A stretch of 63,990 bases of DNA, counting the filler, from an uncultured Methanosarcinales archaeon (GTDB lineage Archaea > Nanobdellota > Nanobdellia > Woesearchaeales > UBA12501): assembly GCA_964397315.1 (NCBI GenBank). It is 8 parts of 8 records of this genome, joined end to end, with 100 filler letters (N's around TTAATTAATTAA, not from the genome) between each part and the next. Parts side by side here need not be neighbours in the genome. Positions count along the whole stretch, not along the records: positions 1 to 10,107 come from CAYNHV010000038.1; 7 more parts are not named here. One strand, given 5' to 3'. The notes beneath the pieces were generated by a model, which was not told the origin of the DNA, did no database searches, and worked only from the letters and a program-made list of their open reading frames with translations. The first letter of the stretch is position 1. Each line of letters opens with the position of its first letter. A program made the position numbers and the translations under genes. Of this stretch, positions 1 to 63,990 are shown piece after piece.

Positions 1-97
1 CTAAGCAGAATACTGGTTTATATATAAATATTAGGAATTTCGCACCAACCTCGGAAGCACCATAACCTATTTAAATACGGCAGAATGCCCCTCAAGC

Positions 98-502
98 ATG
101 CCTGAGAAGAAAAAAGTCATCCTGGATACCAATTTCCTACTCATTCCGGCCCAATTCGGTTTTGATATATTCACAGAACTCCAAAGAATCTGTGATTTTA
201 ACTATGAGCTGTTTATATTTGACAAGAGCCTTGATGAGCTTGAGAGAAGCGCTGAGAAACAAAAAGGAGCTCAGAAACACCTTGTTAAGACAGCGATTTC
301 GCTTACAGAGACCATGAAAAACAATAACAAACTTAATATAATACCAGCAAAAACAGCATATATTGACAGGGAGATCCTTGAGGCAGCTGATAAGGACACT
401 GTAGTGGCCACTCAGGACAAGGAGCTAAGGAAGAAGCTCCGCCAGAGGGGCATAAGAACCATAATCATGAAGCAGGGGAAATACCTTGCTTTTGAGGGGT
501 GA
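98..502 (+). CDS. PIN-domain protein (Fcf1/Utp24-like)
   Basis: VILDTNFL PIN motif and VATQDKELRKKL; typical position upstream of rpoE. Confidence 0.85.
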   Translation: MPEKKKVILDTNFLLIPAQFGFDIFTELQRICDFNYELFIFDKSLDELERSAEKQKGAQKHLVKTAISLTETMKNNNKLNIIPAKTAYIDREILEAADKDTVVATQDKELRKKLRQRGIRTIIMKQGKYLAFEG

Positions 503-505
503 AGA

Positions 506-1099
506 ATGTTTTACAGGGTAGAAGTTAACGACCACATAAGGGTTCCTCCAAAGATATTCAATCTTGACACAAAGGAGGCAGTAATCCAGAGAATCAAGAA
601 GAAGTTTGAGGGTTACATCTCAAAGGACATAGGCGTTGTCATAGACGTTGCTGATGTCAAGGAGATAGATGAGGGCACTGTGATAACCGGGGACGGCGCG
701 GCATACTACAACACCACGTTTGAGCTCTATACCTTCAAGCCGGAGATGCAGGAGGTTCTGCTCGGCAACGTGAGGGACATCGCAGACTTTGGAGTGTTCA
801 TGAACCTCGGCCCCATAGAGGGCATGATACACATAAGCCAGGCAATGGATGATTACGTGAGCTTCAGCAAGGAAAAGGTTCTCACAGGAAAGGAATCAAA
901 AAGAATACTCAAGGTAGGGGACAAGTGCAAGGCAAGGATGATTGCAGTGAGCTTCAAGGATGTCATGAACCCCAAGCTGGGCCTGACCATGAGGCAGCCG
1001 TACCTCGGAAAGCTGGAATGGGTTTACGAGGACAATGAGCAGAAAGAGGAAGGCCAGAAGGAAAGCAAGAAAAGCAAGACCAAAGAGGCCAAAAAATGA
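506..1099 (+). CDS. rpoE1: DNA-directed RNA polymerase subunit E' (Rpo7)
   Basis: GDGAAYY motif; S1 domain FGVFMNLGPIEGMIHISQ; LTMRQPYLGK. Confidence 0.96.
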   Translation: MFYRVEVNDHIRVPPKIFNLDTKEAVIQRIKKKFEGYISKDIGVVIDVADVKEIDEGTVITGDGAAYYNTTFELYTFKPEMQEVLLGNVRDIADFGVFMNLGPIEGMIHISQAMDDYVSFSKEKVLTGKESKRILKVGDKCKARMIAVSFKDVMNPKLGLTMRQPYLGKLEWVYEDNEQKEEGQKESKKSKTKEAKK

Positions 1100-1281
1100 A
1101 AAAGAAAGTGTGCAAGAAATGCAGGATATTTTATGATGGGGAGCAGTGCCCGATATGCAAGGGCACGGCCACTGCCTCAGTGTGGAGGGGCAGGCTTTAC
1201 ATAGCTGACAAGGAGAATTCAACAATCGCAAAGAAAGTGGGGCTTACAAGGAACGGAGAATACGCAATAAAAGTGAGGTAA
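1096..1281 (+). CDS. spt4: Transcription elongation factor Spt4 (RpoE'')
   Basis: CxxC..CPxC zinc ribbon, W-G motif, GEYAIKVR C-terminus; overlaps rpoE1 stop. Confidence 0.95.
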   Translation: MKKKVCKKCRIFYDGEQCPICKGTATASVWRGRLYIADKENSTIAKKVGLTRNGEYAIKVR

Positions 1282-1287
1282 ACCTCA

Positions 1288-1746
1288 ATGCAGATGGAGA
1301 TAAAGAAGGAAAGAGAAACGCCCCTCCTCTCAAGAAAGAGGACAACATGCATGGTGGAGTATGAGGGGGCAACGCCGTCAAGGCTGGAATTCAGGAAAGC
1401 AGTGTCCTCAAAGCTGAAGGCCCCTGAGGAGCTCACCATCATAAAGCACATATACACCAGATTCGGCCAGAACAAGGCCAAGGTGATAGCGCACATATAC
1501 AAGAGCAAGGAAGATATGCAGATGATAGAGGAGGATTACCTGCTGAAGAAGCACCAGCGCAAGCAGGAGGCTGAAGAGGGAAAGGAGCAGCCCCAGGCAA
1601 AGGAGGAGAAGCCTGCTGAGGCAGGAAAGGAAGATTCTGAGCAAGGGCAGGACAAGGCTGAGGGCAAGCCGGCAGAGGATAACAAAGAGGAGGCTCCTGC
1701 CGGCGGGGCAGAAGATGAGAAGCCAGCTGAAGAGAGCAAAGAGTGA
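1288..1746 (+). CDS. rps24e: 30S ribosomal protein S24e with acidic C-terminal extension
   Basis: TPLLSRK, GATPSR, IYTRFG motifs; conserved operon context. Confidence 0.93.
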
Positions 1747-1751
1747 TTATC

Positions 1752-2009
1752 ATGGCAAAAAAGAAGAAGCCAAAATCCCATCCAAACCAGGTTTACAAGT
1801 CATATAAGGCAGAGGGGGATTCTGTTAGCAGGCTTAAGAAGTCATGCCCAAAGTGCGGCCAGGGAGTGTTCATGGCCCAGCACAAGGACAGGTCTACCTG
1901 CGGCAAGTGCAGGTACACAGAGTTCTCGGGAAAGGAAAAGCCAAAAGATGATAAGCCAAAGGAAACAAAGCCTGAGGCAGGAGACAAGAAAAAGCCTGCT
2001 GAATTATGA
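1752..2009 (+). CDS. rps27ae: 30S ribosomal protein S27ae
   Basis: [22 protein letters not shown] zinc finger; start placed at the ATG of MAKKKK. Confidence 0.95.
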
Positions 2010-2059
2010 GGAGATGCGAACCAATATCTTTTTATAATAGTTTTCTATTGTTATAGTAA

Positions 2060-2266
2060 ATGGAAAGTGTAAATATACCAAAACACAAGCTCAGCAGAGT
2101 GATAGAGGATGTTGAGAAGCTGGTCTCTGATGTTGAGAATCTTGCCGGAGACCAGGACAATGTTGCAAAACAGAGGCTTGATGATGTTAAAAGAGGAGGT
2201 GTTGAAGGAAAATCGGAAAAAGAACTTGACAGTTATCTAAAAAAAAGAGGAGTGAAAATTGACTGA
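2060..2266 (+). CDS. Putative antitoxin
   Basis: 68-aa protein overlapping the start of a RelE-like toxin gene. Confidence 0.6.
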   Translation: MESVNIPKHKLSRVIEDVEKLVSDVENLAGDQDNVAKQRLDDVKRGGVEGKSEKELDSYLKKRGVKID

Positions 2267-2554
2267 GTGGGAAATAAAAGAGCATCCTGACTTCTTTAAT
2301 GATTTGGACAAGCTGGGAGTAAAGGAGTTGCAGATTCTCTATGACAAGAAAAAGAAGATAAAAGAGAACCCCTTGAGGCAAAAGCATTTAAGGGGGGATC
2401 AAATTGTTACAGGGAGGCTGTAACAGATAACATCAGGCTTATCTATTATGTTGAAAAAAACACAATCTGGCTTCTGACAGTTGGCTTGCACAAAAGAGCG
2501 TTTAAGGATTATCTAAGGAGGCTGCATTCACTTAAAAACAAGTTTGGTTTTTAG
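2259..2554 (+). pseudogene. RelE/ParE-family toxin, frameshifted at G6 run 2392-2397
   Basis: TTG start gives MTEWEIKEHPDFFNDLDKL...KIKENPLRQKHLRG; adding one G continues GSNCYREAVTDNIRLIYYVEKNTIWLLTVGLHKRAF...FGF* (RelE pattern). Confidence 0.75.
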
Positions 2555-2559
2555 AACAC

Positions 2560-3441
2560 TCACTTAATATCCTGCATTGCAAGAAGGTCTTCTGTTGTGA
2601 GCTTCTCTCCCCTCCTGACCTTTTCCTCAACCCGCTTCTGGAGCTCTGAAAGCTTCATCTTCTGCCTGCTTTTCTTCTCCCTGTCCTTCTCCTGCTTTTT
2701 CTCCCCTGCCTTTGCCCTGAGCTCATTTAGCTCAACAAGCTTGTTCTGCAGCTTTTCATTGACCTCCTGGAACTTGTTCTTGGCCTCCTGGAACCTTGCC
2801 GCAGCTTCTTTCTCCTTCTGCCTGAGCTCGTCAATGTCCCTTGACGACTCAATAAGGCCCTCGTGCTCTTCCTGGCCTGTTCTTGCCTTGTTCTGTATCC
2901 TCCTGTGGATCTCGTCAGCCTTTTCCCTGAGCCTGTCAATCTCTTTTGAAAGCTGGTGGGACTTCTCAAACACAGAGCTGATCTTCTTTGATTCATCATA
3001 GCTTTTTCTTAACTCCTTGATCTTTTCCATGAGCTTCTGCTCCTGGCTGTAGGGGAGGCCTTCTGTCTCTATCCTGTATTCCAGCTTTTCTATCTCCTCC
3101 TTTATCTTTGAAGGGTCCTCCTTTATCCTGTGCTTGCTCATCATCTCCTTCTTCTTCTTGTTCCGCTCTTTTACCTCTTTTATCTTTTCCTTGATCTCCT
3201 CGTTAAGTTTCTTTCTTTTTTCCTTGGCTTCCTTAACCCAGCCTGTTATCTCATCCCTCTTCTTCTTAGAGCTCTTTATTCCCCTTATGCTGTCAACAAT
3301 CTCCTTAGAAATCTTTTCCTTGCTCTTGAACAAGGACTCTTTCTTTTCATTCAGAGCGTTAAGCTCTTTCCTTAGAGAATCCACTTCCTTTTTGCCGCTG
3401 TTCAGTCTCTCAAATAGCTCCTTGCTGTTCTTATCTTCCAT
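2560..3441 (-). CDS. Archaeal coiled-coil protein (COG1340-like)
   Basis: Long heptad K/E-rich protein ending GEKLTTEDLLAMQ. Confidence 0.75.
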   Translation of the reverse strand: MEDKNSKELFERLNSGKKEVDSLRKELNALNEKKESLFKSKEKISKEIVDSIRGIKSSKKKRDEITGWVKEAKEKRKKLNEEIKEKIKEVKERNKKKKEMMSKHRIKEDPSKIKEEIEKLEYRIETEGLPYSQEQKLMEKIKELRKSYDESKKISSVFEKSHQLSKEIDRLREKADEIHRRIQNKARTGQEEHEGLIESSRDIDELRQKEKEAAARFQEAKNKFQEVNEKLQNKLVELNELRAKAGEKKQEKDREKKSRQKMKLSELQKRVEEKVRRGEKLTTEDLLAMQDIK

Positions 3442-3490
3442 TTAAATCACTTTCCATTGTAATCAAAGGGGCGCTTGAAAGCGCCTTAAA

Positions 3491-3586
3491 CCACAAAGCC
3501 TTGAAAGCGGCGCTGTTTAAAGGACAAAAATCCGCCTGCAGGAGCAGGTTCAATTCCCCCTGCTTCAGCTAGCTCCGGCGGATTTT
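3491..3586 (+). repeat. Palindromic dispersed element, CCACAAAGCC...CAAAAATCCGCC...GGCGGATTTT family, copy 1
   Basis: AAAATCCGCC/GGCGGATTTT inverted repeat; block-wise homology to 5864-6001 on the minus strand. Confidence 0.6.
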
Positions 3587-3587
3587 A

Positions 3588-3905
3588 TCATCCAAAGAGT
3601 GAACCAAGACCTGCTGCTGCCTGCTCCTCTGATTTCTTGTCCTCTTCCTCTTTCTTCTCCTCTTCCTTCTTGCCCTCTTCTGCAGCCTGAGCTTCGCCTC
3701 CTGCTGCAGGAGCTGCTGGCGCAGGAGCTGCTGCTGCCTTCTCTATAGCCTCGTCTATGTTGACTCCTTCAAGCGCTGCCACCAATGCCTTGATCCTTGC
3801 ATCGTCCGGCTTGGCGCCTGCTGCTTCCATCACTTTCTTGACAGTAGCTTCGTCCACTTTTCCGCCGGCTTTGTGTATCAACATCGCGGCATAAACGTAT
3901 TCCAT
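3588..3905 (-). CDS. rpl12: 50S ribosomal stalk protein P1/L12
   Basis: [12 protein letters not shown]-terminus, Ala-rich hinge, [11 protein letters not shown]-terminus. Confidence 0.97.
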
Positions 3906-3974
3906 CTTGCTCTACCTCCACAACTTGTTTAAAGGACCAAAAATCATTTGATTCTTGATGCCTCCTGTAAGCAT

Positions 3975-5006
3975 TTATTCCTTTTCTCCCTCAGGCTTGT
4001 CTCCGGAGCCTTCAGGAGCCTCACCCTCTTTTGGTTTTTCTTCCTGGCCTGCCCCTTCGCTGCCTTCTGCCTCTGGCTTTTGCCCGGCTTCCTGCTGTTC
4101 TTCTCCTGTCTGCTCCTTGATTTCCTCTTTTGCAGGCTCTTCAGGAAGATTGAGCGCTGACTTGAGGCACTGCATCTCTGACTCTGCTGTCACGAGAAGC
4201 TCCTCAACCATGCTGTCAGCGAGTATTGTCGCTTCTCTTGCTAGGGCTCTTGACTCCATCTCAGCCTTGGTTATGAGGAACTCTGTGGTGTCAGTGTTCT
4301 TTATTCCCGCCTCAATGGCAAGGTTGAACGCCCATGAGTGGGCCTGCATTATCTTGCCCTTGTATTCCCCCTCATCAAAAGCGAGTATGTCCTTCTCATA
4401 TATTATGCCCTCCTCATAGATTGCTTTCACGTCAAGGCCTATCTCCATCGGCTCAATACCAAGCCTTGAAAGGATTGATGCCATATTCTCCCCTATGGCC
4501 TCCCCCTCTTTCACAACAACTGCATTCTCTTTTATGGCTACTTTCCCCCCTTCCACACTTGTTTTTATTCCCACTGCCCCCAGCTCGCCTATTATCGGCC
4601 CAGGAGCAAAAGGTGTTGGGCCTGCCTTGACAGCAACGTCCTTCGGAGCTGTCTGGCCCGGCTTTGCAGGGGCAGGAGACTTGCTCTTGTTTATTGTGTT
4701 GTATATCCTGAAGGGGTTTTCATTAGTGAACATCAGGGCAGGCATCCCTTTCATGTACTGAAGGAGGTTTTCAATGCCTTTCTTCTCCCCCTTTACCTGT
4801 TCTATGGCCAGCTTCATGAGCCTTTTCTTGGTCATGGTTATGTTAACCTTATCCCTGAGCTGGGCCCTCATCTTCTGAAGCTGGGGGGCTGGAAGGTTTT
4901 CCACGTCCAGGACTCCGACTATAGGATATTCCCTGAACAGTTTTACCAGGCTCTCAACAACCTTCTTCTTGTAAGGCGCGACATGCGCTTCTTTGTTGCC
5001 TGCCAT
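3975..5006 (-). CDS. rplP0: 50S ribosomal protein L10/P0
   Basis: LPAPQLQKMR, AGPTPFAPGP, LGIEPMEIGL motifs; L1-L10-L12 operon. Confidence 0.96.
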   Translation of the reverse strand: MAGNKEAHVAPYKKKVVESLVKLFREYPIVGVLDVENLPAPQLQKMRAQLRDKVNITMTKKRLMKLAIEQVKGEKKGIENLLQYMKGMPALMFTNENPFRIYNTINKSKSPAPAKPGQTAPKDVAVKAGPTPFAPGPIIGELGAVGIKTSVEGGKVAIKENAVVVKEGEAIGENMASILSRLGIEPMEIGLDVKAIYEEGIIYEKDILAFDEGEYKGKIMQAHSWAFNLAIEAGIKNTDTTEFLITKAEMESRALAREATILADSMVEELLVTAESEMQCLKSALNLPEEPAKEEIKEQTGEEQQEAGQKPEAEGSEGAGQEEKPKEGEAPEGSGDKPEGEKE

Positions 5007-5020
5007 TTTCACTTGATTTT

Positions 5021-5680
5021 TCACTTGATAATAACCGGTTTGCTCATCGTGAGCTTGAGGTATATGCTTTTTATGTTGTTCTTCTCAAGAGGAAGATGAT
5101 GTATGAGATTGTCATACACAGTCAGCACGTTATCAGCAATGTCTTTGTCATCCATCTCTTCGCTTCCCACAGGCACCTGTATCAGGGGCTTCTCTTTTGC
5201 ATAAAGCCTCACAGTGCTCTGCAGCTTATCGTAAACCGGCTTGAGGTTGGCTCCAGGAGGCACAACGCACCCTGACTTGGGGTCAGGCATCTTCTTCTTT
5301 GGCCCGAATACCTTGCCAAAAGAGCTTGCTACCTTCGGCATTATGTTCGCCTGGGCAATGAAGAAATTGAAATCCTTTGCCAGCTTTTTCAGCGCTTTCT
5401 TGTCATTTGCATAAGCGTCAAACTCGTCCTGGGTTATTGTCTTGTCGCATGCCTTCTCTGCCTCTTGCTTGAGCTCATGCCCCACAAGCGCGCATACCCT
5501 GGCCTTATTGCCCCTGCTCTTTGGGAGCTGGACATAAAGGTTGACCTGCTCTTCAGGCTTCTTCAGGTTAAGGTTACTTAGGTTTATTATAAGGTCAAAG
5601 CTCTGGGTGAAATTGCGCTTTTTAGAACTATCCTTAAGTCCTTTTATAACTTCCCTTATAGTGTTTTCGTCAACTGCCAT
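5021..5680 (-). CDS. rpl1: 50S ribosomal protein L1
   Basis: KRNFTQSFDLIINL, GPKKKMP, KLTMSKP; start at MAVDEN. Confidence 0.96.
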   Translation of the reverse strand: MAVDENTIREVIKGLKDSSKKRNFTQSFDLIINLSNLNLKKPEEQVNLYVQLPKSRGNKARVCALVGHELKQEAEKACDKTITQDEFDAYANDKKALKKLAKDFNFFIAQANIMPKVASSFGKVFGPKKKMPDPKSGCVVPPGANLKPVYDKLQSTVRLYAKEKPLIQVPVGSEEMDDKDIADNVLTVYDNLIHHLPLEKNNIKSIYLKLTMSKPVIIK

Positions 5681-5863
5681 TTTCCACCCTTCTATAGCCT
5701 TATAAAGGCGATAGTCCAAGGGTCTCACGCCTTGTTATTGGATTTTATGTAGGGAAAAGAGGGGGTTTATAAATATTATTGTTTGAGGGGGCCTGCTCAG
5801 GACAGGCAGCAGTCCTGTAATGGCTGCCGCCCTCTGAGGATTGTGTGGGATTTGCTTATGTAA

Positions 5864-6001
5864 CAAAAATCCGCAGCTCACGGTTAATAGGCTAAAGGCC
5901 ATGGCTTTAAGCAGCGTTTTTGACAGGCGGATTTTTGGAACTTTTAAAAGCCTTCATCTGCAACCTAAAGGTTTGCAGTTTTCGGCTTTGTGGAAATAAG
6001 A
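5864..6001 (-). repeat. Palindromic dispersed element, copy 2; supplies the last codons of the upstream CDS
   Basis: CAAAAATCCGC/GCGGATTTTTG inverted repeat; 29 bp (5973-6001) identical to 44899-44927. Confidence 0.65.
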
Positions 6002-6669
6002 GACTTTATCCTTGCCTTTCCCAGGGCCTTCTTCAGCCTTTTGTCAACCTCGTCGTAATTCTCAAACTCCCTCTCCCTTCTCCTGAACTCCCTGTCATGG
6101 AACCTGCTCCTGAAGCCTGCCTTGTGCCTGAACTTGTGGGCCTTGTGCAGCACCTCATGGTGCATTATGAAGTCCAGCAGCTCAGGGTCTTTATCCGTTA
6201 ATCCCCTGAAAAGGCCGCTTATCCTTATTGTGTCTGTCTTGTAATCATAGCTGCCCAAGCTTGTCCTGGAATTGATTCCCCACTCAAGATTGGGCTTTTC
6301 CACGATATGGTAGAAATATTTCTCATTAACCCTGTCAAAAGAGGCTGAGAGAAGAGGATCATCCCTGTATTTGGGTATTGCAAGGTGGAGGTTCCTGACA
6401 AAGCTGTTGTAAAGGTCAATATAGCTTGTGTTGAACTCTGTTCTGCCCTTCCTGCCCCAGAGCTTTAGCATCAGCTCCTGCAGCAGCCCCATCCTTATCT
6501 CCCTTGACACAGGCCTCCATTTTTTTGACAGGCTGAACTCCAGGCAGTTCCCCCTAAGCTTGACATTAGCTCCGTAATCCTTAAATCTGTTGTTATAGGT
6601 TATTCTGGCAGAATAATTGAATTCCTTTCCAGGATAAAGCAGGCTGAAGGTTTCCTCAACTAGTTTCAT
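5965..6669 (-). CDS. SprT/YgjP-like zinc metalloprotease domain protein
   Basis: FDRVNEKYF, LGSYD, HHEVLH (HExxH), FHDREF motifs. Confidence 0.75.
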   Translation of the reverse strand: MKLVEETFSLLYPGKEFNYSARITYNNRFKDYGANVKLRGNCLEFSLSKKWRPVSREIRMGLLQELMLKLWGRKGRTEFNTSYIDLYNSFVRNLHLAIPKYRDDPLLSASFDRVNEKYFYHIVEKPNLEWGINSRTSLGSYDYKTDTIRISGLFRGLTDKDPELLDFIMHHEVLHKAHKFRHKAGFRSRFHDREFRRREREFENYDEVDKRLKKALGKARIKSLISTKPKTANL

Positions 6670-7763
6670 TGCACCTCAAACCTCAGTATTGCAGCTATCT
6701 TCCCCAGGTCCTTGAGCTGAGAGCCCTCCCTTGTCTCAGTGGATATCATTCTTACGTCTGTGCTGAACTCCTGGGCCTTCTTGTCAAGCTCTTCAGCTGC
6801 GGCGTCATCAACCACTTCTGATATCAGAAGGGTCTCAACCGCGCCCATCTCAAGCTTCTTCCTTACATCCTCCATTCCATACGCGACCTTGTTCGGTTTT
6901 GTGGCAAGGAGAGTCATGAACTTCCCTATTATCTCCTTTTCTGCGGCAACATCCTCATCCGCAAGCACGTCCTGGCTCTTGTCCAGCAGCTCCTGCAGGC
7001 CGAACTCTCCTGTGTAGCTGAGGTCTTTTATCGCTATTATCTTCTTCTTGAGCTGGTCAGTTATGTAGCCGCCTTCCACGAACTCGTACTTTGTGGGGCC
7101 CGGCCCTCCAACTATGATGCCTTTCATGTCAGGCATCTCAAAGAACTGGGCTTTTACGTACTCGGCAACTTTCTTGAAATGGTCCTTTTTTGCACCCTCC
7201 CTGAGCCTTTCAAAACGGGCTGCTGACTGGCCTCCTGCGCGTGTCTTCCCTGGAACTTCAGAGTGTGTATTTACAAGGGGGACAATAGTCTTGCCTTTCA
7301 GAATAGCTATGTTTGCGTCCCTCCTGTCAACAACAACAAGCCCGTATATGTCCTTGTCCTCGCACATGTCCCTGAGAGGGTCAAGAAGGAATTCCTTGTC
7401 GCACCTGTATATCCTTATCTTAAGGGGCAATGGAGGCTCTATGGACCAGACATTCACATCGCTCTGACCCTCTCTCTCGCTTGTATTGCCTGAGAACACG
7501 GCAAGCCCATGCTCAGGAGTCTTCTTGTATATCTTGAGGTGCTGTATCATCTTCTCCAGGGCATCAATGACATTCTTCCTTGTTGAGGGGGACTTTATGT
7601 TGGTCGCAGTGCCCTGCTCCTCCTGGAGATGGTTTATTATCTTGTTCATGTCATATCCAGCGGATATGTAAACGCTTACAAGCTCTGTATGCCTGCCTCT
7701 GTATGACTCAAGCTCTTTCACGAATTTCCTCAGTTTGTACTTCTGGGCAGCTGTGATTCTCAT
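6666..7763 (-). CDS. prf1: Peptide chain release factor aRF1
   Basis: GRHTELVSVYI, NIKS, YRCDKEF and GGQS motifs. Confidence 0.97.
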   Translation of the reverse strand: MRITAAQKYKLRKFVKELESYRGRHTELVSVYISAGYDMNKIINHLQEEQGTATNIKSPSTRKNVIDALEKMIQHLKIYKKTPEHGLAVFSGNTSEREGQSDVNVWSIEPPLPLKIRIYRCDKEFLLDPLRDMCEDKDIYGLVVVDRRDANIAILKGKTIVPLVNTHSEVPGKTRAGGQSAARFERLREGAKKDHFKKVAEYVKAQFFEMPDMKGIIVGGPGPTKYEFVEGGYITDQLKKKIIAIKDLSYTGEFGLQELLDKSQDVLADEDVAAEKEIIGKFMTLLATKPNKVAYGMEDVRKKLEMGAVETLLISEVVDDAAAEELDKKAQEFSTDVRMISTETREGSQLKDLGKIAAILRFEVQ

Positions 7764-7923
7764 TTTATCCTCTGTTCCAAAGAACAAGAGATGGTTTATA
7801 AAAGTTGCTATAAGGGCATCAAACAGGATTTTTTGGCCTGATAACAGAAAGCTTTAAAAATGGCTTATTTTTCCTTGAATCCTAATCAGCACAGAACCTT
7901 TACCAATCCCTCTGAGCTTAACA

Positions 7924-8079
7924 GGGGCTGTGGGGTAGCTTGGTCAGCTCACATCCGGATTTGCCGGGCGGGCTGTGGCAATTATCCTTTCTGGCTTGGG
8001 ACCAGATGACCCCGGTTCAAATCCCCTGGGCCAAAAGCAGGCTCTGATGACTCAGGGAGTGAAAGTCCGGGCAGCCCCA
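7924..8079 (+). tRNA. tRNA-Pro(TGG) with two non-canonical introns (7944-7981 at 19/20; 8022-8065 at 59/60)
   Basis: Acceptor GGGGCTG/CAGCCCC, anticodon arm TCTGG-CTTGGGA-CCAGA, T stem CCCGG/CCGGG; removing the introns restores D-loop AGCTTGGTTA and T-loop TTCAAAT. Confidence 0.92.
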
Positions 8080-8175
8080 TTTGCTTTAAGGAGGGCTATG
8101 GATGAGAAGTGTGCTAAAGCCAGGAATTCAGGCCTGGCATAGCAAAAATGAAGTTGAGGCAGGGAAGTGTTCAGA

Positions 8176-8535
8176 ATGGCAATATCAAAATCAATATCAT
8201 CAATAAAAAGATTCGGCCCAAGGTATGGGAGGACTGTAAAGCACAAGTTCGGCTCATTGGAGGGTGTCCACAGGAGAAAGCACAAGTGCCCTTACTGCTC
8301 AAAGCAGAATGTCAAGAGAATAGCTGCAGGAATATGGCAGTGCAGCAAGTGCCGGGCCAAATTCGCAAGCAAGGCTTACACAGTGGCAAAGAGAAAGAGC
8401 ATGAAAGAGCTCACCTCAGACGTCGCAGGCTCAGAGCAAAGTGCAGAAGCTGCTGAAGAAACCTCCCCTGAGGAAACACCAGCAGAGGAAGCTGGTGAAG
8501 GGAGTCCTGAAGAGGAGAAAGAGGCTACTGCCTGA
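8176..8535 (+). CDS. rpl37ae: 50S ribosomal protein L37ae with acidic tail
   Basis: RFGPRYG, CPYC, GIWQCSKC motifs. Confidence 0.95.
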   Translation: MAISKSISSIKRFGPRYGRTVKHKFGSLEGVHRRKHKCPYCSKQNVKRIAAGIWQCSKCRAKFASKAYTVAKRKSMKELTSDVAGSEQSAEAAEETSPEETPAEEAGEGSPEEEKEATA

Positions 8536-8610
8536 GCAGGCCGGCGAATGCATTACATAATGATATATCGTAATATTTATATATAACATTGGGAGATAAT
8601 AAACTTCAAA

Positions 8611-8748
8611 ATGGCAGAATACAAGTGCTTCAAATGCGACAAGACCGTGAGCCCTGATTACCTTAGAAAAAAGGTAAGATGCCCCTACTGCGGGAGCAGA
8701 GTTCTATACAAGCCAAGAGGAGTAACCACAAAAGTAAAGGCAAGATAA
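8611..8748 (+). CDS. rpoP: RNA polymerase subunit P (Rpo12), 45 aa, missing from the ORF track
   Basis: MAEYKCFKCDKTVSPDYLRKKVRCPYCGSRVLYKPRGVTTKVKAR; canonical position after rpl37ae. Confidence 0.93.
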   Translation: MAEYKCFKCDKTVSPDYLRKKVRCPYCGSRVLYKPRGVTTKVKAR

Positions 8749-8763
8749 GCTGCAGAGGGCAAA

Positions 8764-9096
8764 ATGGCTGACCTCACCAAAGAACAGGAAGAGAAGATAT
8801 CACAGCTTCAGCAGATGGAGCAGAGCATCCAGAGCTTTATGATGCAGAAGCAGAACATCCAGTCCCAGCTTTCAGAGATAGAATCCGCCCTGAAAGAGCT
8901 GGAGAACACCAGCACAGCATACAAGATTGTGGGGAACATAATGGTCAGGTCAAAACAGGATGACCTGAAGAAAGACCTTGAGCAGAAAAGAGAGATAATG
9001 GGCCTCAAGATAAAGAATCTTGAAAAGCAGGAAGAGAGCGTAAAAAGCAAGGCTGAAAAGACGCAGTCTGAAGTTCTTAAGGGCATGAAAGAGTGA
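8764..9096 (+). CDS. pfdB: Prefoldin beta subunit
   Basis: ALKELE...AYKIVGNIMV coiled-coil and beta-hairpin pattern. Confidence 0.92.
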   Translation: MADLTKEQEEKISQLQQMEQSIQSFMMQKQNIQSQLSEIESALKELENTSTAYKIVGNIMVRSKQDDLKKDLEQKREIMGLKIKNLEKQEESVKSKAEKTQSEVLKGMKE

Positions 9097-9098
9097 AA

Positions 9099-9353
9099 AT
9101 GGCAGAGCTTAGCAAGGAAGTCCAGGAGGTTGTTGAGTGCATAGAGGAGATCCAGTCAGACACGACAATGCCCAAGAACGTGAAGGAAAGGCTTTCCTTT
9201 GTAATAGAGACACTCAACAGCAACGACGAGGACCAGACCATAAGGATAAGCAAGGCTCTTGACAAGATTGAGGAGATAGTGGATGACGCCAATCTTCAGC
9301 CCTACACAAGAACCCAGATATGGAACATTGCCACGCTTCTTGAGACGCTTTGA
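9099..9353 (+). CDS. UPF0147 family protein
   Basis: DTTMPKNVK and DANLQPYTRTQIWNI signature. Confidence 0.85.
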   Translation: MAELSKEVQEVVECIEEIQSDTTMPKNVKERLSFVIETLNSNDEDQTIRISKALDKIEEIVDDANLQPYTRTQIWNIATLLETL

Positions 9354-9412
9354 ACTTATAAGAATTCCTGCAGACCATTAAAAGCAGCTTGATAAATCCT
9401 GCTGCCAGGAAG

Positions 9413-10006
9413 CTATTTTTTCTTTTTCCTCCTGCCTTTCTTTCCGGACATGCTTTTCAGCTTCACTATTTCTGTCTTTGTAAGCACTGAATTAGGCATG
9501 TAAACAGTGTCCCCGTCCCTCGTCTCCAGCTTGGTCTCCAGAAGCGTCACTTCCCTAACCCTGCCCTCTATGCCCCTGACCCTTATCATCTCGCCTTCCT
9601 TTACAAACTTGTTCCTGTACAGGTAGAAGCCCGCGAACACGTTGGGTATGAAATCCTTTATCGCGAGTATGACAGAGATTATAACTATTATTATTATGGC
9701 TGCGGAGAGCATCTGCAGGACAGTGGTTGTCACATTCAGCTGGTTAAGGACCATGATTATGGTTATGAAGTATATGAAGTAGGTTATGAAAACAGAAACC
9801 CCCCTCTCGAGCTTTATGTCAATCCTAGCCCCTTTCTTCAGCACCCTGTCCAGCTCCAGGTCGTGCAGTATCTTGTAGACCACCCTTCCCGCAAGCCTTC
9901 CTATTATGAAGCCTATAAGGAGTATGATCACAGAAGCTATTATCTTGGCATACCATTCCCTGAACAGATTAACAGAATAGTTAAGGAGTGTGTCAAGCAG
10001 GGCCAT
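9413..10006 (-). CDS. Small-conductance mechanosensitive channel (MscS-like)
   Basis: 3 TM helices, KDFIPNVFAG, GIEGRVREVTLLET, MPNS. Confidence 0.85.
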   Translation of the reverse strand: MALLDTLLNYSVNLFREWYAKIIASVIILLIGFIIGRLAGRVVYKILHDLELDRVLKKGARIDIKLERGVSVFITYFIYFITIIMVLNQLNVTTTVLQMLSAAIIIIVIISVILAIKDFIPNVFAGFYLYRNKFVKEGEMIRVRGIEGRVREVTLLETKLETRDGDTVYMPNSVLTKTEIVKLKSMSGKKGRRKKKK

Positions 10007-10107
10007 ATGAAGTTAATTAGACAGGGGGCCTTTATAAACTTTTTTATTGGATGTATGTGCATAGCTAATAATTCTTAGATTTTTATCAATTATATCCTTT
10101 AGTACAA

Positions 10108-10207
10108 NNNNNNNNNNNNNNNNNNNNNNNNNNNNNNNNNNNNNNNNNNNNTTAATTAATTAANNNNNNNNNNNNNNNNNNNNNNNNNNNNNNNNNNNNN
10201 NNNNNNN
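10108..10207. other. Artificial contig linker; the same linker occurs at 20132-20231, 28762-28861, 36916-37015, 44771-44870, 52197-52296 and 59497-59596
   Basis: 100-nt N run with central TTAATTAATTAA six-frame stop. Confidence 0.98.
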
Positions 10208-10318
10208 GGAAAAATCAGTTTGTAATCGCGACAAGGGAGGGGGAGAACTCTGGAGGAATTCCCCTCTTTACAATGAAATCATTCTTAGAGCTCATAAACA
10301 GGGCGAAGGCAATATCAT
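10208..10318 (-). repeat. Mosaic repeat family A, partial copy at contig start
   Basis: Reverse complement closely matches 59326-59432 (GGAATTCCTCCAGAGTTCTCC..CCCTTGTCGCGATTACAAACTGATTTTTCC). Confidence 0.85.
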
Positions 10319-10431
10319 GAGGAATCAGATTTATTCTCCTTAAACTATAAAATCAGGAGATGTTGTAATTTTACATAACGATTAGCAGATATAATACAAA
10401 GAGGATTCACAAAGGCAGCTTTCCCGCAGTA

Positions 10432-11262
10432 TCACTTCTCAAGCCTTTTGACCTCAATGCTTATGGCGTCCTCATTCACCCTGATGTCCTTGGGGCATAC
10501 GAGGAACTCGTAGCCTTTCTCCCTGCAGTACCCTATTATCTTCTCCTTCTCATCCTCGCTTTTGAAGCCTGCAACAACATTCAGGCCCCTGCTTTCCCTG
10601 TGGAATATTCTCACACCTATCTTCTCAAGATCCTCCTTCACTGCCTCTGCTGTCTCCAGGAAGAAGTTCAGCCTCTCCTTGGCTTTCTTAAGCTTCTCAA
10701 GAAGCTTCTCCTCGTCAGGCTTGAACCTGAGTATGGAGTACATCTCCTTTGTCTTCTCAAAATACTCTGACTCGTTTGTTGATATAAAGCCTCCCTCATT
10801 GAAGTTGACAGGCTTCCACTTTCCGAAAGAGCCCACTATGATGTCAGAGTATGTTCCGTTGCACAATGTTGCATCTCCTATTGCTCCTGTGGCATCCTCA
10901 ACCAGCAGGCAGCTGTTCTTCCTGCATATCTCTGATATCCTCTTCAGGGGCTGCTCTGCGTAATACCCTGCAAAGCTTGTTATCAGAAGCCCGGCTCCCT
11001 TCTTGGCGTTCTCCTCAAGGTCTTTTAGGTCAATAACTCCCTTGTCTGTCTTTATCTCCTTGATCCTGAAACCCCACATCTGGGGGTAGGTCTTGAAGCT
11101 TATCCAGCCCCCCTGGTCAGGGACGAGCACAAAAGGCTTGGAGTTGAACCTCTTGAGTATGTATAGCGCGGCAAATATGGCTCCGTTGCCGCAGTTCACC
11201 GGCTTGGCATTCTCGTGCCTTGTGAGCTCCTTCAGCTTGTCAACCACCTTTTCCATATCCAT
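10432..11262 (-). CDS. PLP-dependent aminotransferase-fold protein (DegT/DnrJ-like)
   Basis: GNGAI, PDQGGW, VEDATGAIG, SFGKWKP (PLP lysine); start at MDMEKV. Confidence 0.75.
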   Translation of the reverse strand: MDMEKVVDKLKELTRHENAKPVNCGNGAIFAALYILKRFNSKPFVLVPDQGGWISFKTYPQMWGFRIKEIKTDKGVIDLKDLEENAKKGAGLLITSFAGYYAEQPLKRISEICRKNSCLLVEDATGAIGDATLCNGTYSDIIVGSFGKWKPVNFNEGGFISTNESEYFEKTKEMYSILRFKPDEEKLLEKLKKAKERLNFFLETAEAVKEDLEKIGVRIFHRESRGLNVVAGFKSEDEKEKIIGYCREKGYEFLVCPKDIRVNEDAISIEVKRLEK

Positions 11263-11367
11263 GAGTTCAGGAAGGTGGTTTATAAATTTTGTCAGGCATG
11301 GGGCAGAGCTTTCTGGGGATGCGGAAAACAAAAGATTTATATATAACACTTTACGTGATTGCAGGTC

Positions 11368-12198
11368 ATGAGCCAAAAAAGAGGCCAGGTGAGCGTATTC
11401 ATAATAATAGGGATAGTTGTTCTTGCGATTGTGGGAGTTATCATTTACATAAGCGGGATGGGGGCAGAGGATGTCAAGAAAGAAGCTGAGGAGGTCCCCT
11501 ATGACATCACGCCCCTAAAGAGCTTCGCGAACAGCTGCATCAAGGAGACCATGAACAAGGCATTCTACCTTCTGGGTTATGGGGGAGGAAACATCTACAT
11601 TCCTGAGAATAACCTGAGAGTAAGAACATACAACACATCATACGGATATTATCTTGGCGAGCCAAATGTGCCTTCTCTGTACGGGATCTCATCAGAGATT
11701 GAATATTACATGAGGAACAATATTGATAACTGCACAAACAATTTCAGCAGCTTTCCGGACTATAAGGTGACAGGAGATATAGAAAACGTGAGGCTGGACT
11801 TCACTGACGAGAAGGTCCTTTACAGCGTGGATTATCCCCTGACCATAAGAAAGGGCTCTTCCACATCAAAAGTGTCTGACTTCGGGGGAGAGCTGAACAT
11901 AAGAATGAGAAAGATTCACGGCATGATGGACAGCATGGTGAATACCTCAGTATCAATTGCGCCGTATCTTGTTGACATTGACGCGATAAGGGAAAGCGGC
12001 ATGAATGTTACAGCCATATCCTTTCCGGACAACAATATCCTGTATGTGATAAGGGACTCCATGTCAAGGCTTTATGACGAGGATTACACTTTCGTTTTCG
12101 CCAGCAAGGTGGGGCCTGAGTACAACATAAGCACAGATGGCGTCAGGCTGAGGATCAGAGAAGGGACAGCATACGCTGACTTCTCCCAGGGGCAGTAA
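11368..12198 (+). CDS. Pilin-like protein with class III signal peptide
   Basis: KRGQ-VSVFIIIGIVV N-terminus typical of DPANN prepilin-like proteins. Confidence 0.7.
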   Translation: MSQKRGQVSVFIIIGIVVLAIVGVIIYISGMGAEDVKKEAEEVPYDITPLKSFANSCIKETMNKAFYLLGYGGGNIYIPENNLRVRTYNTSYGYYLGEPNVPSLYGISSEIEYYMRNNIDNCTNNFSSFPDYKVTGDIENVRLDFTDEKVLYSVDYPLTIRKGSSTSKVSDFGGELNIRMRKIHGMMDSMVNTSVSIAPYLVDIDAIRESGMNVTAISFPDNNILYVIRDSMSRLYDEDYTFVFASKVGPEYNISTDGVRLRIREGTAYADFSQGQ

Positions 12199-12237
12199 CA
12201 CAAAAAATTTATATATTCAGGAGTAATAATAAGAAAA

Positions 12238-13509
12238 ATGGACAGCAAAAAAAAGCAGAGCATTCCACTGGCCATCGCATTGATAATTCTTGCAGCAGCA
12301 GTCATAATAGCGCAGGATTATATCTCAAGTGATTCAGGAAGTGTTTATGGGAGCGCGGAGGTGATGCAAAGCCCGTTACAAGACAGCCTGGCTGAAGGCG
12401 TTGCTGAAGGGGCAACTGAAGGAGGAACCGGCTCAGAGACTGAAATAAACTATGAGGAAGAGGATTGGGAGAACTTTAACTGGGAAGAGAATGGTGATGA
12501 TGTTGACCAGTCTAAGATTCCTCCAGAGGGCATTCAACACATCCCTCCGGAGTACATTGACGTGAACGAGGTAAGCGACCAGGGCAGCATAACTACAGAG
12601 CAATGGGAGCATGGTAATAATCTGCAGAATTGCAATAATCTGAATGATCCTTCTAATGATGCTGCAAGAGAAGCCTTTAACAACAGATATGATGTTGAGC
12701 TTGACAGTGCAGCAGGTACTGGTGCTACTGTCACATTTGACGGTCAGCACCTAGTTAACGGCGATCATACACTGGATATAAGCATGGATGAACTGGATGG
12801 TTCTATAGTGACAGCCAATGCAGACGGCAGCTTTGATATAAGGCCTCAACAAGGCTGGGGGGATGTAACAGAATATGAGATAGGCAATCCCACTCTCAAT
12901 TATGGAAGAGGAACCTTTGAATTTGATGATAATTACCCAAACAATGGAGTGACTATAAATCCTGACGGAAGCTTCGCTCTGGACCAGGGAGTAGGCTATA
13001 CCTATGAGTCAGGTCTTGGAGTAACAAACACAGGAGCCAATCCAACCACATTTACAACAGGAACAGCCCCAGCTAACATCCATGGTGATGAAAACCATGT
13101 TTATATTGACAATGATGGAGTGCATTATTATAATTTAGATAATCCTGGCGATGAAGTGGTATTCAACTGCAATAATTGCGGAGAAGATGGGGTGGCGGTC
13201 TATGAAGGCACGAATATTGCCACCATGGAAAGAATCATGCCCGGAAACGATGGTTTGACTATTGGCTCAGAAGGAACGCCAGTCGCCTCTACAGACACTG
13301 AAACTGCCCCTGATGGTCCTGGAGAAGAGGATGCACCTGTGCAGCAGCCAGCAGCAGAGGAAGAAATGGAGGCAGCATTTTCAGACCTTAATAGTGGGGG
13401 TTGTATTAGCTGTATAGAGGAAAATAATTGTCGCTATGCAAACGTTAATGAAAGAATCTTATGTATAAGAAATCACTGCAACTCTCCTTGTGGTGGTAGC
13501 ACCGACTAA
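12238..13509 (+). CDS. Secreted or surface acidic protein with Cys-rich C-terminus
   Basis: N-terminal signal/TM, D/E/G/N/T-rich beta-type body, CISC..CRY..LCIRNHCNSPC. Confidence 0.65.
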   Translation: MDSKKKQSIPLAIALIILAAAVIIAQDYISSDSGSVYGSAEVMQSPLQDSLAEGVAEGATEGGTGSETEINYEEEDWENFNWEENGDDVDQSKIPPEGIQHIPPEYIDVNEVSDQGSITTEQWEHGNNLQNCNNLNDPSNDAAREAFNNRYDVELDSAAGTGATVTFDGQHLVNGDHTLDISMDELDGSIVTANADGSFDIRPQQGWGDVTEYEIGNPTLNYGRGTFEFDDNYPNNGVTINPDGSFALDQGVGYTYESGLGVTNTGANPTTFTTGTAPANIHGDENHVYIDNDGVHYYNLDNPGDEVVFNCNNCGEDGVAVYEGTNIATMERIMPGNDGLTIGSEGTPVASTDTETAPDGPGEEDAPVQQPAAEEEMEAAFSDLNSGGCISCIEENNCRYANVNERILCIRNHCNSPCGGSTD

Positions 13510-13513
13510 AACA

Positions 13514-14401
13514 TCACTTCTTCACAGCATCATAAGCCCTTTGCAATCCAGAATTCTCAGAAATAGCATATATAACCCAATCCCTTGATTCAGGGCTGTA
13601 GTCTGCCTGCGCAGAGTACGCCTCCTTCTCTGTATGAGGGTAGAAGTGGTGCATTCTCTCGTGGACTATTGATGACCTGACCAGAAAGCCGAGGAATTCC
13701 TCCCTGAATGCACCATAGTCTGTGAAAGGTCCTGTCCAGCTGAAAGGGCGCTCTTCTGCCCTTTTCTTTATTGCTGAGTAGAGCCTTTTCGCAGCCGCAT
13801 CCTTTGCGTCAGAGGGCTCTTTGTTCTCCAGCTCTTTCCCGTCCTCATAGACTTTCCTGCACTCATCATCAAGCTTTGTGAGGTTTATGTAGGAAGTGTC
13901 ATTGGACTTGCTCCAGAAAGCCAGCTTGCCAGAAAATCCTATAACATCATTGTATGTCTCCATATCCTGCCTAAAGAGCACAATCCTGTAGTCAACATTC
14001 CAGCCGTCATGTGAGAAGCTCTCCCTCCACTCGTCTGCGATGCTTCCGAGTGTTATGTTGTCCACGCTTTTTTTGTTTATAGAAGGCCGCTTATCATACA
14101 CCTTGCCATGATCTTCAAAAAAGTCCCTCTGGATACGATAATCCTCAATGCGCCTGCCGTCCATGCTGGCTTCAGGAAAGTGCTTTTCTCCAAATTCAAC
14201 CACAGCAGACCATGCATCTATCTGCTCATCAAGTGAGGCCCTGCCAGCATACTGGTTGTTCCTCACATCATTAAATTCCAGCATCAGCTCCCACAGCTTG
14301 TCAAATGGGCTTTCTGCCAGCTCATTAAGGCCCTTTAAAGCACCAGCCCCTGCTGCTGCTATTCCCACTGTCTTGAGGAAGCTTCTCCTATCCACTTTCA
14401 T
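13514..14401 (-). CDS. Tat-signal protein with HExxH motif
   Basis: MKVDRRSFLK twin-arginine motif; VHERMHH...EKEAY zincin-like motif. Confidence 0.65.
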   Translation of the reverse strand: MKVDRRSFLKTVGIAAAGAGALKGLNELAESPFDKLWELMLEFNDVRNNQYAGRASLDEQIDAWSAVVEFGEKHFPEASMDGRRIEDYRIQRDFFEDHGKVYDKRPSINKKSVDNITLGSIADEWRESFSHDGWNVDYRIVLFRQDMETYNDVIGFSGKLAFWSKSNDTSYINLTKLDDECRKVYEDGKELENKEPSDAKDAAAKRLYSAIKKRAEERPFSWTGPFTDYGAFREEFLGFLVRSSIVHERMHHFYPHTEKEAYSAQADYSPESRDWVIYAISENSGLQRAYDAVKK

Positions 14402-14531
14402 CACCTTCCAGGAGCTTTGATGCAGCTGACTCAAAGAAGTGGCTCTTGTTCCTGAACTCCCTGCTGCGCATCCTCTCAAATACCTTCAGCAGGACTTTCT
14501 CGTCTATTGTTATGGATATCTTGTGCTTCAT
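14388..14531 (-). CDS. Ribbon-helix-helix (CopG-like) regulator, 47 aa, missing from the ORF track
   Basis: MKHKISITIDEKVLLKVFERMRSREFRNKSHFFESAASKLLEGDESG. Confidence 0.75.
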   Translation of the reverse strand: MKHKISITIDEKVLLKVFERMRSREFRNKSHFFESAASKLLEGDESG

Positions 14532-14683
14532 AAGGCGTGTATTGTACTACTCCTATTTAAATCTTTCTATTATTATTTACTAATTAGTGGTAAATATTGA
14601 CAAACACAAGCCATGCAGGTTTACCCTGCTGCAGAGGCGCGGAAAACGCAATATTTAGATATTTAAAGCCCTACCCTGCAGGA

Positions 14684-15199
14684 ATGCGCAGCTCAGACTA
14701 CTACAACTCAATCTCAGAGGGTTATGAAGAGCTCCACATAGAGGAGCAGAAGGCCAAATTAAGGCTCATAAAGGATGAGATAAGCAGGTTGTGGGGCTTT
14801 GAGAACATCCACACCATACTTGACGTGGGCTGCGGAACAGGCATAACAAGCGATTTCAGGGAGTACAATATTGAGGTGACAGGAGCAGACCCTGCCAAAA
14901 ACCTTCTTGAAAAGGCCAGAGAAAAAGGCATTAAGACAGTCAGGGCAGAGGCAGAGAGCCTGCCATTCAGGAACAGCAGCTTTGACCTTGTGACAAGCAT
15001 AACAGCAATACAGAACTTCAATAACATAGAAAAGGGCCTGAAAGAGATAAGAAGGGTGGGAAAGGGCATGTTCTGCCTCAGCTTCCTAAAAAAATCAAAG
15101 AAAAGAGATGCAATAAAAGGCCTGATAGACAAAATATTTAAAACAGAGAAAAAAGTTGAGGAGGACAAGGACATTATAATATTGGCATCAAAGAGGTGA
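14684..15199 (+). CDS. Class I SAM-dependent methyltransferase
   Basis: ILDVGCGTG, AESLPF, SFDLV. Confidence 0.9.
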   Translation: MRSSDYYNSISEGYEELHIEEQKAKLRLIKDEISRLWGFENIHTILDVGCGTGITSDFREYNIEVTGADPAKNLLEKAREKGIKTVRAEAESLPFRNSSFDLVTSITAIQNFNNIEKGLKEIRRVGKGMFCLSFLKKSKKRDAIKGLIDKIFKTEKKVEEDKDIIILASKR

Positions 15200-15203
15200 C
15201 AAC

Positions 15204-15695
15204 ATGAAGATACCATACCCAAGGCAGGTTGTTCTCGTAAGCTCAAGGGCAGAAGCAGAGGTAATGGGAAAAAGGCAGGAGAAGCAGGACATAATAACCC
15301 TCAGCTGGAGCATGCCTGTGTCATTCCAGCCAGAGCTTTACGCAATAGCAGTCGGAAAGCAGAGGTTCTCCTACAGGCTGATAAAAGAGTCAGGCGTTTT
15401 CTGCGTGAACTTCATGCCTTATGAGCTCAAAGACAAGGCCTTGTTCTGCGGCAGGAACACAGGAGAGCATATGGACAAGTTCTCAGAGTCCGGCTTCACA
15501 CCAGAGGAATGCGAAAAGATACACTGCCCAAGGATAAAGGAGGCCCTTGCTTTCATGGAATGTGAAGTAAAGGATGAAATAGAGGCAGGGGATCATGCCA
15601 TATTCATCGGAGAGGTCATGAAGTCAGCAGAAAAGAAGAAAGGAAAAAGGCTCTTCCACCTGGGAGGGGACAGGTTCACGACAACAGAGGAATAA
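15204..15695 (+). CDS. Flavin reductase-like protein
   Basis: WSMPVSFQP, FCVNF, CGRNTG..DKF, AGDHAIFIGEV. Confidence 0.88.
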   Translation: MKIPYPRQVVLVSSRAEAEVMGKRQEKQDIITLSWSMPVSFQPELYAIAVGKQRFSYRLIKESGVFCVNFMPYELKDKALFCGRNTGEHMDKFSESGFTPEECEKIHCPRIKEALAFMECEVKDEIEAGDHAIFIGEVMKSAEKKKGKRLFHLGGDRFTTTEE

Positions 15696-15746
15696 TAAGG
15701 GATAGCCTGAGGGCATCATTTTCAATAACTTTTTATATATAAACTG

Positions 15747-16256
15747 ATGCCTGAGGTCATAATGAACATCCAGAATATGCAGAAGATAAACGAGCTCGCA
15801 AGGCAGCTTGTTGACAAGGGAGTCTATGAGAGCATGGAGGAGGCCACAAAACAGGCTGAGATAATGGTCAACAAGGGAGACTCAGGCATATCAAGCGTGC
15901 TCGGAACTGAGAAGCAGGCACAAGCCAAGGAGGGTGCAGGCCAGCAGGCAGAAGAGGATGACCTCAGGCTCCAGCTGAGAAAGGTCTCAAACCAGGTCAA
16001 GGAACAGTCAAGGATCATAAGCGAGCTCAGGGAGCAGCTCAACAGCCTTCTGAAGGACATAGAGAGGATGAAGTCATCCGAGAAAAAGCAGGAGCAGCAG
16101 CCAAGCGTGATTGAGAGGGAGAAGGAGTCAGGAGATGACCAGACAAGGCTGAGCAAGGATGCAACAGAAAAGAAGTCCCATGCAAGATCAGGAAAGTATG
16201 AGTCAGATGACGTGTCAATAGAGAGATTCTTCTACTCAGGCCCTCCAAAGGAATAA
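15747..16256 (+). CDS. Conserved DPANN hypothetical coiled-coil protein
   Basis: C-terminal HARSGKYESDDVSIERFFYSG motif; host-like codon usage. Confidence 0.65.
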   Translation: MPEVIMNIQNMQKINELARQLVDKGVYESMEEATKQAEIMVNKGDSGISSVLGTEKQAQAKEGAGQQAEEDDLRLQLRKVSNQVKEQSRIISELREQLNSLLKDIERMKSSEKKQEQQPSVIEREKESGDDQTRLSKDATEKKSHARSGKYESDDVSIERFFYSGPPKE

Positions 16257-16420
16257 TGTCAAAAACCACCGGTCAGAGACCGGTGGCATGAAGCGAAAGC
16301 TTCATTCTCATTCTTTATTGACCTGTGGTTTTTGAGCATGCTCAGAAATATACCCTCTGCGGATATGCCTTTGTGGACTTTGTCCACTGGTTAAATAAAC
16401 CAGTGGTATATTTCTGACAT
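16256..16420. repeat. Multi-hairpin palindromic element (MITE/REP-like)
   Basis: Arms TCAAAAACCAC/GTGGTTTTTGA and TCAGAAATATACC/GGTATATTTCTGA; inner hairpins CCACCGGTC-AGA-GACCGGTGG, ATGAAGC-GAAA-GCTTCAT, CCACTGGTT/AACCAGTGG. Confidence 0.7.
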
Positions 16421-16637
16421 ATGAAAGAGCGCAAGTGTATACTTAAGTATATAAATTTTTAAATAGTAACTGTGACTATTTCGGAATAATAATCAGTGTT
16501 TAAAAAAGAGGTCTGGAAGGGCATTAAGCTTTTTTAGAGCTCAGAAGCTTCTAACAGGGCCTGATAAACCTCAAAAAAGCCCTATTTGCCCGGAACAGGA
16601 TTAGATGGCGCTTACAAGCTCAAGGGGGTAGCAAAAA

Positions 16638-18635
16638 ATGGTTAAGAAAGCATTACTGGCTGTGATTCTCTTAATAGTCATGATTCTGGCAGGCTCAACA
16701 GCGCTTGCTGTCAAGAATATAAACATAACAGATTCTGAAGTTGTTGTCACAGGCACAGGAGGGGAAAAGACAGGAGAGGTCAATGTGATGAACACAGGCA
16801 ATGAGTCTGTCAACGTGACACTGGACTCAACAATCCTGCTTGACGATGCAGGACATTCCCTTGAGCTCTCAGGCTTCAGCAGGATACAGAACCTCCAGCC
16901 CGGAAGTACAGCCCAGTCCACATTCACAGCAGACCTTGACAACAACGCAGGAAACTACACAGGAATAATAACCGCGGATGCAGAAGGCGTGTCTGACTCT
17001 GTCATGGTGAGAGTAGAGATAAAGGACAACAAGCTGGACATGAGCGTGCCCTCAAGCATAATAGACTCAACAAAGGCAGACGAGGAATTTAAGCAGGTCA
17101 TTGAGGTCAACAACAGGAGAAACAAGGATGTGAGGGGTGTCATAACAAAGTCAGGATATGACGGCCTTAGCTTCTCTGTTGATAAGGAAGGCCCTTATGT
17201 TTTCCCGGCCCTGTCAAAGACTAAAATAACCTCAACAGTGGGTGTTCCTGCAGGAGCAAAAGCAGGCGCATACACAGGAAAGGTAAAAATAGTGACAGAC
17301 TCCAAAAATTACACAACAACGCTCCAGACTCTGGTGGAGAACACTTACAAGGCGGATGTGGCCCCGCCCTCAATAAGCGTTGACCCAGGAAGCTCCTCAT
17401 CAGGAAACATTAAGATAACCAACAAGGGAAACGTGAACCTCACAGGGCTTTCCATAATCAACATCCCCCAGCTGATTGATGATGACGGGGATGAGATCAA
17501 CATAACAGTCAGCCCCAACAGCAGCATTGACGTCAATGTGGGTGAGACAAAGACAGTGAGCCTCAAGGCATCCGCCTCTCCAAAAATGGACTCAGGAGAC
17601 CATGACGGAACAATGAAGCTGTCAGGAACAGGCATCAGCAAGGAATTCAGCTTCACTGTCAACGTGAGGGACATACTCCAGATAAGCGACCTTGACATAA
17701 GCGATGACGATATCAAGGTGGGAGAGAAGTTTGACATTGATGTTGAGGTTGAGAACATAGCAGGGGAGATAGACCTTGAGGACGTGGAGATAAAGGTTTA
17801 TCTTGTGCATGATGGAAGCAGGCTTGAGGATGACGATGGTGATGATATTGAGGATGAGTCAGAAAGGTTTGACCTTGACGCAGAAGACTACCATACGGTT
17901 ACTTTTGACTTCAAGCTGCCGTACCATCTAAGTGATGGTGACAAGGTGAAGGTGCACATTGAGGCAACAGGAGAGAATGCAGAGGACAGCTCAGAGGAGT
18001 ACAAGGTTGTTGACGAGTCCCTTGAGATAACAGCAGAGAAGGAGGATCATGAGCTTGAGTTCTACAGGGTAAAGTTTGACGCTGACACCCTCAGCTGCTC
18101 AAGAAGCACCTACCTCAGGGTTGGCGTGAGAAACATAGGCGACAATGACGAGGATGACGTGGAGCTTGCAGTGGAGAACGCAGAGCTCGGAATAAGCAAG
18201 CACGAGATATTTGACCTCAGCAACGACCCTGATGATGACGAGTTTGAGGAGGAGAAATCATTCCTTCTCAATCTTGAGGATGCCCCGACAGGAACATACG
18301 AGATGAGGATAACAGTCTACTACGATGATGATGACGAGAAGGAAGTGACAACAGCAACCCTTGAGGTGAAGGACTGCGTCACAACCACGCCTGACACAGG
18401 AGACACAGGCACCAGCGGCACAGAAGAGGAGGAGCAGGTCAACTTCACCTATTCAGGAGGGAAAGAAACAACAGCGCCTTCAGTGACAGCAAAGGCAGTC
18501 TCGCCAAAGATAACATCAACAAGGGACTCAGGAGACTGGACAGACAGCGCGGCATTCCTGGGAATAGTCGGAGCTGCAAACGTGCTGCTGCTCATAATGA
18601 TCGTGCTCGCAGTTGTCTATCTTGTGAAGAAATAA
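16638..18635 (+). CDS. Putative S-layer/surface protein with tandem Ig-like (CARDB-like) domains
   Basis: Signal peptide, repeated NTGN/NKGN/NIGD Ig motifs, T-rich linker, C-terminal TM followed by KK. Confidence 0.8.
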   Translation: MVKKALLAVILLIVMILAGSTALAVKNINITDSEVVVTGTGGEKTGEVNVMNTGNESVNVTLDSTILLDDAGHSLELSGFSRIQNLQPGSTAQSTFTADLDNNAGNYTGIITADAEGVSDSVMVRVEIKDNKLDMSVPSSIIDSTKADEEFKQVIEVNNRRNKDVRGVITKSGYDGLSFSVDKEGPYVFPALSKTKITSTVGVPAGAKAGAYTGKVKIVTDSKNYTTTLQTLVENTYKADVAPPSISVDPGSSSSGNIKITNKGNVNLTGLSIINIPQLIDDDGDEINITVSPNSSIDVNVGETKTVSLKASASPKMDSGDHDGTMKLSGTGISKEFSFTVNVRDILQISDLDISDDDIKVGEKFDIDVEVENIAGEIDLEDVEIKVYLVHDGSRLEDDDGDDIEDESERFDLDAEDYHTVTFDFKLPYHLSDGDKVKVHIEATGENAEDSSEEYKVVDESLEITAEKEDHELEFYRVKFDADTLSCSRSTYLRVGVRNIGDNDEDDVELAVENAELGISKHEIFDLSNDPDDDEFEEEKSFLLNLEDAPTGTYEMRITVYYDDDDEKEVTTATLEVKDCVTTTPDTGDTGTSGTEEEEQVNFTYSGGKETTAPSVTAKAVSPKITSTRDSGDWTDSAAFLGIVGAANVLLLIMIVLAVVYLVKK

Positions 18636-18638
18636 GTT

Positions 18639-19220
18639 TTATTCTTTTTTTTCCCTTTTCTTTATCCTTTTGTAAAACACCGCTATCTTGCCCCCTGTCC
18701 TCTCATGCTTTTTATTTGCCAGCCCCGCAACAATCCTGAGGTAATCATCACCAACAATGAGCCTGCCTTCTTTTGCAACAGGAAGCTCTATCCTCTCTGT
18801 GTCAGTTATCTCAACCATGAGCCTCCTGCTGGCAGCGGCAATCCCTGACCTCCTGAAGCCTGACTTGACTGCAGATTCAACCAGCCAAGAGGCAGCCCCT
18901 AGTGTCCTGCAGCACACGTGCAGTATCATGCCCTCCTTCTTCAGCCACACAGGCTCCCTGGGCAGCCTCTCAAGGCCCTTTTTCAGCTGCCTTAGATTGA
19001 CTTTGTTATGGGTGACAAACAGCCATTCAGACTCATGCTTTTTCCCGCTCTCAGGAACCCTGATCAGCATTGTCCTTCCAGAGCACGAGCTTGTGGTGTA
19101 GAAGTCAGGCAGCCTGTTGAGGGCCTCCACAAGCCGCCTTATGCGCGGGTCTATTGACCTCTTCCTGGACCTGTCCATCCTGCCAAGGCGCAGTGATTTC
19201 TCACGCTCAAATCCCGCCAT
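18639..19220 (-). CDS. taw3: tRNA(Phe) wyosine methyltransferase Taw3/TYW3
   Basis: DFYTTSSCSGR, WLFVTH, ILHV, GFRRSG. Confidence 0.92.
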   Translation of the reverse strand: MAGFEREKSLRLGRMDRSRKRSIDPRIRRLVEALNRLPDFYTTSSCSGRTMLIRVPESGKKHESEWLFVTHNKVNLRQLKKGLERLPREPVWLKKEGMILHVCCRTLGAASWLVESAVKSGFRRSGIAAASRRLMVEITDTERIELPVAKEGRLIVGDDYLRIVAGLANKKHERTGGKIAVFYKRIKKREKKE

Positions 19221-19282
19221 GCAGGTGGCGGATTAAGCAGGGTTTATATGTTTTATGAAAGAATTGAATGCCGGAGCAGTTT

Positions 19283-20055
19283 CCTGTTTATGAGTTCTAA
19301 AAATGATGCTTATTGTAAGAATGGAGTCCCTCCTGATGTTGCCATCAGACAATATGAGCACTACAAAATTGAGCCTCCTCTAGATATTGTGATTAATCCA
19401 GACTTAACCACCAGAACGGCATTGCTCAGTTCACGCGCAGGCGGGATTAAGCGCAGCGAAATTCCACTAAATTGAGCATCTTCTAAGTGTTTTGATTAAT
19501 CCAGAGTTCTCCACCGCCCTTATCACAGTTACAGATGGACAAATCCCGCCCTCCATCCCCCTCACACATGCTAATCGCACCAACTCCACAGAGCGCTTCA
19601 AGCAAATTAAGGGGCGGGCTTATTGGCTAAAGAAGAGGGGGTTGTGCTGTTGCAGAAGGTGTGAACCTGCTAAATAGTTGTGCAGTAAGGGTGGGAAGTA
19701 CTATGATTAAAAGCTCCTCTAAGTGTTTTGGTTAATCCATACCTGACCTCCGGAACGGCATTACTCTGTTCAAGTGTAGGAAATTGAGCCTCCTCTAAAT
19801 ATGGTGGTTAATCCAGAGTTCTCCACCACCCCAGTCGCACTTACATCTGGATAAGTCCCGCCCTCCATCCCCCTCACACATGCTAATCGCACCAACCCAA
19901 CCAAAGAGCAGTTGAGCATATGATTGGGTGGGCTTATTGGAGGCAGAAGCGAAGAGTTGTTCTGTTGCAGAAGCAGTAAGCCTGCTGTCTGGTTCTGGAG
20001 TAAGGGAGGGAAGTACCTGGAAGGGCCAGCACAAACCTATTATCCCCCCTGGAAG
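19283..20055 (+). repeat. Mosaic repeat family A, two tandem ~310-bp units plus sub-repeats
   Basis: TCCCGCCCTCCATCCCCCTCACACATGCTAATCGCACCAAC at about 19544 and 19856; GGGCTTATTGG and GTAAGGG.GGGAAGTAC repeated. Confidence 0.9.
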
Positions 20056-20079
20056 CACCATGATCCCAGCGCATTGTCT

Positions 20080-20131
20080 CAGTATCTCCGAAAGCAAATG
20101 ATTTCTAAAAAGTAGTTTCAAAAACCGAAAA
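20080..20131 (+). mobile_element. IS terminus A (TIR CAGTATCTCCGAA) at contig end
   Basis: CAGTATCTCCGAAAGCAAATGAT shared with the copy starting at 63916. Confidence 0.7.
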
Positions 20132-20231
20132 NNNNNNNNNNNNNNNNNNNNNNNNNNNNNNNNNNNNNNNNNNNNTTAATTAATTAANNNNNNNNNNNNN
20201 NNNNNNNNNNNNNNNNNNNNNNNNNNNNNNN

Positions 20232-20285
20232 TGATTTAGAATTAGTTGGTGCTATCTCATTTAGAAAATCCCTTCGGAGATACTG
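20232..20285 (+). mobile_element. IS terminus B at contig start
   Basis: 54 bp ending TTCGGAGATACTG; exact reverse complement of 36862-36915. Confidence 0.75.
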
Positions 20286-20343
20286 TATCTACCGCAAATC
20301 TTATAAATAAGCTTTGAAGTTTATTCTGGAGAGGGGTTTGACA

Positions 20344-21489
20344 ATGGAAACAGAGGCAGACAAAAGGCTGGACAAGGTGGTTTCAAACTACAGCATTGAG
20401 GTTAACAACCTTGAGCAGGAGAACCAGGTTCTCAAGGAGACCGTAAGCCATCTCAAGGAGGAGATTAACAAGCTCCAGAAACCGCCCCTTCTGGTGGCAG
20501 AGGTCAGGAATGTTGAAGGGGAGAACGCGGTTCTCAGGCTTCCCAACGGAAACGAGTTCTTTGTTGACCTCCTATCTGAATGCAGGGATGTAAAGCCCGG
20601 CGATTCGGTGCTGCTTGAGCAGAAGAACCTGACTGTGGTGAGGAAGATAGACACAAGAAAGAAGTTCAATGTTGAGCAGTTTGTAATAGTGGAAAAGCCG
20701 GACGTAAGCTGGTCATCCATAGGCGGGCTTGATGAGCAGGAGAAGGAGGTCAAGGAGGTTATAGAGCTTCCCATGAAAAAACCGGACCTCTTCAGGAAAG
20801 TGGGCATACAACCGCCAAAAGGAGTGCTTTTGCACGGTCCGCCCGGAACTGGAAAGACCCTGCTTGCAAAAGCAGTCGCGTCATCAACAAACTCAACATT
20901 CATAGAGATAGTGGGCTCAGAGCTTGTCCAGAAGTTCATTGGAGAGGGGGCGAAGCTGGTGAAAGAGGTTTTCCAGCTTGCCAGGGAAAAGGCCCCTGCG
21001 ATAATATTCATTGACGAGCTGGATGCCATAGCATCCACCAGGATTGAGATAGGAACTTCAGGGGAGAGGGAAGTGCAGAGAACGTTCATGCAGCTTCTTG
21101 CCGAGATTGACGGCTTCAAGCACCTGGGAAACGTGAAAGTTATAGGATGCACCAACAGGAGGGACATACTGGATCCTGCAATAACAAGGCCTGGCAGGCT
21201 TGACAGGATGATACACGCGCCCCTCCCTGATAAGGAAGGCATATCCCAGATATTCAAGATACACACAAGAGAGATGACGCTTGACAGGAGCATTAACCTC
21301 CAGAAGATATACAAGGCCCTGGAAGGCCTCTCAGGGGCAGAGATAAAGGCGGTTGTCACAGAGGCGGGATACTTTGCAATAAGAAAGAACCGGACAAGGA
21401 TAGTTCAGAAGGACCTTGAAGGGGCAGTCAAGAAGGTGAAGGAAAGAGAAGGGGCAGAGGATGAAGAGTTCCTGAACATCTTCGGATAG
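20344..21489 (+). CDS. pan: Proteasome-activating nucleotidase
   Basis: Coiled coil and OB domain, GPPGTGKT, IIFIDELDAI, REVQRT, RPGRLDR. Confidence 0.96.
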   Translation: METEADKRLDKVVSNYSIEVNNLEQENQVLKETVSHLKEEINKLQKPPLLVAEVRNVEGENAVLRLPNGNEFFVDLLSECRDVKPGDSVLLEQKNLTVVRKIDTRKKFNVEQFVIVEKPDVSWSSIGGLDEQEKEVKEVIELPMKKPDLFRKVGIQPPKGVLLHGPPGTGKTLLAKAVASSTNSTFIEIVGSELVQKFIGEGAKLVKEVFQLAREKAPAIIFIDELDAIASTRIEIGTSGEREVQRTFMQLLAEIDGFKHLGNVKVIGCTNRRDILDPAITRPGRLDRMIHAPLPDKEGISQIFKIHTREMTLDRSINLQKIYKALEGLSGAEIKAVVTEAGYFAIRKNRTRIVQKDLEGAVKKVKEREGAEDEEFLNIFG

Positions 21490-21502
21490 GCTTCTTTAAT
21501 TT

Positions 21503-22087
21503 TTACAGAACCTTATGATCAATTCCAGTATCAATTATATTCTTTTCGCCGAATACTGAGAAGTGCCTTCCTTTTGACACATGGAATGCTGCCCTGCTTG
21601 ATGTTCTTGTCTGGTTCTCATTCTCTTTTAGCAGGTTTTCATCAAAATGCGCGTCTATTATCTTTACCATGACAGCAACCGAGTTCTCAAAATCCATTGT
21701 GTCATGCAGAACACACTCATAGTTGACAAAAGCCTCTTTTACCAGAGGCGCATTTACTCTTTTAGCCTTCTCAGGCGTCAGACCTGATTTCTCAAACTCA
21801 GAGACTCCATAAGGATAGGGCTTGCCTGACATTGAGATATTCTCTGCATATTCTATCGGAAGAACCGCGATTACGCATCCCCCCACGTCTTTTATGTTCT
21901 TAAGGGTGTCCCTGTCCTTGTCCATTCCTGTTATCATGTAATTGCCGTAGAGCTTTGCAAACTCGCAGTATGGAGCCACATTATAAGAGCCATCTTTTCC
22001 TGCTGTTGATATCATCACATTAAGCCTTGGAGGCAGCAACAAGAATGCCTTCTCTAGTTTTTCCTGTGTTTCCTTATCTTCTGCCAT
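21503..22087 (-). CDS. Flavin reductase-like (FMN split-barrel) protein
   Basis: NVAPY, DTLKNI, SEFEKSGLTP, APLVKEA..YEC. Confidence 0.8.
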   Translation of the reverse strand: MAEDKETQEKLEKAFLLLPPRLNVMISTAGKDGSYNVAPYCEFAKLYGNYMITGMDKDRDTLKNIKDVGGCVIAVLPIEYAENISMSGKPYPYGVSEFEKSGLTPEKAKRVNAPLVKEAFVNYECVLHDTMDFENSVAVMVKIIDAHFDENLLKENENQTRTSSRAAFHVSKGRHFSVFGEKNIIDTGIDHKVL

Positions 22088-22252
22088 ATTCCACACTTAA
22101 GGATTTGCACACAGCTCAGCAGTTACATCCGTATGCCATTAAGGCACTGGTGTTCACTTAATCATCGCTGTGTTGTGCTCCTCTATGATGGATTTAACAG
22201 CCCGCCTTTATAAGTTTTTCTGTGCCTTCAGACCTTCAGAAGCTGATGCCTG

Positions 22253-23077
22253 CTAATCTGCCTTGAAGTCAACCACTATCCTGTACCTTCTGGGAGAGTA
22301 CTGTCCGCACTTCCTCCACCCTATGATGTTGCATTTCCTGCCAGCTTGTGCGCACGCCCCTTTTATCTTCTCAAACGCCCTGTCAGGGATGTCCTTGCTG
22401 TCCTCAAAATCGTAGAAGTGTATCACAGCCCCTTTTTTTGCAGCTCCAAGGGCTGTATTAAGAAACCCTTCAGCACCTCTTGGAAGAGGCATGATTATCC
22501 TGTCAAACTTTTTTTTAAGCCCGGGCACAACTTTCCTGACATCACCATTAAGAAGCCTTGCGTTTGTTATCTTGTTGATTCTGAGGTTTTCAAGCCCGTA
22601 CTCATGTCCTGCAGGGTTTATTTCAACGCCATAAACCTCTTTTGCGCCGCTGTTCCTGGCTATGACGCACACATAAGGCGCACAGCCGGAGAACATTACA
22701 AGAACAGATTCTCCTTCTTTAACAAGCTCTGAAATCCTTTTTCTCTCTGTGCTTAGCCTGGGGGAGAAATAGACCTTCTCCACGTCAAGCCTGAGCCTTA
22801 CATTGTTCTCCTTCACTTCAGTCTCTTTTGTTCTCTTCCCTGCAACATGCTTGAGCTTTTGTGTCCTGAACTCTCCCTCATGCATGCCCGCCTTTTTTAG
22901 CACTGTCTTTACGTTCTTCTGTATGCTCATGAGGCTTTCCGCAATAACCCTCCCCTTGTTCTTGAGCTCTTCAGGGATTTCCATTATTGCTATTGAGCCT
23001 ATTATGTCATACGAGGATTTCAGGAATGCCATCTCCTGCTCTGACAGCCTGCTCTTAAGTAGCTCCCGCAGCCTCAT
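22253..23077 (-). CDS. trm5: tRNA (guanine37-N1) methyltransferase Trm5
   Basis: YDIIGSIAI, VYFSPRLSTER, MFSGCAPY, EINP, FDRIIMPLP. Confidence 0.9.
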   Translation of the reverse strand: MRLRELLKSRLSEQEMAFLKSSYDIIGSIAIMEIPEELKNKGRVIAESLMSIQKNVKTVLKKAGMHEGEFRTQKLKHVAGKRTKETEVKENNVRLRLDVEKVYFSPRLSTERKRISELVKEGESVLVMFSGCAPYVCVIARNSGAKEVYGVEINPAGHEYGLENLRINKITNARLLNGDVRKVVPGLKKKFDRIIMPLPRGAEGFLNTALGAAKKGAVIHFYDFEDSKDIPDRAFEKIKGACAQAGRKCNIIGWRKCGQYSPRRYRIVVDFKAD

Positions 23078-23943
23078 AGTATCACCAGTGTTGCGCCAGC
23101 AAGTGTTATGATGCACGCTGAGATCTTCAGCTTAAGTCCTTTCTCGTGGAACAGCTCTCCTCCTATGAATGCAGAGACAAGGGTGCTTATCCTCCTTATG
23201 GGCACCAGCAGCACTATAAGGGCTCCGGGTATTGCAACTGCCTTGAGGAATAGAAGGTCGCTTACCACCATCATCAGGCAGGCGATTATTATGACCAGCC
23301 AGTCTTTTCTCAGGGCGAGCTTCACGTCTCCCAGTCCTCTTTTTTTCATCAGCTCCACACCTATGAATATGGCAGCCACAAACATAATCTGCAGGAAATA
23401 GTAGGTGTAAACCTCTATTGTCCTCAGGGCTATCTTATCCATTACAGCGCACACGCTTATGAAGACAAGATAGGTAAGAAGCAGGCTCACTTTCCTTCCC
23501 TTCAGCAGTTTTAGAGGCTGCTTGAGGTGGATTATCTTGTGGTCTGCTTCAAGCACGTAGGCCCCGAGTATGAGCAGGAGTATGCCTGAGATGTTGATTA
23601 TTGTCGGTGTCTCCTTGAGTATTATAAAGCCGAGGATGAGGAGAAGCGCGGGGCTGAGGTTCTTCAGCGGCTCCACCTCAGAAAGGTCATAATGCCTGAT
23701 AAGCCGCATGAATGTGAAGGCTGCTACAGACACAAAAACCGATTTCACCACCACAAACGCCCATTCAGAAAGTGTCAGGTAGAAGTCAATGCCTGGGAGA
23801 AGAGCGAGCAGCATCACAAAAATCACTATATAATATGTGGACACGAACTGAAGCGTGCGCTCCCTTGAGAGGGCCTTCTTCTTTATTACATCAGACACTC
23901 CGAGTATTAATGCCGAGACAAGCGCGAGCAGGTACCATTCCAT
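23074..23943 (-). CDS. EamA/DMT family transporter
   Basis: About 10 TM helices in two EamA repeats. Confidence 0.85.
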   Translation of the reverse strand: MEWYLLALVSALILGVSDVIKKKALSRERTLQFVSTYYIVIFVMLLALLPGIDFYLTLSEWAFVVVKSVFVSVAAFTFMRLIRHYDLSEVEPLKNLSPALLLILGFIILKETPTIINISGILLLILGAYVLEADHKIIHLKQPLKLLKGRKVSLLLTYLVFISVCAVMDKIALRTIEVYTYYFLQIMFVAAIFIGVELMKKRGLGDVKLALRKDWLVIIIACLMMVVSDLLFLKAVAIPGALIVLLVPIRRISTLVSAFIGGELFHEKGLKLKISACIITLAGATLVIL

Positions 23944-24005
23944 GTCTCAGCCGGAAAGCTTATGTTATTTAAATGTTTTTGGTGATTTGACAGGCATCTG
24001 AGGTG

Positions 24006-25043
24006 TTATGCCATGAAGTCTCCCAAGCCTTTCTGGCCCTGCTTTTTCTTCTCTGTATCAATCTTTTTCAGGGTGTCCTCAATTCGTTTCTCTGAGAAAT
24101 CGTGCTCGTCAACAAGAAGCATTTTCAGCCCCTCCCTGTCCGGCTGCCCCCATTCCAGGGTGTAGTTGTTTGTTACAGGCATGTTTTTTATTGTGTCAAA
24201 CACCGCTTTCCATTCAAAATCAAAGGAGCTGCTCCATCCTGCTTCTGAGAACAGCGCTTCAAAATCATGTCCCTTGTCAAGAACAAGCTTGAGGGCCTTT
24301 TTAGGACCTATCCCCCTGATGCCTCCATAATTGTAGTCTGTTCCCACCAGCATTGAGAGGGCTATCATCTGGTCTTGGGTGACTCCAAGAGAGGTGAGGT
24401 TTTCATTGAGGTCTATAATCTCAGGCCTTGCAGGGGCGTGAGAGAGCTTTCCAGGAAGCTTTCTTCTCTCTGTGACAGTGAGGTTCCTGACCAGCCTTGG
24501 AACGCCAAAAACCAGGCAGTCAAAGTCCTGGCTTATTTCTGCATAAGCATCCCCATTGCACACAATTCTTGCTGCCTGGGCCTCCCCTTCTGAAGGCGCC
24601 TGTATGACCGGAAGCCCCATCGCCTTAACAAGCTTTTTTGCCTCGCCCACCATTTCACTGCTAAGGGTGCTTGTCCTTGCAGCGTATTTTTTCATCAGCT
24701 CAAGATCTTTCCTTTGTTTCGCTATCTCGTATTCCCTTCTTGCTTCCTCTTTAAGCTCTGCCCGCCTTTCCCTCTCCCTGCTTTTCAGATCAGGAGCCTT
24801 TCCGTCAAACACAAAAGCTAGCCGCAGCCCCTGCTGCATGAGGTTTGCTGTCCTGTTGAATAGGCCGTTGAGGTGGGAGGTCACCCTGCCTTTGGAGTCC
24901 ATCAGCGCAGAGCCGTCAGCTGTTCTTATTGTAGTGAGAAACTGGTAAAGCACGTTGTAAGAGTCCACCACAAGAACCCTCCCTTTAAGGTCAGGTATGC
25001 GGATTTCCTTTTTTACCAGGATCTCTTTCAGCTTTGTTCCCAT
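24006..25043 (-). CDS. fen: Flap endonuclease 1
   Basis: YQFLTTIR, APSEGEAQAA, SQDFD, GTDYN, GIGPKKA, C-terminal PIP box QKGLGDF. Confidence 0.97.
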   Translation of the reverse strand: MGTKLKEILVKKEIRIPDLKGRVLVVDSYNVLYQFLTTIRTADGSALMDSKGRVTSHLNGLFNRTANLMQQGLRLAFVFDGKAPDLKSRERERRAELKEEARREYEIAKQRKDLELMKKYAARTSTLSSEMVGEAKKLVKAMGLPVIQAPSEGEAQAARIVCNGDAYAEISQDFDCLVFGVPRLVRNLTVTERRKLPGKLSHAPARPEIIDLNENLTSLGVTQDQMIALSMLVGTDYNYGGIRGIGPKKALKLVLDKGHDFEALFSEAGWSSSFDFEWKAVFDTIKNMPVTNNYTLEWGQPDREGLKMLLVDEHDFSEKRIEDTLKKIDTEKKKQGQKGLGDFMA

Positions 25044-25092
25044 TTTAGGCCGGAAAATTGAAAGAAAAAGAAAACAATAATCATTCCAATAA

Positions 25093-25710
25093 TTATTCTT
25101 TTACTTTGATTGTCAGGTCCTCCTCTGAGTAGTCATCCCAGAATCTTGGTGAGGATTCATAGTCCACGTCAATTGTAAAAACGTAGCTTCCCGGAATTGT
25201 TTCCTCGCCAGGGCCAATCTGGGGCGTGACTTCCATTGTGACAGGAATTACTGTCTCTGAATTCCCTTCCATTTCTACATTGCTGAACCTGTTTCTTCCC
25301 GCCCATGAGAGCATTGTATCCTTGTCTGCTTCGCTTATGGGCGTGGCCAGGCCGCCTGTTGTCTTTGCTTCCTTGAAATAGATGTCTATTTTGAAATTCT
25401 TTTCCTTTGGCATGACATTCTTTATTCCCAGGCCAAAGACATAAACATCCCCCTCTTCCATGATCCTGTAGTTTGTTGACAGCTTTGTTTTCTTTCCCTG
25501 CTCGAACTCCAGCGCCTTGTTTCTCTCTTCCTGGCTTAGCTCGTAAGACTGGGAGGGTGGCTGATCCTGGGCTCCAGAGCTTGCGGAAGCCCCTTCTCCC
25601 CCGTCCTGGCTGCTGTCTTGGGAGGGAGTTACTGCTGTGTCCTGCCCGCTGCTACAACCAACTATCACTGTAAGAACAAGTATGAATGCATAAAGGTATA
25701 TGTGTTTCAT
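25093..25710 (-). CDS. Putative lipoprotein
   Basis: Signal peptide with IVGC lipobox, S/Q-rich linker, Ig-like domain. Confidence 0.65.
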   Translation of the reverse strand: MKHIYLYAFILVLTVIVGCSSGQDTAVTPSQDSSQDGGEGASASSGAQDQPPSQSYELSQEERNKALEFEQGKKTKLSTNYRIMEEGDVYVFGLGIKNVMPKEKNFKIDIYFKEAKTTGGLATPISEADKDTMLSWAGRNRFSNVEMEGNSETVIPVTMEVTPQIGPGEETIPGSYVFTIDVDYESSPRFWDDYSEEDLTIKVKE

Positions 25711-25771
25711 TATTTCACCCCCTGAGGCGCAATCCCCGGTTTAGTTTAAATATTTTGCGGTCTGTTTGGCC

Positions 25772-26776
25772 TCAGATATTCTTCACAGACATATTGGTGA
25801 ATTCTGACTCAAGGACGTCTTTTGCCTTTTTCGTGAGCTCTCCTGTGATGAGGAAGAGGACAGGCATTTTCCTTTTCTGCCCTTCATAAAATACAGAGCT
25901 CAGGTCTCCGTCATTGAACTTCTTCTTGTTCCTTGCCTTGCAGAAATAATTCAGGGCGCCTACTGTGCTGGGTATTTCTATGGTGAATTCAATGTCGGAT
26001 TCCTTCCGGTTTATCTTAAAATCCTTTATTTTTATGTTATTGTCATCAAAGTATCTCTTGATTTTCCTGAAAAACTTGTCTTTCGGAAGCTCCTCTGTTT
26101 CCTCACCCCCCTCCTCTTTTTTGTCTTCTGAAAGCTTTGACTGTGTTTCCCCCCTGCCTTCCTTTTTCTCTCTGCTTTCTTTCTGCCCGCTCTCCCCTGC
26201 ATCTTTTTTTTCCGCGGGTTTCTCAGGAGATTCCTGCCCTGATTCTCCCTTGGCCTCGTTGTCAGTTTTCCCGCTGTGCCTTTTTTCAGCTTCCTGGAAA
26301 TTGCTTTTTATATCCTCTTTCACCTCTTTCTTTGGAAGCATTGTTTTTATTATCTCTGCTGCCTCGTCATTGGATATGAGATACCATTTCCAGAACAGGA
26401 TTGTCTCGCCGTTTACCTTCACGTTGAGGGGCTTTGCAAAGTCTTTTATCTGCCTGAGGGAGACTCTTCTTAACGGCTCCATTGAGCTGTCCTTGAGAAC
26501 TTTCTTCTGCTTCAGCAGCTCATACGTTTCCCTGTCCTTTGAGTTAAGATGATTGGAAAACTGCTGCAGCTTATCCTCCTGGCCAGGGGCATAATAAAGG
26601 GGGGAATTTCCCACTCTTATGTTGGATATCTTCAGATCTCCCTTGTCAACAAGTTCTGAGAGTATTGCAGAGCCGAGCATAACATCCACTTCAAGATTCT
26701 TGTTCACCTCGGAGGGGATTACCGGGCCTTTTAGCCGTATTATGCTGAGAGCCTTTGCTAACCTATCCTCTTTCAT
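25772..26776 (-). CDS. Conserved DPANN hypothetical protein (N-terminal wHTH-like)
   Basis: GPVIP, SAILSELV, GNSPLYY, IKDFAKP, LFWKWY; intact ORF. Confidence 0.7.
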   Translation of the reverse strand: MKEDRLAKALSIIRLKGPVIPSEVNKNLEVDVMLGSAILSELVDKGDLKISNIRVGNSPLYYAPGQEDKLQQFSNHLNSKDRETYELLKQKKVLKDSSMEPLRRVSLRQIKDFAKPLNVKVNGETILFWKWYLISNDEAAEIIKTMLPKKEVKEDIKSNFQEAEKRHSGKTDNEAKGESGQESPEKPAEKKDAGESGQKESREKKEGRGETQSKLSEDKKEEGGEETEELPKDKFFRKIKRYFDDNNIKIKDFKINRKESDIEFTIEIPSTVGALNYFCKARNKKKFNDGDLSSVFYEGQKRKMPVLFLITGELTKKAKDVLESEFTNMSVKNI

Positions 26777-26856
26777 AAGAAAAACCCAAAGCAGAGTGAT
26801 TTAAAAATATTGTTGTGATAGAATGGGGTTGTGCTCTTTAATGGTTGTGGCTGTTT

Positions 26857-27477
26857 TTAAGGCCTGGTCCATCTTATCTCATAATAGGTGACATCGTCCT
26901 CATCATCAACTATGCCTATCAGAAGCCTCTTTTTCGTTGAGTGCGCCACCCTGTTTTTTGCCGCGAACTCATACCAGGTGAGGGCCGAGCTCTCGTGCAC
27001 AGGATAAACTATCCATTTTGCATGATCCTCTCCGGGCTTTACTCCTCGGTCATAGACCCTGAAGTCAGCTCCGAACTTGAGGGCTGTCTTTATTATGTAT
27101 CCTCTGTTTCTTATGTCCCTGAACACGCAGTATCTTGTCCAGAAGTTGGGCTCAATCCTCTTGGCTTTCCTGATAAAGCCCTCCACTGTCATCTTCCTGT
27201 TGCTCTCGCTTCTGAGCTCAATCTTTCCCTTCTCAGCCAGGTATAGGGCTTCAATAAGGGAGAGCTGCAGCCTGCTGTCATCTTTTATCTTGCCGTATGC
27301 TCCCTGGTTGTAGAGCTCTCTGGCAGGGTCAGAGGACTCTGTAAGGACCCGTTCGTCCATCAGCTGGGCCTTTACCACTGCTTTCTTGTCTTTTTTAGCC
27401 TCTTCTCTGCCTTGCCTTGTCTGTTTCTCGCTTTCATCATTCCCTTCTTTTTTTGCTCTTGTCTTCTTCTTGGCCAT
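26857..27477 (-). CDS. endA: tRNA-splicing endonuclease, single catalytic unit
   Basis: LSLIEALYL, DIRNRGY, LKFGADFRVY (Tyr), EDHA (His), RVAHSTKK (Lys). Confidence 0.95.
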   Translation of the reverse strand: MAKKKTRAKKEGNDESEKQTRQGREEAKKDKKAVVKAQLMDERVLTESSDPARELYNQGAYGKIKDDSRLQLSLIEALYLAEKGKIELRSESNRKMTVEGFIRKAKRIEPNFWTRYCVFRDIRNRGYIIKTALKFGADFRVYDRGVKPGEDHAKWIVYPVHESSALTWYEFAAKNRVAHSTKKRLLIGIVDDEDDVTYYEIRWTRP

Positions 27478-27717
27478 ATTTGTGCTGTTTTTTAGGTTAT
27501 TTAAATAATTTTGCTGGAAGCAGCTGAGAAACAACCCCCCTTTAATATTTTGCTATATGGAAAATATTTTGGCCTATTTTGAGCTCATCCAACCAGGAAG
27601 GCGTTTGAGCATTTCCAGCCCCTGAAAAAGCTGAATAACAGCAGGCAGCAAGACCATCCCCTGGCACACCCATTTGGGCTGAAAACTTTTTATATTGGGG
27701 CGATTTCTTGGCCTTTG

Positions 27718-28620
27718 ATGCAAATCACATTTTTAGGGACCTCATGCATGGTTCCCACAAAGGAAAGGAACGTGAGCAGCGTGTTTCTAAGCTTCAAGAC
27801 AGAGGGCATACTGTTTGACTGCGGAGAAGGTACGCAGAGGCAGATGAACATTGCAGGGATAAAAAGGACAAGGGTGACAAAGATACTTGTGAGCCACTGG
27901 CACGGCGACCATGTGTCAGGCATAATAGGTCTGCTGCAGACCATGGGCAATGATGAGAATCCCCCCCGGGTTGAGATATTCGGCCCTAAGGGGACAATGG
28001 AGCACATGAAGAGCATAATGAACGCCTGTGTTTTTGAGTCCAGGGTTAACCTGAAAGTGCACGAGCTTGATCCTGAGGGTGTTGAGACCTGCTTTGAAGG
28101 GAGTGAGTTCCTGATTGAATGCGCCTACCTGAAGCACAACACCCCCTGCCTGGCATACTCCTTTGTTGAAAAAGACAGGAGAAGGGTTAAGATGAATTAC
28201 CTTAAGAGGAAGGGCGTCAGGGAAGGGCCCCACCTCAAGAAGCTGCAGGAAGGCAGGCCAATAACCTACAAGGGAGAGAAGATTGAAGTGGATGACGCCA
28301 CCGAACTGGTAAAGGGCAGGAAGGTGGCTTATGTCATGGACACCAGGCCCTGCAATAATGCAGTTGAAATCTCAAGGGATGCCGACATTTTGATCTGCGA
28401 GTGCGCTTACGCCCACGACCTTGAGGATAAGGCAAGAAAATACAAGCACCTGACAGCAAAAGAGGCAGCCATGATAGCTGGCAATGCAGGAGCAAAAAAA
28501 TTATGCCTCACCCACTTCTCTCAAAGGTACAAGGACACCCGCGCAATCTGTGATGATGCAAGCGAAACCTTCCCTGAAGTTGTATGCGCAAAGGATTTTA
28601 TGAAGATTAACCTTAAATAG
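27718..28620 (+). CDS. rnz: Ribonuclease Z
   Basis: FLGTS..PTKERN, DCGEGTQRQ, HWHGDH, GP exosite, THFSQRY. Confidence 0.95.
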   Translation: MQITFLGTSCMVPTKERNVSSVFLSFKTEGILFDCGEGTQRQMNIAGIKRTRVTKILVSHWHGDHVSGIIGLLQTMGNDENPPRVEIFGPKGTMEHMKSIMNACVFESRVNLKVHELDPEGVETCFEGSEFLIECAYLKHNTPCLAYSFVEKDRRRVKMNYLKRKGVREGPHLKKLQEGRPITYKGEKIEVDDATELVKGRKVAYVMDTRPCNNAVEISRDADILICECAYAHDLEDKARKYKHLTAKEAAMIAGNAGAKKLCLTHFSQRYKDTRAICDDASETFPEVVCAKDFMKINLK

Positions 28621-28707
28621 ATTAAAGGGAATGTGCCGCGCCTAGAATGCCGTGTAGATGCTGAAGTGCCAGTGGCTGTAATTCTAAACAAGTTGCAGAC
28701 AGAAAAT

Positions 28708-28761
28708 TTATTGAAAATGGCGCAAAGCCATTTTCCAGTGGGTTTAAAGAAAATCCCGACT
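28708..28761 (+). repeat. Palindromic element family B, left part
   Basis: 54 bp identical to 44716-44769; hairpin GAAAATGGC-GCAAA-GCCATTTTC. Confidence 0.85.
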
Positions 28762-28861
28762 NNNNNNNNNNNNNNNNNNNNNNNNNNNNNNNNNNNNNNN
28801 NNNNNTTAATTAATTAANNNNNNNNNNNNNNNNNNNNNNNNNNNNNNNNNNNNNNNNNNNN

Positions 28862-29085
28862 GGGTTTAAAGAAAATCCCGACTCTCAGGCTCGTCTGGGA
28901 TTTTCAGACTTGCAAATTCTGAAGAATTTGCAAGTAAAATGCAAATCCGTTAATACTTTGAGCTCTGCTCAAAGGGGAAGACGTCCTTTGGATGTCGACA
29001 CCACACCAACAGAAAATACTTCGTATTTTCTTAGTTCCAAAAACAAGTTTTGGAACCTTTAGGGTGTGGTTAGGATTTGCTTTAT
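28862..29085 (+). repeat. Palindromic element family B, right part (multi-branched hairpins)
   Basis: First 22 nt overlap the left part; at least 7 inverted repeats; last 25 nt identical to 52301-52325. Confidence 0.8.
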
Positions 29086-29142
29086 TATATCAAAAGAAGC
29101 TAAATGCTCGTTTATTGAGGCTGTTGCCAGAAAATAAACAGC

Positions 29143-29206
29143 TCAGGCAAGGCTGACCTCAACCCTTTCCTTTCCAGCCCCGATGTTCTTCCTCCTGAGC
29201 TTTACC
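29143..29206 (-). repeat. Duplicated 3' end of alaX
   Basis: 55/57 nt identical to 29927-29983; encodes VKLRRKNIGAGKERVEVSLA*. Confidence 0.9.
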
Positions 29207-29278
29207 GGCTTAATAACCAAAACATTTATATATAAGTTTATATAAATAATTATATAATATCATACAGAAGGTATAAAA

Positions 29279-29539
29279 ATGGAATCAGAAGTTATACACT
29301 ACCCAAACCTGAAGACAGTACTGATGGTAGAAGAGACATTAAAAGAAGCAGACACACTCTTAACAAGAGAAGAACTAAAACAAAGACTGCCCAAAAAGAT
29401 TATGCACCAGACGTTAAACATAATCCTGGAATATCTGGAGGACAGTGGGAAAATATTGGATGGGAGAAAAGGAATCTTATGGATATATAATAAAAGCAAG
29501 AGACTGGACAAGGCAATAAAAGAGGGAATTGAAGTATGA
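29279..29539 (+). CDS. wHTH protein, putative antitoxin
   Basis: HYPNLKTVLMVE...LPKKIMHQTL..ILEYLEDSGKI; overlaps the toxin start. Confidence 0.7.
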   Translation: MESEVIHYPNLKTVLMVEETLKEADTLLTREELKQRLPKKIMHQTLNIILEYLEDSGKILDGRKGILWIYNKSKRLDKAIKEGIEV

Positions 29540-29916
29540 GTTTCAAAGGCAAGCAGGTAAAAATAGTGATGGCCGGGGATGCCAGGGAAGAGTATGAAAG
29601 ACTTAATGGAGTAGTAGGAAGTGAGATAAAGAAAGGAATCGATAGCAGTGACCACCAGACATTATTCAACTCAATAAAGCAAAAGATAGAATTCCTGAAA
29701 GAGAATCCAGAGTATGGAACTCATATCAATAAAAGAAAGATCCCAAAAGAATATATCAAGGATTACGAAGTTAATAATCTTTGGAAAGTAAACCTTTCTG
29801 GTGCCTGGAGAATGATCTACACTATAAGGGGAGATGAAGTTGAGATACTGTGCATAATGCTTGACATCCTAAATCATAGGAATTATGAAAAGAAGTTTGG
29901 ATACAGAAAAAGCTGA
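29536..29916 (+). CDS. RelE/ParE-like toxin
   Basis: LKENPEYG, NLWKVNLSGAWRMIYTI, HRNYEKKFGY. Confidence 0.75.
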   Translation: MSFKGKQVKIVMAGDAREEYERLNGVVGSEIKKGIDSSDHQTLFNSIKQKIEFLKENPEYGTHINKRKIPKEYIKDYEVNNLWKVNLSGAWRMIYTIRGDEVEILCIMLDILNHRNYEKKFGYRKS

Positions 29917-30585
29917 TTACTGAACCAGGCTGACCTCAACCCTTTCCTTTCCAGCCCCGATGTTCTTCCTCTTGAGCTTAACCCCACCTATCTCGCCTGA
30001 GTTCTTGACATGAGTCCCTCCGCAGGGGAAAAGTATCTCCTTCTCTTCCCCACTATCCTCAAAGCGCATCCTCCACATTCTTGTTCCGGGCTTGTCAGGA
30101 TTATCATAAGTCTTTATCTCATGGCCTTCCTCAATAAGCCTATTGGTTGTCTCCTCAACATCAGGCATTATGTCATTTGGGTTCTTATCTGTTGCAAAGT
30201 CAAGCCTTGCCTTGTCTGTTGATATGTTGGAGCCCACTATGTCATTGAAGTCCATGCCCCACTTTTCAAAAGCGAGAAATGACACTATATGGGCTGCAGA
30301 ATGGAGCCTCATGAGCTTATAACGAGGCTCCCAGTCAATCTCAACCTTTACTGTGTCACCCTCATTGAAATCAGGCTCTGACTCAAGAACATAGGTTATG
30401 TCATCATCTGTCTTCACAGCCTCCTTAACCCTCACACCTCCTATGGCGCCCTGGTCAGAGGCCTGGCCTCCTGAAAAGGCAAAAAACACAGTCCTGTCAA
30501 GCTTTATCTCTGGCCCCATCTTTGAGACAACCCCTGCCTCGCACTCCCTCATGTAAGGGTCCTGCCAGAACAGCTTTTCAGTCAT
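29917..30585 (-). CDS. alaX: AlaX-M tRNA editing protein
   Basis: GGQASDQG, MRLHSAAH and CGGTHV zinc motifs. Confidence 0.92.
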   Translation of the reverse strand: MTEKLFWQDPYMRECEAGVVSKMGPEIKLDRTVFFAFSGGQASDQGAIGGVRVKEAVKTDDDITYVLESEPDFNEGDTVKVEIDWEPRYKLMRLHSAAHIVSFLAFEKWGMDFNDIVGSNISTDKARLDFATDKNPNDIMPDVEETTNRLIEEGHEIKTYDNPDKPGTRMWRMRFEDSGEEKEILFPCGGTHVKNSGEIGGVKLKRKNIGAGKERVEVSLVQ

Positions 30586-31526
30586 TTTTTCTTCCCTCTT
30601 GTTTTGGCCTTGCCCGCTTTCTTCTTTTTCTTTTTGTCTGACCTTGATTCCATGGCAGCCCTGCTCTTTTTCATGTCGCTTATCGCTCTCTTCTGGTCCC
30701 TTTTCCTCTTGATGACCTTGCCTATCTCTGCTCCTAATGCCGCTCCAGGTATGATTGAGGAGGCAAGCTCTGCTCCCACGTCAAATAGGGCTCCCTCGGG
30801 TATGAGCTCTCCCAGCTCTGTCTTGTAGACCTTTCCTCTTTTTATGTCTCCTGTGAGAGCGTCAACCTCAATGACACCCATTTTCCTGTTTCTCTTGTTG
30901 GTGAATTCAAAAGCGTATATGGGCCTGAAGTACAATGCCCTCTTCTTTATCTCAACAATCTCGTTGAGCACCTTGTCAGCCTGCACCGGCTTTATGAGGT
31001 CCTTGACAAAGCCTCTTATGAGATAAGCTGCCTTTATCTTTGCCGGGATTACAACCTTGTCCCTTCCCATGAGCTCTTCGGTCTCCTTTATGCTCCTTGT
31101 CTTGAAGTCAAGGTATCTCCTGAGCTCTTTCTCCCTCTGCTTTCCCTCAACCGCGTCTGTTATCATCTCCTTTGTGTACTGCTCCACGCAGTGGTCTTCT
31201 GCCTCAAAGGAGCAGTAGGGCTTGTCCCCTGATATCTCAAACACAGCGCCAGCTATCTTAACCGACCTGACCTGGGGGTCAACCTCAAACCCGTAGGTGT
31301 TTGATCTCTTGTACTCTATGTAGCTCTCCCCCACTATGTGCCAGAAAGGCTCGTATCTCTTCTCAGAATGTGTTATCATAATGTTCTCTGACTTGTCAAA
31401 CACGCTGAGCATTCCGAATGCCTTCTTCTTGTTCTGCTCAGCGAGCTTCCTGCACCTCTCGCTGTCATATACATCCGTGAATACCTGGAGGTTCTGCTTC
31501 TTTACATCCAGCTTCAGCTCAACCAT
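30582..31526 (-). CDS. Hypothetical protein
   Basis: Intact 314-aa ORF with host codon usage; YEPFW and YFRPIY..EVDALTG. Confidence 0.7.
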   Translation of the reverse strand: MVELKLDVKKQNLQVFTDVYDSERCRKLAEQNKKKAFGMLSVFDKSENIMITHSEKRYEPFWHIVGESYIEYKRSNTYGFEVDPQVRSVKIAGAVFEISGDKPYCSFEAEDHCVEQYTKEMITDAVEGKQREKELRRYLDFKTRSIKETEELMGRDKVVIPAKIKAAYLIRGFVKDLIKPVQADKVLNEIVEIKKRALYFRPIYAFEFTNKRNRKMGVIEVDALTGDIKRGKVYKTELGELIPEGALFDVGAELASSIIPGAALGAEIGKVIKRKRDQKRAISDMKKSRAAMESRSDKKKKKKAGKAKTRGKKK

Positions 31527-31599
31527 GCCCCTAAAGTCCGGAATATCCTTTATAAATTTTATGTTCCTGATTCAGGGGCCGGAGAGTAGATGGTCAAAG

Positions 31600-32135
31600 C
31601 TTCCTTGGGGGGATAATATTGTGCTGATAATTCCTGGTACTTTTACGAGGTATAACAAGCTTATGATAATTATTCCAAGTGATTCCTGTAATCTTAAGAG
31701 GACATGCTTATTATTCATGGCGCTTCCTTCCCTAAAGAAACTGATATTTTAAAGCGCTCTGTGTGAGTTGGTGCGCTAAGCATATGTGAGGGGGTGGGGT
31801 GGTGGGATTTATCCCTCTGTAAGTGCGACTGGGGTGGTGGAGAAGTCTGGATCAATCAAAATACTTGGGGGAGGCTTTTAATCATAGTACTTCCCACCCT
31901 TACTGCAGAACCACTTAGCGGGTTCTTTCCTTCTGCAACAGCACAACTTCCATATTCTTCCACCAATAAGCCCACCCAATGATATGCTTAAAGCGCTCTG
32001 TGAGTTGGTGCTCTGAGCATGTGTGAGGGGGTGGGGTGGTGGGCGAAGCGATTGTAGAGCTAAACAGGGCGGAGGCAACATCTGGAGGATTCCCTTTTGT
32101 AAAACAAGCATCATTCTTAGAACTCAAAAACAGGA
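31600..32135 (-). repeat. Mosaic repeat family A, inverted copy of about 1.5 units
   Basis: Reverse complement contains GAGTTCTAAGAATGATGC, CCCCCTCACA.ATGCT twice, GGGCTTATTGG, GTAAGGGTGGGAAGTACTATGATTAAAAGC. Confidence 0.88.
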
Positions 32136-32261
32136 TAGCTTTGTAATCTTCACATAAAATGTTATGCTGTGATGGCCTTCACCCTCAGCCCTATAAGATT
32201 TCTCAAAGCCTGCAAAACCTTTATATAATCTTGTTGTTAACACTTTCAGGGAGGCTTAATC

Positions 32262-32513
32262 ATGGGAGCAGAAGCAGGAGCACTCACACCGATTCTTCTG
32301 ATAATATTTGCAGTGCTCTTCATAATCATCCTGGGCATACTTATTGCCGTGTTCTGGGTGTGGATGCTCATTGACTGCATAACAAGGGATTTCAGGGATG
32401 ACATGGAGAAGATAGTCTGGATACTCCTTATGGTGTTCCTCGGAGTTATAGCCTCTATAGTGTACTATTTTGTTGTAAAAAGGAATGACAAGGGAAAGAA
32501 GAGGAATCATTAA
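32262..32513 (+). CDS. Small membrane protein (PLDc N-terminal-like)
   Basis: FWVWMLIDC...KIVWILLMVFLGVIASIVYYF. Confidence 0.8.
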   Translation: MGAEAGALTPILLIIFAVLFIIILGILIAVFWVWMLIDCITRDFRDDMEKIVWILLMVFLGVIASIVYYFVVKRNDKGKKRNH

Positions 32514-32522
32514 TCTTTTATC

Positions 32523-33422
32523 ATGGCAGGGAAATCATCAGGAAAAGAGGAGATATTTTCAGCAGGCGGGCAGGCTGTCATTGAAGGAGTCATGATGCGC
32601 TCCCGCCACAGGCTTGCCATAGCTGTGAGAAGACCTGACGGAAAGATAACAGTAAGGAAGGAGACCATAAAATCAGTGGCTGACAGGCACAAGTTCCTCA
32701 GGTGGCCTTTCATAAGGGGGGTATTCAACCTTGTCCAGATGCTTGTTATTGGCTTCAAGGGCCTGATACACTCGGCTAACGAGACCATGGACAAGATAGA
32801 GGAGGAGCTCACATTTCTTGAGATATTCCTCAGCGTGATTCTTGCTGTGGGGTTCGCGATAATCCTGTTTAAGTTCGTGCCTCTTCTCATAGCCCAATAC
32901 TTTTACTCAAGATTCACTTTTGTGGAGGAGAGCAATGTTCTGTTCAATGTGATAGACGGCATAACAAAAATACTCCTGTTTGTCTTTTATGTGTTTGTCA
33001 TATCCCTCATGAAGGACGTGAGAAGGCTGTTTGAGTACCATGGAGCAGAGCACAAGACAGTGAACTGCTATGAGGACAGGAAAAAGCTGACTGTGAGCAA
33101 TGTCAAAAAGCATTCCACGCTCCATCCCAGGTGCGGGACGAATTTCATACTCATTGTTCTGATACTGAGCATACTTGTCTACACCCTAATTCCCAAGGAC
33201 TTCTCTTTTTGGGCAAAGTTCGGGCTGAGGCTTCTGCTCCTTCCGGCAATAGCTGGAATCTCTTATGAGATACTCAAGCTCAGCGGCAAGTACAGGCATA
33301 ATCCTGTCATGAGGGTCATCGCGCTGCCCGGGCTTGCTGTACAGAAGATAACAACAAGGGAGCCTGACAGGTATCAGATATCTGTGGGCATAGCCGCATT
33401 AAAGGGAGTCATAGGCAAGTGA
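32523..33422 (+). CDS. DUF1385 family membrane protein
   Basis: GGQAVIEGVMMR, YHGAEHK, HPRCGTNF, TTREPD. Confidence 0.92.
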   Translation: MAGKSSGKEEIFSAGGQAVIEGVMMRSRHRLAIAVRRPDGKITVRKETIKSVADRHKFLRWPFIRGVFNLVQMLVIGFKGLIHSANETMDKIEEELTFLEIFLSVILAVGFAIILFKFVPLLIAQYFYSRFTFVEESNVLFNVIDGITKILLFVFYVFVISLMKDVRRLFEYHGAEHKTVNCYEDRKKLTVSNVKKHSTLHPRCGTNFILIVLILSILVYTLIPKDFSFWAKFGLRLLLLPAIAGISYEILKLSGKYRHNPVMRVIALPGLAVQKITTREPDRYQISVGIAALKGVIGK

Positions 33423-33442
33423 TTAACACACCATCCTGTACC

Positions 33443-35137
33443 CTATTCCCTCCTCTGTTTTGTTCTGAGTGTCCTGAGCCTGTTCAGCGCTGCTGCAAGT
33501 TCGTGCCTTCTGAACATGGCAAGCCTTCCTGATGGCGAGCCTGCAAGAACATCAAGGGACTGCTCCCTTATGTCGTCCATTACCGCGTCAAGAATCTCCC
33601 TGAGGGCCTTTCCATTCATTCTCTTTTTGGCATAGAGGAGCGCAAGGCCTATTGCTGTTGTCTGGCTCTTGTCAGCCAGCTGCTCAACACCTGAGAGGTC
33701 TATTGTTGACCTGCCGAACATTATGCCTCTTGTGCTGTCAGCCCTTATCTTCACCTTCTTTCCCCTCACAGGGTCTATGCTCTCCGGAGCAGGCACCCTT
33801 TCTGTTATCCTGCCAAAGGAATCCCCTCCCTCTGCCTTTCTTGCGCTCTTGTCGCTCTCAGCTATCTGCCTTGCCTTTTCTGTCATCTCATAGGGAAGAT
33901 AATCAACCATGCATATGACAGTGTCTGCAATGTCAAAGTAAGCTCCTGAACCTCCTATGACAAGTATTGTTGAAGCCCCCATGTCCTTTGAGAGCTGCCT
34001 TGCCCTGTCAATGTACGGCGTTATAGGCTCCCTCTCCTTTGGCACGAGCTCCTGCATCCTCCTGTCCCTTATCATGAAGTTTGTGGCAGAGGTGTCCTCG
34101 TCAATGAGTATGGCTTTTGCCCCTGCCTCAAGAGCCTCTATTATGTTTGCGGCCTGTGAGGTGCTTCCGCTGGCATTGGGTGTTGAGAATGATGACGTGT
34201 CCTTCTCCATGGGCAGGGAGCCTATGAAAGGAGATATGTCCGCGCCTGCTATGCTCCTGCCATCCTCTGCTCTTATCTTCACGGCATCACTGCTTGTGAC
34301 GACAAACTCCCTTCCATCTCCAGGAAGGTGGTTGTATATCCCCAGCTCCACTGCATTAAGGAGGGTTGACTTTCCATGATAGCCGCCGCCCACTATGAGA
34401 GTGATTCCTTTTGGTATTCCCATTCCGGTGAGCGTCCTGTTGGGAAGCTTCACCTCTTTTTTCAGGCTCTCAGGAGAGATAAAAGGCACTGCATTCTCAA
34501 GAGGCTTCTGGCTTACCCCGCTTTTTCTCGGAAGTATTGAGTTGTCAGCGACAAAGCACACAAGCCCCATGCTGTCAAGCTTTTCCCTCAGCGCGTCAGC
34601 ATCCTCGCAGGCTGTCACGTGCTTCATGAGCTCTTCCTCTTCAACGCTGGTGCGCGGCAGCGAACTGCTTACGATTGAGGGTATCTCCCTGAAGAGCATC
34701 TCCTCAGCATGGTCTGCGGCAATCCTTCTTCCGAATGCAGGAAGGCCGATCTCAAACCGCGCCTCAACATGGCTGTCTCTTATGATGACTGATGTTCTCT
34801 CTATTATCTCCTGGCCCGGCTCGTCAATGCTTATTATCCCTCCCTTGCCTGTGCCCCTCATGCCTTTTGAGTTCTCTCTTATGCCTGCAGCGAATCTTCT
34901 TGTGAGATAATCCATCAGCGCTGTCTCCCTGCTCCGGTTGGAGAGAAAATGTTCAGGATAATCATGCCTCATCCGCGCCCTGGCTCTTGTGGGGGCTGCA
35001 AAGGGGTCTCCCTGCACATGGTCTATGAAAAGGGTGTAATCCTTAAAGTCATAAGAGCCTTCAATGTCCTTGTAGGCCTTGTAGCCCTTTCTGTCTATCC
35101 TTCTCAGGGTTTTCCTGAGGTCCTCCATTGTCTTCAT
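33443..35137 (-). CDS. ABC-class ATPase domain protein (COG3044-like)
   Basis: DHVQGDPFAAP, GGGYHGKST, ASGSTSQAA, IDEDTSATNF, NRLR. Confidence 0.9.
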   Translation of the reverse strand: MKTMEDLRKTLRRIDRKGYKAYKDIEGSYDFKDYTLFIDHVQGDPFAAPTRARARMRHDYPEHFLSNRSRETALMDYLTRRFAAGIRENSKGMRGTGKGGIISIDEPGQEIIERTSVIIRDSHVEARFEIGLPAFGRRIAADHAEEMLFREIPSIVSSSLPRTSVEEEELMKHVTACEDADALREKLDSMGLVCFVADNSILPRKSGVSQKPLENAVPFISPESLKKEVKLPNRTLTGMGIPKGITLIVGGGYHGKSTLLNAVELGIYNHLPGDGREFVVTSSDAVKIRAEDGRSIAGADISPFIGSLPMEKDTSSFSTPNASGSTSQAANIIEALEAGAKAILIDEDTSATNFMIRDRRMQELVPKEREPITPYIDRARQLSKDMGASTILVIGGSGAYFDIADTVICMVDYLPYEMTEKARQIAESDKSARKAEGGDSFGRITERVPAPESIDPVRGKKVKIRADSTRGIMFGRSTIDLSGVEQLADKSQTTAIGLALLYAKKRMNGKALREILDAVMDDIREQSLDVLAGSPSGRLAMFRRHELAAALNRLRTLRTKQRRE

Positions 35138-35175
35138 GCTTGTTGTGTTCTGGAGCGCGTTTTTAACTTTTTCCC

Positions 35176-35237
35176 TCAGGTCTGTTTCTCAACAACCTCT
35201 CCTTTTGGCTCCTTTTCAGCAAACACCAGGGCCTGGA
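35176..35237 (-). repeat. Duplicated 3' end of the AMMECR1 gene
   Basis: 57/62 nt identical to 35926-35987; encodes QALVFAEKEPKGEVVEKQT*. Confidence 0.9.
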
Positions 35238-35249
35238 GGATATATCCAG

Positions 35250-35516
35250 TCACTCCTTTTCCAGGAATGTCTCAATATATTTCATTATCTTTTCTCTTTT
35301 CGCTGTGTTAATAGAGATCTCCTTTCCATAGCCTGTTGGCTTTTCAAAAAGTATTCCCTCTTTTTTTAGCTTCTCAGCCAGGGTCTTGACCCTGCCCCTT
35401 AAATCCTTTGGAAATCCTTTCTGCATATTATCAAGTGAGGTATGGCTGTGCTTGAACTTTCCCAGCCTTGTCAGCTTATGCAATATTTTTCCTTTGATTT
35501 CTTCATCAGACCACAT
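35250..35516 (-). CDS. Small basic hypothetical protein (accessory cassette, possible toxin or wHTH)
   Basis: 88 aa, HSHT..KGFP..KPTGYG..ISIN; divergent from a wHTH gene. Confidence 0.6.
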   Translation of the reverse strand: MWSDEEIKGKILHKLTRLGKFKHSHTSLDNMQKGFPKDLRGRVKTLAEKLKKEGILFEKPTGYGKEISINTAKREKIMKYIETFLEKE

Positions 35517-35581
35517 GAAAAGTCCACCAAAATAGACCCTGAAGGGAAAGATTTATATACTTTCCGGTTTATTCATATGAT

Positions 35582-35917
35582 ATGAAAGAGAAATCATTGT
35601 TATTACAATTGACAGGAGAAATGCCCTTATTCAGGATAGTAGATTTTCTGGTGGAAAACAAGGGAAAGGATTTCACAAAGACAGACATAGCAGAAGGAGC
35701 AGGTATCTCAAGAGCATCCTTATTTAACTACTGGAGAGAGCTGGAAAAGCATGGTATAATCAAGGTAACAAGGAAGTTTGGGAAAACCAGGCTGTATACA
35801 CTAAATTCAAAGAATCCAGTAACCAGAAGAATACTTGACCTGGAAACTGCTTTGATAAAAGAGGCAATGGATAAGGATGCAGGTCATAAAGAAAAATTGC
35901 TTGCTGCTTCTGCATAA
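35582..35917 (+). CDS. Winged-HTH transcriptional regulator
   Basis: TKTDIAEGAGISRASLF...RKFGKTRLYTLN. Confidence 0.82.
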   Translation: MKEKSLLLQLTGEMPLFRIVDFLVENKGKDFTKTDIAEGAGISRASLFNYWRELEKHGIIKVTRKFGKTRLYTLNSKNPVTRRILDLETALIKEAMDKDAGHKEKLLAASA

Positions 35918-35925
35918 AAATTGTT

Positions 35926-36513
35926 TCAAATCTGTTTCTCAACAACCTCTCCTTTTGGCTCCTTTTCAACAAACACCCAGGCCTGGAACTTGTATATGCT
36001 CGTGTTATTGTCCTTCCACGCGTCAGGGGGCAGGCCTGCTTTCATGCAGAGGTGTTCAAGGAAATTTTCTGCATCCCATCCCTGCTCTGAAGCTACCTGC
36101 GGCAGGAGCAGCCCTGAGCCTGACACACCCTTGATTATGAGCCCGTCAGCCCCCACTACAATGCTGTCCTTAATGTCTTCAGGGCTTTCCCCTTCCACCT
36201 GCCGGGGAGCTGAAAGAACAGAGACCTCTATTGTTATCTCATCAAGCTCCTCTTCTGATACAGGGGGGAATCTTGGGTCAGAGAATGCAGCTGACCTTGC
36301 TGCCTCAACAACAGCCCTGCTAAGCGCGTATAACGGCTCTGGAAATCCGATGCATCCTCTTAATGTCTCATGCTTGTTCAGGGTGACAAACACTCCCTGC
36401 TTTTCCGAGAACTCCTCATACTCTGAATAGTCTGTTTTCTCTTTTGTAAAGGAGGATTCTATTGCCTTCCTGGCAAGCTCCACAAGCTTCTCCCCCTGCT
36501 TCTGGCTGAACAT
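35926..36513 (-). CDS. AMMECR1-domain protein
   Basis: GVFVTL, LRGCIG, DPRFPP, GLLLPQVA, LCMKAGL. Confidence 0.93.
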   Translation of the reverse strand: MFSQKQGEKLVELARKAIESSFTKEKTDYSEYEEFSEKQGVFVTLNKHETLRGCIGFPEPLYALSRAVVEAARSAAFSDPRFPPVSEEELDEITIEVSVLSAPRQVEGESPEDIKDSIVVGADGLIIKGVSGSGLLLPQVASEQGWDAENFLEHLCMKAGLPPDAWKDNNTSIYKFQAWVFVEKEPKGEVVEKQI

Positions 36514-36514
36514 T

Positions 36515-36861
36515 TTATCTTCTGAGCATAACCATGCTCAGCATGGAGTAGAATGCTGCTGCCGGCCTTGAGAATCTTGCCTCATCCATGAGGCCGTGGG
36601 ACTGCATCTTGTAGATGAAAACGTTCCATCTCATGTCAGCTATGTGCTCAAACACCCTGTAGAGGTCATTGTAGAAATCCCGCGCTGCGCTCTGCGTATC
36701 CCTTCCCATGAGAAGGAGTATTGACTCAATGTCAAACATCATGTCCTTGAGATTGGCTCTTATGCCTTTTTTCTCAGCAACTCCCTTTCTGCTGATATAC
36801 ACTCTAACACCCCCAATGGTGTGGCTTTTGTCAAAGTTATATTTAAAGTTTGCTGTTGCCT
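36515..36861 (-). pseudogene. 3' part of a hypothetical gene interrupted by an IS end
   Basis: The ORF's apparent N-terminus (MVLSHLENPFGDT) is encoded inside the IS terminus 36862-36915. Confidence 0.55.
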
Positions 36862-36915
36862 CAGTATCTCCGAAGGGATTTTCTAAATGAGATAGCACCA
36901 ACTAATTCTAAATCA
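36862..36915 (-). mobile_element. IS terminus B at contig end
   Basis: Starts CAGTATCTCCGAAGGG; reverse complement of 20232-20285. Confidence 0.75.
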
Positions 36916-37086
36916 NNNNNNNNNNNNNNNNNNNNNNNNNNNNNNNNNNNNNNNNNNNNTTAATTAATTAANNNNNNNNNNNNNNNNNNNNNNNNNNNNN
37001 NNNNNNNNNNNNNNNCTCTAAAGAAATGGGAAACTTATGGTTTTTTATATAGGGGGTTTCTGGGGAGCCGATGCTGGTGTTCCAGC

Positions 37087-37794
37087 CTATTTCCCGTCTC
37101 CAAAAGAATTATGGTGGATTTCGCACTCCCTGAAGCCTCCTGTGTAGCAGGCTGAGTTTATGCTTTCAATCTCATGGGCGCACAATCCCTGTGCGTAGGG
37201 GCAGATCATGTCCTCTCTTGGGAATGACTCCCTGAACAGCATTGGCAGGTCAATGTAGCGGTGCAGGCCTGAATCCCTGTCCAGCCAGAGGAAGGAGAAA
37301 CCCCTCTCTGAATTAAGCTCTGCTGCCCCGTCAACTCCCATCTGGTTCAGGTCATAGGGGAACAGGCTGATATCAACATTCTCCATCCGCTCCTCACTAT
37401 AGGCAGACACAGCATCAATCCCTCCCCCATTGAGTGAAAATGCCTTCTCTGTCTGTTTCATCACAAGGGCGATCTTTCCCAGCAGGTAATCCCTGTGCCA
37501 GCCCTTTTCAGAGTACGCCTTCACATAACCATAATTCTCAATGCAGGACCCGGAGATTATCGCCTCTGCCGCCCTGTCAGCCTGCCTGTCAATGAACTCC
37601 CTCTCTGCTCCGTTTATATATGACCTGTGGCCGCTTACTGACATCAGTATATCCTTCAGTGGCAGTGTCTTTTCTTTACACTCCTGGTTCTCCTGTATCA
37701 CTCCCTCAATGTCATCAACACTGAATATTATTCCCCTGCCCTGCCATACTGAAGAGCCGGAGTTTAGAATCCTGTCTGTTATCCTGTCAAGCAT
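37087..37794 (-). CDS. Hypothetical protein
   Basis: Intact ORF, probable start MLDRIT; C-terminal Cys cluster. Confidence 0.55.
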   Translation of the reverse strand: MLDRITDRILNSGSSVWQGRGIIFSVDDIEGVIQENQECKEKTLPLKDILMSVSGHRSYINGAEREFIDRQADRAAEAIISGSCIENYGYVKAYSEKGWHRDYLLGKIALVMKQTEKAFSLNGGGIDAVSAYSEERMENVDISLFPYDLNQMGVDGAAELNSERGFSFLWLDRDSGLHRYIDLPMLFRESFPREDMICPYAQGLCAHEIESINSACYTGGFRECEIHHNSFGDGK

Positions 37795-38045
37795 ATTAAA
37801 AAAAAGAGAAAGTTTATGCAGGTATTTAATGATTATTGTCATAAAAGCCATAAGTCGCGAATTCGGCATTCTCAGGGCTTACGGATGAAAAAGGCTCCCC
37901 CTATGGAATCATCAGAACTTTTAGTCACTCATCACTGTCAACCAGATGGTTTATTTAAATATTGTTGTTGCAGGAGTTATATTTTTCAAGGGTGGTAATC
38001 TATTCTACAAATAAATAAATAATCGCCGCATATTTCTTTCATGTT

Positions 38046-39806
38046 ATGGGGGAAGAGGACCTGGAGCATAAATGCGGATTCACTTTTCTGGCTCTCAGAA
38101 AGCCACTGGAATATTATCCTCCCAACTTTATCAGGAACAAGCAATTCAAGATGCTGTTCAAAAGCAGGAACAGGGGCCAGGGGGCAGCGGGTTTAGTCAC
38201 TGTCAACCCCTATGTTCCCAGAGAGCTGGAGTACATGTTTATTGATAAGGAGATAGGGGAGGGGACATCCGAGAATCTTGTTGAAAAATTATTCTGCAAT
38301 CTCAGGCATGACCATCATGGCATTGTTTCTATTGGACATGTGAGGTATCCCACTCATGGTTCAAACACTCTGCACTACGCCCACCCCATAGAAAGACAGC
38401 ATGACAGGCCGACGAAAAGATTTGCTATTGTAGAAAACGGCAATCATACCAACACCTCTGAGCAGCAGCAGGAGGTTTTAAGCAAGGGATTCAGGCTCAC
38501 AAGCGATTCTGATATGCAGACAATAAAAACAACAATTGCTTTTGTTTTGAACAGGGAGCACGAACTGCTGAAGGAAAGGGAGCTTTCCAACGATGAAATC
38601 AGCAATACCATTGACTGGGTTGATATAATAAGCAAGGCCTCAGCATCCTGGGAAGGGGGTTATGTGCTTGCAGGGGTTCTTGGGAACGGGGACTCTTTTG
38701 TGGCTGTTGACCCATGCAATATCCGCCCCTGCTCATATTATGTTGATGATGATATCATAGTTGCTGCCTCTGAAACAAGAGCTATAACAAGCGCCTTCTC
38801 TCACATAAAGCCCAGACAGGTAGAGAATCTGGGAGGCGGAAAGATTCTTAGGGTGAGGAGGGACGGCTCCTTTGATGACACAAAAAACTTCACAGAGCAG
38901 AGAGATCCAGCCAACTGCCATTTTGAGCCACAATACTTTGCCAGGCCTGACAGCTATGTTTTTGGCATGTCAGTGTATGATTACAGGACTAACGGCATAG
39001 CAGAAAATCTGGCTCAGAGAATTTACGAGCAGATAGGAGAGTTTGACAAGGATTTTGTGATTGTCCCTGTCCCCAACACTTCAACGCCGATTGCAAAGGA
39101 GGTTTCAAAGTACCTGTCTGAGCTTGTTGGCTTTGACATCCCTTTTGAGATAGGCATAAACAAGGATGAAGCTGCAAGAGGGTTTATATCTGACGAGGAG
39201 AGCAGAAGAGATTTCATAGACCTTGCTTATGACCCTGTCCATTATGTTCTTGAGGGAAAGAAGGTTATTGTGATAGATGACAGCATTGTGAGGGGGACAA
39301 CATCAAAGGAGAAGATAGTTCCATCTATTGCTGAGGGAGGGGCAAGCGAGATATACCTTGTTTCAGCTGACGCGCCTGTGAAGTATCCCTGCTGTTATGG
39401 GATAGATATGTCTGAGATGAAGAAGTTCATATATTTTGAAGCAATGATAAACCTTATCGCTGATAATGACTATGACAGGGAGCTTGCAGACGCATACCAT
39501 CATGCAAAAGCGCAGAGGAAAAGCACAAGACCGGATAATGTTCTGCACGGCCTGTATAGCCTTTTCACAGAGGAGGAGTTATGCAATCAAATTGCTGAGA
39601 TGATAAGACCTGAGGGTTTTGACGGCAAGCTGAGGGTCTTGTACAACACTCCTGAAAACATCCAGGAAGCAGGCAGAAAGTGCCATCACACAACACCCCT
39701 CCTCACATGCTGTCTTGATGGTGATCACCCCTATGATGGCGGGATGAGAATCATAAACAACGCTTTCCTGAACTTTATGGATGGAATAGATGACAGAGCC
39801 TACTAA
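38046..39806 (+). CDS. purF: Amidophosphoribosyltransferase (long, bacterial-type PurF)
   Basis: Short propeptide then C-G, NRGQ, GHVRYPTHG, FEPQYFARPDS, VIDDSIVRGTT, YGIDM. Confidence 0.82.
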   Translation: MGEEDLEHKCGFTFLALRKPLEYYPPNFIRNKQFKMLFKSRNRGQGAAGLVTVNPYVPRELEYMFIDKEIGEGTSENLVEKLFCNLRHDHHGIVSIGHVRYPTHGSNTLHYAHPIERQHDRPTKRFAIVENGNHTNTSEQQQEVLSKGFRLTSDSDMQTIKTTIAFVLNREHELLKERELSNDEISNTIDWVDIISKASASWEGGYVLAGVLGNGDSFVAVDPCNIRPCSYYVDDDIIVAASETRAITSAFSHIKPRQVENLGGGKILRVRRDGSFDDTKNFTEQRDPANCHFEPQYFARPDSYVFGMSVYDYRTNGIAENLAQRIYEQIGEFDKDFVIVPVPNTSTPIAKEVSKYLSELVGFDIPFEIGINKDEAARGFISDEESRRDFIDLAYDPVHYVLEGKKVIVIDDSIVRGTTSKEKIVPSIAEGGASEIYLVSADAPVKYPCCYGIDMSEMKKFIYFEAMINLIADNDYDRELADAYHHAKAQRKSTRPDNVLHGLYSLFTEEELCNQIAEMIRPEGFDGKLRVLYNTPENIQEAGRKCHHTTPLLTCCLDGDHPYDGGMRIINNAFLNFMDGIDDRAY

Positions 39807-39914
39807 AAGCTTTCACTTCTCTAAAATACTCACAAATCTTTTAATATTACTATATATTCTTCATCCGTTAGTGGGGTGTATATTATTGGTATATAGCAAA
39901 AAAGAGGTATTTGT

Positions 39915-40787
39915 ATGGGGCTGTTCAGTTTCTTGAAAAAGAAAAAGCCGGAGGATAAGATTCCAACTCCGCCAAGCCCTCCAGAAGCAAAAGGGCCTGA
40001 AGCCCAGGGAAAAGAGGATGTTCTCAAGCCGTTAGGTTCTGAGGGCCAGGCACAGCCTCAACAGCCCCCCCAGCCCAAGGGGCCTTCACTATCATCAAAA
40101 TCACAAGAGCCATTATCATATGAGGAGATTCCAGCGCCAAGGCCTGCTGAGAGCATGAAAGAGCAGCAAGGCATGAAAGAACAGCCAAAGCAGCCTCAAA
40201 AGCCTTCTGAACAGCTGAAAGCTCCGAGGCAGGTTGATGATTTCGGCATTCCAATGAAAAAAGAGGAGTTTGAGCTTCCTGATGTGGAGATGCCAAAGTT
40301 CAAGTTCTCGGGCTCCAGAGAGGAGGAAGAGGTCAGCAAGGCCATAAAAGGCGCGGGAGAGGGAAAGGCAGAACCATCTGAAAAGCCCGCAGCAAAGCCA
40401 AAGAAAAAAGAGGAGATTCCTCACGAGCTTCCTGACATAGGAGAGGAAGGGGAAAAATCAGGATGGGAAGAATCCCCGGCTGAGGAAGAGTGGCAGCAGG
40501 TGGGGTCTGAAATGCCCGAGGGAGTGGAGGAGCCTGAGCTGAAGGAGATATCCAAGGCAAAAGGCCCTGTGTTCATGCGCTCAGACAATTTCATGTCAGT
40601 AAAGAAAGGCCTCAACAATGTTAAAGACAGCCTTAAGAACACGGACAACCTTTTCGCCAACATGACTGAGATGAAGAACAAAGAGGATGCTGACCTTAAA
40701 ACATGGCATTCCTCAGTTGAGGCCATGCTCAGGAAGATGGTTTATGTTGACAAGACACTGTTTGAAAAAAAAGAGGAAACCGGGTGA
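39915..40787 (+). CDS. Hypothetical P/E-rich protein
   Basis: MGLFSFLKKK start, disordered body, conserved-looking C-terminal helix VDKTLF. Confidence 0.7.
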   Translation: MGLFSFLKKKKPEDKIPTPPSPPEAKGPEAQGKEDVLKPLGSEGQAQPQQPPQPKGPSLSSKSQEPLSYEEIPAPRPAESMKEQQGMKEQPKQPQKPSEQLKAPRQVDDFGIPMKKEEFELPDVEMPKFKFSGSREEEEVSKAIKGAGEGKAEPSEKPAAKPKKKEEIPHELPDIGEEGEKSGWEESPAEEEWQQVGSEMPEGVEEPELKEISKAKGPVFMRSDNFMSVKKGLNNVKDSLKNTDNLFANMTEMKNKEDADLKTWHSSVEAMLRKMVYVDKTLFEKKEETG

Positions 40788-40792
40788 GACAA

Positions 40793-41017
40793 ATGGCAGA
40801 AAAACCGCTGTTCATAAAGCTTGATGAATTCAACGAGATAAGCGACATAATCAACATAATAAACGGCAAGGTTAATGAAGCAAAGGAAGCCATCTCAAGG
40901 ATTCACCAGCTCAAGCAGGAGGAAGAGGCAGAGCTTGACACTTGGTCAAAAGAGCTTGAGGAAGTTGAGAAGAAGATGGCTGCAGTGAACTCAAGCCTTC
41001 TGGCTGCGAGGGAGTGA
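40793..41017 (+). CDS. Hypothetical coiled-coil protein
   Basis: PLFIKLDEF motif, similar to the C-terminus of the upstream gene. Confidence 0.7.
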   Translation: MAEKPLFIKLDEFNEISDIINIINGKVNEAKEAISRIHQLKQEEEAELDTWSKELEEVEKKMAAVNSSLLAARE

Positions 41018-41021
41018 GCAA

Positions 41022-41444
41022 ATGAAAAACGAGGAAGTGTTTTACGTTCAGATACAGAATCCCACTGAATTCAGGCGTTCCCTGCTGGAAGCATCAAGAG
41101 ACATGCTGAGGGGGCTTCAGAAGTATGAGGATCTCAAGAAGATAAGGGCAAAGAAGGAAAAAGAGATCTCCCACCTGAAGAGTGTGATAAAGGAGATAAA
41201 CAATCTTGTCAATCAGGCAAAGAACAGCCTGCCCTCAGTCAGCGTAAAGGTTGCAGAGCAGGCCAAGCCCAAGAAAGAAAAGAAGACCAAGAAAGGAAAG
41301 AAGAAGGCTTCAAAAAAGAAATCCGGCAAGGCTGGAAAGAAAGAGACAGAGGCAGAACCCAAGAAAGAGGGCAAGCCAAAGGAAGTCAAGGAGCTTGAGA
41401 GCCAGCTCAAAGAAATTGAGGGAAAGCTCGCCAGCCTGCGCTGA
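41022..41444 (+). CDS. Hypothetical coiled-coil protein
   Basis: FYVQIQNP..RRSLLEAS; operonic with the two previous genes. Confidence 0.7.
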   Translation: MKNEEVFYVQIQNPTEFRRSLLEASRDMLRGLQKYEDLKKIRAKKEKEISHLKSVIKEINNLVNQAKNSLPSVSVKVAEQAKPKKEKKTKKGKKKASKKKSGKAGKKETEAEPKKEGKPKEVKELESQLKEIEGKLASLR

Positions 41445-41566
41445 TTCTTCGCAAGATTTTTAAAGAATTTGCATTGATTGTTAGTTGTTAGTCTGTTGGC
41501 GCGCATGGAGCGGGGTTTAGCTTTGCTAACCCCTCACTAATCTAGGTGTCAAGGGACGAAACCGTT

Positions 41567-41801
41567 GCGGGGGTTCCAGAGTGGTCAACTCAGGCCAGCA
41601 TGGCTGGCCTAAGACCAAATGGGTAGGCCTCAAGGGAAAGGGCTCATTGCTTTTTTGAGCAAGCCTATGGCTTAGACACGAGCGTAGCGAGTGTATGCTA
41701 CAACAGCTGCGCTGGTGGAGTAGTGCCTTCGAGGGTTCGAATAGTTGATGACAAGGTCAGCAACGACCGAGCGCATCAGCGCGAAAGTCCCTTCCCCCGC
41801 A
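41567..41801 (+). tRNA. tRNA-Leu(CAA) with four introns (41589-41618, 41635-41661, 41676-41723, 41742-41787)
   Basis: Five exons join into an 84-nt class II cloverleaf GCGGGGG TT CCAG AGTGGTCAA ATGG G TAGGC CTCAAGA GCCTA TGGCTTAGTGCCTTC GAGGG TTCGAAT CCCTT CCCCCGC A; BHB-type motif at each junction. Confidence 0.92.
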
Positions 41802-42058
41802 TTTCTTTTGTTCTCATGCAGGACAGAAACATTTAAATAATGAAATCCCGAACCAGCATTAAAATGCCAAAAAGTGATTCAGCGTGGCAATGACATGATT
41901 CTTTCTACTCAAAAGCATATTCAGAAGTGCATTGTTTCTCATGTCTTTTGGTGGCCTTGGGGCCTTTTCTGAGATCATAATCCAAAACCAGTTTCAAAAT
42001 TTTCTTCTTTTGCGCTCTTTAGAGCCAGGATTCATAAAACAACAGCGAGGTGCTGAAA

Positions 42059-42448
42059 ATGAGCTATGATAAAATCATGGAAGACATGATTGAAAAAGCA
42101 AAAAAGGATTCAGAGGGTCTGCTTGAGCTGGAGCTTAGGAAAGAGGACAGCAGCTCGGTATTCAGAGGCACTGCAAGATACCATGCAGGAGGGTATCCCA
42201 CTGTGGTTGATTTCAGGCTGGAATTTGAGGGCCACAGGGTTAGAGCTTACAGCGGCAGAAAGAAGAAGAGCAGGAAGGTCCTGAGAAACCTCCCTCTTCT
42301 CATGGAAGGGTATTCCATGGAGGAGGACATCCAGAGGGCTGAAACAGGCATGATGGCGGTCTATTCAAGGGATGGAAATGCGGGGCCAAGAACATCCCTC
42401 ACTTTCGGCCATTACCCCGGACTCTCTGACAAAGGCTGGGGAGTATAA
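42059..42448 (+). CDS. Hypothetical protein
   Basis: Intact ORF with upstream GAGGTG RBS. Confidence 0.5.
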   Translation: MSYDKIMEDMIEKAKKDSEGLLELELRKEDSSSVFRGTARYHAGGYPTVVDFRLEFEGHRVRAYSGRKKKSRKVLRNLPLLMEGYSMEEDIQRAETGMMAVYSRDGNAGPRTSLTFGHYPGLSDKGWGV

Positions 42449-42484
42449 CAACCTTTAAATAATCATCTCCAGTAGAGGAGGATT

Positions 42485-43612
42485 ATGGCAGGAGAGCATG
42501 GCGCTACAGTCACCCCCTGGGAGGTGAAGGGGGAGGTTGACTATAACAAGCTTGTAAAAGACTTCGGCACAGAGCTGATAGACGAGAGTCTCATGAAAAG
42601 GATAAAGAAGCACACCGGAGAGCTTCATTACCTTCTCCGCAGGGGGATATTCTTCTCCCACAGGGACATGAACTGGCTTCTTGACGAGTATGAGAAGAAC
42701 AACAGGTTCTTCCTCTACACAGGAAGGGCGCCCTCAGGCCACGTTCACCTGGGCCATCTTGTTCCCTGGTTTTTCACGAAATGGCTGCAGGACAAGTTCA
42801 ATGCTGAGCTGTGGTTTCAGTTCCCTGACGAGGAGAAATTCCTCTTCAAGGAGAACCTTACTCTGGCTGACACCGAGCAGTTCACAAGAGAGAACGCTTA
42901 CGACATTATCGCTCTCGGCTTTGACCCTGGGAAAACGCACTTTCTAGTGGACACAAAGCACGCGGGTGTGATGTACAGGGAGGCTGTAAAAGTAGCCAAG
43001 AAGATAACCTTCTCCACCACAAAAGCTGTCTTTGGCTTCAAGAACAGCACTAACATAGGCTCAATATTTTACACTGCAATGCAGGCGGTGCCCGCCTTCC
43101 TGCCCAGTGTTCTTGCAGGCAGGAACATCCCCTGCCTCATACCTCTTGCCATAGATCAGGACCCTCATTTCAGGGTTTCAAGGGATGTCATGCCCAAGCT
43201 GGGCTATTACAAGCCTGCTATAATCCACTCAAGATTCCTGCCAGGGCTTCAGGGGCCTGGGGGCAAGATGTCAGCCTCTGAGGCAGAGACCGCAGTCTAT
43301 ACCACAGACAGCCCAGAGACAGTAAGAAAGAAGATAATGAAATACGCTTTCTCAGGAGGAAGGGAGACAGTGGAAGAGCACAGGAAGAAGGGCGGTAATC
43401 CTGACATTGACGTGAGCTACCAGTGGCTCACATTCTTTGAGGAGAATGACAAGAAGCTGAAGAGGCTCTATGATGATTACAAGTCAGGGAATATGCTCAC
43501 AGGAGAGCTTAAAGAGATGCTTGTGGAGAAGATAAACTCATTCTTAAAAGAGCACCAGAATAAGAGGGAGAAGGCAAAGGACAGGTATGAGGACTTCCTT
43601 TACAGGCCTTAA
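42485..43612 (+). CDS. trpS: Tryptophanyl-tRNA synthetase (archaeal/eukaryotic type)
   Basis: VTPWEV, YTGRAPS, HLGH, AIDQDPHFR, KMSAS. Confidence 0.97.
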   Translation: MAGEHGATVTPWEVKGEVDYNKLVKDFGTELIDESLMKRIKKHTGELHYLLRRGIFFSHRDMNWLLDEYEKNNRFFLYTGRAPSGHVHLGHLVPWFFTKWLQDKFNAELWFQFPDEEKFLFKENLTLADTEQFTRENAYDIIALGFDPGKTHFLVDTKHAGVMYREAVKVAKKITFSTTKAVFGFKNSTNIGSIFYTAMQAVPAFLPSVLAGRNIPCLIPLAIDQDPHFRVSRDVMPKLGYYKPAIIHSRFLPGLQGPGGKMSASEAETAVYTTDSPETVRKKIMKYAFSGGRETVEEHRKKGGNPDIDVSYQWLTFFEENDKKLKRLYDDYKSGNMLTGELKEMLVEKINSFLKEHQNKREKAKDRYEDFLYRP

Positions 43613-43616
43613 TGTT

Positions 43617-43964
43617 TCAGAGCTTTTTCAGGGCGCTGTCAACTCTTGACGACCACTCATCTGTTATCCTCCTTACCTCATCTCTCAACGCCTGTTTTCC
43701 TCCTGACTGGTATACGAAAACATACCCTCCACTGTCCAGGTTGTTCTGCTTCCTGGATATAAGCCCTCTTGCGTGAAGCTTCTTCACAGCCCTCTGGACT
43801 GTGGTGAGGTTAAGGCCCAGCCTTTTTGCAATGGCACGGCTCTCAAACATATCTGCCGGATTATCAAGCATCAGCTTCAACACTCTCAGGTCTGCCTTAG
43901 TCAGGCTGAGGCTGCACTTTATCACCTCATCTGTGCTGATGCTCCTGCAGGCAAAGTCTATCAT
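43617..43964 (-). CDS. HTH transcriptional regulator (TrmB/MarR-like)
   Basis: IKCSLSLTK, LTTVQRAVKKL, GGYVFVY. Confidence 0.82.
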   Translation of the reverse strand: MIDFACRSISTDEVIKCSLSLTKADLRVLKLMLDNPADMFESRAIAKRLGLNLTTVQRAVKKLHARGLISRKQNNLDSGGYVFVYQSGGKQALRDEVRRITDEWSSRVDSALKKL

Positions 43965-43985
43965 TCTCCAGCCTTTAATTCACCC

Positions 43986-44312
43986 TCAACCCTGGAGTAT
44001 GCTGTCTATCTTCTCCCTGAGGGACTCTTTCTGGGCAGCCCCCACTATCCTGTCAACTTCCGAATTGCCCTTCAAAATCACAAGAGAGGGTATGCCCTGT
44101 ATGCCGAACCTGGACGCGAGCTCAGGCTCATCATCAACATTGACCTTGGCGAACTTCAGTTTTCCCTCATAATCATTGCTCAGCTCCTCAAACACAGGCC
44201 CCATCATCTTGCACGGCCCGCACCATTCCGCCCAGAAGTCTATTATTACAGGAAGCTCAGACTTCTCCACCTCGCTGCCGAAATTGTCCTTGTTAACTTC
44301 CACTACTGCCAT
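43986..44312 (-). CDS. trxA: Thioredoxin
   Basis: DFWAEWCGPCK, KVNVD, GIPSL. Confidence 0.96.
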   Translation of the reverse strand: MAVVEVNKDNFGSEVEKSELPVIIDFWAEWCGPCKMMGPVFEELSNDYEGKLKFAKVNVDDEPELASRFGIQGIPSLVILKGNSEVDRIVGAAQKESLREKIDSILQG

Positions 44313-44472
44313 TTTCCACCTCCGTTTGCTCACAGCACTTCTGAGAAACATCAGTATTATTTAAATCCTCCTGAGTACTGCGCAAAAGACCCTTGTGCGG
44401 GAAGTTTCGTGACCTGTGAGCAAAAATTATTTAAACAAAAAGCCATAATCAGGCAGCAAAAGAGGTGTTAAA

Positions 44473-44715
44473 ATGGCTTTCCTTAAGAAATTCCAGGCAG
44501 CGCCGCTGTCAAGCAGCTTTTTTCTTGTCAGCATATTAGGCATTCTCATATCCCTCTTCTATTGGGGCAGGATAGATCCCTCATGGAATTTTGCTTTTCT
44601 TGTGCTCTTCGCCTCCATGTTCATAGCATCGCTCATATCCATGAGAAGAGCCCCCATAGAGGCAGAGGTTGCTGTGGACCATCACGTGAAGAAGAAAAGG
44701 AAAAAGAAGAAATAA
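44473..44715 (+). CDS. Small membrane protein
   Basis: APLSSSFF...MFIASLISM, two TM helices. Confidence 0.7.
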   Translation: MAFLKKFQAAPLSSSFFLVSILGILISLFYWGRIDPSWNFAFLVLFASMFIASLISMRRAPIEAEVAVDHHVKKKRKKKK

Positions 44716-44770
44716 TTATTGAAAATGGCGCAAAGCCATTTTCCAGTGGGTTTAAAGAAAATCCCGACTC
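44716..44770 (+). repeat. Palindromic element family B, left part at contig end
   Basis: Identical to 28708-28761. Confidence 0.85.
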
Positions 44771-44870
44771 NNNNNNNNNNNNNNNNNNNNNNNNNNNNNN
44801 NNNNNNNNNNNNNNTTAATTAATTAANNNNNNNNNNNNNNNNNNNNNNNNNNNNNNNNNNNNNNNNNNNN

Positions 44871-44927
44871 CTAAGAAAATATGGAATATTTTCTGTTGTT
44901 GCAGTTTTCGGCTTTGTGGAAATAAGA
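44871..44927 (-). repeat. CCACAAAGCC-family element (copy 3) carrying a nested hairpin module
   Basis: 44899-44927 identical to 5973-6001; 44871-44898 matches module 29007-29034. Confidence 0.75.
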
Positions 44928-44948
44928 TAATATGGAAAGAGATGCGCT

Positions 44949-45728
44949 TTATTTCTCTGAGGATGAAGAGGGCTTTTGAGGCGCCCTGCCTTTCATTCTC
45001 TGTGTTATCCTTGAGAGCTCGTGGACGTTCTCCATGAATCCCGGAAGTATCTTCTGGAAGACCTTCTCAAGAGCCTTGATTTCAGTGCCAAGGTCAACAA
45101 TGCCCTTGTCATACTCTGATATCTTGCCGAGGACTCCCTCATGAAGCTTGTCAAAGCTGTTCTGCAGATCATCCATTTTCTGCTCAAGCTTGTCTATCCT
45201 TGACTCTGTATTGTCCTTCCACTCCACTATCTTGTTGACATTCTCCACCAGCTCCTGCCACTTCTCGTCTATTATTGCCTCTGCAATCTCATGGATTCTC
45301 CCCTCATCAACTCCTCCGCCTTGTGCTGAGCCTCCTGGAGGCGGCATCGGAGGGGGTCCCTGCTGGGATTCTTGAGAGCCTGCTCCCGGCGGCATTGGGG
45401 GAGGCCCTTGAGGGGCTCCCTGGCCTGATTGAGGGCTCTGGCTTTGCTGGTCTTGCTGTGACTGCGCTCCTGGCGGGTAATTTCCTGAAGATTCTTGCGG
45501 CATTTTTTCACCTCTTTGGCCTACGGCCCCTTCCTTGAGATTCGCCTGGTTCATTGCCTGGCTTATCAGGTCTGTATTGTATCCCTGCTTCTGAAGGGCC
45601 TCATAAATCTGGTTTGCGGTGAGCCCCTGATCCTTCAGAGATATCACCCTGTCTGTCGGGACATCTGAAGGGGCTGATTGTTGGGGGGCTGATGGTTTCT
45701 TTGCAAAAAGATCCTTTAAAAAGGCCAT
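44949..45728 (-). CDS. Conserved DPANN hypothetical protein (P/Q-rich linker plus coiled coil)
   Basis: EIAEAIIDEKW, TEIKALEKVFQKILP. Confidence 0.75.
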   Translation of the reverse strand: MAFLKDLFAKKPSAPQQSAPSDVPTDRVISLKDQGLTANQIYEALQKQGYNTDLISQAMNQANLKEGAVGQRGEKMPQESSGNYPPGAQSQQDQQSQSPQSGQGAPQGPPPMPPGAGSQESQQGPPPMPPPGGSAQGGGVDEGRIHEIAEAIIDEKWQELVENVNKIVEWKDNTESRIDKLEQKMDDLQNSFDKLHEGVLGKISEYDKGIVDLGTEIKALEKVFQKILPGFMENVHELSRITQRMKGRAPQKPSSSSEK

Positions 45729-45747
45729 TTTCTGATACCATTGTATT

Positions 45748-46257
45748 TTACTCTTTTAAATCTTTTGATTTTCCTGAGTCTGCAGCCATGCCCATTTCAG
45801 AGAGCTTTTCCTCAACAATCTTCTCTGCCTCATTCCTTGTGACAAAATTGACAGGCTCCCACATGTTTATGTATTTCTCAAGCACCTTTACCTCTTCTGT
45901 CTTTGCGCATTCCACGAGCTCCTTGACAATAAGCCTTACCTTGTCCCTGAGGTCTGTGAAATCCCTTCTTAATTCTGTGAGGTCTGACTTCACAACAGAT
46001 AGCTCTCTCTGGAATTCCTTGTTGGACCTGAGGACGTTCTGGTCAGTCAGCTGCGTGTTCTTTCGCAGATTGGTGTATCTCTCCTCAAGAATCCTCATTC
46101 TCCTGCTGATGTTGTTTATCTGATTGGAGAGGTCAGAGACAGCTGCAGTAGGGGCTTCTGACTCATGCTTTCCGAAGAGGGAGCCTCCGAAGCTGTGCTT
46201 CTTGTGGCCTTCTTCCTTGCTTCCCTTATCCTGGCTATCAGGAGGGCTGTCAGCCAT
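45748..46257 (-). CDS. Conserved DPANN hypothetical coiled-coil protein
   Basis: RRMRILEERY, VLEKYINMWEPVNFVT. Confidence 0.75.
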   Translation of the reverse strand: MADSPPDSQDKGSKEEGHKKHSFGGSLFGKHESEAPTAAVSDLSNQINNISRRMRILEERYTNLRKNTQLTDQNVLRSNKEFQRELSVVKSDLTELRRDFTDLRDKVRLIVKELVECAKTEEVKVLEKYINMWEPVNFVTRNEAEKIVEEKLSEMGMAADSGKSKDLKE

Positions 46258-46405
46258 TTAACACCTCTTTGATTTTGCTGTTCATTACATTGATCCTGTG
46301 ATTTTTATGTTTTACCGCTTATGTCGGCTTTTAAACAACATAAGTATATAAATTTATTTGCTCCTGCGCTTAGGTCCTGAAATTTCCTGTCATGAAAATA
46401 CTCTG

Positions 46406-46690
46406 TTATCTCCTTAGGAGCTTTTTTATGGAATCCTTCTCTTCTATCCTGTCCTTTCTTGAATGGTGGCTGAAACCAGCCACTATAAGCACAAAAAACA
46501 CGATTACCACAAGGAGTATTATAAGTGTTGAGGTGTATACAGGCAGCTGGCGGGGTGAGGAGGGGATGTTATCCAGTGCAAGACGTCCTGTAATCGGCTC
46601 TTTGATTGCTGCTGGCTGTGCAATAAGGAATACGAGAAGCAGCATTGCTGCAAGAGCTATTATTACCCAGGTAAAAGCGAATCGCCTCAT
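46406..46690 (-). CDS. Small membrane protein
   Basis: Two TM helices, ITG motif. Confidence 0.5.
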   Translation of the reverse strand: MRRFAFTWVIIALAAMLLLVFLIAQPAAIKEPITGRLALDNIPSSPRQLPVYTSTLIILLVVIVFFVLIVAGFSHHSRKDRIEEKDSIKKLLRR

Positions 46691-46997
46691 TTTTTAATAT
46701 CACTGTTTGATTGCTCTATTTATAATATTTTCTGTCACGCAGCAGCATGAGATACTGGAAAGCCCGGCTTTATATTATAAAATATTATAATATCTTATAA
46801 AAAACCATAAAATATATAAAATAATACCTCTTCCTGCCTCCTCAAGACCATGTGACTGTGGCCAGATTACTGTAACCCTTGGCTGCTGTTATACTGCTCT
46901 GCCATATAAGGGGCTAAAATATTAAGGATTAAAAAGAAAATTAATAAGATAAGATTAATAAAACAGCCCGCCAGAGCCTTTAGAGAGACGCAAAAAA

Positions 46998-47171
46998 ATG
47001 AAAAAGCCCATCAGCGCCACTATTGACGAAGACCTTATTGAGTGGCTGAACATCCAGACAGAAGACAGGACAAGATACAGGAACAAGAGCCATGTCATTG
47101 AAGTAGCTCTTGAAACTCTCAGAAAAGAGCTGGAGGACTCGGCAAAGGCAAGGAATAAGCAGGGCAGATGA
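46998..47171 (+). CDS. Ribbon-helix-helix regulator, 57 aa, missing from the ORF track
   Basis: MKKPISATIDEDLIEWLNIQTEDRTRYRNKSHVIEVALETLRKE... Confidence 0.78.
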   Translation: MKKPISATIDEDLIEWLNIQTEDRTRYRNKSHVIEVALETLRKELEDSAKARNKQGR

Positions 47172-47252
47172 TTGCCCAGAAAAGCACATAAGAGTAAAAA
47201 GAATAGGATCCAAGAAGGAACTCAAAAGAGGATTCCAAAAAAGAGGTGTAGA

Positions 47253-49559
47253 ATGGCTGAAAAAGAGGTCTGGAATTATGAAGTTCTCAGGGAGGGTGAG
47301 GACGTAATCCTCAGGGTGGACTGCAGCAGCATAATAAGAGCCCCTTCTCTGGAGGATGATCCCATATATATGGCCAAGATAATAGAGACTCTTGTCCAGG
47401 TCAAGAACGCCACCAAGATAATACTCTACCAGAAGAGGGATTACGAGTACAGCTATGAAGAGACGCAAATCCTGATGGAGATTGCCATGCTCTACCAGAA
47501 GCTGGTAAAAGAGAAGGAATACTTCTCCTATGAAGCTCTCACCTTCAACGGAAAATGCTCTGCAAATGTCAACCAGAGATACACCTACCTCCAGAACCTC
47601 ATCTACAGGAGGATAAAAGAGGATCCGATAGGCGCTTATGTGGAGCTGAAGAGGAAGATAAGGGACGAAAAGCTGAGGATGCAGAAGTCCCTGGATGACA
47701 ATGAGATACAATGCACAAAAAGATATATCGGGCTTCTGACATACATTATGGGCCTTCTTGAGAACACAAAGATGATATCCCTTGTGAAGCACAAGCTCTC
47801 AGGCTACGACCCAAAGGACAGGGAGCTGTACAGGGAGATACTACACCCCATGATAAAGCCTGACTTCATGTTCACCAAGCTCATGGCCAACTATCCCCAA
47901 AACGGGGAGGAGATAGACAGCTATGTTGTGGGGGAAAACACTGAAGTTACAATATTCAAGTTCGCTGACAATGTCAAATACCTCTACCACATGACACCCC
48001 CTGAGTTCAAGCTGAGCGAGGAGAAGTATGAGATACTGGACATGGCCAGGAACATAATGGCAGAGCACAAGCCCACAAGAGCCGAGTTCGTTAATCCCCA
48101 GAGGATGAGGGAGGTCTTCTATAACATAGGCCGTGACCTGATAGAGGAGCTCATAAACTACAGGAACATAAAGATGGGCCAGAAGGAGATAGACGAGCTC
48201 ACAGAGATTCTTGTCAGGTACACCGTCGGGTTCGGCCTGATAGAGGTTCTTCTTCAGGACGAGAAGATACAGGACATATCAGTAAACTCTCCCCTCGGAA
48301 GGATACCTCTCTTCATAGTTCACGGGGACTACGCTGACTGCGACACCAACATAATACCCACTATACCTGAGGCAGAGTCTTGGGCATCAAAGCTGAGGAT
48401 GATATCAGGAAGGCCCCTTGACGAGGCAAATCCAGTGCTTGACACAGAGCTTCTCCTTCCCGGAGCCAGCACAAGAGTGGCAGTAATGACATCCCCTCTT
48501 GATCCAACCGGGCTTGCGTACTCTTTCAGAAGGCACAGGGACAAGCCGTGGACGCTGCCCTTGTTCATACACAACAAGATGATAAACCCCGCAGCAGCAG
48601 GGCTGCTCAGCTTTGTGATTGACGGAACAAGAAGCCTGCTTATAGCGGGAACACGAAGCTCTGGTAAATCCTCCTTCCTGAGCAGCCTTATGGTTGAGAT
48701 AATGAGAAGATACAGGATAATAACTGTGGAGGACACGCTGGAGCTTCCCACATCCCAGATGAGGCATCTTGGGTTCAACATACAGCCCATGAAAGTCGCC
48801 TCTGCTCTTGTGAAAGGCACCTCTGAAGTGAGCGCTGCAGACGGCATCAGGACAACCCTGAGGCTGGGGGACTCCTCCCTCATAATAGGCGAGGTAAGGA
48901 GCAAGGAAGCCCTGGCGCTTTACGAGGCAATGAGGGTCGGCGCTGCAGCCAATGTTGTTGCAGGCACCATACACGGCGATAGCCCTTACGGCGTTTTTGA
49001 CAGGGTCGTGAATGACATCGGAGTTCCAAAGACATCATTCAAGGCAACTGACATCATAATAGTGGCAAACCCAATAAAAAGCCCTGGAGGCATTGAGAGG
49101 AAAAGAAGAATAACCCAGATAACAGAAGTGAGGAAGCACTGGGAGGAGGATCCAATGACAGAGAACGGCTTTGCTGACCTTATGAAGTATGACAGCAAGG
49201 CTGACGAGCTCAAGATAAGCGATGACCTCATAAACGGGGACAGCGACGTGCTCAAGGCTATTGCAGCAAACATTCCCGAGTTTGCAGGAGACTGGAGCGC
49301 GATGTGGCAGAATATTGAGCTAAGGGGAAGGATAAAGAAAGCCCAGGTTGATTATGCTGTCAAAGCCAATGACCTCAGCCTGCTGGAGGCCCCCTTCACA
49401 ATAAAGTGCAACGACATGATGCATATCATCTCAGAGAAGGTGAAAAAAGATGTTGGATCCCTGGACCCTGACAGGATATTCAACGAGTGGGAGGCCTGGC
49501 TGAAAAGCGAGCTCAAGAGGAGGAGCCTGCAGAAGGAGGGAGAGGGGGAAGAAGAGTGA
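47253..49559 (+). CDS. Type II/IV secretion or pilus assembly ATPase (VirB11/TadA-like)
   Basis: GTRSSGKS Walker A, VEDTLEL, LRLGDSSLIIGEVR, GTIHG; RBS GAGGTG. Confidence 0.92.
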   Translation: MAEKEVWNYEVLREGEDVILRVDCSSIIRAPSLEDDPIYMAKIIETLVQVKNATKIILYQKRDYEYSYEETQILMEIAMLYQKLVKEKEYFSYEALTFNGKCSANVNQRYTYLQNLIYRRIKEDPIGAYVELKRKIRDEKLRMQKSLDDNEIQCTKRYIGLLTYIMGLLENTKMISLVKHKLSGYDPKDRELYREILHPMIKPDFMFTKLMANYPQNGEEIDSYVVGENTEVTIFKFADNVKYLYHMTPPEFKLSEEKYEILDMARNIMAEHKPTRAEFVNPQRMREVFYNIGRDLIEELINYRNIKMGQKEIDELTEILVRYTVGFGLIEVLLQDEKIQDISVNSPLGRIPLFIVHGDYADCDTNIIPTIPEAESWASKLRMISGRPLDEANPVLDTELLLPGASTRVAVMTSPLDPTGLAYSFRRHRDKPWTLPLFIHNKMINPAAAGLLSFVIDGTRSLLIAGTRSSGKSSFLSSLMVEIMRRYRIITVEDTLELPTSQMRHLGFNIQPMKVASALVKGTSEVSAADGIRTTLRLGDSSLIIGEVRSKEALALYEAMRVGAAANVVAGTIHGDSPYGVFDRVVNDIGVPKTSFKATDIIIVANPIKSPGGIERKRRITQITEVRKHWEEDPMTENGFADLMKYDSKADELKISDDLINGDSDVLKAIAANIPEFAGDWSAMWQNIELRGRIKKAQVDYAVKANDLSLLEAPFTIKCNDMMHIISEKVKKDVGSLDPDRIFNEWEAWLKSELKRRSLQKEGEGEEE

Positions 49560-49598
49560 ATCATTCTGCAGTTGCAGCCTTTCCTTGGGGGATAACAG

Positions 49599-51893
49599 AT
49601 GGCGGATAAAAACGACCAGAGCAAAAAAAAGGACAGGATTGGAGAGGATGAGATAAAGGATGTAATGAAGAAATACAGGGAGAGGATTAACAAGGAGATG
49701 GGGCGGCCCCTCACAGAGTCCACAGAGGTAAAATCTGTTTCCTCAAAGGACTATTCAGAGTTTAAGCAGGAATATATGCCAAAGAAGCTCACAATATACG
49801 AGAAGCTCTGCAACATGAGCGAGAGGCTTCTCAAGATAACCCCTGACAAGAAGAAGATACCTGAGTATGAGGATGCCATAAGGATATGCCACCTGAACGT
49901 GACTCCCTCAGGAGTGACTTCATTCGCCATACTGGCCCCTCTCGCCATTATAATACTAGGATCCCTCATAAGCTTCATCCTCTTCCAGTCAATGTTTTTC
50001 ATAATGTTCTTTCTCATAGCGGGGCTGGCAGTCTACGCGCCGCTGAATAAGCTCCCCATGTTCATAGCGAACAGCTGGAGGATGAAGGCCAGCAACCAGA
50101 TGGTGCTCTGCATCTTCTACATGGTAACCTACATGAGGCACACCTCAAACCTTGAGCTTGCCGTAAGATTCGCTTCAGACCACCTTGCGCCGCCTCTCTC
50201 GCTTGATCTTAAGAAAGTGATATGGGATGTGGAGACAGAGAAGTTTGAGTCCATAAAAGAATCAATGGATGATTATCTCAAGCTGTGGAAGAAGTGGAAT
50301 ATGGAGTTCATAGAGGCGTTCCATCTTGTTGAGTCTTCACTCTATGAGGGAAGCGAGGACAGGAGGATTGGCCTTCTTGACAAGGCCCTCTCAGTCATAC
50401 TTGATGAGACATATGAGAAAATGCTCCATTACGCCCAGAACCTGAAATCGCCCATAACAATGCTTCATATGCTGGGAATCATACTTCCCATACTGGGGCT
50501 TGTCATACTGCCCCTTGTGGTGAGCTTCATGTGCCAGGTAAAATGGTATCATCTGGCTGCATTGTACAACATCGCGCTGCCCATAGGTGTTTTTTATCTT
50601 GGAAAGAACATACTCTCAACAAGGCCGACAGGTTATGGAGACACTGACGTGTCAGAGGAGAATCCCGAGCTGAAGAAGTACAGGAACATAATAATACCTT
50701 TGGGAAATGCTGAGATAAAGATAAATCCCATGATAGTGTCTGTCATATTCATGATACTGTTTGTGATGATAGGCTTCAGCCCCCTTCTGCTTCACTCCTT
50801 TACCGCTGAGTCAAACTGGGACATGATAATGACAAAAAGCGGGGATCCATTGATAAGGCAGACCTACCAGCTTGAGGATCCTGAGGAGAAATTCAGCCTT
50901 CTGGGCTACAGGCAGTCTCAGGGCTGCCCTCCTGGAGAGGAGTCCGCTGAGGGCTACGGTGAGATGGCGGGGCCCTTCGGGCTCGGAGCAGCCATCCTGA
51001 GCCTGCTGCTTGTGATAGGGGTTGGAGCGGGAATAGGCCTGCACTACAAGCTGAAATCATCTAATGTGATGAAGATAAGGGAGAGGGCAAAAGAGCTTGA
51101 GAAGGAATTCGCTTCTGCCCTGTTCCAGCTAGGAAACAGGCTTGGAGACGGCCTGCCTGCAGAGATAGCCTTCAGCAAGGTTGCCTCAGTCATGGGGGAC
51201 ACTGTTTCAGGCGGATTCTTCAGGACAGTCTCAAACAACATAACCAGGATGGGAATGGGTGTGGAAAGCGCGATATTTGACGAGAAACACGGGGCCCTGG
51301 TCTACTATCCCTCATCCCTGATAGAGAGCTCAATGAAGGTCCTGACTGAAAGCGTGAAAAAAGGCCCTTCCATAGCAGCAAGAGCGATAATAAGCGTTTC
51401 AAGATACATCAAGGAGATTCACAGGGTTGACGAGAGGCTGAAGGATCTCATGGCAGACACCATAAGCTCAATGAAATCCCAGATAAAGTTCATGACCCCT
51501 GCAATCGCGGGCATTGTCATAGGCATAACATCCATGATAACAACGATACTCGGCCAGCTCGGAAGCCAGCTGAGGCAGCTCACCTCAGGCCAGGATGGTG
51601 CCCAGGGCATGGGCGCGGGAGCTAGCATGGTGTCAATGTTCGGCGAGGGCGTGCCCACATTCTACTTCCAGATAATAGTGGGATTCTATGTTGTTCAGCT
51701 TATATACATCCTCACTATAATAACAAACGGAATAGAGAACGGCTCTGACAAGCTCGGGGAGAGGTTCAGCCTGGGAAAGAACCTGATAAAGAGCACGCTC
51801 TCCTACACTGCAGTGGCCCTGCTCATAATGATAATATTCAATGCAATAGCAGGGACAATAATGAGCCAGCTAAACCTCGGCGGAATGGGCTAG
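49599..51893 (+). CDS. Pilus membrane platform protein (TadB/TadC/FlaJ-like)
   Basis: Two T2SSF-like cytoplasmic domains with TM pairs; follows the ATPase. Confidence 0.82.
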   Translation: MADKNDQSKKKDRIGEDEIKDVMKKYRERINKEMGRPLTESTEVKSVSSKDYSEFKQEYMPKKLTIYEKLCNMSERLLKITPDKKKIPEYEDAIRICHLNVTPSGVTSFAILAPLAIIILGSLISFILFQSMFFIMFFLIAGLAVYAPLNKLPMFIANSWRMKASNQMVLCIFYMVTYMRHTSNLELAVRFASDHLAPPLSLDLKKVIWDVETEKFESIKESMDDYLKLWKKWNMEFIEAFHLVESSLYEGSEDRRIGLLDKALSVILDETYEKMLHYAQNLKSPITMLHMLGIILPILGLVILPLVVSFMCQVKWYHLAALYNIALPIGVFYLGKNILSTRPTGYGDTDVSEENPELKKYRNIIIPLGNAEIKINPMIVSVIFMILFVMIGFSPLLLHSFTAESNWDMIMTKSGDPLIRQTYQLEDPEEKFSLLGYRQSQGCPPGEESAEGYGEMAGPFGLGAAILSLLLVIGVGAGIGLHYKLKSSNVMKIRERAKELEKEFASALFQLGNRLGDGLPAEIAFSKVASVMGDTVSGGFFRTVSNNITRMGMGVESAIFDEKHGALVYYPSSLIESSMKVLTESVKKGPSIAARAIISVSRYIKEIHRVDERLKDLMADTISSMKSQIKFMTPAIAGIVIGITSMITTILGQLGSQLRQLTSGQDGAQGMGAGASMVSMFGEGVPTFYFQIIVGFYVVQLIYILTIITNGIENGSDKLGERFSLGKNLIKSTLSYTAVALLIMIIFNAIAGTIMSQLNLGGMG

Positions 51894-51894
51894 A

Positions 51895-52196
51895 CTAAGA
51901 ATGATGCTCGTTTTACAAGAGGGATTATGACATTGCCTCCCCCTGTTTATGAGTTAAGGTACTGCTCATTGTAAAAAAAGGGAGGAATTCCTCCAGATGT
52001 TGCCACCGCCCTGGTCGCGGTTACAAACTGACCTTTCCCGCCACCCATCCCCCTCACACATGCTTAGCGCACCAACTCCACAGAGCGCTTTAAGCATATC
52101 ATTGGGTGGGCTTATTGGAGGCAGAAGTGGGGAGTTGTGCAGAGACAGAATCAGATAACCTGCTAGGTGGTTGTGCAGAAAGGGTGGGAAGTACTA
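51895..52196 (+). repeat. Mosaic repeat family A copy at contig end
   Basis: GGAATTCCTCCAGATGTTGCC, CCCCCTCACACATGCT, GGGCTTATTGGAGGCAGAAG, GGGTGGGAAGTACTA. Confidence 0.88.
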
Positions 52197-52296
52197 NNNN
52201 NNNNNNNNNNNNNNNNNNNNNNNNNNNNNNNNNNNNNNNNTTAATTAATTAANNNNNNNNNNNNNNNNNNNNNNNNNNNNNNNNNNNNNNNNNNNN

Positions 52297-52325
52297 CTTG
52301 AGGGTGTGGTTAGGATTTGCTTTAT
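52297..52325 (+). repeat. Palindromic element family B, right terminus at contig start
   Basis: AGGGTGTGGTTAGGATTTGCTTTAT identical to 29061-29085. Confidence 0.75.
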
Positions 52326-52426
52326 AAGATAATGGTCAAATTTTTATTATAAGCAATCTCAATGAAAACGTCAATTATAATTGATGATTTAAAGCATTAT
52401 TGTCCATTATAATCTACAATTTTGAC

Positions 52427-52620
52427 CAGGCAATCCAGGTCACTATATCTCTTGATGACAGGAAAACAAGAAAAAGAGAGATAAAAGGGCTTATTGAAGC
52501 CATGAAAAGATTCAAGCTGAAGAAGGCCTCATACTGACAGAGAAAGACGAGGATGAGATAAACATTGAAGGTAAACATTCTATGAGTGGCTTCTTGAGGG
52601 GCAGGGGCAAGAGAGGCTGA
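52427..52620 (+). pseudogene. C-terminal remnant of an AAA+ ATPase (COG1373/DUF4143-like)
   Basis: QAIQVT..TRKREIKGLIEAMKRFKLKK / GLILTEKDEDEINIEGK / YEWLL across frameshifts. Confidence 0.6.
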
Positions 52621-52823
52621 TCAAGCAGATTTCCAAGATAACCATGAGATACAGCAGGAAAGGAACAAGAGAATTGTATGCGTCCCCTTTCCGCCTCTCC
52701 TACAAGCTTGAAGGGGGGAAAATATACATCCTTGCCCTGCACCATAAGGACAGCCAGTGAGCTGCCCTGTAAAACCGCAAAGCCCCCAAAATTTATAAAC
52801 AATTAGCTCTATTTCTCCTGAAA

Positions 52824-53828
52824 ATGCTCTGCCTAGGCATAGAATCAACAGCCCACACATTCGGGGCTGCTGTAGTTGATGATTCAGGAAGTGTTCTCTC
52901 CAATGAGAAGGACGTGTTCACAACAAAAAAAGGAGAGGGCGGCATGATACCCAACAAGGTTGCAGAGCACCACAGGAGAGTGAGGGACACTGTCATAAGG
53001 GGCGCGCTTGAAAAGGCAGGCGTGAAAACAGGGGACATCAGCCTGATATCATTCTCAAGAAGCCCGGGCCTGGCCCCTTCACTTGTCGCTGGCATGGAAA
53101 AGGCAAAGCAGCTAGCAGGAGAGAACAGCATCCCGATAATAGGGGTGAACCACTGCATAGCCCATCTTGAGATAGGCAGCTTAACAACAAAAGCAGAGGA
53201 TCCTGTCCTGCTTTACGCCTCAGGCGTTAACACCCAGGTCATTGCATATGAGGGGGGGAGATACCGCATATTCGGGGAGACGCTTGACATAGGAATAGGA
53301 AATTTCATTGACGCTTTTGCAAGGCACGCGGGCCTCGGCTTTCCAGGAGGCCCTGAGATTGAAAGGCTGGCGCAGAAGTCAGCGATGAGGAAGAGCAATG
53401 ACCTAATCCAGCTTCCTTATGTTGTGAAGGGAATGGACGTGAGCTTTGGAGGCCTGCTCACAAACCTCAAGCAGAAGCTTGACTCAAAAGAATACAGGCT
53501 GGAGGACCTTGCATTCTCAATGCAGGAGACTGTCTTTGCCATGCTCATAGAGGTGTCAGAGAGGGCAATGGCCCACACCGGAAAGAAAGAGCTCCTGCTC
53601 GGAGGGGGTGTGGCGTGCAACAAGCGCCTTCAGGAGATGGCAGGAATAATGTGCAGTGAGCGCGATGCGCAATGCTTCATACCTGAGAACCAGTACCTGG
53701 TGGACAATGCCGCAATGATAGCGTGGCTCGGGATACTTGAAAACCGGGCGGGAGTAAAGCAAAACATTAATGAATTAGACATATCCCCCTATGAGAGAAC
53801 AGACCAGGTTGAGGCTGTATGGAGATAA
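52824..53828 (+). CDS. kae1: tRNA t6A threonylcarbamoyltransferase Kae1
   Basis: LGIESTAHTFG, VNHCIAHLEIG, GETLDIGIGN, DNAAMIAW. Confidence 0.96.
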   Translation: MLCLGIESTAHTFGAAVVDDSGSVLSNEKDVFTTKKGEGGMIPNKVAEHHRRVRDTVIRGALEKAGVKTGDISLISFSRSPGLAPSLVAGMEKAKQLAGENSIPIIGVNHCIAHLEIGSLTTKAEDPVLLYASGVNTQVIAYEGGRYRIFGETLDIGIGNFIDAFARHAGLGFPGGPEIERLAQKSAMRKSNDLIQLPYVVKGMDVSFGGLLTNLKQKLDSKEYRLEDLAFSMQETVFAMLIEVSERAMAHTGKKELLLGGGVACNKRLQEMAGIMCSERDAQCFIPENQYLVDNAAMIAWLGILENRAGVKQNINELDISPYERTDQVEAVWR

Positions 53829-54490
53829 AAAAGAACCTGAAAGCCCATGTAATAATCTCCCTTGTCCTAAGGCTTCTCATAGCAGGAATACTTGTGTCCT
53901 CAATAGTAGAATTCAACCTTCTTCTTGTTTTCATCTCTACGGTGATGCTCTTTCTCACTTTCCTTCCCTCAATAATAATGAGAAGGTTCAGGATCGTGCT
54001 GCCGCCTGAGCTGGAGATCACCTTCAGCCTGTTCCTCTTCGCGTCGTTCATCCTGGGGGAGATGAGGCAGTATTACCTGAAGTTCTGGTGGTGGGACATC
54101 ATGCTGCACTCTTTTGCTGCATTCATGCTCGGCCTCCTCGGATTCATAATAATCTACACCTTTTACTTCACGCACAAGGTCAGGATATCCCCTCATATCG
54201 CGTCTGTCTTCAGCTTCTCTTTCTCTGTCTCTCTCGGAGTTCTTTGGGAGATATTTGAGTTCTCCATGGACCATGCTTTCGGCTTCAACATGCAGAAGTC
54301 AGGCCTTATGGACACAATGACAGACCTCATAGTTGACGCTCTCGGAGCCCTGCTTGTCTCTGCTCTGGGCTTCTTTTACATAAGGTTCGGCACCTCTTTT
54401 ATAATAGAGAAGTCAGTCAAGAGGTTCAAAAGAATGAACAGGCGGCTGTTCAGGCCTGTGAGAAGGATGAAACAGCGGCCCAAAAGATAG
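53819..54490 (+). CDS. Integral membrane protein
   Basis: WWDIMLH, WEIFEF, DTMTDL; multiple TM helices. Confidence 0.8.
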   Translation: MEIKKNLKAHVIISLVLRLLIAGILVSSIVEFNLLLVFISTVMLFLTFLPSIIMRRFRIVLPPELEITFSLFLFASFILGEMRQYYLKFWWWDIMLHSFAAFMLGLLGFIIIYTFYFTHKVRISPHIASVFSFSFSVSLGVLWEIFEFSMDHAFGFNMQKSGLMDTMTDLIVDALGALLVSALGFFYIRFGTSFIIEKSVKRFKRMNRRLFRPVRRMKQRPKR

Positions 54491-54495
54491 CTGCT

Positions 54496-55155
54496 TCACT
54501 GCTTCCTGTCCTTCTTCTCGGATGATTTCTTCTGCAGCAGGTATGCCATCCAGGCCATAAGCCCGAAGAAGCCCACCAGCACTATTGTTCCGGCCACTAT
54601 TCCTGCAGTTACAAGCTCCATGCTAAAACCTCCTGTTATTTCTTTAATGCCTTCTGCACTCCCTTCTGAAGGCAGCTCATCTCCTGTTGTATTGCCACCA
54701 TCAAAGCTTATGGTGATTATCCTGTTGGGTGGTGCTTCTGCCTCGCCGCCTGAGACATTGGTGTTTCCTGTTGTGCTGTTCTGCGCGGTTTCACTGCTGT
54801 TATCGCTTTCCTCTGCCTTGTCTTCTGGAGCATATCCTGTGCAGTCGCTTGTCATCTCATAGATGATGAACTCGTTGTCTATGGTGACTGAAGTGCAGAC
54901 CCCCTTGAATCCTGCCTCATGCGCCTCTTCTATGGCCTCGTCTGTCTGCGTGTTCATGCCCCTTATGAAGCTGTCCGTGTCCTCTGACAGGCAGCTGCTA
55001 AGGCCGCCGCAATCCTCGTCGCAGTTGCAGTAGTCATCATAAAACTCAAGCCTGAAATCCCTTGACGCGTTTTCATCTGCGGATGATAACGGCGTGAGCG
55101 CTGCTGCAAGCAGAAGCCCTGCTATGATGAGCAGGCAGGTTCTTTCCACCCTCAT
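54496..55155 (-). CDS. Surface protein with signal peptide and C-terminal TM
   Basis: Cys-containing N-terminal domain, S/T linker, ITG motif, TM helix. Confidence 0.6.
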   Translation of the reverse strand: MRVERTCLLIIAGLLLAAALTPLSSADENASRDFRLEFYDDYCNCDEDCGGLSSCLSEDTDSFIRGMNTQTDEAIEEAHEAGFKGVCTSVTIDNEFIIYEMTSDCTGYAPEDKAEESDNSSETAQNSTTGNTNVSGGEAEAPPNRIITISFDGGNTTGDELPSEGSAEGIKEITGGFSMELVTAGIVAGTIVLVGFFGLMAWMAYLLQKKSSEKKDRKQ

Positions 55156-55305
55156 GCGCTCTTATAATCCCCCTTCATTTATATATGTTTCTATTCTTGA
55201 GTAGATATTAAGGGGCAGAGGGGCGCTGCTCCTGAATCAAGGGCAGGGCCTGCCAGGGAATGCATAATATGGCCTACTGAGCCTCAGAAACGATTCTCTC
55301 CAGGG

Positions 55306-57243
55306 TTATCCTCTCTTAATCTTCTCAAGTATCTTCCTCTTGCCCTTCCAGTCAAGGGCCTCTTTCAGAACTTCCCTGATGTCGCTGACAGGCACGATGT
55401 CTATCTTCTTCAGCTTCTCTGGATCTATAACAATATCATCAACATTTGAGGCCGGCACTATGACCTTTGCCAGGCCTGTCTCTATCGCAGCCTCTATCTT
55501 TGCGGAAACTCCGCCTATCGGAAGCACGTCTCCTCTCACAGAAAGCGAGCCTGTCATTGCAACGTCCTGCTTCACAGGAATCTTCTTCAGGGCTGAGATT
55601 ATTGAGGTGGCAACTGCTATTGATGCTGAGTCGCCCTCAACACCCTCATAGGTCTGCAGGAACTGGACATAAATGTCATACTTCTCCCTTATGTCCTGGC
55701 CAAAGTATCTCTTGACAATTGCGGACACGTTCTGGACAGCCTCTTTGGCTATCTCACCCAGCCTTCCAGTGGCTATTATCTCCCTCTGCTTTCCTCCTGG
55801 AGTTACCTGGCTCTCTATCGGCAGTATTATGCCTGAGTAGATTGATGTCTCTCCGCCTATGACAGCAAGGCCGTTGACCCTCCCCACCTTCCTGCCTGAA
55901 GTGACTATGACCTTGTACTCCTTCTTCTTCTCTATGTACTTGTCAGCCATCTGCTGCTCAAGGGTTCTTGCAACTGATTTTGCCCTGATCACGTGCTTCT
56001 TCTCAACCAGTTTTGACTTGTCCTCAAGCGCAAGGTCTCCTGCCGCCCTTATCATGCCTCCAAGCTCCCTCAGCCTCAGGGTGAGATGATCCTTCCTGTT
56101 CGCCCTTCTTCTTGCCTCCTCAACAATGGCCTCAACAGCGTCTCTGGAGAATTGAGGTATCTTCTTGTCCTTCTTTACCTCCTGGGCCACAAACAAGGCA
56201 ATTTTCTTCCTGTTCTCCCTATTGTCAGGCATTGTCTCCCTCATGTACACCTCATACCCATAACCCCTTATCCTTGACCTTAGGGCGGGGTGCATGTGCT
56301 TGAGAGTCTCATAATTGCCTGCTGCAATAAGAATGAAATTGCACGGAGCCGGCTCTGTCCTTACCATTGCCCCTGCTGACCTCTCGCTCTGGCCTGTTAT
56401 TGAATATTTTCCCTCCTGCAGGGCTGTCAGCAGCTCCTGCTGGGTGTGGGCGTGCAGGGTGGCTATTTCGTCAATAAAAAGGACACCCATGTGGGCCTTG
56501 TGCATCATCCCTGCCACAATCCTCTCATGAGCTGGTGTTCCTAAACCGCCTGACTGGAATGGGTCGTGCAGGACATCGCCAAGGAGAGCTCCTGCATGGG
56601 CTCCTGTCGCGTCCATGAACGGCGCCTGCTTCCTGTTATAATTGTCCACAAGAAGCTTTGGAGCCTGCGTCCTCTCCCCAAATCTCTTTCCAAGGTTCAG
56701 GAATATGATAAATGCGGCGAGGAATATCATGCCTCCCATGAAGAACGCGGCGAACATTATGGCTGCTGCTGTCTTCCCGAACTCCTGCTGGTAATACGAC
56801 AGCACCCACCACGGCGCTATCATGGCAAGCACGACAAGGGCGAATATTATGATGTTCTGGTTCTTAAGAAAGCCATCCCCCTGTCCTTTTGCCTTGCTCA
56901 CAAGGCTCCTCCCCTGTCCGGCAGGCATGACCCTTATCAAAGGCTGGTTCTCGTCATTCGGGTTTGAGAATGCCATTACATCAACAAGCTTCTCCTTTGG
57001 AAGAAGCTCTGCAAGGGCCAGCCCGAGCATTGACTTTCCGGTGCCGGGCTCGCCTATCAGAAGGACGTGCCGCCTCTGCATGGAGGCCTTCTTTATGACG
57101 TCAACAGCATCCTCCTGGCCTATGACCTGGTCTGCAATGCTCTGCGACACCTTGAGCTCTTCTGTTGTCTTGAAATCAAAGCCTGAGCTCTTGTCCGCGC
57201 TCCTGCCTGCGCCGCTGCTGCTTTTGCCTTCAGATTCAGCCAT
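55306..57243 (-). CDS. lonB: ATP-dependent protease LonB
   Basis: [10 protein letters not shown] insert, GDSAS (Ser), GGVSAK (Lys). Confidence 0.96.
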
Positions 57244-57378
57244 GTTCCCCCTCTGAGAGTGGATTTAATACTTTTGCAAGTCCTATTTAAAGGTTTTGAA
57301 ACATTAGATCATACAAGCCACCAAAAACAATATAAAGAATATATGAAATGACAGATGAGGGTGTTACAGGAGGTCAGA

Positions 57379-59274
57379 ATGGGAGAGGTATATGAGAAAT
57401 TCATTGCAGAGGTTCTTGAGAACAATCCCTACGCAGACAAGGCCCTTGTAAAAAAGGCGTATGATTTCGCCAAAAAGGCGCATGAGGGGCAGACGAGAAA
57501 GTCAGGGGAGAGGTATCTTGCGCATCCTGTGGAGGTTGCAAGGATTCTTGTGAAGCTCAAGGCTGACTCTGCAACAATATGCTCCGCGCTCCTGCATGAC
57601 TGTGTTGAGGACGGCTGCGTGTCCCTTTCAGAAGTAAAAAGCGCTTTTGGAAACGAGATATCCTCTCTTGTTGAGGGAGTCACAAAGATAACGGGCCAGC
57701 ACTTTGAGTCAAAAGAGGAGTACAAGGCAGAGAATCTCAGGAAGGTGCTTCTCGCAACAACAAAGGACATAAGGGTCATGCTCATAAAGCTTGCTGACAG
57801 GCTGCACAACATGAGGACGTTGAGCGCCCACAGGGAGGACAAGCAGAAGAGGATAGCCAAGGAGACCATTGACATTTACGCGCCAATAGCGCACAAGCTG
57901 GGCATAAGGACTATAAAGGGCGAGCTTGAGGACCTCTCCCTGAAGTACCTTGACCCTGACGCGTATTACGCTCTAAGAGACCAGATAGCCTCAAAAAGGG
58001 GGGAAAGGGAGGAGAGGGCAAAGCAGTTCATAAAGCTCATCAATGAAAAGCTGAGGGAGAGGGGGATCAATGCGGCAGTTGAGGGAAGGGCAAAGTATTT
58101 CTACTCAATCTACCAGAAGATGAAGAAGGAAAACAAGGACTTCAACGAGATATATGACCTTATTGCAATAAGGATAATAACCAACACCCTTCCTGAATGC
58201 TACGCCTCTCTGGGAATAGTGCATGAGCTTTTCAAGCCCATGCCCGGCAGGTTCAAGGATTTCATCTCAGTGCCAAAGGCTAACGGATACCAGTCATTGC
58301 ATACCTCTGTTGTCGGAGGGCACGGCAGGATTATAGAGATACAGATAAGGACATCAAACATGCACCACATTGCAGAGGAGGGCATTGCAGCCCACTGGAG
58401 GTACAAGGGGACTGAGAGGGACAAGAAGTTTGACAGGAGGATAAGCTGGCTCAAGCAGCTGCTGGACTGGAAGATGGACTCCAAGACAGCCAAGGAGTTT
58501 GTGGAGACCCTCAAGATAGACCTGTTTGAGAATGAGATTGTTGTCTTTACCCCTAAAGGAGACCCGATATCATTGCCTGAGGGCTCAACACCCGTAGATT
58601 TTGCTTATGCAGTCCATACCAATATAGGCAACCAGTGCTCAAAGGCAGAGGTTAACAACTCAATAGTGCCTCTTAATTACAGGCTGAAGAACGGAGACAT
58701 AGTGCACATCCTTACCCAGAGGAATGCAAAGCCTTCAAGGCAGTGGCTTAATTTTGTGAAGACCTCAAAGGCAAGGAGCAAGATAAAGTCCCAGCTCAAC
58801 ATAACAACAGAGCCCAGGGAGAAGGAGGGGGAGAAAAAGCAGGATCCTGTGAAGCAGCTGGAAGTGACAAGCAGGAAAGCCCCCCTTAAGATTTCAAAAT
58901 GCTGCAGCCCAGAGTATGGCGAGCCCATAATAGCCTTCTACACAAAAGACGGGAGGATAACAGTCCACAAGAAGGACTGCCCCACGCTTAAGGGGCTTCC
59001 AGGCAAGAAGATGGCTGCAGTAAGGTGGAAGGAGGAGGCCAAGGAGCAGTTCAAGCTCAGGGTTGTTGTGACAGACAGGGTGGGGCTTCTGGCTGACGTG
59101 CTTAACCTGCTCGCTGTTAAGAAGATAAACATCCAGTCAATCTACACGCGCTCAAAAAAGGACAAGGTCGTGATAACAATAAAGATGACCCCTCCTCCTG
59201 AGGCAGACCTGAGGGACGTGATAAAGAAGATAAGGGAGATTGAGGGAGTCATTGACGTGAAAAGAGGCGAATAG
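57379..59274 (+). CDS. Long bifunctional RelA/SpoT (p)ppGpp synthetase/hydrolase
   Basis: HD domain (LLHDCVED, KLADRLHNMRTL), synthetase (RFKD, NGYQSLHT, EIQIRT), TGS (FTPKG..DFAYAVHT), CC zinc finger, ACT. Confidence 0.95.
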   Translation: MGEVYEKFIAEVLENNPYADKALVKKAYDFAKKAHEGQTRKSGERYLAHPVEVARILVKLKADSATICSALLHDCVEDGCVSLSEVKSAFGNEISSLVEGVTKITGQHFESKEEYKAENLRKVLLATTKDIRVMLIKLADRLHNMRTLSAHREDKQKRIAKETIDIYAPIAHKLGIRTIKGELEDLSLKYLDPDAYYALRDQIASKRGEREERAKQFIKLINEKLRERGINAAVEGRAKYFYSIYQKMKKENKDFNEIYDLIAIRIITNTLPECYASLGIVHELFKPMPGRFKDFISVPKANGYQSLHTSVVGGHGRIIEIQIRTSNMHHIAEEGIAAHWRYKGTERDKKFDRRISWLKQLLDWKMDSKTAKEFVETLKIDLFENEIVVFTPKGDPISLPEGSTPVDFAYAVHTNIGNQCSKAEVNNSIVPLNYRLKNGDIVHILTQRNAKPSRQWLNFVKTSKARSKIKSQLNITTEPREKEGEKKQDPVKQLEVTSRKAPLKISKCCSPEYGEPIIAFYTKDGRITVHKKDCPTLKGLPGKKMAAVRWKEEAKEQFKLRVVVTDRVGLLADVLNLLAVKKINIQSIYTRSKKDKVVITIKMTPPPEADLRDVIKKIREIEGVIDVKRGE

Positions 59275-59299
59275 GGTATGGGGGCATATAGTTTGATGA

Positions 59300-59496
59300 C
59301 GTTTTAAAGAGGAAATCCTCCAGATGTTGCATCTGCCTGTTTATGAGTTCTAAAAATGATACTTGTTTTAGAAATAGGAATTCCTCCAGAGTTCTCCTCC
59401 TCCCTTGTCGCGATTACAAACTGATTTTTCCCGCCCTCCATCCCCTTCAACATGCTAATCGCACCAACTCCACAGGGCGCTTTAAGCAAATTAAGG
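59300..59496 (+). repeat. Mosaic repeat family A, left part at contig end
   Basis: CCTGTTTATGAGTTCTAAAAATGAT, CATGCTAATCGCACCAACTCCACAG. Confidence 0.88.
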
Positions 59497-59596
59497 NNNN
59501 NNNNNNNNNNNNNNNNNNNNNNNNNNNNNNNNNNNNNNNNTTAATTAATTAANNNNNNNNNNNNNNNNNNNNNNNNNNNNNNNNNNNNNNNNNNNN

Positions 59597-59765
59597 GCTT
59601 ATTGGCTAAAGAAGAGGGGGAGTTGTGCGGTTTTGGAAGGAAAAAACCTGCGAGGCGGTTGTGCAGTAAGGGTGGGAAGTACCAGGAGTTATTATCATAA
59701 ACAAACCACTCTAAAGGCGGAAAGTACCAGGAGTTATAAGCATAGATCTATTACCCCCTTGGAAG
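59597..59765 (+). repeat. Mosaic repeat family A, right part at contig start
   Basis: GCTTATTGGCTAAAGAAGAGGGG, GTAAGGGTGGGAAGTACCAGG; AAGTACCAGGAGTTAT duplicated. Confidence 0.85.
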
Positions 59766-59909
59766 TATCAGGACTTATTAACCTAACTATATGCCCCCTC
59801 AAGGCTGGAAGCGCAGGGAATCATCAGAACCCATGCTCACATCATCCTTTGCCTTCTTACTTCTTTTCATCAAAAACTTAATATACAAGAAGCAAATCAT
59901 TTTCCCAAA

Positions 59910-60308
59910 ATGGCATTAAGGGAGCCCGAATCAATGGATGAGTGCGTCTACTTCACCAGAAGGACGCTGGAGAACAACGGCAGGATTAGGGCCTGGGCAT
60001 ACCGCATTGACTGCCCCAAATGCGGCAGGGCAAAGATGGGAAAGCCTGCTGATGAAACAGGGCATAGGAAAATAAGGGCCAAGATTTATGTCTGCCCTGA
60101 GTGCGGCCACACAGAGTCAAAAGAAGAGCATGAGCCCAAGCTCACTCTTGAGATAAAATACAGATGCCCTTACTGCGGCAATGAGGGAGATGCAACAACA
60201 GAATACAAGAGAAAGACGTTTGAGGGTGTTCCTGCTTATGTGTTCAAGTGCCAGAAGTGCGGTAAGAAGATAGGCATAACAAAAAAGATGAAAAATGGCA
60301 GGAAATAA
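59910..60308 (+). CDS. Multi zinc-ribbon protein
   Basis: Four CxxC motifs (CPKC, CPEC, CPYC, CQKC). Confidence 0.8.
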   Translation: MALREPESMDECVYFTRRTLENNGRIRAWAYRIDCPKCGRAKMGKPADETGHRKIRAKIYVCPECGHTESKEEHEPKLTLEIKYRCPYCGNEGDATTEYKRKTFEGVPAYVFKCQKCGKKIGITKKMKNGRK

Positions 60309-60737
60309 TCAGGATCCGTTTCTTATTACCGCGTTCTTCTTCAGCTCAATGACAGACCTGAGGTTGCTGCAGTCTGAGGTGTCCTTCATCACTTTCCTGC
60401 TGCACACAGCATCAATCCTCTCAGTGGCCTCATTGAGTATTCTTATTGCTGATCCTGTCCTCTGCTTTTCAGACGCGTTCTCAGCCACATGATTCTTTGA
60501 GCTTATCCTCTCAAGCTCAGCGCTAAGGTAGGCCCTGTAGCAGTCTCTGGCATACTCTTCAATGCTTATCCTGTCGCAGAGCTCAAGCCCGGCCTCAGGC
60601 TCGGATCTTACCTTCTGAAGCGCGTCAACGAGAAGCTCTGCGTTCTGGCGGTAATAATGGTCAGAAGCCACAAATACCATTGTCAGGACCACTATCATGA
60701 CTATGGCTGCTGCAAGCACTCCTCTTTTTTTGTGCAT
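60309..60737 (-). CDS. Membrane-anchored hypothetical protein
   Basis: KKRG plus hydrophobic N-terminus; C..I......C motif. Confidence 0.55.
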   Translation of the reverse strand: MHKKRGVLAAAIVMIVVLTMVFVASDHYYRQNAELLVDALQKVRSEPEAGLELCDRISIEEYARDCYRAYLSAELERISSKNHVAENASEKQRTGSAIRILNEATERIDAVCSRKVMKDTSDCSNLRSVIELKKNAVIRNGS

Positions 60738-60835
60738 TTCACCAGTGATTATGGGATTTGTTTATTTAAATGTTGCGGAAGCCCGGGCAGCATGCAGCCA
60801 AAACATTAAAATATGCGCTCTTAAGGCCAGTCTGC

Positions 60836-61318
60836 ATGATCTGCGGGCATTACGAGAACAAGCCTCTTGAGGGGGAGGCGCTCCTGCCTGAGGAGGCTGG
60901 GGCAAGCATAAGCACGAGAGTCATAGAGGAGAGGCCTTATTCAGACAGCCTCTCAAGCCAGGCCATAGAGCTGGACATTGCCAAAGAGTCAATGAGGCTG
61001 GATGACATTGCATATAAGGCATTTGCCTCTTATGAGAAGACGCCTGAGGGTGTCTTCTTTGTGGCTGAGAAGTGGAGGTTCCCCTACTGGAGGAAGAATG
61101 GGCTTGTGTACTCTCCGGGAGAGTCAAACCCCCTAGGGGAATACCTCATAATACTTGCTGAGAAGGGGGCAGGGAAGAAGATTCCGCAGTCAATACACAC
61201 ATACCCAAGATCACCTTTTGGCAGGACAAGAAGAGGGTGCATAAGGCTGAAGAAGGAGGACATGCGGGATTTATTTGAGCGGGTTGAGCTCGGCGCAGAA
61301 GTCTGCATGAGAAAATGA
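60836..61318 (+). CDS. L,D-transpeptidase (YkuD) domain protein
   Basis: TPEGVF, PGESNPLG, SIHT...RGCIRL..EDM..LF..V..GAEV. Confidence 0.78.
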   Translation: MICGHYENKPLEGEALLPEEAGASISTRVIEERPYSDSLSSQAIELDIAKESMRLDDIAYKAFASYEKTPEGVFFVAEKWRFPYWRKNGLVYSPGESNPLGEYLIILAEKGAGKKIPQSIHTYPRSPFGRTRRGCIRLKKEDMRDLFERVELGAEVCMRK

Positions 61319-61346
61319 AGCGCAGGTCTGCAGAAGCAGCAGAAAA

Positions 61347-61958
61347 CTACTCCATGAGCCCCTTCTCCTTCAGGAAGCCGCTTATTATCCTGTGCATCTC
61401 ATCATATCCTTTCTCATTAGGGTGAAGGCCGTCAGCCAGCATCCCCTTATAGTCTTTCTTTATCATGCTGCTGAACACGTCAACAAAATTCACGCTCTCG
61501 CTTCTGCAGCACTCCCTTATTATGCTGTTATACTCCTCCACTCTTGAGTTTGTGAAGTAAGAGCTGCCCAGCGGGCATGCAGCGCCCTCATCCACAGGAG
61601 CCAGGCCGACAAGCACAATCTCCCTTGAGTGTTTCCTGGCTGTTGCGATCATGCTGGTGATGTTCCTCCTGAACTCGCCCTTCTCTGTCATTGCAGTGCC
61701 GTCTTCTGATGCCATTGAGTCATTGATGCCTATGCCTGTCATTATGACCAGCCTTGCCTCCTGAGGCATCCTTGAGCTTATCTCCTCATTCATCCTATTA
61801 AGGAGGGATCCTGAAGTGTCTCCAGGCACTCCCAGGTTGAACAGGTAGCTCCGCGCTTTCTGCTCAATCTCCTCCTTCAGCCTGCCGGCCCAGCCTCTAG
61901 CAGGAGATTCTCCAACCCCGAAGGTGATGCTGTCTCCGAAAGCGAGTATTCTTAGCAT
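61347..61958 (-). CDS. SGNH/GDSL hydrolase
   Basis: FGDSIT, NLGVPG, GIND, DGLHPN. Confidence 0.92.
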   Translation of the reverse strand: MLRILAFGDSITFGVGESPARGWAGRLKEEIEQKARSYLFNLGVPGDTSGSLLNRMNEEISSRMPQEARLVIMTGIGINDSMASEDGTAMTEKGEFRRNITSMIATARKHSREIVLVGLAPVDEGAACPLGSSYFTNSRVEEYNSIIRECCRSESVNFVDVFSSMIKKDYKGMLADGLHPNEKGYDEMHRIISGFLKEKGLME

Positions 61959-62078
61959 AATGGCTGAGGCGGGCTCGTGGTATATAAAATTGTTTATTCT
62001 GGTGCAGGAGTTCTGGCTTTTCTGATGTTAAGGCTTCTAATGGTATATGTGCTTAATGATGTTGCGCCATCTTAGCCT

Positions 62079-62198
62079 ATGACGCAGGCTGGGTCTGACA
62101 GCCATTTTGTGCTGATATTCAGGGTGGACAAGAGTAGGAGTCTGGTCAGGTCTGAAGACCTGCAGTATCATGAGGTTATCTGCCGTAGTAAGAGGTAG
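62079..62198 (+). pseudogene. Possible decayed RelE/StbE toxin C-terminus
   Basis: DSHFVLIFRVDKSRSLVRSEDLQYHE resembles the end of archaeal RelE-like toxins; no intact N-terminus. Confidence 0.35.
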
Positions 62199-62278
62199 GG
62201 CTGGCGCTGTTGTGCGCCGGGAACCTGCAGCCGGGATTAACCGATAAATTAATATTGTATAATATCTGATAAGCCCCT

Positions 62279-62482
62279 ATGAAATTTGAAAAGCTGGAAG
62301 CCTTGCTTAAGGATCTCTCTGATGAGCAGCTGGACGGGATTATAGATGAGTTAGGCTCAGCCACAACCGGAGAGCAGGAGGATGAGAGCAGGCTGGACAA
62401 GATTATTCTTATATGGCTGGCTGATGATAAAGACATTCTTGAAGCAATAGAAAAGACAAGGCCAGGATCCGGGCAGTGTTAA
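62279..62482 (+). CDS. Small acidic hypothetical protein
   Basis: 67-aa ORF after an AT-rich promoter-like tract. Confidence 0.45.
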   Translation: MKFEKLEALLKDLSDEQLDGIIDELGSATTGEQEDESRLDKIILIWLADDKDILEAIEKTRPGSGQC

Positions 62483-62562
62483 GCTTTCCGGAACGCGATT
62501 AGCATGACACGGAGGTCTGACTCAGCGGAATATTTAAGAATATGGTGCTGTTATGTTCTTTT

Positions 62563-62820
62563 ATGGTTAAGGAGCTGGATTATGAAGAATTAAAGAATGA
62601 ACTGATAAGTCTTCTGGAGAGATATCTGGACAGCCCAAAAGACAGGAAAAACAGGGATAGGCTGAGCGAGTTGTGGAATCATTACTTCAGCGCCTTTCCC
62701 TTTATGAAAAAGGAACTTGAAGATGCCCTGGGGGTTGGAGAGGATTTTCTCTGCCATACTGAGCCGTCAGAAGAGAAGGTAAAAAATGTAATTGAAAAGC
62801 TAAGAAGCGCTGAGTTTTGA
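62563..62820 (+). CDS. Small helical hypothetical protein
   Basis: ORF from MVKELDY with upstream TATA-like ATATTTAAG. Confidence 0.5.
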   Translation: MVKELDYEELKNELISLLERYLDSPKDRKNRDRLSELWNHYFSAFPFMKKELEDALGVGEDFLCHTEPSEEKVKNVIEKLRSAEF

Positions 62821-62926
62821 ACCCCCCTATGGTGTTATGCTCTCGTGAGCTTGAGGAGGCCCACGAAGTGGTGAGGAGTCTGGGAGTAAGCTAAGTTTTA
62901 TATATAACTTAAGCTTATCTTAAGAT

Positions 62927-63532
62927 ATGGGGATAGCTAAGTTAGTATTAAATGGTGAAATTGATAAGACATGGTTATATCATGCGCTATCTGAAGAATC
63001 TGATGTCTACTGTACTGACGGTGCATTCAATATTCTATCAGAATTGGGCATCAGGCCGGAGAAGGTTCTTGGGGATATGGATTCTATTGATGATAACCTA
63101 AGATATGCTGTTCAGAGTGTAATTCTGCCTAATCAAGATTATACTGACTTTGAAAAGGCAATTATTTATCTAAAACATTCTTATAAGTCTCTCAAGATTT
63201 ATGGCGCTTCTGGAGGAGAAACAGATCATTTTCTCGGCAATCTATCCGTTGCGAAGAAATATTGTGATGCAATAGATTTACAGTTCCATGACCCATTGCA
63301 ATACTATTTTTTTGCAAAGAAGAAGACAAAACTTAATGATATTAAAGATAAGAATATTTCGATAATACCTTTTCCCATGATGAAATCTGTTTCTTCTTCA
63401 GGCTTGAAATACCCCTTACTAAACCAAAATCTATTCTTGGGCGGCGCGATTAGTGTCAGGAATCTCGCTATTCGTGACAAAGTCACCATAACCTACGAAG
63501 AGGGCAGTGGCGTAATAGTAGTACAGAGGTGA
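62927..63532 (+). CDS. thiN: Thiamine pyrophosphokinase
   Basis: LNGE, TDGA, GDMDS, QDYTDFEKA, GASGGETDHFLGN, GLKYPL, ISVRN. Confidence 0.9.
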   Translation: MGIAKLVLNGEIDKTWLYHALSEESDVYCTDGAFNILSELGIRPEKVLGDMDSIDDNLRYAVQSVILPNQDYTDFEKAIIYLKHSYKSLKIYGASGGETDHFLGNLSVAKKYCDAIDLQFHDPLQYYFFAKKKTKLNDIKDKNISIIPFPMMKSVSSSGLKYPLLNQNLFLGGAISVRNLAIRDKVTITYEEGSGVIVVQR

Positions 63533-63627
63533 GGCTCACTCCTAGATTGTATATAACGATGCAGCCCCCATATTGTAAAATGCAGGCAGATTCAAAGATT
63601 ATTTAAAAAGAGCCTTATAATCCGCTT

Positions 63628-63915
63628 ATGAAATACAAATTGATGCTCTTATTTTTGGTACTCCTATTTTTATGGGGTTGTAATCCTAATGATTAGAATG
63701 CATCAACTGTTAATAACTTATCTTCAAATATAACCGCCCCACATACAGACCGGGATGCTGATGAATGATTATTTGACAGGAGCAGAAATAATTTTACACG
63801 GCGGAAGAGAGCCCTTAATGAAGTGAAGAGAGCCGAACCCTTACAAATAAGTTTATTTATAAATCAAAACAAGGTTTTTCTATTATTGATAGGCTCTCCG
63901 TACAGGCCCCGAAAC
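63628..63915 (+). pseudogene. Possible lipoprotein pseudogene
   Basis: MKYKLMLLFLVLLFLWGC lipoprotein signal followed by in-frame stops; ends at the IS terminus. Confidence 0.35.
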
Positions 63916-63990
63916 CAGTATCTCCGAAAGCAAATGATGTCAAACAAAAATATAGTTGAGCGGCTACCACCGGTGGAACACCGGATGGCA
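63916..63990 (+). mobile_element. IS terminus A
   Basis: CAGTATCTCCGAAAGCAAATGAT, as at 20080. Confidence 0.7.

Follow-up and report, generated by a model that had tools for sequence, protein, structure and literature searches.

Among the described systems, ARMAN-2 (Ca. Micrarchaeum) resembles the gene analyzed here in being a DPANN archaeon with bulge-helix-bulge (BHB) introns at position 59/60, a multi-intron tRNA-Pro and many disrupted tRNA genes. In the part of the ARMAN-2 report used here (Fujishima et al. 2011, PMC3239211), the intron of pre-tRNA-Cys(GCA) lies at 59/60 and those of pre-tRNA-Pro(GGG) at 53/54 and 59/60. The second intron of tRNA-Pro is therefore found at different places, 53/54 in ARMAN-2 and the D-loop in our genome, and the enzymes also differ according to the same part of the report, since ARMAN-2 combines a three-unit epsilon2 EndA bearing an ASL loop with 56% disrupted genes, whereas our genome combines a plain alpha EndA with 26/29 interrupted genes. 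A DPANN survey that included one Woesearchaeota genome (Kaneta et al. 2018, PMC5829648) tied, in the sections drawn on here, alpha4-type EndAs with an L3 (Nanoarchaeum-type) loop to many disrupted tRNA genes, and stated that standard tools fail to predict complete tRNA sets. The lineages treated in those sections share with ours a single alpha-type EndA and a marked rise in interrupted tRNA genes, but their EndAs have the L3 loop, whereas by alignment ours apparently lacks it and has the length of the M. jannaschii enzyme there.

More distant parallels exist as well. In the consulted parts of the same two papers (PMC3239211, PMC5829648), Thermoproteales and other Crenarchaeota have up to three BHB introns per tRNA, use D- and T-loop sites and show intron families across genes; they differ in having a heterotetrameric (alpha-beta)2 EndA and many relaxed motifs and in belonging to another phylum. 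These parts also describe a D-loop intron, of HBh' type, in the tRNA-Glu of M. kandleri; the D-loop is an intron site in our gene too. In a system of another superphylum, most tRNA genes are likewise interrupted, D-arm introns are missed by standard software, the inserts lie at BHB motifs and the introns are defined against compact relatives; in contrast to that system, one intron module recurs across genes and positions in Woesearchaeales. No per-gene census of Woesearchaeota tRNA introns was found in the literature searched, and the supplement of PMC5829648 may contain one. Multi-intron tRNAs and 59/60 introns are already published for DPANN, and the gene described below adds another case.

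The DNA analyzed (the window, 63,990 nucleotides including filler) consists of 8 N-joined contigs of a 61-contig metagenome-assembled genome (here G000) of 1.47 Mb, 45.7% G+C and 93% completeness. Its first contig (C38, window positions 1-10107) carries on the plus strand a 156-nt gene at 7924-8079, which we take, with a probability of about 0.9 and from sequence comparisons, to be a functional tRNA-Pro(UGG) gene of a Woesearchaeota-type DPANN archaeon, the only one in the assembly, from whose transcript both introns would be spliced. The gene and its surroundings are composed as follows (window coordinates).

6666-7787, minus strand: release factor aRF1 (GGQ motif), identified by eye from the translation
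7846-7860, plus strand: BRE/TATA-like motif (AGAAAGC + TTTAAAAA), about 64-78 nt before the mature 5' end, putative promoter
7924-7943, plus strand: exon 1, with the acceptor 5' strand, U8, G9, the D-stem 5' strand and the D-loop to G18 G19
7944-7981, plus strand: intron 1, 38 nt, D-loop position 19/20 (1-nt slide possible), U.U in the BHB central helix
7982-8021, plus strand: exon 2, with the remaining D-arm, the anticodon arm, the variable loop, the T-stem 5' strand and T-loop positions 54-59
7997-7999, plus strand: anticodon TGG, in exon 2
8022-8065, plus strand: intron 2, 44 nt, T-loop position 59/60, hBHBh' type, central helix TTCA/TGAA
8066-8079, plus strand: exon 3, with U60, the T-stem 3' strand, the acceptor 3' strand and the discriminator A (8079)
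8080-8087, plus strand: T-rich stretch TTTGCTTT, directly 3' of the discriminator, likely terminator
8167-8535, plus strand: ribosomal protein L37Ae (zinc ribbon, acidic tail), identified by eye from the translation
8764-9096, plus strand: prefoldin-like coiled-coil protein, identified by eye from the translation

The gene occupies the 380-nt gap between the aRF1 and L37Ae genes. Its stems are complete (acceptor GGGGCTG/CAGCCCC, D GGGT/TCCT, anticodon TCTGG/CCAGA and T CCCGG/CCGGG), and the sequence agrees with the original prediction that the anticodon loop, CTTGGGA, is uninterrupted. The three exons are collinear within the 156 nt, and the gene is thus neither of the split nor of the permuted kind. 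The 3'-terminal CCA is not encoded. Archaeal transcription terminates at oligo-T stretches, which is the basis for regarding TTTGCTTT as the likely terminator.

The intact gene is invisible to standard searches. ARAGORN found no tRNA gene in the whole window, Rfam at its gathering threshold gave no match in it, and at E<=10 the region 7700-8300 yielded chance matches only. When both inserts were removed in the script, ARAGORN called a 74-nt tRNA-Pro(tgg). Removal of the D-loop insert alone returned nothing, and after removal of the T-loop insert alone ARAGORN -i forced a 38-nt intron into the anticodon loop and so reported a spurious tRNA-Pro(ggg). We also used a SPLITS-like pipeline, in which acceptor and T-arm anchors define candidates, all segments compatible with a 3-4-3 BHB are enumerated, each compatible combination of segments is excised and the products are ranked by the highest ARAGORN threshold that they survive. 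The pair 7944-7981 and 8022-8065 was the best excision at the locus (tRNA-Pro(tgg), 74 nt, threshold 116%), and the next-best solution was a 70-nt three-intron 'Val' at 112%. As a control, the pipeline was applied to the reversed genome, where none of 79 candidates led to an ARAGORN call; the real genome yielded 1389 candidates and 37 loci.

Since a T flanks each splice point on either side and allows a shift by 1 nt, and since the Pro(ggg) call with its 38-nt anticodon-loop intron appears once the T-loop insert alone is excised, it might be argued that the true borders lie elsewhere, or that the mature RNA retains one insert as an enlarged D- or T-loop. We consider this highly unlikely, because the 1-nt slide leaves the product identical, the Pro(ggg) reading has a mismatched anticodon stem and no orthologue in its support, and intronless orthologues fix both junctions. 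The original prediction had been less certain of the D-loop splice point than of the T-loop one; both D-loop borders slide by 1 nt to the same product, and the junction is fixed by an intronless gene of the same genus (L006, in genome G004). This gene is 74 nt long, scores 61.4 bits with RF00005 and differs from the predicted spliced product by 1 nt, located in the variable loop. Its D-loop is exactly AGCUUGGUUA, the mature D-loop that had been forecast. The script-spliced ARAGORN call and the orthologues are therefore in agreement with the claim of a tRNA-Pro(TGG) interrupted by two non-canonical introns with the borders given above.

The two introns differ in how closely they approach the canonical BHB. 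In the T-loop motif, an outer helix of 5 bp (CCCGG/CCGGG) flanks a central helix TTCA/TGAA with 4/4 pairs and the bulges AA|T and AG|T, and the intron has the strict hBHBh' form (3-nt bulge, 4-bp helix, 3-nt bulge) with one mismatch in the inner helix. This inner helix is imperfect (C-G, C.A as a mismatch near the bulge, C-G, C-G, U.G), and in the minimum free energy (MFE) fold the inner region forms a 4x2 internal loop followed by 7 bp. The motif had been called textbook: its helices and bulges are as described, and the adjective is slightly generous because of the inner-helix mismatch. In the D-loop motif, the central helix GCTT/TGGC has 3/4 pairs, with a U.U, between the bulges GG|T and AA|T; the inner helices CAGCTC/GGGCTG and TCCGG/CCGGG are present as predicted, and we add an outer helix GGGTA/TATCC that had not been reported. 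The geometry is 3-4-3, and the outer 5 bp and inner 6 bp are perfect; the motif is neither fully strict nor a classic HBh' or hBH, and the earlier description of it as relaxed is fair. The RNAfold MFE structure reproduces the T-loop BHB, with the 4x2 internal loop replacing the clean 5' bulge, and pairs the D region otherwise; a structure with both BHBs enforced has -64.2 versus -67.2 kcal/mol for the MFE, that is, 3.0 kcal/mol higher. The stability of the precursor relative to shuffled sequences (z = -1.22) showed no excess and is uninformative.

To place the gene among its relatives, 40 genomes of the same order were searched at the DNA level with the three exons, and the exon-anchored loci that were extracted were passed through the pipeline. 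In total, 25 tRNA-Pro(TGG) genes were recovered, the window gene included. The 59/60 intron is present in 17/25, with lengths of 19-123 nt, and absent with a seamless junction in 8/25; a D-loop intron of 18-51 nt is present in 6/25 and a 37/38 intron in 3/25, and six of the 25 genes have no intron. The other 16 orthologous 59/60 introns differ in sequence from that of the window gene, and the T-loop introns as a group have almost no sequence in common, yet the motif is kept. In agreement with this, T-loop position 57 and the first base of the intron strand of the central helix form A-U in 8 and G-C in 8 of these genes, with a mismatch in the remaining one (n=17).

The register of the motifs was controlled with 10 T-loop introns that had been found through exon matches only, with no BHB scoring. 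In register, the central helix paired in 39/40 cells and the outer helix in 40/40; sliding the 3' partner by 1-3 nt lowered these values to 10-22/40 and 0-30/40, respectively. The inner helix was weaker (28/40 versus 10-26/40 slid). For the six D-loop introns, the values in register were 22/24 (central), 23/24 (inner) and 23/24 (outer), and those of the slid helices were 5-18/24. Within the genus, the D-loop intron measures 38 nt in the window gene, 28 nt in L003, 18 nt in L005 and 0 nt in L006, and the three introns show clear homology (TCAGC...GCTG.RGCAA), the difference between them being an internal hairpin. Of the six D-loop introns, that of the window gene has the weakest central helix (G-C, C-G, U.G, U.U); the U.U is found also in L003, and the other four have 4/4 pairs, with U-A or U.G at that place. 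A GAAAGCTTTAAAAA-type motif precedes most of the 25 orthologues, with identical spacing in the same-genus genes L003, L005 and L006.

These comparisons bear on two further explanations. The U.U and U.G in the D-loop central helix, an EndA that lacks a specificity loop (see below) and a genome that, being 93% complete, could hold a second intact copy might suggest a decaying pseudogene, in which the D-loop insert is no longer spliced and a copy in the unassembled 7% supplies tRNA-Pro(UGG). We regard this as very improbable, given that the exons are 1 nt away from the intronless same-genus gene, the identical U.U is tolerated in L003, the promoter motif is conserved and the remaining helices of both motifs are intact. 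The assembly contains no further copy either; a 201-nt query matched elsewhere in it only partial stretches of 18-23 nt, and neither a second tRNA-Pro(TGG) nor further copies of its two introns were found. That the inserts are an artefact of metagenome assembly, such as a chimera or a collapsed strain variant, could be proposed because the genome is a 61-contig MAG. Nevertheless, two DNA runs, and no listed RNA run, contain all sampled words of 7700-8300 (these runs may be the source sample), and the orthologues of other genomes share the architecture and have homologous D-loop introns, which makes such an origin extremely unlikely. A functional gene with two spliced introns is thus the reading that we carry forward.

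An intron census of the whole bin, which had been proposed together with the original gene model, was run. On G000, RF00005 reported 16 tRNAs over its cut-off and 24 at E<=1, and only 3 of the 16 were 72-74 nt long; ARAGORN with introns allowed reported 21 tRNAs, 2 of them uninterrupted. Solutions were accepted if they survived an ARAGORN threshold of 116% or higher and had a mature product of normal length; on these terms the pipeline yielded 27 genes, of which 21 came from strict and 6 from relaxed BHB scoring. One of these genes has no intron, 10 have one, 14 have two and two have three. The introns lie at 37/38 (17 introns), 59/60 (13), the D-arm after mature nucleotides 20-23 (10), 30/31 (2) and 38/39 (2); tRNA-Gly(UCC) at C1:25867-26030, for example, has introns at 23/24 and 59/60. 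With two uninterrupted genes seen only by RF00005 or ARAGORN (C1:144649-144720 and C22:18246-18319), 26/29 resolved genes are interrupted and 16/29 have more than one intron. About nine loci had no solution meeting the acceptance thresholds and were dropped (C1:154621-154734, C1:149594-149687, C2:75007-75143, two on C6 and one each on C8, C16, C35 and C43). The pipeline requires a GTTCRA T-loop, U8 and a near-strict 3-4-3 motif, so that relaxed motifs are invisible to it and the census counts are lower bounds. It had been supposed that intron invasion of tRNAs is genome-wide in this lineage, and the census bears this out, since most other tRNA genes of the bin are not intronless.

The window was also said to hold a second tRNA gene, on a different contig, with several interruptions like the first. 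The tRNA-Pro is indeed multiply interrupted; the second gene, which is probably the one given here, shows one clear intron.

41567-41794, plus strand, contig C43: interrupted tRNA, probably class II, with acceptor GCGGGGG/CCCCCGC
41742-41787, plus strand: its 46-nt intron at 59/60 (TTCG/CGAA, bulges AA|T and AG|T)

Because this gene is 228 nt long, it must contain at least 90 nt of further inserts; for the interior of 41567-41794 no intron solution was obtained, even with relaxed pipeline settings.

Other features of the census genes were recorded. A TTTAWAWA box lies 32-36 nt 5' of the mature end in 10/27 genes, and the BRE+TATA motif lies 56-77 nt upstream in tRNA-Pro(TGG), tRNA-Gln(TTG) and tRNA-His(GTG), which would therefore have longer leaders. 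Long 37/38 introns carry C-box-like GTGATGA or GATGATGA together with TGATT/CTGA motifs, as in tRNA-Trp (C10:14904-15052), tRNA-Phe (C7:47120-47269), tRNA-Leu (C9:17002-17166) and tRNA-Met (C22:11177-11293). In other archaea, C/D-box guide RNAs are encoded in tRNA-Trp introns, and the GTGATGA-type motifs recall them. A C/D-box-like UGAUGA in the T-loop intron of tRNA-Pro was considered and dropped, because the T-loop introns of the orthologues share no evident sequence outside the structure-constrained ends; no D box or k-turn was seen by eye in its MFE fold.

The genes for the enzymes that would process such precursors are present in the genome, and two of them adjoin each other in the window.

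26857-27474 (start possibly up to 27534), minus strand: EndA, alpha type, the sole tRNA-splicing endonuclease gene of the genome (PF02778 + PF01974)
27715-28620, plus strand: metallo-beta-lactamase of RNase Z type, adjoining EndA (PF12706 and PF00753 over cut-off)

The RNase Z-like protein scores 25.9 bits with PF13691 (tRNase Z), just below the cut-off of 27, and probably acts in tRNA 3'-end processing. RtcB and an archaeal CCA-adding enzyme are encoded as well. EndA is the single match in the genome, with no beta paralogue, and 38/41 genomes of the order, closed or 100%-complete ones included, have one EndA match over the Pfam cut-off; no significant second paralogue was found in the 41 genomes, in which four extra matches had E = 0.03-0.4. 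With one gene and no paralogue, the enzyme presumably works as a homotetramer. Its 80 best homologues (60-83% identity) come from MAGs labelled Candidatus Woesearchaeota, Nanoarchaeota and Nanoarchaeia, some of them under an evidently generic 'uncultivated Methanosarcinales' label. The best solved relatives are the fused EndA of M. kandleri (5x89_A, E 4.7e-38, two matched stretches), the alpha subunit of N. equitans and the EndA of M. jannaschii, with which the catalytic Tyr, His and Lys align.

In phmmer alignments, our EndA shows a 9-residue gap at the crenarchaea-specific loop (CSL) of the A. pernix enzyme (3p1z_B) and a 6-residue gap at the Lys/Arg-rich loop of that of N. equitans (3iey_A), and no gap against the strict M. 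jannaschii enzyme (1a79_A). The Lys/Arg-rich loop precedes the catalytic His and corresponds to N. equitans residues 90-98 (PMC3488258). By alignment, then, this EndA appears to lack both of these loops, which have been tied to broad specificity. The C-terminal Trp is present in it; PMC3488258 reports this residue for no enzymes other than the crenarchaeal and nanoarchaeal (alpha-beta)2 EndAs and, at the equivalent position, the EndA of ARMAN-2. Read from the farther start (26857-27534, minus strand), the protein has a Lys-rich N-terminal extension of about 30-50 residues before the conserved core. The EndA open frames of several relatives are only 179-185 aa long, and therefore this tail is not conserved across the order.

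From these elements, a pathway for the maturation of the tRNA can be proposed. Transcription would probably start from the BRE/TATA motif at 7846-7860 and give a leader of a few tens of nucleotides. The precursor, in which the geometry of both motifs is apparent, would fold in the cell into two independent BHBs. In the T-loop BHB, the T-stem would serve as the outer helix and T54-A57 would form the 4-bp central helix with the 3' end of the intron; in the D-loop BHB, the extended D-stem would be the outer helix and G15-U17a would pair with the intron 3' end as the central helix. According to the known mechanism, the alpha-type EndA is expected to cut after the second nucleotide of each 3-nt bulge, at 7943/7944, 7981/7982, 8021/8022 and 8065/8066. 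RtcB would then join the three exons, RNase P and RNase Z would trim the ends and the CCA-adding enzyme would add CCA, and the tertiary contact between the D- and T-loops would become possible only once both introns are gone. Both BHBs borrow universal tRNA sequence (G15-U17a before G18 G19, and T54-R57), and the repeated use of these two non-canonical sites in many of the genome's tRNAs may be due to this.

When all census introns were compared with one another, the 97-nt D-loop intron of tRNA-Ile(tat) and the 105-nt T-loop intron of tRNA-Ala(tgc) were found to share a module (score 25, z 11.6). A weak likeness between the T-loop introns of tRNA-His(gtg) and tRNA-Pro(tgg) (score 12, z 6.4) lies mostly at the structure-constrained ends, and for this reason their homology is not claimed. 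The shared element is about 65-100 nt long and consists of a variable, covarying 6-bp stem with the loop GTTACGCT, followed by ACACGCAA and often by a second hairpin and ACGACC; it has no Rfam family at E<=1. It is present in 13/41 genomes of the order, with up to 11 copies (in relatives, loci L133, L140, L143-L156 and L161), and in about 10 copies in G000, where its sites outside the window are the following.

C1:153566-153632
C2:74174-74270
C4:8889-8953
C8:2602-2680 and 2779-2880
C9:17298-17473
C22:~11300-11390 and ~18330-18410
C26:5822-5890
C35:8496-8650

In relatives, the element opens many 59/60 introns (TTCRAA|ACAGCTGGTTACGC...) and D-loop introns, and it opens the tRNA-Pro(UGG) intron of one genome (G034) at the same site as the unrelated intron of the window gene. 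In 10/27 matches it lies outside a gene. At their left end, these stand-alone copies border on a direct repeat of 12-36 nt, which matches either the 5' end (in sense) or the 3' end (in antisense) of a neighbouring transcript. The 5' ends concerned are those of tRNA-Glu, tRNA-Ala (rRNA spacer), tRNA-Arg, one further tRNA and, in a closed genome, the start of one mRNA; the 3' ends include that of tRNA-Met and others. At C8:2450-2891, the 16S rRNA 3' end is followed by a spacer with a 21-nt copy of the tRNA-Ala 5' end and the element, and then by the real tRNA-Ala(TGC) with its 105-nt T-loop intron. The stand-alone copies were also considered as BHB introns spanning the direct repeats, and this was rejected, as no consistent 3-4-3 motif was found; the top scores came from self-complementary repeats, often with only 2/4 central pairs. 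It is conceivable, as a tentative proposal, that a mobile RNA or DNA module underlies the tRNA introns of Woesearchaeales, which would spread as its copies.

The gene corrects an annotation gap, since ARAGORN and Rfam miss it and RF00005 finds only 16 tRNAs of this genome over its cut-off. Within one genus, the same gene has 0, 1 or 2 introns, with D-loop homologues of 18, 28 and 38 nt, and this variation makes it well suited to dating the gain and loss of introns. The lineage illustrates sharply how introns can be non-canonical in position and near-canonical in structure, with three recurrent sites (D-loop, 37/38 and 59/60). In this genome, near-universal interruption is combined with an EndA that by alignment has neither the crenarchaeal nor the Nanoarchaeum loop, which is relevant to the published proposal that the disruption of tRNA genes is driven by loop insertions in EndA. 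More novel than the tRNA-Pro gene itself, the repeated element is the most promising lead on how such introns move. If its stand-alone copies mark places where introns arrived or were lost, they would point to a way in which BHB introns are gained, a question that was called open in a recent study of Asgard archaea, and if the module is mobile, it would have spread in a lineage whose loop-less alpha-type EndA serves almost every tRNA.

Follow-up and report, generated by a model that had tools for sequence, protein, structure and literature searches.

Archaeal tRNA genes have been described as holding up to three introns (tRNAscan-SE 2.0, 2021). Denser interruption is known from the Asgard archaea, where 92-95% of the tRNA genes were interrupted in three genomes (Valentin-Alvarado et al. 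2024) and where a mean of 2.2 intervening sequences, with up to five in one tRNA gene, has been reported (Goswami et al., bioRxiv October 2026). The same preprint cites an earlier proposal that introns move between tRNA genes in Thermoproteales. For the tRNA-splicing endonuclease EndA, broad specificity was found to go together with inserted loops, and DPANN archaea were described as having an α4 enzyme that bears the loop L3, together with incomplete predicted tRNA sets (Kaneta et al. 2018). The locus described here was originally predicted, from the DNA alone, to be a four-intron tRNA gene in a Woesearchaeota-like genome and possibly the first of its kind on record. In the literature outside the Asgard preprint we found no published archaeal tRNA with four introns, and none was found for DPANN or Woesearchaeota; DPANN does not occur in the preprint. 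The claim of novelty is thus weakened: the gene exceeds the three-intron maximum given for tRNAscan-SE 2.0, and the searches gave no four-intron record for DPANN, but the Asgard preprint already has up to five introns in one gene. The gene is a new and unusually well-supported case of a known form of tRNA interruption, not a new kind.

The locus was analyzed in a window of 63,990 nucleotides, the whole stretch of DNA under study, in which small contigs are concatenated with N spacers between them. The source assembly comprises 1.47 Mb in 61 contigs and is rated 93% complete; the gene starts at position 4552 of a contig of 7755 nt (C43). The sequence read at 41567-41801 matches all coordinates of the original prediction. 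All features are collected in Table 1. The tRNA-Leu(CAA) exons (22 + 16 + 14 + 18 + 14 = 84 nt) are separated by introns that total 151 of the 235 nt. All five exons follow one another in order on the same strand of these 235 nt, so that the gene is neither split nor permuted. An origin as self-splicing introns of group I or II was also rejected, with no Rfam match (gathering threshold, E ≤ 10) and introns of only 27-48 nt.

Table 1. Features of the interrupted tRNA-Leu(CAA) locus and the EndA gene, in coordinates of the window
Feature	Position	Strand	Description
Putative archaeal promoter, AT-rich TATA-like box	41456..41468	+	~100 nt upstream of tRNA +1; predicted from sequence
Structured 64-nt repeat copy	41503..41566	+	ends one T before tRNA +1; model R1, 75.2 bits (C43:4488-4551)
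Exon 1	41567..41588	+	acceptor 5′ strand, U8, D-stem 5′ strand, most of D-loop
Intron 1	41589..41618	+	30 nt, D-loop 21/22, HBh′
Exon 2	41619..41634	+	D-loop end, D-stem 3′ strand, anticodon stem 5′ strand, anticodon CAA, G37
Intron 2	41635..41661	+	27 nt, canonical 37/38, strict hBHBh′
Exon 3	41662..41675	+	A38, anticodon stem 3′ strand, variable-arm 5′ strand, part of variable-arm loop
Intron 3	41676..41723	+	48 nt, variable-arm loop, HBh′
Exon 4	41724..41741	+	remaining variable arm, T-stem 5′ strand, T-loop TTCGAA
Intron 4	41742..41787	+	46 nt, T-loop 59/60, hBHBh′
Exon 5	41788..41801	+	T60, T-stem 3′ strand, acceptor 3′ strand, discriminator A73; CCA not encoded
T-rich run, likely transcription stop	41802..41809	+	directly after A73; predicted from sequence
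EndA, tRNA-splicing endonuclease	26857..27477	-	206 aa; PF02778 + PF01974

When the exons were joined in a script, ARAGORN called the resulting 84-mer tRNA-Leu(caa) with a full class II cloverleaf, in line with the expectation that the five exons rebuild such a tRNA. In the called structure the acceptor stem has 7 bp, the T-stem 5 bp and the D-stem 3 bp, the latter closed by an 11-nt loop; the anticodon stem is formed, and the variable arm consists of 3 bp and a 5-nt loop. The product thereby shows the features of a class II tRNA-Leu, namely a long variable arm, a 3-bp D-stem, a long D-loop, A73 and a Leu anticodon; A73 and the variable arm are Leu identity elements. The 84-mer on its own adopts the cloverleaf as its fold of lowest energy (−34.9 kcal/mol). 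The gene had also been expected to escape standard finders, and both ARAGORN and Rfam/Infernal missed it in its unspliced form. ARAGORN gave no tRNA call for the 235 nt, with or without intron mode, and none over the whole window, where no Rfam/Infernal match reached the gathering threshold either. When Rfam was applied permissively to 41450-41900, the single match, to a microRNA, was at chance level. The intronless orthologue of a relative (G004), identical to the gene of the source genome (G000) at 77 of 84 positions, scored 53.3 bits with RF00005 at a cut-off of 29 (Infernal).

The introns were examined for bulge-helix-bulge (BHB) motifs. The core was defined by four exon nucleotides before the 5′ bulge that pair with four intron nucleotides before the 3′ bulge, with two 3-nt bulges, and assignment to a BHB class also required at least one flanking helix (h or h′) beside the central helix (H). 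Every intron forms 4/4 central pairs at the boundaries of Table 1, whereas shifted but sequence-equivalent boundaries (3, 0, 3 and 1 alternatives for introns 1-4) form at most 2/4. Because only the boundaries of Table 1 give the central helix, the choice is resolved where repeats make it ambiguous. Intron 1 has the central helix GGTC/GACC, the bulges AAC and AAA, and an inner hairpin of 8 bp, and it has no outer helix. The central helix of intron 2 is CTCA/TGAG with the bulges AGG and CAA, flanked by the anticodon stem as outer helix and an inner helix of 6 bp. For intron 3, the central helix GCTT/GAGT consists of two Watson-Crick and two G-U pairs with the bulges AGA and AGT; the inner helix CAC/GTG is followed by 8 further pairs, and an outer helix is absent. 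Intron 4 has the central helix TTCG/CGAA and the bulges AAT and AGT, with the T-stem as outer helix and 7 inner base pairs that follow one A·G mismatch. A flanking helix is present in all four cases, on both sides in introns 2 and 4 and on the inner side alone in introns 1 and 3. The helices and bulges that had been proposed were all found at exactly these boundaries, and the proposal of one BHB intron per cloverleaf loop, in the D-loop, at 37/38, in the variable-arm loop and in the T-loop at 59/60, was confirmed. A chance control was performed with 20,000 random placements of the same intron lengths on contigs C1-C3, with equivalent shifts permitted. A canonical class was reached in 1.27% of the placements (hBHBh′ 0.15%, HBh′ 0.66%, hBH 0.46%), compared with four of the four real introns.

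The host genome was assessed from the neighboring gene and from the genes for tRNA maturation. The neighbor encodes a class I aminoacyl-tRNA synthetase (PF00579); its best relatives (84% and 79% identity) are labeled Candidatus Woesearchaeota, as anticipated in the original prediction, and further relatives carry the labels of other DPANN groups. An EndA gene had been placed at the position listed in Table 1, and the two Pfam domains detected there bear this out. The protein has one N-terminal and one catalytic domain and is the sole PF01974 match in the genome. A tblastn search of the assembly yielded no EndA paralogue; one candidate for a second subunit on contig C2 (E = 0.39, 28% over 113 residues, inside a 304-aa ORF) was judged spurious. 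With the assembly 93% complete, an unassembled copy of a second EndA subunit gene or of a second tRNA-Leu(CAA) gene is possible. A single gene with both domains and no gene for a second subunit is the organization of an α4-type enzyme. RtcB (552 bits) and an archaeal RNase P RNA (108 bits) are encoded as well, and the genome thus carries both genes required of a host of BHB introns, those for EndA and for the ligase RtcB.

The EndA sequence was compared with characterized enzymes and with those of related genomes. Residues 59-206 align to the Methanocaldococcus jannaschii enzyme (1a79) without gaps. Relative to the α subunit from Nanoarchaeum equitans the catalytic domain has 2 + 4 residues fewer, at the site 'GVKP..GE....DH', where the N. 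equitans enzyme carries extra residues that we take to be L3. The protein has an extra lysine-rich N-terminal tail of 34 residues. From these alignments the sole EndA looks like a plain α4 enzyme without the known specificity loops, the absence of L3 being read from one alignment. Within the family, an EndA match was obtained in 15 of 17 genomes, one gene each with 56-83% identity, including two fragments in G008. No indel was present in the catalytic domain among the 8 of these 15 that were aligned, which include both the genome with compact tRNA genes (G012) and a heavily interrupted one (G007). In this comparison EndA therefore looks like a permissive background and not like the cause of the different intron load.

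Orthologous loci were collected by BLAST of the locus against 40 relatives and of the intronless orthologue against 17 family genomes, and were aligned to the spliced product with a custom spliced-alignment routine. Loci aligned with the wrong isoacceptor reference, for which the boundaries are unreliable, were left out of the count. After splicing, 12 orthologues were called tRNA-Leu(caa) by ARAGORN, all of them collinear and 84 nt long. The gene is free of introns in G004, which belongs to the same genus, and in G011, G012 and G020. It has one intron, at the canonical site, in G001, G013, G009, G015 and G037, and two introns (37/38 and 59/60) in G002, again from the same genus. Four introns at the same four sites are present in the source genome and in G007 from another genus. 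The introns of G007 are 40, 50, 43 and 42 nt long; three of them fall into canonical classes and the fourth forms 3/4 central pairs. All 24 stem pairs are kept in 11 of the 12 orthologues and 23 in the remaining one, with 1-8 two-sided compensatory changes per orthologue relative to the source genome. Interrupted and uninterrupted genes therefore show the same evolutionary constraint on their exons.

The four introns were also followed individually. Intron 1 is precisely absent in G001, G002 and G004, and its site is occupied in G007. For intron 2 a homologous intron is present in G001 and G002 and absent in G004, G011, G012 and G020. Intron 3 has a homologue at the same site in G007, with the central helix GCTT/GAGC. 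Another homologue was recognized by eye in a tRNA-Leu gene of G017, where the inner helix has changed in a compensatory manner from CAC/GTG to CAA/TTG. A 295-nt contig from a different study (run X4) matches 41566-41672 and continues at 41721-41801. The 48 nt missing from this contig are exactly those of intron 3 (41673-41720, with a 3-nt ambiguity), whereas introns 1, 2 and 4 are retained. Taking the orthologues and this contig together, each intron is therefore seen in nature both present and precisely absent. Among the other tRNA-Leu genes of the order, the spliced tRNA-Leu(TAG) gene of G017 also has four introns in the same four regions, and tRNA-Leu genes of G023 and G029 have three. A metagenome search for carriers of intron 1 (exon 1, gap, start of exon 2) gave 0 matches. 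At 80 loci related to the neighboring synthetase gene, the 235 nt had no BLAST match and ARAGORN called no tRNA-Leu(CAA), and therefore the tRNA is not syntenic with that gene.

The number of tRNA genes in the assembly depended strongly on the method. ARAGORN reported 8 genes, half of which had an odd anticodon call, and this number rose to 21 when a single intron was allowed; Infernal reported 16 over the cut-off, with zero on C43. In the relatives, Infernal (E ≤ 0.01) gave 45 tRNAs for the compact G012, 32 for G014, 29 for G004, 20 for G001 and 14 for G007. A rough census was performed with a spliced aligner on both strands, using the tRNAs of G012, G004 and G001 as references. Candidates without an ARAGORN call, with an odd anticodon or with <55% of the maximum score were dropped, and duplicates were merged. 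At least 34 tRNA genes with 57 introns (mean 1.68) were validated, and 31 of the 34 are interrupted. Three genes have no intron, 9 have one, 19 have two and two have three (Gln-CTG at C2:19159-19346 and Val-TAC at C17:13225-13379). The tRNA-Leu(CAA) gene, the only one with four, is the census maximum. A canonical BHB class was assigned to 40 of the 57 introns, with shifts of up to 4 nt allowed and without a matched null. Reference errors led to mislabeling of the C43 gene as 'Val(cac)', with intron 2 displaced, and of a Met gene as 'Ser'. With the compact G012 tRNAs as references, the C43 gene was too divergent to be found at ≥55% of the maximum. Isoacceptors including His, Ile, Asp, Pro-CGG and Ala-CGC were not validated or not found in the census; they could be as interrupted as the tRNA-Leu(CAA) gene, or more. 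Recurrent intron sites were the D-loop near 20-23, position 37/38 and the T-loop near 58-60, to which the tRNA-Leu(CAA) gene adds the variable-arm loop, a site offered by class II tRNAs alone. The prediction that intron-split genes inflate the count of 'missing' tRNAs holds for this genome, in which 8 (ARAGORN) and 16 (Rfam models with Infernal) compare with at least 34 recovered. It provides a concrete reason why DPANN bins seem to lack tRNAs.

An intronless tRNA-Leu(CAA) gene elsewhere in the genome would have spoken against a role of the interrupted one. A spliced-alignment scan of both strands revealed no such gene, and no second tRNA-Leu(CAA) gene at all, in the assembly. The C43 locus scored 144 of 168, and the next loci, with scores of at most 105, are other Leu isoacceptors; higher peaks just downstream of the C43 gene are chaining artifacts of the same gene. 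It is quite improbable that the locus is a decaying pseudogene, that is, a former tRNA-Leu(CAA) gene with four insertions that is no longer matured while UUG is read by tRNA-Leu(UAA). A tRNA-Leu(TAA) gene does exist (C16:1330-1477), and its product could in principle read UUG by wobble. TTG is a minor codon that accounts for 1506 of 24,658 Leu codons (6.1%) in long ORFs. None of the public runs listed for the locus is an RNA run, and all contigs that cover it come from DNA. Decay is nevertheless hard to reconcile with 24 of 24 stem pairs and conserved loop residues intact after splicing, with four insertions that all lie at spliceable BHB boundaries, and with a four-intron layout that is kept in another genus (G007) along with compensatory stem changes. 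The missing second tRNA-Leu(CAA) gene and the similar construction of most other tRNA genes of the genome also argue against it.

The folding of the precursor was calculated for the 235 nt. The minimum free energy is −106.1 kcal/mol (z = −5.31), which was equaled by 0 of 200 shuffles. Even without constraints the acceptor, D, anticodon and T stems are formed in this fold, and the isolated 4-bp central helix of intron 4 is absent from it. With the cloverleaf stems and all four central helices and bulges enforced, −100.2 kcal/mol was obtained. The enforced fold costs only ~6 kcal/mol, and therefore the four sites can be presented together and no splicing order is imposed. The weaker motifs allow for the alternative that only some of the segments are removed as proposed, for example that intron 3 is retained, cut elsewhere or in need of another factor, and we regard this as highly improbable. 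The G-U pairs and missing outer helix of intron 3, the absence of the intron 4 helix from the unconstrained fold and an EndA without a known specificity loop are in its favor. However, relatives and the environmental X4 contig lack exactly the 48 nt of intron 3 and nothing else, and the homologue in G007 has the stronger helix GCTT/GAGC at the same place. Moreover, retention of intron 3 would result in a variable region of ~60 nt, which is found in no orthologue. A chimeric join of tRNA fragments during assembly or binning has a practically negligible probability despite the short contig (7755 nt) and the 61-contig bin, as contigs of 3054, 7703 and 848 nt from three DNA runs (X1, X2 and X3, the first two being possible sources of the assembly) cover the four-intron gene with zero differences, and the exon order is identical in the independent genomes G007, G002 and G001 and in the X4 contig, each of which has some or all of these introns.

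We therefore hold with high confidence that the locus is a functional tRNA-Leu(CAA) gene, the sole one in the assembly, of a Woesearchaeota-type DPANN archaeon. The anatomy of the gene, the motifs, the presence and absence of the introns in relatives and the enzyme genes are direct observations, from which we infer transcription, cleavage and ligation of the precursor in vivo. The gene would be transcribed as one precursor that comprises the leader and the 235 nt, with each of the four loops lengthened by an intron that builds a local BHB motif. The single EndA would cut after the second nucleotide of every 3-nt bulge, eight cuts in total. RtcB would then ligate the five exons to the 84-nt class II tRNA, and the ends would be finished by RNase P and CCA addition. 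A fixed splicing order would not be needed because the four motifs are local and able to coexist in one fold. The gene also fits its genome, since in the rough census introns split 31 of 34 tRNA genes, for the most part at the D-loop, 37/38 and T-loop positions that are used here as well. Points against the functional reading are the lack of an outer helix at introns 1 and 3, the two G-U pairs of intron 3, and an EndA without the extra residues of N. equitans.

The origin of the introns was investigated by similarity searches. No other copies of the four introns were found within the genome, and recent copying within it was rejected on this basis. Intron 4 of the source genome shows no homology to its counterpart in the G007 orthologue. 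A clear relative was found in G040, where a 46-nt intron occupies the same T-loop position in a tRNA-Ala(CGC) gene and the inner stem has changed in a compensatory manner. When metagenomes were scanned with the two ends of intron 4, 12 contigs were returned, in 10 of which the host gene was ARAGORN-valid after splicing (two low alignment scores, one ambiguous). The host tRNAs were Lys-CTT (two), Gly-TCC, Ala-CGC, Arg-TCT, Glu-TTC, Arg-TCG and Trp-CCA, together with two weaker calls. Several of these relatives have an internal AACGACCGAG-like core, which lies outside the search pattern, and the consensus fold of these segments is made up of the T-stem and the TTCG/CGAA helix with its 3′ bulge. 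This sequence evidence points to intron families that may pass from one tRNA gene to another, using a site at which every tRNA has the exon half of the motif. A function of intron 4 as C/D-box sRNA was considered and rejected; TGATGA is present, no CTGA was seen by eye, and the homologues are without TGATGA.

A structured 64-nt repeat precedes the gene (Table 1). Its hairpin covaries, with two-sided changes in five of seven pairs, and it adjoins tRNA +1 with a one-T spacer in G000, G001, G002 and G014. With a covariance model built from 11 copies, the repeat was detected in 16 of 41 genomes, with 23 copies in G003, 15 in G014, 13 in G013 and 7 in the source genome. The 6 copies of the source genome beyond the one at tRNA-Leu(CAA) score weaker. 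Other copies of this genome sit 3′ of tRNA genes, and contig C9 has an array in which the repeat takes turns with duplicates of the tRNA-Leu(TAG) 3′ end. The copies 3′ of tRNA genes and the array on C9 therefore identify a dispersed element that gathers around tRNA genes and not a dedicated leader. A hammerhead-like ribozyme that makes the tRNA 5′ end was rejected, as the CUGAUGA core is absent by eye and no Rfam family was matched at E ≤ 10. The presence of RNase P RNA and the position of the other copies 3′ of tRNA genes are further evidence against it.

A broader reading of the EndA and intron data can be offered tentatively. It is possible, although we would not rely on it, that throughout this woesearchaeal family one plain α4-like EndA splices relaxed HBh′ motifs at non-canonical sites genome-wide, and that small intron families recolonize four hot spots. 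The enzyme would be one without an L1, L2 or L3-type insert and with only the lysine-rich N-terminal tail; the fixed hot spots would be the D-loop, 37/38, the class II variable loop and the T-loop at 59/60. If small intron families recolonize these spots, close relatives would therefore show a living series of 0-4 introns in one gene. This reading, if true, contradicts the rule that such enzymes cut strict canonical BHBs alone.

With its four introns the tRNA-Leu(CAA) gene exceeds the maximum of three given in textbooks for archaeal tRNA genes; the case is clear, is verified by comparison with relatives, and comes from DPANN rather than from Thermoproteales or Asgard archaea. The series of 0, 1, 2, 3 and 4 introns, together with an intron family common to many tRNAs, represents a natural system for the gain and loss of tRNA introns. 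The combination of a heavy load of non-canonical introns with a single unadorned EndA makes the substrate range of the enzyme testable with one protein and one 235-nt substrate.

Four described systems are closest to this locus. In the Thermoproteales (Pyrobaculum, Thermofilum and Caldivirga; Sugahara 2008, Fujishima 2010, as cited elsewhere), genes likewise contain several short BHB introns. These occupy many non-canonical sites, are removed by EndA and include related introns that recur in different tRNA genes. The Thermoproteales genes are described as having up to three introns, and their hosts have an (αβ)2 EndA with the L1/CSL loop, whereas four introns are present here, in a DPANN host with a single α-type EndA that has no evident insert. 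A eukaryotic tRNA gene (2013 study) is similarly interrupted, by three introns with hBHBh′ motifs that occupy the D-arm, position 37/38 and the T-loop. Its processing intermediates were demonstrated experimentally. In contrast to the present gene, its D-arm intron is placed in the stem and not in the loop, and an intron in the variable arm is absent. The Asgard genomes resemble the present one in the extent of interruption, which affects almost every tRNA gene; introns number ~2 per gene, with five as the maximum, and occupy sites in the D-arm, anticodon, variable region and T-arm. Standard annotators miss many of them as well, and repeated gains have been proposed for them. The Asgard archaea belong to another superphylum, and two EndA paralogues are present in 44 of 60 of their genomes. 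The DPANN α4 enzymes of Kaneta et al. 2018, a Woesearchaeote included, resemble the present case in that EndA is a single unit, tRNA genes are disrupted more often and the predicted tRNA sets are incomplete. In those enzymes broad specificity is tied to the L3 insert, whereas the EndA described here has no insert relative to M. jannaschii at the site of the extra N. equitans residues. The seemingly plain EndA beside a heavy intron load is the most interesting point of the case.

Interruption of tRNA genes was common in the source genome, G000. In a rough census, based on a spliced-alignment scan with products checked by ARAGORN, 31 of 34 validated tRNA genes carried introns, and the average gene held 1.68 of them. 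The genes for tRNA Gln-CTG and Val-TAC are each split at three sites: the D-loop, 37/38, and the T-loop. For tRNA-Pro(TGG), which was not detected by ARAGORN or Rfam in scans of the window, two introns were found: the D-loop region holds one of ~38 nt, and the T-loop holds the other, of 44 nt, at hBHBh'. Four introns also occur in a tRNA-Leu(TAG) of G017, from another family of the order, at the D-loop, 37/38, the variable-arm loop, and the T-loop. Its variable-loop intron is a relative of intron 3 of the window's tRNA-Leu(CAA).

T-loop introns at 59/60 akin to intron 4 were found in relative G040 and in the metagenome loci L249-L260. Because this family occupies at least seven different host tRNA species (Ala-CGC, Arg-TCG, Arg-TCT, Lys-CTT, Gly-TCC, Glu-TTC, and Trp-CCA), movement of these introns between tRNA genes is suggested.

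Coordinates of interrupted tRNA genes and associated features
Feature	Location	Strand
tRNA-Pro(TGG), two introns	window 7924-8079 (G000 C38)	+
tRNA Gln-CTG, three introns	G000 C2:19159-19346	+
tRNA Val-TAC, three introns	G000 C17:13225-13379	-
tRNA-Leu(TAG), four introns	L088 883-1100 (G017)	+
Locus with T-loop intron akin to intron 4	L087 1499-1561 (G040)	-
Structured repeat	window 41503-41566	+
Structured repeat	G000 C8:37429-37492	-
Structured repeat	G000 C35:8211-8277	-
Structured repeat	G000 C9:17404-17471	+
Structured repeat	G000 C22:18091-18128	-
Tandem modules	G000 C9:17159-17519 (L173 360-720)	
EndA residues 1-34	window 27376-27477	-

A structured repeat of ~64 nt adjoins position +1 of tRNA-Leu(CAA) in four genomes. 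It consists of a covarying hairpin, whose loop region has conserved GAGC-RAA-GCGA, a conserved linker of sequence CACTAATCT, and a 3' module containing GAAAC. Matches were present in 16 of 41 genomes, and copies are dispersed (7 in G000, with a maximum of 23 in G003). No Rfam family matched the repeat.

Downstream of tRNA-Leu(TAG) in G000, tandem modules were observed, each composed of a spacer, a variant of the structured repeat, and a duplicated tRNA 3' end (T-arm and acceptor strand). These modules, in a partly N-masked stretch, look like stacked attachment-site remnants.

The tRNA-splicing endonuclease EndA begins with a tail rich in lysine and glutamate, which occurs, in varying form, in all eight aligned EndA sequences of the family and might contact RNA. 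In M. jannaschii EndA, the aligning region of the solved chain lacks such a tail.
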